Part shown: positions 1 through 64,000 of the stretch, one piece after another | Position numbering within the stretch: the stretch's first letter is position 1 | Layout: each line of letters begins with the position of its first letter | NCBI RefSeq assembly: GCF_003334385.1 | Contig: NZ_QOWN01000001.1 | DNA from: Escherichia coli | Lineage (GTDB): Bacteria > Pseudomonadota > Gammaproteobacteria > Enterobacterales > Enterobacteriaceae | Length of the DNA stretch: 64,000 nucleotides | Strand: one strand, 5' to 3' | Position numbers and translations under genes: made by a program | The notes under the pieces: model-generated | What the model saw: only the letters and a program-made list of their open reading frames with translations | Told to the model about the DNA's origin: nothing | The model's database searches: none

Positions 1-1188
<1,188 letters not shown>

Positions 1189-1312
1189 AAAAGTTTGATG
1201 CTCAAAGAATTAAACTTCGTAATGAATTACGTGTTCACTCTTGAGACTTGGTATTCATTTTTCGTCTTGCGACGTTAAGAATCCGTATCTTCGAGTGCCC
1301 ACACAGATTGTC

Positions 1313-1332
1313 TGATAAATTGTTAAAGAGCA
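1313..1332 (-). promoter_or_regulatory. rrn leader boxA antitermination element
   Basis: Reverse complement of 1313..1332 reads TGCTCTTTAACAATTTATCA, the canonical rrn boxA, lying between the P2 promoter and the mature 16S 5' end. Confidence 0.85.
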
Positions 1333-1369
1333 GTGCCGCTTCGCTTTTTCTCAGCGGCGCGGGGTGTGC

Positions 1370-1397
1370 ATAATACGCCTTCCCGCTACAGAGTCAA
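1370..1397 (-). promoter_or_regulatory. rrn P2 promoter (-35 TTGACT, 16-bp spacer, -10 TATTAT)
   Basis: Minus-strand hexamers at 1392..1397 (TTGACT) and 1370..1375 (TATTAT) with a 16-bp spacer, followed by a GC-rich discriminator. Confidence 0.8.
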
Positions 1398-1487
1398 GCA
1401 TTTCTTTGCTTTTCTCTGTTGAGATTCTCAGGAGAACCCCGCTGACCCGGCGGCGTGTTTGCCGTTGTTCCGTGTCAGTGGTGGCGC

Positions 1488-1540
1488 ATTATAGGGAGTT
1501 ATTCCGGCCTGACAAGAGGAAATTTAAAATAATTTTCTGA
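1488..1540 (-). promoter_or_regulatory. rrn P1 promoter (-35 TTGTCA, -10 TATAAT) with AT-rich UP element
   Basis: Minus-strand -35 at 1510..1515 and -10 at 1488..1493 with a 16-bp spacer and GCGC discriminator; an AT-rich UP element (AGAAAATTATTTTAAATTTCCTC) sits immediately upstream at 1516..1540. Confidence 0.85.
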
Positions 1541-1667
1541 CCGCGCATTTTTTCAGCAAAAGCCCCGTTAATGTGCCATAAAACAAGCAATTTGCCGTTT
1601 TTGCAACCGTAATCACACTTCCTGGTGGCATACTAAGGAGGAATAAAAAGAAAAAGGAAGATAAGTA

Positions 1668-2360
1668 ATGCCTTTAAGCGCACAACAGTTAGCTGCACAG
1701 AAAAACCTTTCGTATGTTCTGGCTGAGAAGCTGGCGCAACGGATCTTAAAAGGTGAATATGAACCCGGCACCATTTTGCCCGGTGAGATTGAGCTGGGCG
1801 AGCAATTTGGAGTGAGTCGTACAGCGGTACGCGAAGCGGTCAAAACGTTAACGGCAAAAGGGATGGTTTTACCGCGACCGCGAATTGGTACTCGGGTCAT
1901 GCCACAATCGAACTGGAATTTTCTTGATCAGGAATTGCTTACCTGGTGGATGACAGAAGAGAACTTTCATCAGGTCATCGATCACTTTCTGGTTATGCGT
2001 ATCTGTCTGGAGCCGCAAGCCTGCCTACTGGCAGCAACGGTTGGCACCGCGGAACAGAAAGCGCATCTCAATACGTTAATGGCCGAAATGGCGGCATTAA
2101 AAGAGAACTTTCGCCGTGAACGCTGGATCGAAGTCGATATGGCCTGGCATGAGCATATCTATGAAATGAGCGCCAATCCGTTTTTGACCTCATTCGCCTC
2201 GCTATTCCATTCGGTTTATCACACTTACTTCACGTCAATTACCAGCGACACAGTGATAAAGCTGGATCTGCATCAGGCGATTGTCGATGCGATTATCCAA
2301 AGCGATGGCGACGCGGCATTTAAAGCTTGTCAGGCGCTGCTACGCTCACCTGATAAGTGA
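1668..2360 (+). CDS. yieP: GntR/FadR-family transcriptional regulator
   Basis: 230-aa ORF with an N-terminal winged-HTH (GntR-like) and C-terminal FCD-like region; position is divergent from the rrn promoters as in E. coli. Confidence 0.9.
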   Translation: MPLSAQQLAAQKNLSYVLAEKLAQRILKGEYEPGTILPGEIELGEQFGVSRTAVREAVKTLTAKGMVLPRPRIGTRVMPQSNWNFLDQELLTWWMTEENFHQVIDHFLVMRICLEPQACLLAATVGTAEQKAHLNTLMAEMAALKENFRRERWIEVDMAWHEHIYEMSANPFLTSFASLFHSVYHTYFTSITSDTVIKLDLHQAIVDAIIQSDGDAAFKACQALLRSPDK

Positions 2361-2382
2361 TAACCCGATAACAGGACATTGA

Positions 2383-3810
2383 ATGAGCGATAAAAAGAAG
2401 CGCAGTATGGCGGGTTTGCCGTGGATCGCGGCGATGGCCTTCTTCATGCAGGCACTTGATGCCACTATTCTTAATACCGCCTTACCCGCAATCGCTCATA
2501 GCCTTAATCGTTCTCCTCTCGCGATGCAATCAGCCATCATCAGTTATACGCTGACGGTGGCGATGCTTATTCCGGTAAGCGGATGGCTAGCCGATCGCTT
2601 CGGTACGCGTCGCATTTTTACCCTTGCCGTGAGTCTGTTCACATTGGGTTCTCTGGCCTGCGCACTTTCTAATTCGCTACCACAGCTGGTTGTCTTCCGG
2701 GTTATTCAGGGGATAGGCGGCGCAATGATGATGCCTGTTGCTCGGCTGGCCTTACTGCGCGCTTATCCTCGTAATGAACTTCTTCCAGTATTGAATTTTG
2801 TCGCCATGCCGGGTCTGGTGGGGCCAATTTTAGGCCCCGTTCTTGGCGGCGTGCTGGTCACCTGGGCAACCTGGCACTGGATATTTTTAATCAATATCCC
2901 CATAGGTATTGCGGGCCTTCTTTACGCGCGCAAACATATGCCCAATTTCACCACCGCACGACGCAGATTCGATATCACTGGCTTTTTGCTGTTTGGCCTC
3001 AGCCTTGTTCTCTTCTCAAGCGGAATAGAGCTATTCGGGGAAAAGATTGTCGCCAGCTGGATTGCCTTGACGGTAATTGTCACCAGCATCGGGTTACTGC
3101 TTCTCTATATTCTCCATGCACGACGCACGCCAAACCCATTAATTTCATTAGATTTATTTAAAACCCGCACTTTCTCGATCGGTATCGTAGGCAATATTGC
3201 AACCCGTCTGGGGACCGGCTGTGTACCGTTCCTTATGCCATTGATGTTACAGGTAGGATTTGGTTATCAGGCGTTTATTGCTGGCTGTATGATGGCACCG
3301 ACAGCGTTAGGTTCCATTATTGCAAAATCGATGGTTACCCAAGTCTTACGTCGTCTGGGCTATCGCCATACGTTAGTGGGGATCACGGTGATTATTGGGC
3401 TAATGATCGCTCAGTTCTCTTTGCAATCACCAGCAATGGCTATATGGATGCTGATCTTGCCGTTGTTTATATTAGGGATGGCTATGTCGACGCAGTTTAC
3501 CGCGATGAATACCATCACACTTGCCGATCTGACCGATGACAATGCCAGCAGCGGTAACAGTGTTCTGGCGGTCACGCAGCAACTGTCGATTAGTTTAGGC
3601 GTTGCTGTAAGTGCGGCCGTCCTTCGCGTTTATGAAGGAATGGAAGGCACAACGACTGTCGAACAATTCCACTATACGTTTATCACAATGGGCATTATTA
3701 CTGTTGCTTCAGCAGCAATGTTCATGCTTCTGAAAACAACCGATGGTAATAATTTGATCAAAAGACAGCGTAAATCTAAGCCGAACCGCGTTCCATCAGA
3801 ATCGGAGTAA
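2383..3810 (+). CDS. hsrA: MFS (DHA2-family) efflux transporter
   Basis: 475-aa polytopic membrane ORF with MFS signature stretches; good RBS spacing after yieP. Confidence 0.9.
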
Positions 3811-4768
3811 GTTGTAATCGTTGTTGCTGAAGGGTCGGCTGGGTTATCCGATGGATGAGTACATCAATCGCCAGCTCCCCCAGTTCATCTTTCGGTTGGT
3901 GGATAGTGGTTAATGGTGGCGTCATAAAGCTTGCCAGTTCGATATCGTCATAGCCAATCACCGCGATATCCTGCGGAACCTGTAACTCTGCCTGATATAA
4001 CGCCTGGTAAACGCCAACAGCCATAGCGTCATTTCCGGTAAAGACGGCCTGAGGACGCAGCGGATGTGATAGCAGTTGGCGCATAGCGTCAAACCCGCCG
4101 TTAAATTCAAAATCACCAGTGACTTCATAGCCATCAGGAATGTTGAGACCCGCACGTTTCATCGCCGCCCGATAACCTTCCAACCGCAGGCGCGCCGGAG
4201 TTTTATCCAGCGGGCCGGTAATACAGGCGATACGGGTATGACCTTTATCGATCAGATATTGCGTTGCTAAGTCTCCGCCCAGCAACGAGTTATCCTGAAT
4301 AAGATCGCTGTCGCCATCGAACGGAGCCCAGTCCATCATCACAGTAGGCACTGTCGGATAACGTTGCATGATTTCACGCGAAGGTTGATGCGTTTCGGTG
4401 CACAGTAACAGCAAGCCATCAACGCGTTTTTGCATCAGCGTTTCCAGATTGCGATTCATCCGCTGTTCATCGCCTTCGGTATTGCAAAGGACGAGACTAT
4501 AACCGCGTTCGAAGCAGCTGCGTTCAACGCCACGCACCAGTTCTGAATAGAAAGGATTGGTACTGGCAGTGATCAACATGCCAATGGTATGTGTTTGATT
4601 GAGTTTGAGGCTACGCGCCAGAGCTGATGGCGCGTAATTGAGTTCTTTAATCGCCGCTTCAACTTTGGCGGTAATCGCTTCACTGACGAAGCGATCTTTA
4701 TTGATAACGTGAGAAACTGTTGAGGTAGAAACGCCCGCCAGGCGGGCAACATCTTTCATTGTAGCCAA
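3776..4768 (-). CDS. rbsR: ribose operon repressor (LacI family)
   Basis: 330 aa; N-terminal LacI-type HTH ([23 protein letters not shown]) and periplasmic-binding-protein-like core. The 3' end overlaps the convergent hsrA by 35 bp. Confidence 0.95.
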
Positions 4769-4771
4769 GCG

Positions 4772-5701
4772 TCACCTCTGCCTGTCTAAAAATGCGTCGA
4801 TCTCTTCACGCCACGGTACGGAAGGTTGTGCGCCTTTACGTGTTACGGCAATCGCAGCGGCAGCATGGGCAAAACGAATCGCCTCTGGCAATGGTTTTTC
4901 TTCCAGCAATGCCGTGATTAACGCACCGTTAAAGGTATCTCCGGCAGCAATGGTATCGACAGCCTGCACCCGGAATCCAGGAACGCGCTGACCTTCACCA
5001 TTCACGCTAGCCCATACACCACGACTTCCTAAAGTAATCAGTACAGTACGGATACCTTTTTCATGCAGTACCTGCGCCGCCTTCGCTGCATCTTCATCAT
5101 TTTCAACACGAATACCGGTGAGCTTTTCTGCTTCCGTTTCGTTTGGCGTAATAATGTCCACCAGCGCCAGCAGTTCGTCAGGAAGTTCGCGAGCCGGAGC
5201 CGGGTTAAGCGCAACGATAGTCTTATTTTGATGGGCGATTTTCGCCGCTGCCATCACACTTTCGAGTGGTGATTCCAGCTGCATTAATAATGCTGACGCG
5301 TTGGCAATACGCTCACGTTGCGCTTCCACCAGCGCCGGGGAAAGGGCAGCATTAGCGCCGGCATGAATACCGATGACATTCTCACCTTCGCCATTAACAA
5401 AAATCAGCGCCACACCTGTTGATTCGCCTTTGATCACGCTGACCGGAGTAATATCAATGTTATCAGTGGCGAGCTGCTGGCGAACGCTCTCACCAATGCT
5501 GTCATCACCCGTACAGGCAATAAACGCGATATTCGCACCGCTACGCCCAGCAGCCACAGCCTGATTCGCGCCTTTGCCGCCAAATGCAACCTGATAGTGG
5601 TTACCGGTTACGGTTTCGCCTGGAGTAGGAAAAGATTGAAGATTAAGAATGTGGTCAGCATTAATGCTGCCAAGAACAACGAGGCTGCCTGCGTTTTGCA
5701 T
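4772..5701 (-). CDS. rbsK: ribokinase
   Basis: PfkB-family kinase with GG and DTxGAGD motifs. Start chosen at MQNAGSLVV (309 aa); the ORF track extends 9 codons further upstream. Confidence 0.93.
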   Translation of the reverse strand: MQNAGSLVVLGSINADHILNLQSFPTPGETVTGNHYQVAFGGKGANQAVAAGRSGANIAFIACTGDDSIGESVRQQLATDNIDITPVSVIKGESTGVALIFVNGEGENVIGIHAGANAALSPALVEAQRERIANASALLMQLESPLESVMAAAKIAHQNKTIVALNPAPARELPDELLALVDIITPNETEAEKLTGIRVENDEDAAKAAQVLHEKGIRTVLITLGSRGVWASVNGEGQRVPGFRVQAVDTIAAGDTFNGALITALLEEKPLPEAIRFAHAAAAIAVTRKGAQPSVPWREEIDAFLDRQR

Positions 5702-5826
5702 ATTCGGGATGTCCATAAAATGCGCCACCGTGTTAGGGTGGCGCGTGCCCTGCTTTTCTTTATATTACACGTTCATCTGTCGATGACGTATTTATGTCAC
5801 CATCAGGTCATACAACCTGATTAAAA

Positions 5827-6717
5827 CTACTGCTTAACAACCAGTTTCAGATCAACCGGATACTTAGCCTGAACTTTCTCGCCTTTCAGCACTTTATCTG
5901 CGGTTTCGACGCCTTTCGCGCCAATCTGATCGGGTAGCTGAGCGATAGTCGCTGCTAGTTTGCCATCATTCACCGCTTTTTCGCCATCCGGTGTACCGTC
6001 AAATCCGACGACCATCACATCCGATTTACCGGCAGTTTGCAGTGCGCGCAGCGCGCCCAGCGCCATTTCATCATTCTGCGCGAATACAGCCTGAACATCC
6101 GGATGAGCGGTCAACAGGTTCTGCATTACGTTCAAACCTTTAGTGCGATCAAAATCTGCTGGCTGGCTGGCAAGAACATTAAACTTGTGAGCAGCAACGG
6201 CCTGCTGGAAGCCTTCGCCACGTTCACGGGCTGCGGATGTACCAGCAATGCCTTGCAGCTCGATAACTTTGGCACCTTCACCCGCTTTCTTCGCGATGTA
6301 ATCACCAGCGATTTTGCCGCCCAGTACGTTATCAGAAGCAATGTGGCTCACCACTTCACCTTTCGTTGCCTGGCGGTCAAGAGTGATAACCGGGATGTTC
6401 GCCTGGTTAGCCATCTTCACAGCATTACCCACTGCGTCGGAGTCGGTCGGGTTAATCAGCAGAATTTTTGTGCCGCGAACGGTTAAGTCCTGCACGTTCG
6501 CCAGCTCTTTCGCCGGGTTGTTCTGGGAGTCCAGCACCACCAGGTTATAGCCAAGTTTATCCGCCTCTTTCTGCGCGCCATCTTTCAGCGATACAAAGAA
6601 CGGGTTGTTAAGCGTGGAGACCACCAGCGCGATGGTGTCTTTTGCCATCGCATTCGCACTGACGGTGGCGCTTAGCGCAACAGCGGAAACCAGGGTAGCC
6701 AGTTTTTTCATGTTCAT
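5827..6717 (-). CDS. rbsB: periplasmic ribose-binding protein
   Basis: Signal peptide ([23 protein letters not shown]) followed by a type-I periplasmic binding fold; 296 aa from the first ATG. Confidence 0.95.
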
Positions 6718-6741
6718 ATTCAAGATGTCCTGTAGTCGTTA

Positions 6742-7707
6742 TTACTGCTTTTTGTTGTCTACCAGCACCGCCAGCAAAATCACCACCGCTTTGACGATCA
6801 TCTGGTAATAGGAGGAAACACCTAACAAATTCAATCCATTATTAAGGAAGCCAAGAATTAATGCGCCGATCAACGTCCCAACAATGCGACCTTTTCCGCC
6901 CGCCAGACTCGTACCGCCCAGAACCACCGCAGCAATAGCATCCAGCTCATAGCCAGTCCCCGCCGTGGGTTGTGCGGAGGAGAGACGCGCCACTTCAATG
7001 ATCCCGGCCAGCGATGCCAGCAGACCACAAAGAGAATAGACGATGATTTTGATTTTATTGACGTTGATACCAGAAAGACGCGTTGCCGCTTCGTTGCCGC
7101 CCAGCGCGTAGATGTAACGCCCCAGACGCGTGTGATGCAGCATGTACCAGGCCGCGAGGAAGACAATCCCCATGATCCAGACTGGCGTCGGTACGCCCAG
7201 CGGACGACCAATACCAAACCAGCCAAACAGATCGGCGTTCTCAGTAAAGCCGGTATTCACTGGGCTACCGTTGGTATAAACCATGGTCACGCCGCGCAGT
7301 AAAAGCATCATAACCAGCGTAGCGATAAACGCCTGGACGCGACCTTTCGCTACAATCACCCCGGTTACCGCACCAATTGCGGCACCTAACGCGAGAGCAG
7401 CAGCGACAGCCACCAGCGCATTGACTTCAATGCCGACGATAGATGCAGCAACTGCGCCGGTCAGCGCCAACAGAGAACCTACCGATAAGTCGATGCCCGA
7501 CGTCAGGATCACCAGCGTCATCCCGACCGCCATAATGGCGTTCACTGAGGTTTGCTGGAGAATATTGAATAAGTTATTGATGGTGAAAAAGTTCGGGCTT
7601 AACGTCGAGACAATCGCGATCAGCACCAGCAGAGCGATAAGCGATTTCTGCTCCATCAGCCACGCTTTCGTGAAATAACGGCGACCAGAGACAGTCTGGG
7701 TTGTCAT
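6742..7707 (-). CDS. rbsC: ribose ABC transporter permease
   Basis: 321-aa polytopic permease of the ABC-2/BPD type. Confidence 0.95.
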   Translation of the reverse strand: MTTQTVSGRRYFTKAWLMEQKSLIALLVLIAIVSTLSPNFFTINNLFNILQQTSVNAIMAVGMTLVILTSGIDLSVGSLLALTGAVAASIVGIEVNALVAVAAALALGAAIGAVTGVIVAKGRVQAFIATLVMMLLLRGVTMVYTNGSPVNTGFTENADLFGWFGIGRPLGVPTPVWIMGIVFLAAWYMLHHTRLGRYIYALGGNEAATRLSGINVNKIKIIVYSLCGLLASLAGIIEVARLSSAQPTAGTGYELDAIAAVVLGGTSLAGGKGRIVGTLIGALILGFLNNGLNLLGVSSYYQMIVKAVVILLAVLVDNKKQ

Positions 7708-7711
7708 TTTT

Positions 7712-9217
7712 TTACTCCTGATTCACGCGATTAAGCTTGCCCACAGCGGCAGCCATTAACACTTCCTGGGTGGCCTGCTCACGAGTAAATTCCCCGCTGA
7801 GATGCCCTTCATGCATGACGATGATGCGATCGCTCATGCCTAATACTTCTGGCATCTCCGATGACACCAGAATGATGCTCAAGCCATCGGCTTTGAACTG
7901 GTTAATCAGTTGATAGATCTCTTTTTTCGCGCCGACATCTACGCCACGGGTAGGTTCATCAAGGATCAACACTTTGGGGCGTGTCATCAGACCGCGGGCA
8001 ATCGCCACTTTTTGCTGATTGCCACCGGAAAGCAGACCAATTGCCTGTTCCATCGACGGAGTTTTCACATTAAACAGACGAATGAAATCACTCACAGCCT
8101 GCTGTTCATCGGCATGCTTCAAACTGCCGCCAGCGCGGCTGAAGTAGCGCAGCGCTGTCAGCGACATGTTCTCTTTTACTGACATGCCCAACACTAAACC
8201 GTCACGTTTACGGTCTTCGGAGATATACACAATGCCGTTTGCCAGGCCATCCTGCGGTGAACGGGTAACGACTTCATGCCCATCCAGGGTGACGTAACCG
8301 CTGGTGCGCGGTAGTGCGCCGTAGAGCACTTTCATCAGTTCGGTACGACCTGCGCCCATCAAACCAGAGACGCCAAGAATTTCGCCTTTGCGTAAAGTAA
8401 AAGAGACATCGTTAACGCCAGGTCCGCAGAGATTATCGACTTTCAGGCGGATATCTCCCGGCGCTTTGTCCAGGTGCGGATATTGATCTTCCAGCTTGCG
8501 ACCCACCATCATCTCAATCAGCGAATCTTCGGTCAGTGATGCCACTTCGCGCTCAGCAATAAATTGCCCATCACGAAAAACGGTAACGTCATCGCAAATC
8601 TCGAAGATTTCTTTCATGCGGTGGGAGATATAGACAATACCGCGGCCTTGCGATTTCAGCTCGCGGATGACGCGGAACAGGGATTCGGTTTCGGTATCGG
8701 TCAGCGCATCGGTCGGTTCATCCATAATGATGACTTTCGACTCAAAGCTCAGCACTTTGGCGATTTCAACCATTTGCTGGTCACCGATGGAAAGATCGCC
8801 CACCAGCTTGTCGCTTTTAAAGCGCAGGTTAAGTTTAGCCAGCAATTTATCCGCTTCGGCATACATGGTTTTCCAGTCAATTTTGCCAAAGCGATTAACA
8901 AACTCACGACCGAGGAAAATGTTTTCGGCAATGGTCAACTGCGGGATCAGGTTCAGTTCCTGATGGATAATCCCAATCCCGGCTTCCTGGGAAGATTTTG
9001 GCCCGGTAAATGTCGTTTCTTTCCCCAGCCATAAAAGCGTACCGGCATCGCGAGTATAGATGCCAGTAAGCACTTTCATCATGGTGGATTTACCCGCGCC
9101 GTTTTCGCCCACCAGCGCCATCACGCGGCCCGGATAGACATTTAACGCTGCGCCCGAGAGGGCTTTTACGCCCGGGAAGGCTTTATCGATGCCTTTAAGC
9201 TGAAGTAATGCTTCCAT
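7712..9217 (-). CDS. rbsA: ribose ABC transporter ATPase (tandem ABC domains)
   Basis: 501 aa with two Walker A motifs ([18 protein letters not shown]) and two LSGG-type signatures. Confidence 0.95.
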
Positions 9218-9224
9218 GACGGCC

Positions 9225-9644
9225 TCAGAACGTCACGCCAGCACAGAGAATGATATTCGCATACGGAGAACATTCTCCGCTGCGAATTACCGCCTGACTT
9301 TCTGCGGTTTGTTGTTTGAATTGTTCATGCGTGGTGTAACGAATTTCAATGGTATTTCCCTGGTGTTTTTGCAGCTGCTCAAGGTGAGTGAGCAACGTTT
9401 CGTGGAGTTGCGGATTATGGTGTTTGATCTCTTCCGCGATAATGGCCGCCTCGACCTGCATTTCATTTGTGACGACGCCCAGCACCTGCATAAAAGAAGG
9501 TACACCCTGGGTTAATGCCATATCGATACGCGTTGTACTTTTGGGGATGGGTAAACCAGCATCACACACCACCAGCGTATCGGTATGTCCCAGACGGGAG
9601 ATCACCGATGAAATATCAGAATTAAGAACGGTGCCTTTTTTCAT
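9225..9644 (-). CDS. rbsD: D-ribose pyranase
   Basis: 139 aa from [14 protein letters not shown], matching RbsD; the ORF track extends to an in-frame upstream codon that overlaps the operator. Confidence 0.92.
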
Positions 9645-9655
9645 TTTTTTCTCCA

Positions 9656-9675
9656 TCAGCGAAACGTTTCGCTGA
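9656..9675 (-). promoter_or_regulatory. RbsR operator, perfect 20-bp palindrome TCAGCGAAACGTTTCGCTGA
   Basis: Perfect inverted repeat seen directly, 12-31 bp upstream of the rbsD ATG. Its CGAAACGTTTCG core is a LacI/GalR-type operator. Confidence 0.85.
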
Positions 9676-9810
9676 CCCACAGTTTAATCCTGACTGAGTT
9701 GGGAAAACCATCGTGACGTTACGGAAATGTGATCAACCTCGAAACGTTTTACATGGTGATTAACCATGAAAACAAAAACGCCCCCTTATGAAGAAAGGAG
9801 GCGTCTGGCG

Positions 9811-11679
9811 TTAGATTTCGACCTGAGTACCCAGTTCGATAACCCTGTTTGGCGGGATTTCAAATTGATCTGGTGCACGCAGCGCATTACGTTGCAGCAG
9901 CAAGTACAGCTTGCCGCGCAGACGCAAATACCACGGGCGTTTGCCGAGGATCAACGACTCATGCGACATAAAGAAGGAGGTTTCCATCATCCGGCAACTT
10001 AATCCTTCCAGACCGCAGCGGTGGAAAACTTCTTCTACGTTTGGCGTTTCTCGCCAACCATAACTTGCCACCACGCGCCAGAAAGTGGGCGACAGTTGTT
10101 CAATCTGTACCCGACGGACGTTATGGACATATGGAGCGTCTTCGGTGCGCAGAGTTAACAGAATCACCCGCTCATGCAATACCTTGTTATGTTTAAGGTT
10201 ATGCATCAGCGCAAAGGGAATGACGTTGATTGCACGCGACATATACACCGCGGTCCCGGGCACGCGAACAGGCGGTGATTTCTCCAGCGAAGCAATCATC
10301 GCTTCCAGAGAGTTACCATGTTCATGCATCCGCCGCAGCAAGCGGAAACGCTCGCTCTTCCAGGTGGTCATCACGATAAACATCACAGTACCGAGGCTCA
10401 ATGGCAACCAGCCGCCGGAGAGCAGTTTATCGAGGTTAGCGGTGAACAATGGAATATCGACACAAAGGAAAGCAATCAGGATCAGCGCAACAAAATACTT
10501 ATTCCAGTGCCAGTTCTGACGTGCCACGGTAGTCGAGAGAATAGACGTCAGCACCATGGTTCCGGTCACCGCAATCCCGTACGCCGCCGCCAGGTTGCTG
10601 GAGTGCTCAAAGCTGACAATCACAATCACGACCGCGACATAGAGCATCCAGTTCACAAACGGAATATAGATTTGCCCTGACTCCATTTCGGAGGTGTGAA
10701 TAATGCGCATCGGCGACAAATATCCCAGACGTACCGCCTGACGCGTCAATGAAAAGACGCCAGAGATAACCGCCTGCGAGGCGATTACCGTCGCCAGTGC
10801 GGCGATGATCAGCAGCGGGATCAGCGCCCAGTCCGGTGCCAAAAGGAAGAACGGGTTCTTAATCGCTTCCGGGTTCTTTAACAACAGCGCTCCCTGGCCG
10901 AAGTAATTAAGAGTTAAGGAAGGTAATACGACAGTGAACCACGCCAGACGAATAGGGAACTTACCAAAGTGTCCCATATCAGCATACAGCGCCTCGACCC
11001 CCGTAATCGACAGCACCACTGCCCCTAATGCAATAAAAGAAACCGTTTTGTATTCAAGGAAGAAATGCACCGCCCACATCGGATTCAGCGCATGCAGCAC
11101 TTCCGGGTTAGCAATAATGCTACGTAACCCCAGTCCTGCCAGAATCAAAAACCAGGTCAGCATGATCGGCGCAAACAGCTTACCGACCATAGCCGTGCCA
11201 TGCTTTTGAATCATAAATAATAAAGTGAGAACGATAATTGAGAGGGGAACTATCCAGGTATCCAGCTGCGGGGCGACGATTTCCAGACCTTCAATGGCTG
11301 ACATCACCGAAATAGCGGGTGTTATGACGACTTCACCATAGAAAAAGCTGCCGCCGATTAGCCCCATAATCACCAGCATTGATGTGGTTCGCGCCGACGT
11401 ATTACGCCCGGCAAGCGACATCAACGTCAGGATCCCCCCCTCACCGGCGTTATCTGCCCGCATCACGAAGGTGAGATATTTAATGGAAACCACAAAGATT
11501 AGCAGCCAGAAGATCAGCGATAAAAAGCCAAACACGGCATCGCGTTCAACGCCAAAACCAAACTGGCCGGACAAACATTCACGAAGTGTATATAACGGGC
11601 TGGTACCAATATCGCCGTAGACAACTCCAATCGCCGCGAGGGTAATCGCGGGCAATGATTGCTTATTATCAGTGCTCAT
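9811..11679 (-). CDS. kup: low-affinity K+ uptake transporter (KUP family)
   Basis: 622 aa; N-terminal 12-TM domain with the GDIGTSPLY motif and a C-terminal cytoplasmic domain. Confidence 0.95.
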
Positions 11680-11901
11680 AGACTAGTCTTTCGTTGAAAT
11701 ATGAAATGTGTGCTTAGTCCCTTGGCCCACAAAAAAGCGCACAGTATGCACGATTAACGGCAAAATCGTACTCCTAAATGCGGCCACATTAACCTGGCTC
11801 AAAGAAAAATACCCCCCCTTTGAGACTATTTTAGCCACCAGCAAGAAACGTCTATACTCGCAATTTACGCAGAACTTTTGACGAAAGGACGCCACTTCAT
11901 T

Positions 11902-13398
11902 ATGGCTCACCCTCATTTATTAGCGGAAAGAATTTCCCGCCTGAGCAGTTCGTTGGAAAAGGGGCTTTATGAACGTAGCCACGCCATCCGCTTGTGTTTA
12001 TTAGCGGCATTAAGTGGTGAAAGTGTGTTCCTCCTTGGCCCGCCAGGTATTGCCAAAAGTTTGATCGCCCGGCGCTTAAAATTCGCCTTTCAGAATGCCC
12101 GCGCGTTTGAATATCTGATGACCCGCTTCTCCACGCCGGAAGAAGTTTTTGGTCCCCTTTCTATTCAGGCGCTAAAAGATGAAGGGCGCTATGAACGTTT
12201 AACCAGCGGTTACCTGCCGGAAGCAGAAATTGTCTTTCTGGATGAGATCTGGAAAGCGGGCCCGGCAATTCTTAATACCTTGCTCACCGCCATTAACGAG
12301 CGCCAGTTCCGCAACGGTGCACACGTAGAAAAAATCCCGATGCGCCTGCTGGTGGCGGCCTCCAACGAGCTGCCGGAAGCAGACAGCAGTCTGGAAGCGT
12401 TATATGACCGCATGCTGATTCGTCTGTGGTTAGATAAAGTGCAGGATAAAGCGAATTTCCGCTCCATGCTGACCAGTCAACAGGATGAAAACGACAATCC
12501 GGTTCCTGATGCCTTGCAGGTCACAGATGAAGAATATGAACGCTGGCAGAAAGAGATTGGTGAAATTACGCTGCCCGATCATGTATTTGAGCTGATTTTT
12601 ATGCTGCGCCAGCAACTGGATAAATTACCGGATGCGCCTTATGTCTCGGATCGTCGCTGGAAAAAAGCGATCCGATTATTACAGGCCAGCGCCTTTTTTA
12701 GCGGTCGCAGTGCTGTTGCCCCGGTAGATCTCATTTTGCTGAAAGATTGCCTGTGGTATGACGCGCAAAGCCTGAATTTGATACAACAACAAATTGATGT
12801 ATTGATGACCGGTCACGCCTGGCAACAGCAAGGGATGTTGACTCGCCTTGGCGCGATTGTGCAACGTCACCTGCAACTCCAGCAGCAACAAAGCGATAAA
12901 ACAGCCTTAACGGTAATTCGTCTGGGCGGCATTTTCAGCCGTCGTCAGCAGTATCAACTTCCTGTTAACGTTACTGCTTCCACTCTGACTCTACTGCTGC
13001 AAAAACCGTTAAAACTGCATGATATGGAAGTGGTTCATATCTCCTTTGAGCGTAGCGCGCTGGAACAGTGGCTGAGCAAAGGTGGTGAAATTCGCGGTAA
13101 ACTGAACGGTATCGGCTTTGCCCAGAAACTGAATCTGGAAGTTGATAGCGCCCAACATCTTGTCGTTCGCGATGTAAGTTTACAAGGCAGTACGCTGGCA
13201 CTTCCCGGTTCATCGGCTGAAGGTCTGCCTGGTGAAATAAAACAACAACTGGAAGAGCTTGAAAGCGACTGGCGCAAGCAACACGCTTTATTCAGCGAAC
13301 AGCAAAAATGTCTGTTTATCCCTGGCGACTGGTTAGGTCGCATTGAAGCCAGCCTACAGGATGTCGGTGCACAGATTCGCCAGGCACAACAATGCTAA
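11902..13398 (+). CDS. ravA: MoxR-type AAA+ ATPase RavA
   Basis: 498 aa from MAHPHLL; Walker A GPPGIAKS and Walker B FLDEIWK. Overlaps viaA by 7 nt. Confidence 0.93.
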
Positions 13399-29165: not shown

Positions 29166-29326
29166 TTCTGGCCGGCTAACCCGGTCACATGGGATGAGGA
29201 GATAACATAATCTCCCTCCCACAAGCAGTAACTATAAAAATAACCCCACTCTCTACAAGGCTCGGGGCGCCCGAAAAAACGGGCATACAGGTTGACCGAC
29301 AACGATATAAATCGGAATCAAAAACT
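29166..29326 (+). promoter_or_regulatory. glmU-glmS intercistronic region / glmS 5' UTR (known GlmZ/GlmY-dependent control site)
   Basis: 161-bp untranslated spacer between co-oriented glmU and glmS. The regulatory role is established knowledge for E. coli, not derived from this sequence. Confidence 0.5.
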
Positions 29327-31156
29327 ATGTGTGGAATTGTTGGCGCGATCGCGCAACGTGATGTAGCAGAAATCCTTCTTGAAGGTTTACGTCGTCTGGA
29401 ATACCGCGGATATGACTCTGCCGGTCTGGCCGTTGTTGATGCAGAAGGTCATATGACCCGCCTGCGTCGCCTCGGTAAAGTCCAGATGCTGGCACAGGCA
29501 GCGGAAGAACATCCTCTGCATGGCGGCACTGGTATTGCTCACACTCGCTGGGCGACCCACGGTGAACCTTCAGAAGTGAATGCGCATCCGCATGTTTCTG
29601 AACACATTGTGGTGGTGCATAACGGCATCATCGAAAACCATGAACCGCTGCGTGAAGAGCTAAAAGCGCGTGGCTATACCTTCGTTTCTGAAACCGACAC
29701 CGAAGTGATTGCCCATCTGGTGAACTGGGAGCTGAAACAAGGCGGGACTCTGCGTGAGGCCGTTCTGCGTGCTATCCCGCAGCTGCGTGGTGCGTACGGT
29801 ACAGTGATCATGGACTCCCGTCACCCGGATACCCTGCTGGCGGCACGTTCTGGTAGTCCGCTGGTGATTGGCCTGGGGATGGGCGAAAACTTTATCGCTT
29901 CTGACCAGCTGGCGCTGTTGCCGGTGACCCGTCGCTTTATCTTCCTTGAAGAGGGCGATATTGCGGAAATCACTCGCCGTTCGGTAAACATCTTCGATAA
30001 AACTGGCGCGGAAGTAAAACGTCAGGATATCGAATCCAATCTGCAATATGACGCGGGCGATAAAGGCATTTACCGTCACTACATGCAGAAAGAGATCTAC
30101 GAACAGCCGAACGCGATCAAAAACACCCTTACCGGACGCATCAGCCACGGTCAGGTTGATTTAAGCGAGCTGGGACCGAACGCCGACGAACTGCTGTCGA
30201 AGGTTGAGCATATTCAGATCCTCGCCTGTGGTACTTCTTATAACTCCGGTATGGTTTCCCGCTACTGGTTTGAATCGCTAGCAGGTATTCCGTGCGACGT
30301 CGAAATCGCCTCTGAATTCCGCTATCGCAAATCTGCCGTGCGTCGTAACAGCCTGATGATCACCTTGTCACAGTCTGGCGAAACCGCGGATACCCTGGCT
30401 GGCCTGCGTCTGTCGAAAGAGCTGGGTTACCTTGGTTCACTGGCAATCTGTAACGTTCCGGGTTCTTCTCTGGTGCGCGAATCCGATCTGGCGCTAATGA
30501 CCAACGCGGGTACAGAAATCGGCGTGGCATCCACTAAAGCATTCACCACTCAGTTAACTGTGCTGTTGATGCTGGTGGCGAAGCTGTCTCGCCTGAAAGG
30601 TCTGGATGCCTCCATTGAACATGACATCGTGCATGGTCTGCAGGCGCTGCCGAGCCGTATTGAGCAGATGCTGTCTCAGGACAAACGCATTGAAGCGCTG
30701 GCAGAAGATTTCTCTGACAAACATCACGCGCTGTTCCTGGGCCGTGGCGATCAGTACCCAATCGCGCTGGAAGGCGCATTGAAGTTGAAAGAGATCTCTT
30801 ACATTCACGCTGAAGCCTACGCTGCTGGCGAACTGAAACACGGTCCGCTGGCGCTAATTGATGCCGATATGCCGGTTATTGTTGTTGCACCGAACAACGA
30901 ATTGCTGGAAAAACTGAAATCCAACATTGAAGAAGTTCGCGCGCGTAGCGGTCAGTTGTATGTCTTCGCCGATCAGGATGCGGGTTTTGTAAGTAGCGAT
31001 AACATGCACATCATCGAGATGCCGCATGTGGAAGAGGTGATTGCACCGATCTTCTACACCGTTCCGCTGCAGCTGCTGGCTTACCATGTCGCGCTGATCA
31101 AAGGCACCGACGTTGACCAGCCGCGTAACCTGGCAAAATCGGTTACGGTTGAGTAA
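29327..31156 (+). CDS. glmS: glutamine--fructose-6-phosphate aminotransferase
   Basis: 609 aa; N-terminal Cys (MCGIVGA) of the class-II amidotransferase domain plus two SIS domains. Confidence 0.98.
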
Positions 31157-31163
31157 TAAATGG

Positions 31164-31193
31164 ATGCCCTGCGTAAGCGGGGCATTTTTCTTC
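31164..31193 (+). terminator. glmS rho-independent terminator, coinciding with the attTn7 insertion point (unoccupied)
   Basis: Hairpin ATGCCC-TGCGTAAGCG-GGGCAT followed by TTTTTCTT, 8-37 bp downstream of the glmS stop. Tn7 is known to insert ~25 bp downstream of glmS; the spacer to pstS is only ~313 bp, so no element is present. Confidence 0.8.
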
Positions 31194-31261
31194 CTGTTAT
31201 GTTTTTAATCAAACATCCTGCCAACTCCATGTGACAAACCGTCATCTTCGGCTACTTTTTC

Positions 31262-31403
31262 TCTGTCACAGAATGAAAATTTTTCTGTCATCTCTTCGTT
31301 ATTAATGTTTGTAATTGACTGAATATCAACGCTTATTTAAATCAGACTGAAGACTTTATCTCTCTGTCATAAAACTGTCATATTCCTTACATATAACTGT
31401 CAC
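31262..31403 (+). promoter_or_regulatory. pstS promoter region with Pho boxes (PhoB binding sites)
   Basis: Tandem CTGTCATA(A/T)A(T/A)CTGTCA(C/T)-type repeats at 31364..31381 (CTGTCATAAAACTGTCAT) and 31386..31403 (CTTACATATAACTGTCAC), plus upstream CTGTCACAG...CTGTCATC repeats at ~31262..31293. Confidence 0.85.
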
Positions 31404-31451
31404 CTGTTTGTCCTATTTTGCTTCTCGTAGCCAACAAACAATGCTTTATGA

Positions 31452-32510
<1,059 letters not shown>

Positions 32511-32520
32511 TAAAACTCCA

Positions 32521-32552
32521 GGCCGGGTACGGTGTTTTACGCCGCATCCGGC
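32521..32552. repeat. REP (repetitive extragenic palindrome) element
   Basis: GGCCGGGTACGGTGTTTTACGCCGCATCCGGC has the typical REP GCCGGATG/CATCCGGC arms; located between pstS and pstC. Confidence 0.7.
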
Positions 32553-32593
32553 ATTACAAAATGACTTTGTAAACGCGTTTAACTGAAGAGTAA

Positions 32594-34446
<1,853 letters not shown>

Positions 34447-34463
34447 TATTGCTGACACGGTTT

Positions 34464-34579
34464 TCCCCTCACCCTAACCCTCTCCCCAGAGGGGCGAGGG
34501 GACCGACCGAGCGCCTTTTTGACTCTGTACACGGTTAACACTTTGCCGGATGCGGCGTGAACGCCTGATCCGGCCTACG
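34464..34579. repeat. BIME-like composite repeat: CCCTCACCCTAACCCTCTCCCCAGAGGGGCGAGGGGA palindromic unit plus a REP (34545..34579)
   Basis: Imperfect palindrome around CCCCAGAGGGG with flanking CCCTC/GAGGG arms, then a typical REP GCCGGATGCGGCGTGAACGCCTGATCCGGCCTACG, in the pstA-pstB spacer. Confidence 0.7.
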
Positions 34580-34589
34580 GTAAGCCTGA

Positions 34590-35402
<813 letters not shown>

Positions 35403-35416
35403 TTCAGGAGTGCGTT

Positions 35417-36142
35417 ATGGACAGTCTCAATCTTAATAAACATATTTCCGGCCAGTTCAACGCCGAACTGGAAAGTATCCGCACGCAGGTGATGACCATG
35501 GGCGGCATGGTGGAGCAGCAGCTTTCTGATGCAATCACCGCGATGCATAACCAGGACAGCGATCTGGCGAAGCGCGTCATCGAAGGCGACAAGAACGTCA
35601 ACATGATGGAAGTGGCGATCGATGAAGCCTGCGTGCGCATTATCGCCAAACGTCAGCCGACGGCGAGCGACCTGCGACTGGTTATGGTGATCAGTAAAAC
35701 CATTGCCGAGCTGGAGCGTATTGGCGACGTGGCGGACAAAATCTGCCGTACTGCGCTGGAGAAATTCTCCCAGCAGCATCAGCCGTTGCTGGTAAGTCTG
35801 GAGTCGCTGGGCCGTCATACCATCCAGATGCTGCACGACGTGCTGGACGCGTTCGCGCGGATGGACATTGACGAAGCGGTACGTATTTATCGTGAAGATA
35901 AAAAAGTCGATCAGGAATACGAAGGTATTGTTCGTCAACTGATGACCTACATGATGGAAGATTCGCGTACCATTCCGAGCGTACTTACTGCGCTGTTCTG
36001 CGCGCGTTCTATCGAACGTATTGGCGACCGCTGCCAGAATATTTGTGAGTTTATCTTCTACTACGTGAAGGGGCAGGATTTCCGTCACGTCGGTGGCGAT
36101 GAGCTGGATAAACTGCTGGCGGGGAAAGATAGCGACAAATAA
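35417..36142 (+). CDS. phoU: phosphate signalling regulator PhoU
   Basis: 241 aa from [14 protein letters not shown], two PhoU repeats; the ORF track starts 6 codons upstream. Confidence 0.96.
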
Positions 36143-36152
36143 TTCACCAGAC

Positions 36153-36181
36153 AAATCCCAATAACTTAATTATTGGGATTT
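36153..36181 (+). terminator. hairpin terminator after phoU
   Basis: Inverted repeat AAATCCCAATAA-CTTA-ATTATTGGGATTT immediately after the phoU stop, followed by a T-rich stretch. Confidence 0.7.
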
Positions 36182-36337
36182 GTTATATATAACTTTATAA
36201 ATTCCTAAAATTACACAAAGTTAATAACTGCGAGCATGGTCATATTTTTATCAATAGCGCATTGCTATTTTCTCTGCACGCAATTAAATTAATTTCCGAA
36301 CCTGGATGTTCGTTATAAAAACCATTAATAAATGACT

Positions 36338-45021
<8,684 letters not shown>

Positions 45022-45489
45022 TTAACTTAAAGAGTCTGTTTCAGGACATGAAATATCCAATCCGGGTAGACGGGTAATGATTCTGCTCATCACCACACCT
45101 GCCAGCAATGCAGGAATGATGCGGACAACGAGACTGTCACCAGAAAGAATGTTTTCAAACAACTCCGAGGAAGCCATGCCCTTAATATGTACAATAACTG
45201 CACAATAGATCTCGGTGATAACGACGCCACCTATGCCACCAGCCAGACAACGATAACGTTTCTGTGACCCGATCTTTTCCGGCAGACAGGCAACCATTAC
45301 ACCGGTTAACAACGCAGGAATAGCTCCCGTAGTTATCGACAATAAGAGAAAAATTGGATGTATTATCACCCAAAGAACCAGCGGTTCTTTTGCGAAGAAT
45401 ATGTAGAGGACAAGAAACAGAACACCAATTAACGGTCCTAAAACTGCAAAATAAAGTCCGTGATGTATTACCCGACGTGAAACAGACAT
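45022..45489 (-). CDS. cbrB: CbrB, small inner-membrane protein
   Basis: 155 aa, about four predicted TM helices; immediately upstream of cbrC on the same strand. Confidence 0.85.
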   Translation of the reverse strand: MSVSRRVIHHGLYFAVLGPLIGVLFLVLYIFFAKEPLVLWVIIHPIFLLLSITTGAIPALLTGVMVACLPEKIGSQKRYRCLAGGIGGVVITEIYCAVIVHIKGMASSELFENILSGDSLVVRIIPALLAGVVMSRIITRLPGLDISCPETDSLS

Positions 45490-45555
45490 ATCAAACTCCC
45501 TTTACTTACCTTTGAGCGCCAATTTAAGCGGGGTAAGTGAAGGGAGTGTGAAGAA

Positions 45556-46221
45556 CTATGCCGTAATATCCCAACCACGCGCTTTCCACAGTTCAGGTAA
45601 CTGCGAAAGATGGGTAAAGGTGGTGACTTTCGGGTGAACGATCGGCTTATTGTGCGGGTCGGCGCAGAAGTAGAACACTTCCATACCTGCGTCGATACCA
45701 GATTGTGCACCGGCAACTGAGTCATCAACCAGAATGCAGTTTTCTACATTTACATTCATCGCTTTTGCCGCATGGAACATTAACGCCGGGTCTGGCTTCC
45801 AGCGCTGAATATCGTAGCCGCTGAACAGTTTATCCGGGAAGTAGTGCAACATATTCAGCTTGCCCATAGAATGCTGCATTTTGTTATTTGGGCCGTTAGA
45901 TACCACACACATTGGCGCAGTGATCGCTGACAGGAGCGCTCCAGCCCCTTCGATGGCTTCCAGTTCTGAATCGAACAGCCGAGCGACTTCTGCACGGTAA
46001 ACGTGTTCAGCTTCTGTTTTCGCTAACGTAACACCATGTTCAAGGGAAACAATATCGATAATTTCGTACAGTTTTACACCTTTGAAACGTTTGAATACCT
46101 CTTCAGGATCGAGCGTAATACCAAATTCCTGAAACATCGTTACATATGCGCGAGAGCAAATGACTTCACTGTCGACCAGCGTACCGTCGCAGTCGAAAAA
46201 TACCGCTTCTATCCGGGACAT
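45556..46221 (-). CDS. yieH: HAD-superfamily sugar-phosphatase
   Basis: 221 aa; HAD motif I FFDCDGTLVDSE. Confidence 0.9.
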   Translation of the reverse strand: MSRIEAVFFDCDGTLVDSEVICSRAYVTMFQEFGITLDPEEVFKRFKGVKLYEIIDIVSLEHGVTLAKTEAEHVYRAEVARLFDSELEAIEGAGALLSAITAPMCVVSNGPNNKMQHSMGKLNMLHYFPDKLFSGYDIQRWKPDPALMFHAAKAMNVNVENCILVDDSVAGAQSGIDAGMEVFYFCADPHNKPIVHPKVTTFTHLSQLPELWKARGWDITA

Positions 46222-46385
46222 GCCTTTCCTTTTTAATCAGTTTAACGTTTTCGTAGAGCCGATTTGCGCAACGCAATCGTTGCCGTATAAGTAAATCCAA
46301 TAAAAAAGTCTCTCACAAACGCGCCTATTGTCGCATTTTGGTATACGATAGCGACGGATTTTCCCTCCTTGTTCGGAAATAGATA

Positions 46386-47723
46386 ATGAGTCATCAACAT
46401 ACCACCCAGACTTCTGGTCAGGGGATGCTGGAACGCGTGTTTAAACTGCGCGAACATGGCACGACGGCACGGACCGAAGTGATCGCCGGTTTTACCACCT
46501 TCCTGACGATGGTTTACATCGTTTTTGTTAACCCGCAAATTCTTGGCGTTGCTGGCATGGATACCAGCGCCGTCTTCGTCACTACCTGTCTGATCGCTGC
46601 ATTCGGCAGTATTATGATGGGACTGTTTGCTAACCTGCCAGTTGCACTGGCACCCGCTATGGGCCTGAATGCGTTCTTCGCTTTTGTCGTTGTACAGGCG
46701 ATGGGCTTGCCGTGGCAGGTCGGGATGGGCGCAATCTTCTGGGGCGCGATAGGTCTGCTGTTACTGACGATTTTCCGCGTTCGCTACTGGATGATAGCCA
46801 ACATTCCGGTGAGTCTGCGTGTGGGTATTACCAGCGGTATCGGTCTGTTCATTGGCATGATGGGGCTGAAAAACGCAGGTGTGATTGTCGCTAACCCGGA
46901 AACGCTGGTGAGCATCGGTAATCTGACTTCTCACAGCGTACTTCTGGGTATCCTCGGCTTCTTCATCATTGCTATTCTGGCCTCGCGCAACATTCACGCA
47001 GCGGTGCTGGTTTCTATCGTGGTGACGACGCTGCTGGGCTGGATGCTGGGTGATGTGCACTACAATGGCATCGTTTCTGCGCCGCCGAGCGTAATGACAG
47101 TTGTGGGTCATGTAGATTTAGCCGGGTCGTTTAACCTCGGGCTGGCAGGGGTGATTTTCTCTTTCATGTTGGTCAACTTGTTTGACTCCTCCGGTACGCT
47201 GATTGGCGTGACCGATAAAGCAGGTCTGGCGGATGAGAAGGGGAAATTCCCGCGCATGAAGCAGGCGCTGTATGTCGACAGTATCTCTTCCGTGACCGGT
47301 TCGTTTATCGGTACTTCTTCCGTTACGGCTTATATTGAGTCCTCTTCCGGCGTATCGGTTGGCGGTCGTACCGGTCTGACGGCAGTGGTTGTTGGTCTGC
47401 TGTTCCTGCTGGTTATCTTTCTGTCGCCGCTGGCGGGGATGGTGCCAGGCTACGCTGCAGCTGGTGCGCTGATTTACGTTGGCGTGCTGATGACTTCCAG
47501 TCTGGCACGCGTGAACTGGCAGGATCTTACTGAATCTGTTCCGGCGTTTATTACCGCCGTGATGATGCCGTTCAGCTTCTCGATTACCGAAGGTATCGCG
47601 CTGGGCTTTATCTCCTACTGCGTGATGAAAATCGGTACCGGACGTCTGCGTGATCTAAGCCCGTGCGTAATCATCGTTGCGCTGCTGTTTATCCTGAAGA
47701 TTGTCTTTATCGACGCTCACTAA
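46386..47723 (+). CDS. adeP: adenine permease (NCS2/AzgA family)
   Basis: 445 aa polytopic transporter. Confidence 0.92.
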   Translation: MSHQHTTQTSGQGMLERVFKLREHGTTARTEVIAGFTTFLTMVYIVFVNPQILGVAGMDTSAVFVTTCLIAAFGSIMMGLFANLPVALAPAMGLNAFFAFVVVQAMGLPWQVGMGAIFWGAIGLLLLTIFRVRYWMIANIPVSLRVGITSGIGLFIGMMGLKNAGVIVANPETLVSIGNLTSHSVLLGILGFFIIAILASRNIHAAVLVSIVVTTLLGWMLGDVHYNGIVSAPPSVMTVVGHVDLAGSFNLGLAGVIFSFMLVNLFDSSGTLIGVTDKAGLADEKGKFPRMKQALYVDSISSVTGSFIGTSSVTAYIESSSGVSVGGRTGLTAVVVGLLFLLVIFLSPLAGMVPGYAAAGALIYVGVLMTSSLARVNWQDLTESVPAFITAVMMPFSFSITEGIALGFISYCVMKIGTGRLRDLSPCVIIVALLFILKIVFIDAH

Positions 47724-47739
47724 AATCGATAGCGCGTTA

Positions 47740-47774
47740 AAAACCCGCCATGCATGATTGCTGGCGGGTTTTTT
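47740..47774. terminator. bidirectional rho-independent terminator between convergent adeP and chrR
   Basis: AAAAACCCGCCA-(loop)-TGGCGGGTTTTTT: a GC stem flanked by an A-run on one side and a T-run on the other. Confidence 0.8.
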
Positions 47775-47776
47775 AT

Positions 47777-48343
47777 TTAGATCTTAACTCGCTGAATAAA
47801 CTCACCAAATGCGGTCAATTGCCCGGTCAGGTGGTCCAGCGTACCCTGATCAATCACTTCTCCGGTTTGCGGATCAACTTTGTTCTGAATCACGCCGCCC
47901 ATAAATTCCGGCTTGTTCATCACCATTGCATCGAGGAAAACCAGAATCTGGCGCAGGTGATACTGACAGCGCGCGCCGCCAATCACGCCCATTGAGCTGG
48001 TCTGAATCAATACCGGTTTACCGGCCAGCGGTTGATCCGGCAGGCGGGAAAGCCAGTCGATGGCATTTTTCAGCCCACCCGGTACCGAGTAGTTATATTC
48101 CGGCGTGACGATCACCACACCGTCAGCCTGACGGATCTGTTCCGCCAGAGCTTCAACCGTTGCTGGAAAACCTTCTTCCTGCTGTACGTCAGCGTCATAC
48201 AAGGGAATGTCGGCAATGGATGGTAACGCATTGACTTCCATGCTCGCCGGAGCAATTTTCGGCAGGGTACGTGCAACCATGCCATTAAATGAGCCTTTGC
48301 GCAGGCTCCCCAGTAACGTAACCACCTGCAATTTTTCAGACAT
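47777..48343 (-). CDS. chrR: NAD(P)H-dependent FMN reductase / chromate-quinone reductase
   Basis: 188 aa; flavodoxin-like motif LLGSLRKGSFN. Confidence 0.92.
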   Translation of the reverse strand: MSEKLQVVTLLGSLRKGSFNGMVARTLPKIAPASMEVNALPSIADIPLYDADVQQEEGFPATVEALAEQIRQADGVVIVTPEYNYSVPGGLKNAIDWLSRLPDQPLAGKPVLIQTSSMGVIGGARCQYHLRQILVFLDAMVMNKPEFMGGVIQNKVDPQTGEVIDQGTLDHLTGQLTAFGEFIQRVKI

Positions 48344-48364
48344 GATGACTCCTGTGGTTGTCTA

Positions 48365-49126
48365 TCAATTTGGCGAAAAAGCCTTCACGGTAGAGAGTTG
48401 GGCAAAACGCATCATCCGGCTGGTAGGATTGTTGGCGCGGCTGTGAATATCCGGCAGGCTTTTCCAGCCGTGTTTGCCATCTAACTCCCAGACACTGAGC
48501 TTTTCAATCGTGGGCGTGACCGCCACGGACCACACCAGCACGTCTTCCGCGTCGCATAACGCTTCTACATGATTTACATGAGCACATTTCAGGCGTCCGG
48601 CAATGGGCAGCAGCTGCAGATCGCGCGGATCGTCATTCAAAACATCACCGGTTAGTTTTAGCACGCTTCGGCGCAGCGTGATGAGCTGCGCCCGCGCTTC
48701 GTTAGGATCGTTTTGTTTACTGATCCATAGCGATTCATTGCTGGAAAAGGTGTGGTTATCGGGCGCGTGTGGGCTATGAAACCCGCGCGTCGCACGCTGT
48801 AGTTCCATATCGAGGCCACATTCACCTTCGGTTGTTAACGCCACGCCAACCATATTCCCGGCATAGGAAATGGAAAACGAAGGCAAATTTTTATCACTGA
48901 AAACCGGTTTACCTTTCGGCAGGGTGACGATTTCCGGCAATTCGCCAATGCCATACAGCATGAACATCAGTTCTGCGAGTAAACCTCTGGACGCCAGAAA
49001 ACGGCTTTGACGATGAGGGGGAATGTTTCGGGCTTCTTGATGACACTGGGAGGGGAGACGAACAGAAATCAGATGTCCTTCCGTTAAAATCCCTCGGGCA
49101 AAGTGAGTCGCCATTTTTCGCTCCAT
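48365..49126 (-). CDS. yieE: phosphopantetheinyl-transferase-like protein
   Basis: ORF of 253 aa (the true start may be the internal MATHFARG, 249 aa); 4 bp... 21 bp downstream of chrR's start region on the same strand, suggesting co-transcription. Confidence 0.8.
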   Translation of the reverse strand: MERKMATHFARGILTEGHLISVRLPSQCHQEARNIPPHRQSRFLASRGLLAELMFMLYGIGELPEIVTLPKGKPVFSDKNLPSFSISYAGNMVGVALTTEGECGLDMELQRATRGFHSPHAPDNHTFSSNESLWISKQNDPNEARAQLITLRRSVLKLTGDVLNDDPRDLQLLPIAGRLKCAHVNHVEALCDAEDVLVWSVAVTPTIEKLSVWELDGKHGWKSLPDIHSRANNPTSRMMRFAQLSTVKAFSPN

Positions 49127-49270
49127 GCTTAATGGTCCATTATGAATACAAGAGTAATCATTTACTGGAATGATGGACAGACTAAAGCGGCTAAAAGTTC
49201 GATTCAGACAAGCTTATTACAACTTTTTTACATTTTATTGTGAAATTGGGTCGCGTTTCATACGATTCGG

Positions 49271-50230
49271 TTATGCCATCGACGCGTAAAGGTTTTTAAT
49301 GGTTTCCCGTAACCAGACGATCTTCGGATTATGGCTGTTCCGTTTATGCCACAGCAGGGTAAAAGGAACTTCCAGCTTTTTTTGCTGGCTTTCGTCAAAC
49401 GGGAGAGGAAGAGCAACCAACGGCAGTTGATGGAGTTGATTGTAGTACTGACAGTAGCGCGGCGCGGTCGCCAGTAGCAGATTGTCGGGTTGCGCTGCCA
49501 TAAACAGTGACTGCTCGAATTCCGGCAGGCTCATAGCAATCGTGCGTTCGCGTCCCAGCTCCTGTAACACATTGTCCAGCGCCCAGGTATCGCTCTGTTC
49601 CCAGCAAATGCTGATATGCGGATAACGTAAGAAGGTGTCCAGATTCCACGTTTGATGCAGTGCCGGATGATCTTTGCGTAACCAGACGCAGGGCACATCA
49701 CTAAACAGCACTTCATAATCAATGGCTAACGGTAGCGAGCTTAACAGCTCCCGCGAGCGAGGATGGCTTTCGCGACCGGAAAAACCGATATCCACTTCAC
49801 CACGAGTAATGGCATCTAAGGAATCGTAATCCCAGTTACGTAATTTGATGGTCGCCTGCGGGTAACGTTGGTAGATCTGTTTCGACAGCGCATTAAGCAT
49901 GATCATCATCAGCGGTGATTCCGCCGCCAGCTCAAACTTCAGGCCGCGCGGTGTCTGGTGGTGCGGTTTATCCAGCAGCAGGTTGCTCATTTGCATCCAC
50001 TCCGCCAGATTTTGCTCCATGCTGACCATCAGCGGTGTGGGCGACAGACCCAGCGGTGAGTTCACAAAGAGCGGGTCGTCAAACCACGCTCTTAACTTTG
50101 CCAGCGACTTACTCACCGCCGAAGGTGTCACGTTTATCCGCTTCGCCGCTTTGGTTACGCTGCGCTCCTGCATCAGCAGTTGCAGACAAAGCAGCAGATT
50201 GAGATCAAGCGTGGTGATGGATTTCTTCAT
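49271..50230 (-). CDS. yidZ: LysR-family transcriptional regulator
   Basis: N-terminal LysR HTH ([30 protein letters not shown]); start chosen at MKKSITT (319 aa). The 5' end overlaps the mdtL 3' end. Confidence 0.88.
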
Positions 50231-51380
50231 GAGCGGCAACGGGGCGTCCAGGCGCGACGAACATAATCAGCAACAGGCTCACTATGCTACAGGCAATCAG
50301 AATCCCGATCAGCATATTCCATGCGCCGATACCAACCACCGCTGCCAGCCAAATCCACAGTGACGAACCGCAAACCTGCGCAATACCTAAGGTCGAGCTG
50401 GCTACGCCCGCGCGTAATGAAAACGGCCCTAACGCCTGACTCATCGCCACACCAAAACCTACCGAGAAACCGGCGCAAATCAGCGTGATACCAAACAGAG
50501 AAACCGCATGGGAAGGTGAAACGGCAAGAGTGATCCCCGCCGCCAGGAATAACACCTGCGAGGTGATCATCAACGTACGTGGCTTAAAAATTCCCAGCGC
50601 AAATGGCGTGGAGAATGAAACGGTCATGCTGACGCCAGCGGTCAGCGCCATAATGGTGGCGTATTCACCGCGCTCAAACCCCATGATTTCCATCAGCAAT
50701 ACCGGTGACGTGTTGACGAAAGTGAGGATCACCGAAACGCTGAGGGTGGTGATAACAACACGGCTGAGGAAAAAACGGTTAAGCAGCGACTCGCTATTTT
50801 CTCGTGGTTTATCCGAAGCTGCGGGGGCCGCTGGGCGCGTTTCTTTTAAAATAAACAAAGACAACATCAGTACCGCGATGCCCATCATTGCCATCGCCCA
50901 GAACAGACTCTGCCACGGGAATTTAAGCATAATCAGATGTCCGAGCACTGGCGCTAACACCGGAATGATGCAGGTAATACCGTTGAGTAATGACAGCACT
51001 TTAGCCCGACGTCGATCATCCAGCGTGTCGCGCAAAATAGCGAACGCCACTACGTAACAACAGCCTGCGCCCAACCCCTGTAGAAATCGGCCTGCAAGAA
51101 ATAACGTGCTGGTTTCAGCCAGTGAACAGAACACCGAGGCAATAATAAATAGCGCCGCGCCGGGTATGGCGACCGGCTTTCTCCCTGAACGATCGGCCAC
51201 TTTACCGGCAAATAACATCGCAGCTGCCATCCCCGCCAGATATACGGAGAACGCAATATGCAACTGCGCTTCGCTGGCATTGAGATCGGCGGCGATGCGC
51301 GGTAAACCAACGAGGTACATATCAATCCCGGCGGGATAAAGTAAAACCAGGGCAAAACTACAAATCAAAAAGCGGGACAT
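50205..51380 (-). CDS. mdtL: MFS multidrug efflux transporter
   Basis: 391 aa, 12-TM MFS (DHA1-like). Confidence 0.92.
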
Positions 51381-51477
51381 GGGCTAAAGCGTCCTGATAG
51401 TAAGGTGACGCAAAGCATACGTGGTGAAGGAGGATCAGGCGAGTTGCCATTTGGACATAAGTGATTTCCTGAGAGGC

Positions 51478-51506
51478 AAGAAGCCAGCGAATGGCTGGCT
51501 TCTTGA
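51478..51506 (-). terminator. hairpin terminator downstream of tnaB
   Basis: Perfect inverted repeat CAAGAAGCCAGC-GAAT-GGCTGGCTTCTTG located 6 bp past the tnaB stop. Confidence 0.7.
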
Positions 51507-51511
51507 AGGAT

Positions 51512-64000: not shown

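Follow-up and report, generated by a model that had tools for sequence, protein, structure and literature searches.

The window, by which we mean the whole stretch of 64,000 nucleotides analysed here, covers an origin-proximal region of the Escherichia coli K-12 chromosome and reads as the reverse complement relative to the standard map. RefSeq gives the gene order in this region as yieP, hsrA, rbsR-rbsK-rbsB-rbsC-rbsA-rbsD, kup, ravA-viaA, asnA, asnC and mioC. Two pairs of genes in this order face each other tail to tail, hsrA with rbsR and viaA with asnA, and the features found at their junctions are collected in Table 1. A probe of 1 kb over the hsrA/rbsR junction matches E. coli K-12 MG1655 with 100% identity. 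Among 5426 complete E. coli genomes, the hsrA/rbsR junction is present in 5417 and the viaA/asnA junction in 5421; both junctions are core genome.

Table 1. Genes, RNA features and read-through intervals at the two convergent junctions. Positions are those of the window.
Feature	Position	Strand	Source
hsrA (yieO; RefSeq 'mdtD') CDS, 475 aa	2383..3810	+	ORF list, MG1655 annotation 100% match
22-nt dsRNA duplex, 2-nt overhangs, row 'hsrA rbsR'	3775..3798 (+ strand 3777-3798, - strand 3775-3796)		PMC7373196 Table S3
Tail-to-tail CDS overlap, 35 bp	3776..3810		raw sequence
rbsR CDS, 330 aa	3776..4768	-	ORF list, RefSeq annotation
hsrA read-through, antisense to rbsR, up to BCM-sensitive (Rho) region	3811..4072	+	PMC7815308 supplementary file 2
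viaA CDS, 483 aa	13392..14843	+	ORF list, sequence, RefSeq
asnA read-through beyond the Term-seq end, antisense to viaA, as far as Rho region	14555..14751	-	PMC7815308 supplementary file 2
asnA 3' UTR by Term-seq, fully antisense to viaA C-terminal codons	14752..14847	-	PMC7815308 supplementary file 1
Hairpin 2 (CCCGGUAUCA..GCGC / GCGC.UGAUGCCGGG), then UUUGCCGU	14760..14807	- (asnA-sense)	fold
Hairpin 1, GC-rich stem-loop (GCCGCC.GC / GC.GGCGGC)	14815..14838		inverted repeat, fold
Spacer ATTA, 4 nt, between viaA and asnA stops	14844..14847		raw sequence
viaA read-through, antisense to asnA; Rho region 14979, p19 duplex 14978-15001	14844..15001	+	PMC7815308, PMC7373196
asnA CDS, 330 aa	14848..15840	-	ORF list, sequence, RefSeq

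The original prediction placed a tail-to-tail overlap of 35 bp between hsrA (+) and rbsR (-) and set the stops of viaA (+) and asnA (-) 4 bp apart. The list of open reading frames, the raw sequence and RefSeq confirm both arrangements, and the RefSeq ends in MG1655 agree in detail (mdtD, which is hsrA, overlaps rbsR by 35 nt; the gap between viaA and asnA is 4 nt). The stop codon of hsrA is TAA at 3808-3810 (+), and that of rbsR is TAG, read from CTA at 3776-3778 (-). On the + strand the overlap holds the final 10 codons and the stop of hsrA; on the - strand it holds the stop and the final ~10.7 codons of rbsR. At the second junction viaA ends with TAA at 14841-14843 (+), and asnA with TAA read from TTA at 14848-14850 (-).

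Both pairs are thus convergent coding sequences that overlap or abut, a kind of arrangement of which one survey of E. coli K-12 counted 75 overlapping cases (PMC4161906). Four convergent junctions were read in the annotation covering the window up to dnaA; the two besides these, yieK/cbrC and adeP/yieF, have spacers of 61 nt and 53 nt. Tail-to-tail junctions like hsrA/rbsR and viaA/asnA are ordinary and represent no statistical oddity. A search of Rfam gave no match above the gathering score near either junction, the only matches in the window being to 16S rRNA, STnc410 and AsdA.

A kup-anchored scan supplied 80 loci, one per Enterobacteriaceae species, most of which include both junctions. 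The stop-to-stop spacing of hsrA and rbsR was measurable in 69 species and was -4 in 30 of them, -35 in 25, +2 in seven, -9 in three, -53 in three and -24 in one. For viaA and asnA (67 measurable species) the spacing ranged from -4 to +17 and was most often 0; one value of 752 nt was left out as a script artefact, the first pass having given -4 at that locus. A real spacer was found at neither junction in any of these measurable Enterobacteriaceae species, and the tight abutment is therefore old.

The comparison also suggests how the longer overlap came about. In the junction alignment, species with a spacing of -4 have a shared stop tetranucleotide of the TTAA/CTAA type, and their HsrA ends in ...ERHKR. 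Species with a spacing of -35, which belong to Escherichia, Salmonella, Citrobacter, Enterobacter and Leclercia, are 1 nt shorter immediately before the shared stop, and the old stop is out of frame. Their HsrA is 10 aa longer, an extension missing in the -4 species, and the C-terminus of RbsR is unchanged. In Lelliottia and Pseudenterobacter the rbsR stop is lost as well, giving an overlap of 53 nt. The -4 state is more widely distributed than the -35 state, and on the basis of this taxonomic distribution, rather than a rooted tree, we infer that it is ancestral. As judged from the alignment, the 35-bp overlap most likely arose by a frame change of 1 nt before the hsrA stop in a shared-stop (4-base) junction, and it is most likely a tolerated by-product and not a device. 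The change resembles the tail-to-tail overlaps formed by stop displacement (PMC4161906), in that the ancestral hsrA stop would have been lost by the frame change, with run-on to the next stop; at 35 bp it is rather longer than the 4-nt shared stop, which is the commonest form and the one seen in 30 of the 69 related species.

The original prediction further held that the convergent transcripts must overlap. For hsrA/rbsR an overlap of the mRNAs is logically necessary because a full-length mRNA of either gene includes a stop codon situated within its partner, and for the same reason it is impossible that both transcripts end before reaching the partner. Published data bear the claim out at both junctions, through an excludon catalogue, Rho regions in the partner genes and duplexes captured by p19. 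In the first of these sources, ExcludonFinder (Sanmartin et al., NAR 2025, PMC12288877), 'rbsR-hsrA' and 'asnA-viaA' appear in Table 1 among 165 convergent excludons, which are defined by RNA-seq transcript overlap in at least 50% of 58 MG1655 samples.

The positions of the transcript ends were taken from the tables of PMC7815308. Genome coordinates (g) were converted to window coordinates (w) as w = 3942995 - g, using the flanking sequences in the Term-seq table of that study. BCM-sensitive Rho regions are listed for three of the four directions (hsrA, viaA and asnA), 136-293 nt into the partner gene. The region for hsrA read-through is at g3938923(-), window 4072, 262 nt past the stop (Rho score 2.78, p 7.6e-6); that for viaA read-through is at g3928016(-), window 14979, 136 nt past the stop (score 3.91, p 4.1e-8); and that for asnA read-through is at g3928440(+), window 14555, 293 nt past the stop (score 4.92, p 5.5e-11). 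For rbsR read-through into hsrA, the tables of PMC7815308 hold no 3' end or Rho region. Published 3'-end mapping, which had been proposed as the check on the prediction, places Rho regions and one Term-seq end inside the partner genes for hsrA, viaA and asnA. The reads behind the Rho scores are few, from tens to about 170 per 800-nt window, which suggests that encounters between polymerases are rare here under the conditions tested. The same study records very strong termination between rbsB and rbsK (3' end at 5717 of the window), as well as a 3' end within the early part of rbsR, at 4670 (PMC7815308); both further reduce the traffic toward hsrA.

Upstream of a Rho-dependent terminator a C-rich, G-poor rut region is expected, and in this respect the read-through transcripts vary. 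The C/G ratio over 300 nt is 1.26 for viaA read-through and 1.22 for asnA read-through (~90th percentile of the window), and it is 0.91 for hsrA and 1.07 for rbsR. Within the asnA read-through the C/G ratio peaks locally at 2.08, some 175-250 nt beyond the stop of asnA.

Paired RNA has also been recovered from both junctions. Huang et al. 2020 (PMC7373196 Table S3) list perfectly paired 22-nt RNase III products, with 2-nt overhangs, captured in vivo by p19. We located the 'hsrA rbsR' duplex (2.72 and 1.85 RPM) in the window by its + strand sequence, and nearly all of it falls within the 35-bp overlap. A duplex within asnA at window 14978-15001 (1.49 and 4.46 RPM; PMC7373196 Table S3) coincides with the Rho region for viaA read-through. 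In vivo transcript overlap and RNase III-processed dsRNA, two features of a convergent excludon, are thus both found at both junctions, the dsRNA in low abundance. The two pairs, the overlap of their transcripts, the Rho ends and the RNase III duplexes are already known, in the sense that all stand in published genome-wide tables.

Less can be said for the premise that neither junction leaves room for terminators. It presumes that terminators must be intergenic; the asnA end lies 8 nt after a hairpin embedded in viaA, and the other ends are set by Rho inside the partner gene, for rbsR presumably. Scans for consensus terminators at both junctions found none at the boundaries and only chance-level matches within genes, and hairpin 2 was not reported by them. 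When stretches of 141 nt around hsrA/rbsR were folded, no significant structure was found on either strand (z -1.4 and -0.6). An embedded terminator at hsrA/rbsR was considered and dropped, the fold not being significant and neither 3' end showing synonymous constraint.

The asnA 3' end maps to g3928243(+), window 14752, which is 96 nt past the stop; it is designated 'antisense viaA' and is supported by 1557 reads (PMC7815308). It was curated in one of three Term-seq growth conditions, corresponding to the LB OD 2.0 sheet as judged by file position. Two hairpins form when the 99 nt that run from the asnA stop codon to this end are folded (-42.5 kcal/mol, z -3.98, with 0 of 200 shuffles as stable). 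Hairpin 1 lies within the last 9 codons of viaA, 2 nt upstream of the viaA stop and 9 nt downstream of that of asnA, and both transcripts can form it (-16.2 kcal/mol and z -2.6 on the + strand; -16.6 kcal/mol and z -3.6 on the - strand). Its pairing is preserved in 90% of cells over 56 sequences, with two pairs altered on both sides and a variable loop, and its stem encodes the arginine-rich ViaA tail RLLRRWRR.

Hairpin 2, encoded within viaA codons ~457-472, is a stable GC-rich hairpin (-22.2 kcal/mol, z -3.87, 0 of 200 shuffles) whose pairing holds in 95.5% of cells (56 sequences). Essentially no compensatory changes were found among the 56 sequences because the sequence is almost invariant. 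The Term-seq end at 14752 lies 8 nt after the stem (G14760), within the 7-9 nt expected of an intrinsic terminator. No U-rich tract directly follows the stem, the tail UUUGCCGU having only 3 consecutive U. The asnA end at hairpin 2 could reflect either intrinsic-like (weak) termination or exonuclease trimming of a Rho-terminated RNA back to the hairpin. Trimming to hairpin 2 would yield a 3' end similar to that left by intrinsic termination. Applied to the alignment of the viaA tail, RNAalifold returned a weak consensus (-7.8 kcal/mol) that differs from hairpins 1 and 2. A tally of G-U wobbles favoured the asnA-sense strand at 4 pair positions and the viaA-sense strand at 3, the largest count coming from a single fixed U-G pair.

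Synonymous sites were compared in codon alignments of 14 regional genes, with windows of 15 codons (n=4590) and synonymous diversity normalised for each amino acid. Codons 457-477 are the most constrained stretch in viaA (z -3.84) and the third deepest distinct trough among the 4590 windows, and hairpin 2 falls at the same place as this trough. In these alignments synonymous constraint is absent from the 3' ends of hsrA, rbsR and asnA, a result that speaks against conserved signals embedded there and agrees with diffuse termination of the Rho type. Other deep troughs lie at the 3' ends of genes that are followed by a same-strand neighbour (rbsD/rbsA, rbsC/rbsB, rbsA/rbsC and the asnC 3' end), for which embedded start signals of the next gene would be a natural putative cause.

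If hairpin 2 served asnA, its pairing might be expected to follow the adjacency of the two genes, and a small comparison of six genera gives a mixed picture. Yersinia similis has a viaA/asnA spacer of 98 nt whose asnA strand carries a textbook terminator, and there the lower stem of hairpin 2 retains only 5 of 10 pairs, the amino acids being unchanged. In Serratia and Photorhabdus viaA and asnA abut (+6), and hairpin 2 pairs at 10 of 10 and 9 of 10 positions, respectively. In Rahnella and Pantoea asnA is not beside viaA, yet hairpin 2 pairs at 7 of 10, and given these two genera the constraint may not stem from asnA alone. From these comparisons it is plausible that the hairpin 2 constraint exists for the asnA 3' end. 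A stronger reading is that the twin-hairpin asnA 3' UTR (14752-14847) is a selected RNA element in the last ~30 viaA codons, which would set the asnA end, stabilise the mRNA and constrain synonymous sites of viaA across the Enterobacteriaceae, the pair being functionally coupled; we consider this unlikely. If it were true, a terminator or stabiliser of asnA would be 'hosted' in the coding sequence of the convergent viaA, and viaA/asnA would be a true excludon that links RavA-ViaA with asparagine synthesis.

Ju et al. in 2019 and Wang et al. in a 2022 preprint reportedly found bidirectional terminators by SEnd-seq at many convergent gene pairs of E. coli. In a terminator of this collision type at viaA/asnA, hairpin 1 would position head-on collisions, and both transcripts would end within a few nt of it, with no need of Rho or a U-tract. 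The published model demands a stem-loop between convergent genes without features of an intrinsic terminator, and viaA/asnA has just such a structure, GC-rich, lacking a U-tract and folding on both strands right at the boundary, with the conserved stem and variable loop described above. However, no curated 3' end lies at hairpin 1 on either strand in the 3 Term-seq conditions of the one data set consulted (PMC7815308), where Rho-independent ends of both transcripts would have to flank the stem-loop; the asnA end has been mapped downstream of hairpin 2, and read-through farther on is bicyclomycin-sensitive in both directions. Protein constraint on the ViaA tail RLLRRWRR may, moreover, explain part of the conservation of hairpin 1. 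A collision terminator at this junction is accordingly improbable.

The original prediction had suggested that the overlapping transcripts may give antisense interference, and in its fullest form this would make both pairs functional excludons. The overlaps would then have been selected, and strong transcription of one gene would repress its partner by polymerase collision and by RNase III cleavage of the duplex. Both pairs do have the RNA-seq overlap by which ExcludonFinder defines an excludon, and resemble the other convergent excludons of MG1655 in their convergent orientation, their very short or negative intergenic distance and their 3' ends within the neighbour's transcription unit; but that catalogue rests on RNA-seq coverage only, and an excludon in the functional sense implies mutually exclusive expression (PMC12288877). 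RNase III-type duplexes occur at both junctions, but at 1.5-4.5 RPM they are comparable to most of those within nearby genes that have no convergent partner (2-3 RPM in rbsB, rbsC and ravA, as much as 11 RPM in yieP; PMC7373196). The p19 study also found dsRNA at 3' overlaps to be about 38-fold poorer than at 5' overlaps (PMC7373196). In published data an rnc (RNase III) mutant has about 4-fold less AsnA protein rather than more, a change that gives no support to simple repression by way of RNase III.

In favour of a regulatory role, the abutment is conserved throughout the family, and that of viaA/asnA extends to Serratia and Photorhabdus, but conservation of gene order would by itself keep the junctions abutted, and in Yersinia, Rahnella and Pantoea a viaA/asnA spacer is present or asnA has been lost from this position. 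We found no anticorrelated expression of either pair in the literature. For the INTERFERENCE question, neither the sequence comparison nor the published tables revealed a regulatory effect for either pair. Another E. coli convergent pair in the ExcludonFinder catalogue, mscL-arfA, makes a useful contrast: crosstalk through antisense RNA is described for it in PMC10070815, reportedly with experimental evidence of a regulatory consequence of a kind that hsrA/rbsR and viaA/asnA do not have. Antisense interference as a regulatory effect is thus unsupported at these junctions, and we think it quite unlikely that the pairs are functional excludons. Were they so, expression of the ribose regulon would be coupled with that of the HsrA transporter, and RavA-ViaA with asparagine synthesis.

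Mis-annotation sometimes accounts for long overlaps, as the title of PMC2478687 indicates, but the idea that one member of each pair really ends earlier, making the overlap or abutment unreal, is hardly credible and was rejected, since at each of these codons a long conserved ORF meets its first in-frame stop, RefSeq gives identical ends, the -35 state recurs in 25 other species, and nothing was found in its favour.

Termination by Rho offers a close precedent for the read-through. Peters et al. in 2012 are said to have described Rho-dependent termination of antisense read-through. In the account of Adams et al. 2021 (PMC7815308), untranslated antisense RNA is ended more than 50 nt downstream, as in three of the four directions here. 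The junctions differ from this scheme in that the rbsR direction is without a listed region, and that asnA has an extra, hairpin-associated end upstream of its Rho region.

We consider it very probable that both pairs are ancestral and ordinary junctions, at which passive read-through is ended by Rho in the partner gene, with a hairpin-defined asnA end in viaA in addition, and that the 35-bp overlap is a by-product. Because there is no intergenic spacer, each mRNA necessarily runs on, as untranslated antisense RNA, into the 3' portion of the gene that faces it. This read-through RNA would end mainly by Rho, about 130-300 nt in, as the published regions indicate for hsrA, viaA and asnA and as we presume for rbsR. 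Transcripts of asnA have an additional, hairpin-defined end 96 nt past the stop, inside the last viaA codons. Where sense and antisense RNAs coexist they pair, and RNase III cuts the duplex, as is seen at low level. At hsrA/rbsR, a frame change of 1 nt in the ancestral shared-stop junction would have given hsrA 10 more codons, running across the antisense of the rbsR C-terminus.

The significance of these observations is small and mostly one of bookkeeping, since the coordinates are those of the standard annotation of the best-studied bacterial genome. The junctions nevertheless provide a clean illustration that, without intergenic room, 3'-end signals can still sit inside the facing gene, and hsrA/rbsR offers an example of a 1-nt frame change that most likely converted a shared-stop junction into a coding overlap of 35 bp.

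The deepest trough of synonymous-site variation in viaA lies near its 3' end and ranks as the third deepest distinct trough among the 14 neighbouring genes compared. On the asnA-sense strand, opposite viaA, a stable hairpin coincides with this trough, as does the Term-seq 3' end mapped at 14752 (PMC7815308). The coding sequence of viaA may host a terminator or stabiliser for asnA here. The strongest amino-acid-normalised synonymous-site constraint in the same 14 genes was found at the 3' end of asnC. At its other end, viaA has a 7-nt overlap with ravA (13392-13398), the viaA ATG preceding the ravA stop, which is a typical same-strand junction.

Outside the Enterobacteriaceae the viaA/asnA junction is organised differently, as seen in loci from Yersinia, Rahnella and Pantoea. 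The Yersinia similis locus (L083) has a spacer that includes a canonical terminator, while asnA is absent from the position adjoining viaA in the loci of Rahnella (L087) and Pantoea (L089). The hsrA/rbsR junction also varies: in the loci from Lelliottia, Pseudenterobacter and an Enterobacter MAG (L024, L040 and L049), the rbsR stop codon is likewise lost, RbsR is 6 residues longer, and the coding overlap with hsrA is enlarged to 53 nt.

Locations of the features discussed, and of other annotated features (window coordinates unless a locus is named)
Feature	Position	Strand	Details
Synonymous-site conservation trough, viaA	14760-14822		codons ~457-477; synonymous-site comparison
Synonymous-site constraint, asnC 3' end	~16352-16396		codons 121-135; upstream of mioC
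Hairpin and Term-seq 3' end, early rbsR	4670-4695	-	codons ~25-33
Term-seq 3' end between rbsB and rbsK	~5717	-	~84,600 reads, LB OD 0.4
viaA/asnA spacer, Yersinia similis	L083 5468-5565		98 nt
Canonical terminator in that spacer	L083 5541->5509		15-bp stem and U-tract
16S rRNA gene, 3'-truncated	1-1188	-	
STnc410, sRNA	27554-27711	-	Rfam gathering-level match
AsdA, antisense RNA of dnaA mRNA	59776-59856	-	Rfam gathering-level match

A very strong 3' end lies inside the rbs operon, between rbsB and rbsK, at an intrinsic terminator (GCGCCACC..GGUGGCGC followed by AUUUU). Because of this strong terminator, rbsDACB should be transcribed far more than rbsK-rbsR. A hairpin in early rbsR is perfectly palindromic (ATCGCTTCACTGACGAAGCGAT); a Term-seq 3' end maps 4 nt beyond it, and a Rho termination region is located at 4608; these signals may reflect premature termination inside rbsR.

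RNase III duplexes captured by p19 (PMC7373196 Table S3, positions in U00096.2 coordinates) are also contained in rbsB, rbsC, ravA, mnmG and yieP. Most of them have 1-5 RPM on each strand, with values of up to 11 RPM in yieP. Their presence within these five genes argues that low-level antisense transcription is not confined to the convergent junctions; it appears to be pervasive across the region.

Follow-up and report, generated by a model that had tools for sequence, protein, structure and literature searches.

An upstream repeat of the operator core in the Escherichia coli rbs control region is probably a decayed remnant of a second RbsR operator fused to a CRP site

Comparison of rbs control regions across the Enterobacterales suggests that the repeat of the RbsR operator core found upstream of the main operator in Escherichia coli is likely the Escherichia remnant of an ancestral second RbsR operator, here referred to as O2, that was fused to a class I CRP site and has since decayed in E. 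coli. Four elements of this proposal, i.e., the architecture of the region, its conservation, the overlap of O2 with a CRP-type site and the decay in Escherichia, were established by the sequence comparisons described below.

The palindrome and its repeat map to the kup-rbsD intergenic region of E. coli. The stretch of DNA that we analyzed (64 kb; referred to as the window) is chromosomal, and the relevant genes are on its minus strand in the order kup (11679..9811), rbsD (9225..9644, with the ATG at 9644..9642), rbsA, rbsC, rbsB, rbsK, and rbsR (3776..4768). rbsD is the first gene of rbsDACBKR, and rbsR encodes a LacI/GalR-family repressor of 330 aa. Of 5,426 complete E. coli genomes, 5,412 contain the 261 bases around the palindrome and repeat, always with kup and rbsD annotated there. 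The rbs control region is bounded upstream by the kup terminator hairpin with its T-run (9776..9806, minus strand), and the rbsD ribosome-binding site GGAG (9651..9654, minus strand) directly adjoins the main operator, O1. Along the direction of transcription, the order is the kup stop codon, the terminator hairpin, ...CATGTAAAACGTTTCGAGGTTGATCACATTTCC..., ...GATGGTTTTCC..., ...GGATTAAACTGTGGG, TCAGCGAAACGTTTCGCTGA, and TGGAGAAAAAAATG.

O1 (9656..9675; TCAGCGAAACGTTTCGCTGA) is centered at 9665.5, approximately +9.5 relative to the inferred transcription start. As the earlier note on this DNA had claimed, it is a perfect 20-bp palindrome just 5' of the rbsD ATG, the arms at 9656-9665 and 9666-9675 being 100% complementary. 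O1 ends 12 bp before the ATG, between the inferred −10 box and GGAG, and a search tolerating up to 3 mismatches gave no second copy in the window. Its 16-bp core AGCGAAACGTTTCGCT (9658..9673) is invariant in 80 of the 80 rbsD loci that we compared. The remark of the same note that only one RbsR operator is classically described agrees with current practice; a structural preprint from 2025 takes the rbs operator (rbsO) to be the single site at 9651..9680, the 30-mer that was cocrystallized with RbsR (window 9680..9651), and both its crystal structure and its HX/MS work concern O1 only. The O1 palindrome is 20 to 22 bp long in Escherichia versus 16 bp (AGCG...CGCT) in 60 of 75 loci from other Enterobacteriaceae, and in the comparison of other Enterobacteriaceae with Escherichia (L006-L080), its right flank changes from GCTAGTGGAG to GCTGATGGAG. 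Based on this alignment, the perfect 20-bp form of the palindrome is specific to Escherichia.

The upstream repeat consists of 10 bp of the operator core (CGAAACGTTT; 9740..9749, plus strand), followed by a T at 9750. It lies 80 bp from O1 when measured start to start, in line with the distance of about 80 bp initially noted, and apart from the operator itself, it is the sole exact copy of this sequence in the window. To estimate how often such a repeat arises by chance, we looked in randomized versions of 9676..9810 for exact matches of at least 10 nt anywhere along the operator. Such matches occurred in 237 of 200,000 mononucleotide shuffles (0.12%) and in 520 of 200,000 first-order Markov simulations (0.26%). 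With P at ~0.001 to 0.003, the repeat is real and unlikely to be a chance match.

Seven of the 10 repeated bases (9740..9746) fall within a 22-bp CRP-type site (9725..9746, minus strand; CGT TTCGA GGTTGA TCACA TTT) that is centered at 9735.5, approximately −61.5 and thus in a class I position relative to the inferred start. The inner half TCACA is perfect; on the plus strand, it reads TGTGA at 9728..9732, so that the TGTGA motif reported earlier is present but one base away from the coordinates given for it (9729..9733). The outer half TTCGA (9739..9743), which is common to the CRP-type site and O2, matches at only three of five positions. Overall, 8 of the 10 CRP core bases match, and the bare pattern is at chance level in the window (28 matches versus 26.6 expected). 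Therefore, we base the assignment to CRP not on the bare pattern but on three other observations. First, GATCACA is invariant in all 80 loci as well as in Proteus, while the N6 spacer varies. Second, the center of the CRP site is 52 bp from the center of the −10 box in 73 of the 80 loci. Third, published physiology supports CRP dependence: deletion of cya lowers rbsD expression 3.6-fold (PMC4512719), and the rbsD promoter responds linearly to CRP activity, needs ~3 times more of it than lac and is the weakest of six sugar promoters (PMC4304618).

The −10 hexamer TAAACT (9681..9686, minus strand) was inferred from conservation across loci, in which the box reads TAAACT in 35 and TACACT in 30 cases (together 65 of 80). 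Taking the start 7 nt after this box (9686..9681) places transcription initiation at about 9674 (plus or minus 2), and the positions of the CRP center (−61.5), O1 (+9.5), and O2 (−71.5) are given relative to this inferred start. Our literature search, which included tables of a genome-wide start-site study, returned no measured rbsD transcription start. A scan of 9500..9950 for consensus sigma-70 promoters gave no match, as expected of an activator-dependent promoter. In the −35 region, a TGGTTTT block (9704..9710, minus strand) has near-maximal information content among 47 representatives and is a poor match to TTGACA. In addition, all genera have a strongly conserved block, TGGTTTTCTG, that is located downstream of the CRP site and ahead of the −10 box (window 9700..9722, minus strand CCGTAACGTCACGATGGTTTTCC). 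It matches a −35 element poorly and is preceded on its 5' side by GTTACGTCATGA in many genera but not in Klebsiella or Raoultella; contact with alpha-CTD or binding of another factor are possible reasons for the conservation of this block. Separately, a perfect CRP core (TGTGAATCGAATCACA) is present in an intergenic region at 54636..54651, ~45 kb from rbs, and presumably corresponds to the CRP site of the tna (tryptophanase) promoter.

To compare the upstream element among relatives, we used 80 rbsD loci, with one genome per species and RbsD proteins that are 86 to 99% identical, and aligned the upstream DNA on the operator. A full palindrome, (G)CGAAACGTTTCGA, occupies the place of the upstream element in all 75 loci from Enterobacteriaceae other than Escherichia, and 71 of these 75 loci have GCGAAACGTTTCGA. 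The O2 palindrome is 12 to 14 bp in these loci and identical to the O1 core, versus 8 bp in Escherichia, where all six sequences (E. coli, E. albertii, E. whittamii, two further clades, and the window) have TGTAAAACGTTTCGA. The distance between the centers of O2 and O1 is 78 bp in 6 loci, 79 bp in 46 loci, and 80 bp in 28 loci, and this variation arises between the −10 box and O1. By contrast, the center of O2 is 10 bp from the center of TTCGA-N6-TCACA in every locus.

A homology search with the RbsD protein gave only proteins that were at least 82% identical and added no phylogenetic depth; as outgroups, we used chromosomes mislabeled as plasmids in PLSDB. In Proteus mirabilis (Morganellaceae), O1 is ACAGCGAAACGTTTCGCTGA, O2 is AACGAAACGTTTCGAT and located 78 bp upstream, and TTCGA-TCGCCT-TCACA overlaps O2. 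P. mirabilis has the same layout; the arrangement is therefore older than the Enterobacteriaceae, and the form seen in Escherichia is derived. Operators in Vibrio and Photobacterium have the core ATCGAAACGTTTCGAT in other arrangements, and the Aeromonas motif is different. The Vibrionaceae core resembles the inner flank of the enteric O2; generally, there is one operator 79 to 90 bp before the ATG, but three are present in one Photobacterium, and V. campbellii has an additional one 127 bp upstream of the first. Unlike the enteric O2, none of these operators overlaps a TCACA half-site at a 10-bp offset.

Several records in this collection deserve comment in their own right. Three PLSDB "plasmids" of 4 to 5 Mb (NZ_OL790811.1, NZ_CP134663.1, and NZ_AP026896.1) are among the records that are whole chromosomes (of P. 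mirabilis, E. coli, and Aeromonas caviae), and such labels are a trap for plasmid statistics. A 599-kb plasmid of Vibrio sp. HDW18 (L082) has rbsD followed by a gene annotated as fucose permease fucP, not rbsA, and carries a perfect RbsR-type operator (TCATCGAAACGTTTCGATGG) 79 bp before the rbsD ATG. The contig CACSKA010000004.1, labeled Chryseobacterium sp. 18061 (L060), has an Enterobacteriaceae rbs locus that is almost identical to that of Citrobacter sp. 18056 (L058) from the same study, and the assembly is probably mislabeled or contaminated. The genome labeled Escherichia sp. ESNIH1 (L079) groups with Pseudescherichia (L070 and L078) and has a full O2. Finally, E. coli SCPM-O-B-8794 (L001) has a very different haplotype just upstream of O2 (CAGTATTGATCTCGATG versus CATGGTTAATCACCATG in the window, 9754..9775) and also differs between the −10 box and O1 (GCGAAT versus GTGGGT); only one spacer base is different in its O2 and CRP site, with the divergence ending abruptly at the O2 boundary.

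We quantified conservation as information content per column using the 47 representatives, which are <85% identical to each other. The 32 columns preceding O2 contain 0.33 bits per column, compared with 1.74 for the seven columns of O2 that the CRP 22-mer does not cover. The corresponding values are 1.87 for the half common to both sites, 1.17 for the CRP spacer, and 1.73 for the TCACA half. Thus, the conserved block starts abruptly at the outer edge of the palindrome, i.e., outside the 22-bp CRP site, and a CRP site alone does not explain the conservation because the outer GCGAAA is nearly invariant although it lies outside the CRP 22-mer. LacI-family proteins contact bases in the zone nearest the center, 7 bp to either side (PMC4052901). 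Over these 14 positions, the non-Escherichia O2 equals O1 at 13; the sole difference is an A for a C at +7, and this A also belongs to the CRP half-site. From its sequence, O2 looks like a compromise, with a near-perfect RbsR-type site of which the inner half is a mediocre CRP half-site (TTCGA versus TGTGA). As looked for in LacI-family operators, the site has a conserved place in orthologous promoters, the full site being present in all 75 non-Escherichia loci and Proteus and a degraded copy in all six Escherichia sequences.

These data also bear on whether the upstream element has anything to do with RbsR. It could in principle be a chance occurrence, a CRP site only, or a site of the PurR, Cra, or GalR type, given that two-mismatch CRP-like cores are common and that the AAACGTTT core is common to several LacI-family motifs; moreover, a motif resembling the operator in rbsD promoters of Vibrio was interpreted as a PurR site in one study (PMC1635313). 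Considering the P value for a 10-nt chance match and the near-invariance of the outer half of O2 beyond the CRP 22-mer, we assign this explanation a close to negligible probability. The consensus sequences of PurR and Cra are GCAAAC|GTTTGC and TGAAAC|GTTTCA, respectively. In a comparison by hand with consensus sequences, none of the three proteins fits O2 well; relative to CGAAAC|GTTTCG, which is found in both O1 and O2, PurR and Cra differ at the specificity positions 5 and 6, while the GalR half-site is one base out of register.

In E. coli, the remnant of O2 is a 16-mer (9738..9753) centered at 9745.5, approximately −71.5, that reads TGTAAAAC|GTTTCGAG on the minus strand versus the ancestral (A/T)GCGAAAC|GTTTCGA(T/C). 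The inner half-site and the central CG (9746/9745) are intact, leaving AAAAC|GTTT with a palindrome of 8 bp. The outer half is broken at 9750 (plus-strand T, ancestral C) and 9751 (plus-strand A, ancestral G), changing GCG to GTA on the minus strand; these substitutions are at positions 5 and 6 from the center of the outer half-site, both of which are invariant outside Escherichia. The E. coli O2 equals O1 at 11 of the 14 base-contact positions, with two of the three mismatches at 9750 and 9751, and thus falls short of the match in both half-sites expected of a LacI-family operator. Accordingly, each of the two initial suggestions for the repeat, that it serves as an auxiliary operator or belongs to the CRP site, holds in part, with the qualification that the outer half-site of the E. 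coli copy is broken.

Scoring with weight matrices trained on non-Escherichia sites gave 4.7 to 7.1 bits (z = 3.6 to 4.5) for the E. coli O2 versus 30 to 32 bits for O1. The E. coli O2 ranked 4th to 37th of 63,981 positions, and equal-scoring matches are inside long reading frames. In this check, which the earlier note had proposed, the upstream element was above background, yet this rank and score do not make it a confident positive. Because the training sites are almost invariant, the matrices over-penalize mismatches, and the low score of the E. coli copy may understate its affinity.

It has to be considered, then, whether 9738..9753 is still a working auxiliary operator in E. coli, at which lower-affinity binding of RbsR via the inner half-site and the central CG would, with the repressor at physiological levels, compete measurably with CRP and sharpen repression. 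In line with this idea, ten contiguous bases including a complete half-site are identical to O1, the E. coli O2 is the only intergenic match in the window other than O1 at its matrix-score level, and the six Escherichia sequences do not differ anywhere in the element, its altered half included, with a 35-bp tile over O2 and the CRP site being exact in 5,284 of the 5,426 E. coli genomes. However, the upstream flank, which looks unconstrained, is exact in 5,247 of these genomes, and the invariance of O2 within the species is therefore uninformative. In addition, both substituted positions are invariant elsewhere, the matrix scores are far below the ~31 bits of O1 and level with those of matches in coding regions, and, with RbsR being a dimer (see below), a weak site would have no help from tetramer-mediated looping. 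We consider a working operator in E. coli unlikely on this basis, although the invariance of the decayed half TGTAAAAC among the six Escherichia sequences could point to residual function. Rather, the sequence features suggest that the E. coli O2 is probably a weak or dead operator that is kept mainly as a CRP half-site, and that any RbsR binding there is unlikely to matter much.

We also evaluated other operator-like sequences in the window. A third core, CGAAACGTTG, inside rbsD (9393..9402, minus strand, one mismatch, 268 bp downstream of O1) recalls lac O2 in lacZ; it is probably a chance match, as one-mismatch cores of this kind occur at background rate (11 versus 6.2 expected) and other species vary with the codons there. 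The other high matrix matches (36754, 42557, 20572, 46079, and 27311) are all within long reading frames and were taken as chance. The best non-rbs matches to the RbsR matrix are TCAGCAAAACGTGTTGCTGC (36754..36773) and ACAGCGTGACCTTTCGCTAC (42557..42576), in reading frames of 290 and 402 codons, respectively.

Based on the layout conserved among relatives, we infer that RbsR would bind at O2, that it would exclude CRP when bound, and that the E. coli copy would be functionally weak. In the ancestral composite element, the promoter-proximal half-site of O2 (consensus GCGAAAC|GTTTCGA) would also serve CRP as the half of its site that is farther from the promoter (TTCGA). A center-to-center distance of 10 bp places O2 and the CRP site on the same helix face, with ~9 bp in common; from geometry, RbsR at O2 should exclude cAMP-CRP. 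Without ribose, the promoter would be under a double lock, with RbsR at O1 (~+9.5) blocking RNA polymerase and RbsR at O2 blocking the activator, and ribose would free both locks. In the Escherichia stem lineage, the two adjacent substitutions from GCG to GTA (9750 and 9751) would then have destroyed the outer half-site. The 10-bp core would survive mainly because seven of its bases form the CRP half-site, and the dual use of this half-site would explain its poor match as an outer half for CRP, which fits the unusually high CRP activity needed by the rbs promoter. The lengthening of O1 coincides with the decay of O2, and this may be compensation or coincidence.

The presence of two operators 78 to 80 bp apart in every genus examined could alternatively reflect a DNA loop between O1 and O2, as formed between lac O1 and O3 or gal OE and OI, in which the upstream site would raise the local repressor concentration at O1. 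Looping by GalR dimers is possible with the help of HU. RbsR aligns end to end with the dimeric PurR and is without the C-terminal tetramerization helix of LacI, which aligns only to ~residue 310; accordingly, RbsR has no counterpart of the LacI residues beyond ~330 that form this helix. According to the 2025 preprint, the operator DNA in the RbsR complex is bent by ~45 degrees, as would suit a loop, but RbsR is predominantly a dimer from 10 nM to 3 µM, which speaks against bridging of two operators other than with assistance from HU. Moreover, with spacings of 78, 79, and 80 bp, the helical phase between O1 and O2 is not fixed, and ~7.5 turns would place the two operators on opposite faces, whereas the offset between O2 and the CRP site is strictly fixed. 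We regard looping as highly improbable; the dimeric state of RbsR, the variable O1-O2 distance, and the fixed 10-bp CRP offset together best support competition with CRP.

The proposed arrangement has precedents as well as distinct features. Like the E. coli rbs copy, lac O3 is a degenerate and weaker version of the main operator that is located upstream, in the activator region of a class I CRP promoter with a LacI-family repressor and a main operator just past the start. lac O3 (~−82) abuts the CRP site without sharing a half-site, whereas the centers of the rbs O2 and the CRP site are so close that the two sites overlap. The systems also differ in that LacI is a tetramer and O3 acts through looping, while RbsR is a dimer, and in that lac O3 is weak, while O2 is a strong predicted site in most enteric bacteria. 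At deoP2 and cdd, an example of anti-activation in which a repressor displaces or captures CRP, the LacI-family repressor CytR targets, as we suggest for RbsR, the CRP sites of a catabolic promoter and not RNA polymerase alone. Its binding is cooperative with that of CRP and takes place between two CRP sites; in contrast, the rbs geometry predicts competition at one shared half-site.

Second RbsR sites may already have been cataloged, judging from site counts only, because the RegPrecise RbsR regulog for the Enterobacteriales has 17 RbsR sites for 11 regulons (Ravcheev et al. 2014, PMC4052901, supplement 1). The same study reported more than one predicted site for ~20% of LacI-family operons and highlighted intersite distances of 13, 22, and 32 bp; its text makes no mention of an overlap with CRP, a 78- to 80-bp spacing, or decay in Escherichia. 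In the literature searched, whose coverage did not extend to the original footprinting and SELEX work, we found no statement of the shared CRP half-site, its range in the Enterobacterales, or the Escherichia-specific loss.

Auxiliary operators and repressor sites over activator sites are familiar from lac O3, gal OE, and CytR with CRP, and our proposal adds incrementally to a type of control that is already well understood and introduces no new principle. Because nearly all relatives keep the second site intact, the textbook one-operator rbs promoter of E. coli is the exception in its family, and it is this operon, with RbsR, that is used as a simple one-operator model and as a source of parts for synthetic circuits. 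Tentatively, and in the form of a working model about which we remain somewhat doubtful, we suggest that the Enterobacterales would use a double lock in which RbsR evicts CRP via the shared half-site, that Escherichia would have lost the second lock by two substitutions, with the lengthened O1 (from 16 to 20-22 bp) perhaps compensating, that the single-operator rbs promoter would thus be derived and atypical, and that its weak response to CRP would be the cost of sharing. If so, ribose induction and catabolite control would be coupled at the DNA level in most enteric bacteria but no longer in E. coli, and the rbs promoter would provide a clean natural case of regulatory-site decay in a model organism and an explanation for its intrinsically weak CRP site.

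Follow-up and report, generated by a model that had tools for sequence, protein, structure and literature searches.

The glmU-glmS spacer of an Escherichia coli chromosome as the GlmZ-dependent leader of glmS, with a block conserved across Enterobacterales

The window analysed here, a stretch of 64,000 nucleotides, belongs to an E. coli chromosome and carries on its + strand the open reading frames atpD, atpC, glmU, glmS and pstS, in this order. In this series, glmU and glmS enclose the spacer that is the subject of this report:

27795–29165, + strand: glmU, an open reading frame of 456 aa with the stop codon TGA at 29163–29165
29166–29326, + strand: glmU-glmS spacer, 161 nt, untranslated, the 5' UTR of the processed glmS mRNA
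29327–31156, + strand: glmS, an open reading frame of 609 aa that starts with MCGIVGA

These coordinates are a plain fact of gene spacing, to which a test against chance is not applicable. The ends of the open reading frames bear out the first-pass annotation of this DNA, which had placed an untranslated spacer of 161 bp at 29166–29326, and an intercistronic region of the same length has been reported in E. coli (PMC4152352). The 301 bases around the spacer recur at 95–100% identity in 5425 of 5426 complete E. coli genomes, annotated there with glmU and glmS on either side. Among four divergent E. coli alleles, the differences fall mostly within 29164–29220 and include a TGA/TAA exchange at the glmU stop codon, while 29222–29326 is almost invariant. 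The full UTR folds more stably than its shuffles (z = -2.57). The two genes had also been claimed to be co-transcribed. We detected no intrinsic terminator in 29050–29450, and the single promoter-like match, a sigma-70-like GTCACA-16-CATAAT at 29184–29211, is of the kind of which 0.4 are expected by chance; glmU and glmS therefore look co-transcribed, which fits that claim. A dicistronic glmUS transcript from promoters upstream of glmU has been described (PMC2267818, PMC4152352).

According to the literature, the 5' end of the leader lies at the glmU stop codon, where RNase E processing generates a glmS mRNA with its 5' end at -161 (PMC3439879, PMC2267818, PMC4152352); this agrees with the RNase E processing stated in the first-pass annotation. 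In the window this end corresponds to 29165/29166, the 5' boundary of the spacer. The sequence at the processing site, UGA followed by UUC, is A/U-rich and single-stranded in the predicted fold, and two stem-loops come next. The features of the 5' part of the leader are the following:

29163–29165, + strand: glmU stop codon UGA, located by the end of the open reading frame; RNase E cleavage site according to the literature
29169–29187, + strand: predicted stem-loop 1, UGGCCGG / CCGGUCA, just 3' of the processing site
29190–29221, + strand: predicted stem-loop 2, GGGAUGAGGAGAU...AUCUCCCUCCC
29224–29232, + strand: (ARN)3 run AGCAGUAAC, candidate Hfq distal-face motif, probably ARN-1
29236–29244, + strand: (ARN)3 run AAAAAUAAC, candidate Hfq motif, probably ARN-2

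Stem-loops 1 and 2 together reach -25.7 kcal/mol (z = -4.2), and a role in RNase E recognition has been suggested for the stem-loops that follow the processing site (PMC4152352). In E. coli alleles both arms of stem-loop 1 are changed with the pairs kept. Between genera stem-loop 1 is not conserved, and stem-loop 2 is conserved only moderately and is absent in Photorhabdus. As a separate observation, the first ~45 nt past the glmU stop codon are hypervariable between genera, and GC-rich palindromes, CCCCTCACCCC...GGGGTGAGGGG, are frequent there (loci L023, L027, L068, L091 and L118); they resemble repetitive extragenic elements that have inserted downstream of the RNase E site, ahead of the conserved core of the leader. 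The two (ARN)3 runs, found with a regular expression, are the only ones in the spacer. This number matches the two (ARN)3 Hfq motifs published for the glmS leader (PMC4152352, PMC3439879), of which ARN-2 is essential (PMC3439879); the assignment of the two runs to ARN-1 and ARN-2 in the above list is our own and is probably correct.

For the analysis of the pairing with GlmZ, the sequences of GlmZ (207 nt) and GlmY were taken from MG1655. Within the 64-kb window Rfam gave no match to either sRNA; its only matches were the 16S rRNA gene (1–1188, - strand, cut by the window edge), STnc410 (27554–27711, - strand, a full-length sRNA match with 188 bits, lying between atpC and glmU on the strand opposite to the operon) and AsdA, the antisense RNA of dnaA mRNA (59776–59856, - strand). 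GlmZ is found at ≥99% identity in 5425 of 5426 complete E. coli genomes, and glmZ is therefore almost certainly present in the source genome. A GlmZ target in the glmS 5' UTR had been flagged in the first-pass annotation as a site that could not be identified from sequence. This part of the claim did not hold, as the site is identifiable once the GlmZ sequence is in hand. We compared whole GlmZ with the 182-nt leader in a windowed duplex search, which replaced a whole-molecule RNAduplex calculation of GlmZ against the UTR that had returned a meaningless end-to-end duplex. The top local duplex joins GlmZ nt 150–181 with 29279–29306 (-24.4 kcal/mol), that is, the complementarity lies near the glmS start, where it had been proposed to look for it. 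It comprises the two half-sites of the target:

29287–29293, + strand: GlmZ target half-site 1, ACAGGUU (-40..-34), pairing with GlmZ nt 163–169 (GACCUGU)
29298–29305, + strand: GlmZ target half-site 2, GACAACGA (-29..-22), pairing with GlmZ nt 150–157 (UUGUUGUC)

This pairing was predicted by Urban & Vogel and validated with the compensatory pairs G-36C/C165G and C-27G/G155C (PMC2267818); a review gives the site as -41..-19 (PMC4152352). Our best duplex reproduces the published pairs together with both positions of the compensatory mutations, G-36 being 29291 and C-27 being 29300, with their partners C165 and G155 of GlmZ at the expected positions. The thermodynamic excess over chance is modest. 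The duplex of the single-stranded segment GlmZ 148–174 (-19.2 kcal/mol) was equalled by 11 of 300 dinucleotide shuffles of the UTR, and 4 of 300 shuffles of the GlmZ seed equalled the leader duplex. When GlmZ nt 148–172 was scanned along the 64-kb window, at least 12 sites beat the -19.2 kcal/mol of the glmS site. Hybridisation energy alone would therefore not identify the glmS site, and with this site outside the top 12 we dropped the best hybrid in the window as an argument. Likewise, the negative control GlmY formed a stronger raw duplex (-27 kcal/mol), solely through its GC-rich terminator stem with stem-loop 1, so that raw energies without accessibility are not discriminating. It is the position next to the ribosome-binding site, the agreement with the mutational data and the conservation that identify the GlmZ site.

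The published model for the basal state of this leader is a hairpin whose 5' arm is the GlmZ site and which hides the Shine-Dalgarno (SD) sequence (PMC2267818, PMC4152352); a SHAPE model has also been published (PMC3439879). The corresponding elements are located as follows:

29292–29299, + strand: 5' arm of the SD-occluding hairpin, UUGACCGA, in the predicted fold; it overlaps both GlmZ half-sites
29312–29321, + strand: 3' arm of the SD-occluding hairpin, UCGG-AA-UCAA, in the predicted fold
29314–29316, + strand: core GGA of the glmS SD (-13..-11); (A/C)GGA is conserved in 32 of 32 genomes
29327–29329, + strand: glmS start codon, paired with AUACA of 29285–29289 in the ViennaRNA minimum-free-energy (MFE) fold

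Folding of -75..+21 yields the published SD hairpin, with probabilities of being unpaired of 0.05, 0.50 and 0.99 for the SD bases GGA. The SD-occluding hairpin that the first-pass annotation had suggested looking for is hence present in the local fold (29292–29299/29312–29321). It is weak on its own, the helix in isolation amounting to only -3.9 kcal/mol. The MFE structure from ViennaRNA is an alternative, AUG-occluding fold (-7.6 kcal/mol for a 49-nt segment), which is also preferred in the full UTR. In this fold AUACAGGUU (29285–29293) pairs with AACU/UGUGU (29323–29326, 29328–29332) and hides the start codon, and CGAU/AUCG (29303–29306/29311–29314) hides part of the SD. The 49-nt segment is not unusually stable (z = -1.27; 21 of 200 shuffles fold as well). 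Compared with shuffles, the region of the GlmZ site has greater complementarity with the translation initiation region (z = -3.15, p about 0.01). With the GlmZ site barred from pairing in silico, mean accessibility went up from 0.46 to 0.78 for the SD and from 0.33 to 0.50 for the AUG. The 5' arms of both folds are the GlmZ target, and GlmZ binding would therefore open either of them; either fold may be the dominant one in vivo. Complementarity to GlmZ and an inhibitory structure around the glmS ribosome-binding site were thus both found.

We are highly confident that the spacer is the E. coli glmS mRNA leader, the documented post-transcriptional switch of glucosamine-6-phosphate synthase. On this account, glmU and glmS would be transcribed together, and the RNase E cut at the glmU stop codon (29163–29165) would leave a glmS mRNA with a 5' UTR of 161 nt. 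The segment 29285–29306 would fold back onto the ribosome-binding region, in the SD hairpin or in the competing AUG-hiding fold, and either fold would result in low basal translation and an unstable mRNA. Hfq docked on the upstream (ARN)3 motifs would deliver full-length GlmZ, whose nt 150–157 and 163–169 would pair with 29298–29305 and 29287–29293; this pairing would remove the 5' arm of either inhibitory fold and free the ribosome-binding site, a mode known as 'anti-antisense activation'. GlcN6P would set the availability of GlmZ via RapZ/RNase E and the decoy sRNA GlmY, giving feedback control. Geometry, complementarity, foldability and order-wide conservation are observations of the present analysis, and RNase E cleavage, Hfq dependence and the effect in vivo are taken from the literature.

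The locus is the same as that of the GlmZ-glmS system of E. coli K-12 (Kalamorz 2007; Urban & Vogel 2008, PMC2267818; Göpel 2014, PMC4152352), with which it has in common the 161-nt spacer, the UGA stop codon, the pairing residues -40..-34/-29..-22, the SD hairpin and the two (ARN)3 motifs. In sequence there is no difference; the only departure from the published description is that ViennaRNA favours the AUG-occluding fold over the SD hairpin. As in the activation of rpoS by DsrA, RprA and ArcZ, the ribosome-binding site is hidden by a leader hairpin whose 5' arm is the pairing target of an Hfq-dependent sRNA, and an upstream (ARN)x Hfq site is required. Unlike the rpoS leader, which is a primary 5' UTR, the glmS leader is intercistronic and generated by RNase E, and the two sequences are unrelated. 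As an example of how an sRNA activates a gene inside an operon, the system is textbook material. The step it controls is the first committed one in making amino sugars for the cell envelope, and the system also underlies intrinsic tolerance to inhibitors of GlmS. Control of the glmS leader by GlmZ is already known, and its confirmation here adds nothing new.

We scanned species-representative genomes with the pattern of the glmS start, MCGIVGA[IV]AQRD[VI], and obtained 120 loci, 34 from Enterobacterales and 86 from other Proteobacteria. Where glmU lies directly upstream, the spacer measures 107–279 nt in Enterobacterales, as opposed to 1–61 nt, or an intervening gene, in the outgroups. Within Enterobacterales, shorter spacers occur in three cases, namely two Rosenbergiella with 35 and 42 nt and a Pantoea that is an insect symbiont, with 77 nt. 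The GlmZ motif CAGG(U/C)-N2-8-G(A/G)CA, at ≤90 nt from glmS, is present in 29 of the 34 Enterobacterales and in none of the 86 outgroup loci; judged by this motif, the GlmZ site is order-specific. Half-site 1, CAGGU, is conserved in 27 of 32 genomes. Half-site 2 reads GACAAC in 17 genomes and GACAU(C/U) in 7; the first form is that of Enterobacteriaceae and Erwiniaceae, the second that of Yersiniaceae, Pectobacteriaceae, Morganellaceae and Hafniaceae. Both Rosenbergiella (L040, L100) and the Pantoea symbiont (L012) have neither the GlmZ site nor the invariant block described below, which suggests that they have lost the whole leader. Two further elements precede the GlmZ site:

29244–29267, + strand: nearly invariant core CCCCACUCUCUACAAGGCUCGGGG, with a 4-bp CCCC/GGGG stem and a 16-nt loop, from the conservation profile and alignment
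29269–29284, + strand: predicted hairpin H4, GCCCG-AAAAAA-CGGGC; its loop is A-rich, and the GlmZ site follows directly

RNAalifold on MAFFT alignments misaligned H4 and a second hairpin, H5, so we used folds of the individual species with shuffle controls. A hairpin at the position of H4, with differing stem sequences, was found in 27 of 31 genera (median z = -5.3), and H5, which separates the GlmZ site from the SD, in 28 of 31. H5 is missing in E. coli (where its position would be 29306–29311), E. albertii and Kluyvera. In the SD hairpin of E. coli, the 12-nt loop occupies the position that H5 has in other genera, and the SD-occluding hairpin of E. coli looks like a derived arrangement. Beyond Escherichia and a few relatives, pairing of the GlmZ site with the SD or AUG was not predicted by ensemble folding or duplex tests (mean z = -0.28). 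Strings complementary to the start codon overlap the 3' end of the site, namely ACAUC opposite GAUGU, and ACGCAU, ACACAU or ACAUAU opposite AUGUGU. This hints that the inhibitory fold differs among lineages, a lead only, as predictions vary with context: the folding of windows of about 100 nt depends on the context chosen, and two predictions disagree for Enterobacter.

These comparisons bear on an alternative explanation, in which GlmZ pairing mainly protects the transcript, against RNase E decay or against Rho loading on the C-rich leader, and the SD hairpin is an Escherichia-specific add-on. The GlmZ site is order-wide, yet only E. coli, E. albertii and a few others show significant complementarity between it and the initiation region, and elsewhere the ensemble models contain almost no pairing of the site with the SD. 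The segment 29201–29262, with 20 C versus 5 G, resembles a Rho utilisation (rut) site, and according to a review the pairing also stabilises glmS mRNA (PMC4152352). However, GlmZ alone activates in vitro translation with purified 70S ribosomes (PMC2267818), which shows a direct translational effect. The structural part of the argument is drawn from the same context-dependent folding predictions, and we found no published report of a Rho effect on glmS. We consider this explanation unlikely and retain the reading in which GlmZ frees the ribosome-binding site.

Within the spacer, conservation is highest in the block 29236–29267 (+ strand; AAAAAUAA-CCCCACUCUCUACAAGGCUCGGGG / AAAAAUAACCCCACUCUCUACAAGGCUCGGGG), above the level of the GlmZ site. 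Its motif UCUAC(A)AGGCUCGGGG is matched exactly in 29 of 32 genomes, ranging from Escherichia to Providencia, Photorhabdus and Budvicia, compared with 57% identity at the third codon positions of the adjacent glmS. The block is found in 31 of the 34 Enterobacterales versus none of the 86 outgroup loci, occurs as a single copy per E. coli genome and matches no Rfam family. Its 5' end is the (ARN)3 run AAAAAUAAC. In Photorhabdus the block begins one base past the glmU stop codon, so evolution has been able to dispense with the stem-loops and the first ARN run of E. coli, but not with the block. Apart from the (ARN)3 motif, we found no published role for the CCCC...GGGG part in the literature. 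As a second pairing site the block was rejected, its complementarity to GlmZ, GlmY and the glmS start being no higher than expected by chance (p = 0.81, 0.48 and 0.99, respectively). Motifs resembling sigma-32, sigma-E and CsrA sites were considered in it by eye and discarded, the required flanking elements or the GGA not being conserved. RNAalifold on the MAFFT alignments recovered the CCCC/GGGG stem as the sole stem, with no covariation because the stem hardly varies.

Two other explanations for the spacer can be set aside. Transcriptional control in the spacer, by an internal glmS promoter or a partial terminator, would draw on the one sigma-70-like match, but this match is at chance level and lies in the non-conserved part of the spacer, there is no terminator-like site in 29050–29450, and the promoters of the dicistronic glmUS lie upstream of glmU (PMC2267818, PMC4152352); we rejected it as very improbable. 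A cis-acting metabolite sensor in the leader, akin to the glmS ribozyme of Gram-positive bacteria (RF00234), a cis-acting, self-cleaving RNA with which the locus shares the gene, a like physiological need and GlcN6P feedback on the mRNA leader, could account for a highly conserved block otherwise unexplained, but scarcely deserves belief: Rfam gave no match to the ribozyme or a riboswitch upstream of glmS at gathering thresholds or at E-values up to 10, with only chance-level matches at the permissive threshold, a review states that the ribozyme is undetectable (PMC4152352), and the block is too short and nearly unstructured, with its 4-bp stem lacking covariation.

Within the GlmZ-dependent reading of the leader, we tentatively raise a possibility that we hold to be the less probable case, namely that the core of the leader is a larger module than a GlmZ site plus an SD hairpin. 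Such a module would consist, in order, of AUAAUAA, the block CCCCA..UCUAC(A)AGGCUCGGGG (29236–29267), H4, the GlmZ site, H5 and the SD. The block may bind a partner, for which a docking mode of Hfq/GlmZ, an RNase E determinant, a Rho determinant and another protein are candidates, and the SD hairpin of E. coli may be lineage-specific, having arisen after the loss of H5. Should the block prove to be recognised in its own right, glmS control would not be fully described by the current model. An order-wide invariant element of 24–32 nt that is more conserved than the sRNA target is the sole part of this locus that could matter beyond what is known, and the block and the lineage-specific SD hairpin are the only points that we would pass on for follow-up by specialists.

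A minor observation from the scan of the window concerns tnaA, a gene for which we found no link to GlmZ in the literature. Inside its coding sequence (52850–54280, - strand), a site at 53287–53308 (- strand) of the tnaA mRNA offers 13 contiguous Watson-Crick and 4 flanking pairs to GlmZ nt 151–168. The duplex, at -29.3 kcal/mol, is stronger than that of the real glmS site, and the chance expectation of such a GlmZ-complementary 13-mer in the window is about 0.025.

Follow-up and report, generated by a model that had tools for sequence, protein, structure and literature searches.

The DNA between positions 31121 and 31181 is almost certainly a canonical, unoccupied attTn7 site in a K-12-like E. 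coli. It was found in a window (the whole stretch of DNA that was analyzed, 64 kb) that covers the oriC–atp–glmUS–pst region of E. coli and carries, in this order, 16S rRNA, rbs, kup, ravA-viaA, asnA/C, mioC, oriC, mnmG, rsmG, and the atp operon, followed by glmUS, with glmU upstream of glmS, and then by pstSCAB-phoU, bgl, tna, rnpA, rpmH, dnaA, dnaN, recF, and gyrB. As long as no Tn7 is present, the DNA at the site is the end of glmS, an intrinsic terminator, and then the Pho-regulated promoter of pstS; its role for Tn7 is a potential one, and its actual role in the cell is presumably the termination of glmS. The observation is thus correct and ordinary: the empty attTn7 has been a known reference site since the 1980s, and the present copy adds nothing to what is already known of Tn7 or of the locus.

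The glmS end and the TnsD site

The gene that ends at the site is a genuine glmS, as the TIGR01135 family matches the full open reading frame, and the same gene is annotated as glmS in the collinear locus of strain N18-04097. Since the glmS stop codon, TAA, occupies 31154-31156 and pstS starts at 31470, the spacer between the two genes (31157-31469) measures exactly 313 bp, in agreement with the approximate figure of the sequence-only reading. A sequence comparison of 29900-32700 with K-12 MG1655 showed a sole mismatch, at 30947, where the window has A and K-12 has G, changing codon 541 (GlmS Gly541Ser). This nearby substitution aside, the TnsD site, the interval that follows it, the point of insertion, the terminator, and all 313 bp of the spacer are the same as in K-12, so that the site itself is without differences, and natural copies of Tn7 use this same insertion point. 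Of note, the Gly541Ser change sits 174 bp upstream of the TnsD site, and N18-04097, which has the same base as the window at 30947, encodes the GlmS protein WP_016232369.1.

Features of the glmS-pstS region, with positions in the window
Feature	Position	Strand	Evidence
glmS CDS (glutamine--fructose-6-phosphate transaminase, 609 aa)	29327..31156	+	NCBIfam TIGR01135, 897 bits, cutoff 418, full length
TnsD-binding sequence, attTn7 +58 to +23, CCGCGTAACCTGGCAAAATCGGTTACGGTTGAGTAA (predicted binding)	31121..31156	+	natural target-site duplication plus +23..+58 definition
Interval between TnsD site and insertion point, 20 bp	31157..31176	+	position from natural Tn7 junctions
K-12-type variable segment, 206 bp, with glmS terminator and Tn7 landing point	31159..31364	.	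homology breaks versus lpf strains
glmS rho-independent terminator (predicted), stem 31162-31187, GTAA loop, then TTTTTCTT	31162..31193	+	terminator scan; fold
Tn7 insertion point, attTn7 -2 to +2, GCGGG, single copy, uninterrupted	31177..31181	+	HD12480 junctions
Two tandem Pho boxes (putative), pstS promoter (CTGTCATAAAACTGTCAT, CTTACATATAACTGTCAC)	31364..31403	+	CTGTCA motifs; direct repeat D2
pstS CDS, right-hand border of spacer	31470..32510	+	NCBIfam NF008171, 747 bits, full length; annotation

The coordinates of attTn7 were set with the naturally occupied site of E. coli HD12480 as a ruler. In the numbering of Mitra, McKenzie and Craig (PMC2918618), position 0 is the middle of the target-site duplication, and positive numbers run in the direction of glmS. 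The duplicated GCGGG of HD12480 corresponds to 31177-31181 of the window, and position 0 is therefore 31179, with which the glmS stop codon ends at +23. The minimal TnsD site with full target activity, defined on the K-12 sequence, extends from +23 to +58 and lies wholly inside glmS (PMC2918618); in the window, these 36 bp are the last 11 codons of glmS and the stop codon. The numbering could be checked against the bases shown to matter in the TnsD site, which are +31, +33, +42, +43, +45, +51, and +54 (PMC2918618): Table 1 of that study gives C at +31 and T at +42, +43, and +51, and the complement of the window at 31148, 31137, 31136, and 31128 reads C, T, T, and T, as predicted. All 36 bases, the key ones included, are identical (36/36) to those of K-12 and also to those of the Tn7-occupied strains HD12480 and ST18. 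Based on this identity to an experimentally tested sequence (PMC2918618), we infer that TnsD would bind here and that TnsABC+D would target the site.

For a Tn7 element entering this chromosome, the chemistry described in the literature would run as follows. TnsD would bind the 36 bp at 31121-31156, a sequence whose conservation follows from its coding for the C-terminal active-site peptide of GlmS, and would recruit TnsC onto the next ~20 bp, in keeping with the footprint of the TnsC-TnsD complex, which covers the stretch from the TnsD site to the insertion point (PMC2918618). The TnsAB transposase would then join the ends of the element to staggered positions around 31179. The expected product has the right end of Tn7 beside glmS and duplicated GCGGG flanks inside the 3' arm of the terminator, and no gene would be damaged.

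The empty state and the landing point of Tn7

No trace of Tn7 was detected in the window. The terminal 12-mer of Tn7, TGTGGGCGGACA, allowing ≤2 mismatches, has 4 matches in 64 kb versus 5.6 expected, none of them in the spacer, and blastn of the whole window against the full 14,067-bp Tn7 gave no match. A blastn-short comparison of the spacer with both ends of Tn7 yielded at best 10 nt (E 0.09), and tblastn of TnsA-E against the window a best E of 0.22, both at the level of chance, so no Tns protein is encoded. The spacer holds no duplicated 5-mer that could mark an insertion, GCGGG being present once only, and a repeat search for arrays resembling the ends of an element recovered only the CTGTCA repeats of the Pho boxes. 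As the window carries neither element ends nor tns genes, shows no 5-mer duplication, and is contiguous across the site as in K-12, the site is unoccupied, as the sequence-only reading had claimed; the two features that it had named as refuting this claim, Tn7 terminal repeats and a 5-bp target-site duplication, were sought in the spacer and are absent.

An empty site might be secondary, in that it once held Tn7 or another island that has since been lost. About 70 genomes with a K-12-type spacer do carry Tn7 at precisely this point, and homologous recombination with an empty allele can remove an element without leaving a mark. On the other hand, the spacer is base-for-base identical to that of K-12 and of thousands of genomes, GCGGG is single, and no residual end sequence is seen; with Tn7 present in only about 2% of genomes, past occupancy also has a low prior. 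We consider such a history extremely improbable and retain the reading of an attTn7 that is simply unoccupied, against which no feature of the sequence speaks.

Occupied sites show where Tn7 lands in this sequence. In HD12480 and ST18, a 14,067-bp Tn7 lies between glmS and pstS and is flanked by copies of the GCGGG found at 31177-31181 of the window. The element carries tnsABCDE, intI2, and the dfrA1-sat2-aadA1 cassettes of a class 2 integron, with tnsA nearest to glmS, and its Tn7R end adjoins glmS in both strains. At the left junction of HD12480, ...GTAAGCGGG is joined to TGTGGGCGGACA of Tn7R (in longer form, ...CTGCGTAAGCGGG to TGTGGGCGGACAATAAAG...), and at the right junction TGTCCGCCCACA is joined to GCGGGGCATTTTT (...TTTTGTCCGCCCACA to GCGGGGCATTTTTC...); the junctions of ST18 are the same. 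Occupied sites of this kind, such as those of HD12480, ST18, and S17-1 with the class 2 integron dfrA1-sat2-aadA1, have the same chromosomal flanks as the window and differ from it by the 14,067 bp of Tn7 between duplicated GCGGG, where the window shows a single, element-free GCGGG. Real copies of Tn7 thus place the insertion point ~23 bp past the TnsD site, in one orientation and with a 5-bp duplication. We also noted that in the RefSeq annotation of the HD12480/ST18 copies (locus 13851-19492), aadA1 is frameshifted, intI2 is interrupted by an internal stop, and part of an IS256-family transposase is present.

The insertion point is located in the 3' arm of the terminator hairpin, and the sequence-only reading had taken the TnsD target to be the 3' end of glmS together with this hairpin. 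The first half of that statement holds, and the second does not. In favor of a hairpin that is itself part of TnsD recognition, one can point to the insertion point inside the hairpin and to the coincidence of both in K-12-type strains. Against it, the minimal +23..+58 site lies wholly within glmS (PMC2918618), and Tn7 is found at the identical distance next to different terminators, with GGGCT duplicated instead of GCGGG. The latter result came from a distance test in strains which carry a long polar fimbriae (lpf) operon downstream of glmS: the junction predicted for this background was built, in which the 25 nt past the glmS stop codon run directly into Tn7R and GGGCT would be duplicated; 17 genomes contain it at 200/200 nt, and 13 further lpf-type variants match it at 95-97.5%. 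Because the same distance from the stop codon is used despite an unrelated terminator, the landing point of Tn7 is set by the distance from the TnsD site. A part for the hairpin in recognition can hardly be credited; in K-12-type strains, it receives the element without contributing to recognition by TnsD.

Contents of the glmS-pstS interval across E. coli

To place the window in its species, we surveyed 5,426 complete E. coli genomes. In 5,425 of them, an 801-bp query spanning the site (30900-31700) has a match, with 100% identity in six genomes, N18-04097 among them, and with 99.9% identity and collinearity in K-12 MG1655. An empty-site probe of 205 bp, centred on 31179, is intact in 3,000/5,426 genomes (55%, the empty K-12-type) and split in about 69, and a probe for the glmS-Tn7R junction is covered in 102 (1.9%), about 70 of which have a K-12-type background and about 30 an lpf-type background. 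Several laboratory strains (S17-1, ST18, and MG1655 derivatives) are found among the Tn7-positive genomes. The sequence-only reading had held the emptiness of the site to be worth recording; since only 102 of the 5,426 genomes carry Tn7, the Tn7-free state is the rule (98% of sequenced E. coli) and hence unremarkable. The proportions of 55% empty K-12-type, ~43% lpf, and 1.9% Tn7 provide a useful calibration, and the site should not be flagged as remarkable.

In the remaining ~2,350 genomes (about 43%), homology is lost at 31157/31158 and regained at 31360-31365. Five such loci were opened, and all five (5/5) contain a long polar fimbriae operon in the glmS-pstS interval: lpf2 in O157 and lpf-O113 in KO11FL, ST69, CRE1540, and N4220121. 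Published studies likewise put lpf2 (O island 154), along with related operons, in the glmS-pstS interval (PMC6033998; PMC5357955). The usual glmS-pstS cargo in E. coli is therefore the lpf2 or lpf-O113 fimbrial operon and not a Tn7-like element. The description of the site as a hotspot of genomic islands is thus supported insofar as Tn7 and lpf operons do occupy it, with the correction that what is commonly carried there is a fimbrial operon, which takes the place of the terminator region and does not belong to the Tn7 family.

The lpf strains share with the window the location of the interval, the end of glmS, the Pho boxes, and pstS, and their TnsD site shows 0-1 synonymous differences. They differ in having 5.4-6.9 kb of unrelated DNA, the lpf2 or lpf-O113 operon with its own glmS terminator, in place of the segment 31159-31364. 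The borders of the replacement are sharp, one lying 1-2 nt past the glmS stop codon and the other at the first pstS Pho box. Transposition into the Tn7 point does not account for the lpf operons, which involve no Tn7-type ends.

With lpf2 or lpf-O113 occupying the glmS-pstS interval in about 43% of complete E. coli genomes, and with this location also on record for lpf2 (O island 154; PMC6033998), one could ask whether the 313-bp spacer is a remnant left by the deletion of an lpf island. A simple internal deletion should have left flanking DNA that stems from the island, and no such DNA is seen: blastn with word size 7 of 31100-31480 against four lpf-type intervals showed no similarity in 31159-31359 (best E 0.86), and the glmS terminator of the lpf strains (GGGCTGCC...GGYGGCCC followed by a T run) is unrelated to the K-12-type one. 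An origin of the spacer by such a deletion is accordingly very unlikely. Compared at the sequence level, the K-12-type and lpf states look like alternative alleles and not like insertion or deletion derivatives of each other, and they look as if they were exchanged through the flanking homology in glmS and pstS. A wider proposal, to which we give a rather low probability, is that the glmS-pstS interval is a recombination cassette site, so far without detailed description, at which exchange would be driven by the conserved glmS end and pstS promoter. This two-allele reading concerns the neighborhood and not attTn7 itself.

One of the opened loci deserves a separate mention. In N4220121 (NZ_CP114227.1, 20565-30249), a wastewater isolate, lpfC-O113 is truncated beside an IS1. 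Furthermore, the locus lacks pstSCAB-phoU and the bgl operon, and the pstS portion of the probe is unmatched genome-wide; in a strain devoid of the Pst system, constitutive activity of the Pho regulon would be expected.

For the strain studied here, an intact and empty attTn7 means that it should be able to take a single-copy mini-Tn7 at a neutral and predictable position, 31177-31181. At the glmS-pstS locus, the strain is without the resistance genes of the Tn7 class 2 integron and without the lpf2/lpf-O113 fimbrial adhesin.

The terminator, the pstS promoter, and the surrounding window

The hairpin downstream of glmS has the makings of an intrinsic terminator, which it is predicted to be: it is G+C-rich, lies downstream of the stop codon, and is followed directly on its 3' side by a T run. 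In the consensus terminator scan, the stem comprises 11 pairs, 6 of them G-C, with the TTTTTCTT tail directly after it, and the extent previously given for the hairpin, 31164..31193, proved accurate, the scan placing the stem at 31162-31187. A 51-nt segment around the hairpin folds with -18.7 kcal/mol (z = -3.73), and 0/200 shuffles were as stable. Activity of the glmS terminator was reportedly described by Gay et al. in 1986, a study to which PMC2918618 refers. An Rfam scan of 30800-31800 at E ≤ 1 returned no RNA family and two sub-threshold matches ascribed to chance, one to RsmY, at 13.9 bits versus a gathering score of 57, and the other to a microRNA family.

At the other end of the spacer, CTGTCA occurs at 31364, 31375, and 31397, and a direct repeat (D2) has 22-bp spacing. 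We take the repeats in 31364..31403 to be the PhoB-binding boxes of the pstS promoter, an assignment made from established knowledge of this promoter. The Pho boxes are host regulatory DNA and lie outside attTn7. A second pair of CTGTCA motifs, at 31263 and 31285 (31263-31290), likewise 22 bp apart, was noticed ~100 bp upstream of the pstS Pho boxes and may represent extra PhoB half-sites. Strains with an lpf operon are without this pair, because it lies in the K-12-type segment.

Over its whole length, the window is collinear with N18-04097, with 99.94% identity in the first 50 kb and 99.96-99.98% beyond; a few small indels are confined to the first 1.4 kb. The start of the window falls inside a 16S rRNA gene (1-1424, minus strand). 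Finally, the gap between mioC and mnmG (16984-17361) contains three matches to the DnaA box TTATNCACA, at 17006, 17080, and 17186, and six such matches occur in the whole window versus 2 expected, which is consistent with the presence of oriC in the window.

Follow-up and report, generated by a model that had tools for sequence, protein, structure and literature searches.

Group II 4'-phosphopantetheinyl transferases (PPTases) are monomeric proteins of about 220 to 250 residues that catalyze the Mg-dependent transfer of phosphopantetheine from CoA to a serine of a carrier protein. Their genes usually lie near that of the cognate carrier protein or near a PKS/NRPS/FAS-like cluster, although such proximity is not obligatory. 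Only two group II PPTases, the products of entD and acpT, have been counted in Escherichia coli K-12 (PMC4103896), and AcpT is the enzyme that activates the carrier proteins ApeE/F (PMC8253772). In Sfp, Lys5, AASDHPPT, SchPPT, and Hppt, mutation of the first or the third Mg ligand either eliminated the activity or lowered it by a factor of more than 20 (PMC4103896). The yieE gene of strain MG1655 is listed in RefSeq as encoding a “4'-phosphopantetheinyl transferase family protein” of 249 amino acid residues, next to yieF (chrR), which is listed as a class I chromate reductase. In the open-access literature, yieE appears in transcriptome tables and in a promoter-pausing study, and no paper assays or discusses its product as a PPTase. 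YieE is encoded by an uncharacterized core gene of the best-studied bacterium, and its PPTase name prompts searches for a carrier protein.

The window analyzed here (a 64,000-nucleotide stretch of E. coli DNA) contains the yieE-chrR pair in a form that is 100% identical to that of E. coli K-12 MG1655 (Table 1). The preliminary description gave the open reading frames of both genes correctly, including the alternative 253-aa form of YieE (48365..49126), and the same-strand spacing of 21 nucleotides is exact. However, its placement of yieE downstream of chrR was reversed: with both genes on the minus strand, it is yieE that lies upstream, as the promoter-proximal gene of the pair. The choice between the two starts of YieE was indeed ambiguous to the extent that there are two in-frame ATG codons, four codons apart, but it can be settled in favor of the shorter form. 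The Shine-Dalgarno sequence GGAG (49124-49121) lies 6 nucleotides ahead of the ATG at 49114. This element and its spacer recur in all of the orthologous loci listed, whereas the upstream ATG is found in only 16 of the 79 loci. In addition, YieE orthologs in Enterobacteriaceae begin with MATHFAR or a near variant. Judging by these sequence features, the correct yieE start is that of the 249-aa form, the numbering of which is used below.

Table 1. Features of the yieE-chrR locus (coordinates within the 64,000-nucleotide window)
Feature	Coordinates	Strand	Details and basis
yieE CDS	48365..49114	minus	249 aa; AcpT-lineage protein with a predicted Sfp-type PPTase fold and a degenerate active site; open reading frame and RefSeq
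yieE key residues			Y84, D102, E104, I145, R148, R149, S150, K153
Upstream in-frame ATG (49126-49124) and three further codons	49115..49126	minus	Not the true start; overlaps GGAG (49124-49121)
yidZ-yieE intergenic region	49127..49270	minus	Holds the yieE promoter; consensus scan and PMC7876045
yieE-chrR spacer, 21 nt	48344..48364	minus	chrR Shine-Dalgarno sequence AGGAG (48353-48349), 5 nt before the chrR ATG; direct reading
chrR (yieF) CDS	47777..48343	minus	188 aa; NAD(P)H-dependent FMN reductase, alias quinone or chromate reductase; Pfam, PDB, RefSeq
GC-rich hairpin with flanking A-run and T-run	47741..47774	both	Probable bidirectional intrinsic terminator; RNA folding

The previously suggested operon organization is supported by the short gap with its Shine-Dalgarno sequence, by the lack of any terminator-like site in a scan of this spacer, and by a hairpin at the end of the pair, so that yieE and chrR probably form a single operon. 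In nearly all orthologous loci, the spacer is 10 to 41 nucleotides long. A sigma-70-like match upstream of yieE (49261..49232; −35 ATGAAA, 18-nucleotide spacing, −10 TAAAAT) was detected by a consensus scan in which the number of matches did not exceed that expected by chance. Work in vivo and in vitro has shown that yieE is transcribed from a sigma-70 promoter and that a sigma-70-dependent pause occurs close to it (PMC7876045), and rapid acid treatment was found to induce both yieE and chrR (PMC2270276). At the other end, the hairpin directly follows the stop codons at which adeP and chrR converge, and its folding energies for the minus and plus strands are −22.6 and −23.0 kcal/mol (z = −5.6 and −5.7), respectively; none of the 200 shuffled sequences folded as well. 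This hairpin is probably a bidirectional terminator common to adeP and chrR that closes the yieE-chrR unit. Transcription would then start at the sigma-70 promoter upstream of yieE, continue through chrR, and end at the hairpin shared with adeP. As a side observation, the simple terminator scan overlooked this hairpin.

The chrR half of the locus is already known. ChrR matches the Pfam FMN_red family (E = 1.7e-43) and, over its full length (residues 1 to 188, E = 6e-122), the PDB entry 3SVL, “protein yieF”; it is YieF, the structurally solved FMN-dependent NAD(P)H quinone/chromate reductase. With both genes already annotated and the ChrR structure available, the locus does not represent a new system, and the question of interest is the nature of YieE.

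That YieE is PPTase-like, as initially proposed, was borne out by homology and by fold. Its only match among the NCBIfam models is the AcpT equivalog NF007676 (E = 7e-11; residues 36 to 141 of the 253-aa open reading frame, 32 to 137 in the 249-aa numbering), at 42 bits versus the curated cut-off of 174, i.e., below the threshold. A BLASTP comparison with K-12 AcpT gave 34% identity over 88 residues (E = 2e-12). The two supports that the preliminary description had sought, a PPTase-domain HMM match and conserved Mg-binding acidic residues, were found only in part: Pfam, searched up to E = 10, recognizes no domain in E. coli YieE, ACPS (PF01648) included, and two of the three acidic residues (D102 and E104) are present, with Arg149 in place of the third. 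The ACPS domain was recognized in 4 of the 19 members of the YieE clade, the most basal ones, and not in the E. coli protein. A sequence search of the PDB yielded a chance match only (E = 0.78), and there was no match among the PADLOC defense models. In contrast to these sequence searches, the AlphaFold2 model of YieE (pLDDT 87.7, pTM 0.86) retrieved Sfp-type PPTases (Sfp, AASDHPPT, PptT, PcpS, and PptAb) as all of the top 34 Foldseek matches in the PDB, the best being Sfp (4MRT; E = 1.6e-10, TM 0.62/0.67), with human AASDHPPT (2C43) at TM 0.64. By sequence homology and by this model, YieE is a true relative of the Sfp/AcpT-type PPTases, with their two-lobed pseudo-symmetric alpha/beta fold.

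The active site, in contrast to the fold, is degenerate. Two independent alignments equate Y84, D102, E104, I145, and R149 of YieE with Sfp residues H90, D107, E109, W147, and E151, respectively. H90, which we take from the Sfp-CoA structure to contact CoA, corresponds to Tyr84 in the genomes of all 72 species, and the position of the third Mg ligand, E151, is occupied by Gln in 62 species, Arg in 9 (as in E. coli), and Lys in 1, but never by Glu. Neither Glu149 nor His84 was found in any of the 187 unique YieE orthologs. The states at position 149 vary among Q, R, K, and N, more remote members have H or A, and one basal member of the clade, P0150, keeps the Glu. The canonical relatives in alignment A3, as well as AcpT, EntD, and Sfp, all retain the D, E, E triad, and only two of the canonical relatives in that alignment lack the His. 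As for the remaining residues, D102 (the first Mg ligand, within GLDME) and E104 are kept in 68 of the 72 species, the other 4 having lost the DxE acids in otherwise intact genes; R148, S150, and K153 are invariant across the 72 species; and in the G-K-P loop (Sfp G74-K75-P76), the 187 close orthologs all have G68 and P70, with either K or R at position 69.

The proposed path to these states would include replacement of the CoA-contacting His by Tyr, of the third Mg ligand by Gln, Arg, or Lys, and of the conserved Trp by Ile, Val, or Leu, with a few species also losing the DxE acids. YieE retains the predicted fold as well as the G-K-P motif and, in the catalytic helix, the basic residues R148 and K153. 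Taken with the mutagenesis of other PPTases, the residue states suggest that the transferase activity of YieE has probably been lost. At the same time, the conservation of D102, E104, R148, S150, K153, and G68-K69-P70 shows that selection continues to act on the former active-site region, which could thus be capable of some chemistry or of binding a ligand; Gln149, the majority state, can still coordinate metal.

In a neighbor-joining tree computed without the diagnostic columns, the YieE proteins formed a monophyletic clade in 37 of 40 bootstraps, nested among the canonical AcpT-like PPTases. Their nearest canonical relatives are PPTases encoded at the ends of aryl-polyene clusters: the two whose genomic context was checked, P0172 and P0274 (the latter from Rahnella), are products of the last genes of LolA/MMPL/DUF3261/KS/ApeP-like/KR/KS clusters. 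The family-model scores decrease stepwise, from 113 to 120 bits in the aryl-polyene-cluster PPTases to 68 in Serratia YieE, 54 in P0150, and 42 in E. coli. YieE would thus descend from the AcpT-type branch of the Sfp-type PPTases, activators of the carrier proteins of aryl-polyene clusters, and would have become a stand-alone gene at its present locus in an ancestor of Enterobacterales.

The yieE gene is widespread and well preserved. Its DNA was detected in 5,422 of the 5,426 complete E. coli genomes, the open reading frame is intact and of full length in representatives of 72 species, 16 residues remain invariant down to 30% identity, and the dN/dS values of 0.05 to 0.16 show that the gene is still under purifying selection. 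Within Enterobacteriaceae, yieE is followed by chrR in 76 of the 80 loci, and the same order is seen in Serratia (39% identity) and in metagenomic contigs with YieE sequences that are 31 to 40% identical. In six lineages (L037, L044, L046, L077, and the contigs of P0128 and P0131), chrR does not adjoin yieE. Such synteny within a single bacterial order may reflect plain inheritance rather than functional coupling. YieE is the fastest-evolving protein of the neighborhood, with 61 to 62% identity at the Klebsiella/Raoultella distance versus 86% for ChrR and 96% for AdeP. Single-genome deletions or read-through fusions of yieE are seen occasionally (P0011, P0012, and P0094). The 397-aa P0094 “fusion” was considered as a possible Rosetta stone and rejected, being a lost-stop read-through from a single Salmonella genome, in which YieE is truncated at its N terminus.

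The reported lack of a carrier-protein, NRPS, or PKS gene near yieE agrees both with the identity of the neighboring genes, which in 80 species are mdtL, yidZ, chrR, adeP, and yieH, and with a tblastn search with AcpP, which detects only close AcpP relatives and found no match in either the window or the 80 orthologous loci. The same search gave no significant match in the aryl-polyene fragments either. This absence is best explained by the loss of the transferase chemistry rather than by an undiscovered substrate. Accordingly, we lean toward a reading of the locus as a yieE-chrR unit in which YieE is an AcpT-descended, noncatalytic PPTase fold that would need no carrier protein.

What YieE does in place of the transfer is a matter of speculation. 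Although probably noncatalytic, it possibly still binds CoA or a nucleotide. The more specific idea is that the PPTase fold was repurposed in Enterobacterales, either to sense or bind CoA, 3',5'-ADP, or another nucleotide or to serve as an enzyme of different chemistry, and that YieE, long retained beside the quinone reductase ChrR, may belong to the same stress-response pathway; to this idea we assign a rather low probability. If correct, it would place a conserved and misleadingly named nontransferase member of the PPTase superfamily in the core genome of E. coli K-12. In any case, a clade that lacks the glutamate needed by every tested PPTase and yet remains under purifying selection shifts the question from the target that YieE modifies to the role of a probably dead PPTase fold and cautions against transferring the PPTase annotation to YieE.

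The view implied by the RefSeq name, and by the earlier description of a functional PPTase awaiting its substrate, is that YieE is an active enzyme whose carrier protein is encoded elsewhere in the genome or goes unrecognized. The predicted Sfp-type fold, the purifying selection, the retention of D102/E104 in most species, and the invariant R148, S150, and K153 would all fit such an enzyme, and K-12 AcpT provides a precedent, being active though separated from its substrates (PMC8253772). Nevertheless, replacement of Sfp E151 by Arg149 and of H90 by Tyr84 makes this view doubtful: the Glu is missing from all 72 species and 187 orthologs, at a position that varies in a way unlike a catalytic site, and the CoA-contacting His is Tyr throughout the 72 species. 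Four species even dispense with the DxE acids while keeping the gene intact. The essentiality of acpS in K-12 and the lack of enterobactin in its entD mutants mean that YieE does not substitute for either enzyme at its native levels. In every PPTase where mutation of the third ligand was tested, the activity was abolished or strongly lowered (PMC4103896), and an active YieE is therefore considered unlikely.

A less probable alternative, which we regard as quite unlikely, is that YieE serves ChrR as a dedicated partner (e.g., a regulator, a chaperone, or a subunit of a complex) and that its position reflects physical or functional coupling. The same-strand order with a gap of 10 to 41 nucleotides in most loci, its persistence at 31 to 40% YieE identity, and the joint induction by acid (PMC2270276) are consistent with such a role. 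However, the six lineages that carry yieE without an adjoining chrR argue against it, as does the dN of YieE, which is ∼3 to 5 times that of ChrR and unusual for an obligate partner, and YieF was crystallized alone (3SVL). Further, an AlphaFold2 model of the YieE-(GGGGS)6-ChrR fusion (pTM 0.49, pLDDT 72) consisted of two separate domains with no confident docking, a weak test given the shallow paired alignment (20 genomes), the use of ChrR as a monomer, and scoring without PAE. Finally, the notion that YieE is a functionless relic decaying into a pseudogene, which its fast evolution, lost catalytic residues, and occasional single-genome disruptions might suggest, is very improbable and was rejected on the dN/dS values, far under 1, and the integrity of the full-length reading frame in the 72 species representatives; the 16 invariant residues and the presence of the gene in nearly all E. 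coli genomes also speak against it, to which the conserved Shine-Dalgarno sequence and the active promoter (PMC7876045) can be added.

With respect to known systems, the downstream gene shows no difference from ChrR/YieF, the class I chromate reductase of the FMN_red family, since it is the same protein. EntD, the enterobactin PPTase, belongs to the same superfamily and the same organism as YieE and shares the DxE motif, but EntD keeps H90 and E152 and sits in the ent/fep cluster by the genes for its substrates, and YieE does neither. Sfp of Bacillus subtilis and human AASDHPPT are the best structural matches of YieE, despite sequence identity of only 14 to 17%. YieE has equivalents of Sfp D107, E109, K150 (as Arg), S152, K155, and G74-K75-P76, whereas H90, W147, and E151 are replaced by Tyr, Ile, and Arg. 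In the known enzymes, the W-(S/T)-x-(K/R)-E motif contributes the third Mg ligand through its Glu residue (E151 in Sfp, E181 in AASDHPPT), and the CoA-contacting His belongs to the (F/S)-x-(I/L)-S-H-S motif (H90 in Sfp); in YieE, the former residue is not Glu and the latter is Tyr.

The closest family by sequence comprises AcpT (YhhU) and the PPTases of aryl-polyene clusters, which have the two-lobed Sfp-type fold in common with YieE. AcpT and YieE share the RxxR..R, GKP, and GxDxE motifs and the R/K-x-S/A-x-x-K helix, and K-12 AcpT, like YieE, is encoded away from any carrier-protein gene. They differ in that H73, W133, and E137 of AcpT correspond to Tyr84, Ile145, and Arg149 of YieE, which is also longer by ∼55 residues. 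Moreover, yieE adjoins chrR, whereas the canonical aryl-polyene PPTases are encoded at the ends of polyketide-like clusters.

The segment 47700-49300 matches E. coli K-12 MG1655 at 100% identity and was found in 5422 of the 5426 complete E. coli genomes (at least 80% covered in 5416). In RefSeq, the window minus strand carries mdtL, yidZ, yieE and yieF (chrR), followed by the convergent adeP. yieE and chrR lie on the same strand 21 nt apart, as the preliminary description states and the ORF list and sequence bear out. Its placement of yieE downstream of chrR reflects the plus-strand order only: on the minus strand, which encodes both genes, yieE comes first. ChrR, which matches Pfam FMN_red (E=1.7e-43) and, over its full length, PDB entry 3SVL (“protein yieF”), is of already known identity. 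The mechanical ORF of yidZ starts with TTG, three codons 5' of the annotated 319-aa start.

Features of the yieE-chrR neighborhood and other elements of the window
Feature	Position	Strand	Basis and description
chrR (yieF)	48343..47777	-	ORF list and sequence; RefSeq “class I chromate reductase”
yieE	49114 (or 49126)..48365	-	ORF list and sequence; RefSeq 249 aa, “4'-phosphopantetheinyl transferase family protein”
yieE-chrR spacer	48344-48364	-	Sequence; exactly 21 nt
Hairpin	47741-47774		Directly 3' of the chrR stop codon
Region with a second -10-like element (candidate)	49215-49240	-	TGTAAT/TAATAA within ~15 nt downstream of -10-like TAAAAT
yieH	45556-46221	-	
mdtL/yidZ overlap	50205-50230	-	26 nt
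16S rRNA, cut by window edge	1-1188	-	Rfam gathering-threshold match
sRNA STnc410	27554-27711	-	Rfam gathering-threshold match
AsdA, antisense RNA of dnaA mRNA	59776-59856	-	Rfam gathering-threshold match

The spacer (TAGACAACCACAGGAGTCATC-ATG on the coding strand) contains the chrR Shine-Dalgarno sequence AGGAG, 5 nt ahead of the start codon, and no terminator as judged from the sequence and a scan; it measures 10-41 nt in nearly all of the 80 species-representative genomes. The hairpin behind chrR, which lies between runs of A and T, has folding energies of -22.6 kcal/mol (minus strand) and -23.0 kcal/mol (plus strand), with z ~ -5.6; 0 of 200 shuffles reached this stability. It is plausibly a bidirectional terminator common to chrR and adeP. 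A sigma-70 promoter of yieE has been demonstrated in vivo and in vitro (PMC7876045), and both yieE and yieF are upregulated upon rapid acidification (PMC2270276). Given the terminator-free spacer, the terminal hairpin, the promoter, the shared acid response and the conserved spacing, the probable operon of the preliminary description is therefore the best reading, and yieE-chrR is a predicted operon. At the yieE promoter, sigma-70 causes a promoter-proximal pause that GreA/GreB relieve (PMC7876045); the candidate second -10-like element would fit the “-10-like repeat” to which that study tied the pause. In a sigma-E data set, yieE was up 2.3-fold (PMC2731931).

The start of yieE had been considered ambiguous (253 versus 249 aa), and the coding strand indeed offers two in-frame ATGs (ATG GAG CGA AAA ATG GCG ACT). 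The GGAG within the first four codons sits 6 nt ahead of the second ATG (49114) and is seen, with its A-rich spacer, in every orthologous locus listed; in 63 of 79 loci, ACG, AGG or AAG stands in place of the upstream ATG, and Enterobacteriaceae orthologs begin with MATHFAR or a near variant. These data resolve the choice: the true YieE is the 249-aa form, in agreement with RefSeq, and its residues are numbered accordingly below.

The profile search proposed in the preliminary description for a phosphopantetheinyl transferase (PPTase) domain gave no Pfam match to YieE even at E<=10 and a single, sub-threshold NCBIfam match, to the AcpT equivalog (E=7e-11; 42 bits versus a cut-off of 174; residues 36-141 of the 253-aa ORF, 32-137 in the 249-aa numbering); a PDB sequence search with YieE found nothing. 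Its PPTase-like character is borne out by the AcpT match, by BLASTP against K-12 AcpT (34% identity over 88 residues, E=2e-12) and by the AlphaFold2 model (91-sequence alignment, pLDDT 87.7, pTM 0.86), whose closest structures in the PDB are without exception Sfp-type PPTases: Bacillus subtilis Sfp 4MRT (E=1.6e-10, TM 0.62/0.67), human AASDHPPT (TM 0.64), then PptT, PcpS and PptAb. YieE is a genuine, very divergent PPTase relative, and its family is small, since only 296 proteins at E<=1e-3 emerged when 1.84 billion cluster representatives were searched exhaustively with HMMER.

In a neighbor-joining tree built without the diagnostic active-site columns, the YieE clade is nested among canonical AcpT-like PPTases and monophyletic in 37 of 40 bootstraps. 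Two canonical relatives whose genome context was examined (protein P0172 and P0274 of Rahnella) are each encoded by the last gene of a cluster (LolA-like, MMPL, DUF3261, ketosynthase, ApeP-like, ketoreductase, ketosynthase) that is the 3' end of an aryl-polyene cluster. In E. coli O157:H7, the aryl-polyene carrier proteins ApeE/F are activated by AcpT (PMC8253772). Together, these observations indicate that YieE branched off the aryl-polyene/AcpT PPTase lineage.

Of 80 Enterobacteriaceae loci, 76 preserve the yieE-chrR order, which is also found in Serratia and three metagenomic contigs (YieE 31-40%, ChrR 71-81% identical); in six lineages (loci L037, L044, L046, L077, L086 and L095) an intact yieE adjoins adeP, with no chrR at the locus. 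A role of YieE linked to ChrR is possible but unsupported; a crude AlphaFold2 test on a linker fusion of the two proteins with a genome-paired alignment (pTM 0.49) gave no confident docking. As previously described, yieE has no carrier-protein partner nearby: an AcpP tblastn search and the returned Pfam labels revealed no carrier-protein-like ORF, PKS or NRPS at any of the loci above. In Serratia and one metagenomic contig, a 350-360-aa ORF absent in E. coli and without a Pfam match separates chrR from adeP and has the same orientation as chrR (L089, 7532-8584; L091, 3122-4204). Protein fusions were rejected as a functional clue, being one-off single-genome events: in Salmonella enterica subsp. 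salamae, loss of the stop codon yields a 397-aa YieE-ChrR read-through protein (P0094), and in two E. coli genomes deletions whose ends meet at short LM/ML microhomologies join MdtL or YidZ to YieE, which starts at residue ~50 in the fusion (P0011, P0012).

No protein of the neighborhood evolves faster than YieE, which at Klebsiella distance has 61-62% identity versus 86% for ChrR, 96% for AdeP, 80% for YieH and 75% for YidZ. Its Nei-Gojobori dN/dS is 0.05-0.16, versus 0.02-0.06 for ChrR and 0.015-0.05 for AdeP (comparisons with Escherichia, Salmonella, Citrobacter, Enterobacter, Kluyvera, Klebsiella and Raoultella). These dN/dS values, together with 16 residues invariant down to 30% identity (M1, H4, R19, P70, P78, F80, N87, G100, E127, W130, A140, Q143, S150, P170, G173 and W195), rule out a pseudogene. 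G68, P70, R148, S150 and K153 are invariant in close orthologs. This pattern argues for maintenance of the fold and of part of what was once the nucleotide-binding surface, but not of the transfer chemistry. Between close Escherichia lineages and K-12, yieH has a dS of ~1.06-1.4 versus 0.3-0.5 for adeP, chrR and yieE, and YieH identity is 84-87% versus 98-99% for AdeP and ChrR, which suggests recombinational allele replacement in K-12 or the other lineages.

Two independent MAFFT alignments (Sfp verified against 1QR0) gave the same equivalences: YieE G68-K69-P70, D102, E104, S150 and K153 correspond to Sfp G74-K75-P76, D107, E109, S152 and K155, and Y84, I145, R148 and R149 occupy the positions of H90, W147, K150 and E151. 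The Mg2+ ligands of Sfp are D107, E109 and E151, and mutation of the first or third ligand in Sfp, Lys5, AASDHPPT, SchPPT and Hppt abolished activity or lowered it >20-fold (PMC4103896). The Mg-binding acidic residues singled out for checking are thus partly present: E. coli YieE retains D102 and E104, and the third is R149. Among 72 species-representative genomes, position 84 is Tyr in all 72, position 149 is Gln (62), Arg (9) or Lys (1) but Glu in 0, and position 145 is Ile, Val, Leu or others, never Trp; residues 102 and 104 are both lost in four species (GLNMA, GLNMT, GL--A, GLALA). None of 187 unique orthologs (at least 55% identity) has Glu149 or His84. Distant clade members reveal an order of loss: P0150 (31% identical) has Tyr84, yet keeps WTVRES; Serratia YieE (39%) combines Tyr84 and Gln149 with a retained Trp; in Enterobacteriaceae YieE the Trp is gone too; and further members show Lys, His or Ala at 149, with GLSMS or GFSMT replacing GxDxE. 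AcpT model scores drop in step with this decay, from 113-120 bits in aryl-polyene-cluster PPTases to 68 in Serratia YieE, 54 in P0150 and 42 in E. coli YieE, and only 4 of 19 YieE-clade members match Pfam ACPS.

The original observation is real and, as to gene identity, ordinary. The puzzle of a PPTase-like gene without a carrier protein is probably explained by YieE having ceased to be an enzyme that modifies carrier proteins. YieE derives from the AcpT/aryl-polyene PPTase lineage, is conserved although it evolves fast, has lost its catalytic residues and is probably co-transcribed with ChrR. Since the G-K-P loop and the basic residues of the helix are still in place, the best guess is that YieE may bind CoA or a nucleotide or play a regulatory part involving one of them. 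The searchable literature yielded no report of the active-site loss, and its novelty is provisional; only entD and acpT are given as K-12 group II PPTase genes (PMC4103896). Unlike YieE, all canonical relatives in the alignment, as well as AcpT, EntD and Sfp, keep the Asp and both Glu residues, and all but two of these relatives have the His that is Tyr84 in YieE.
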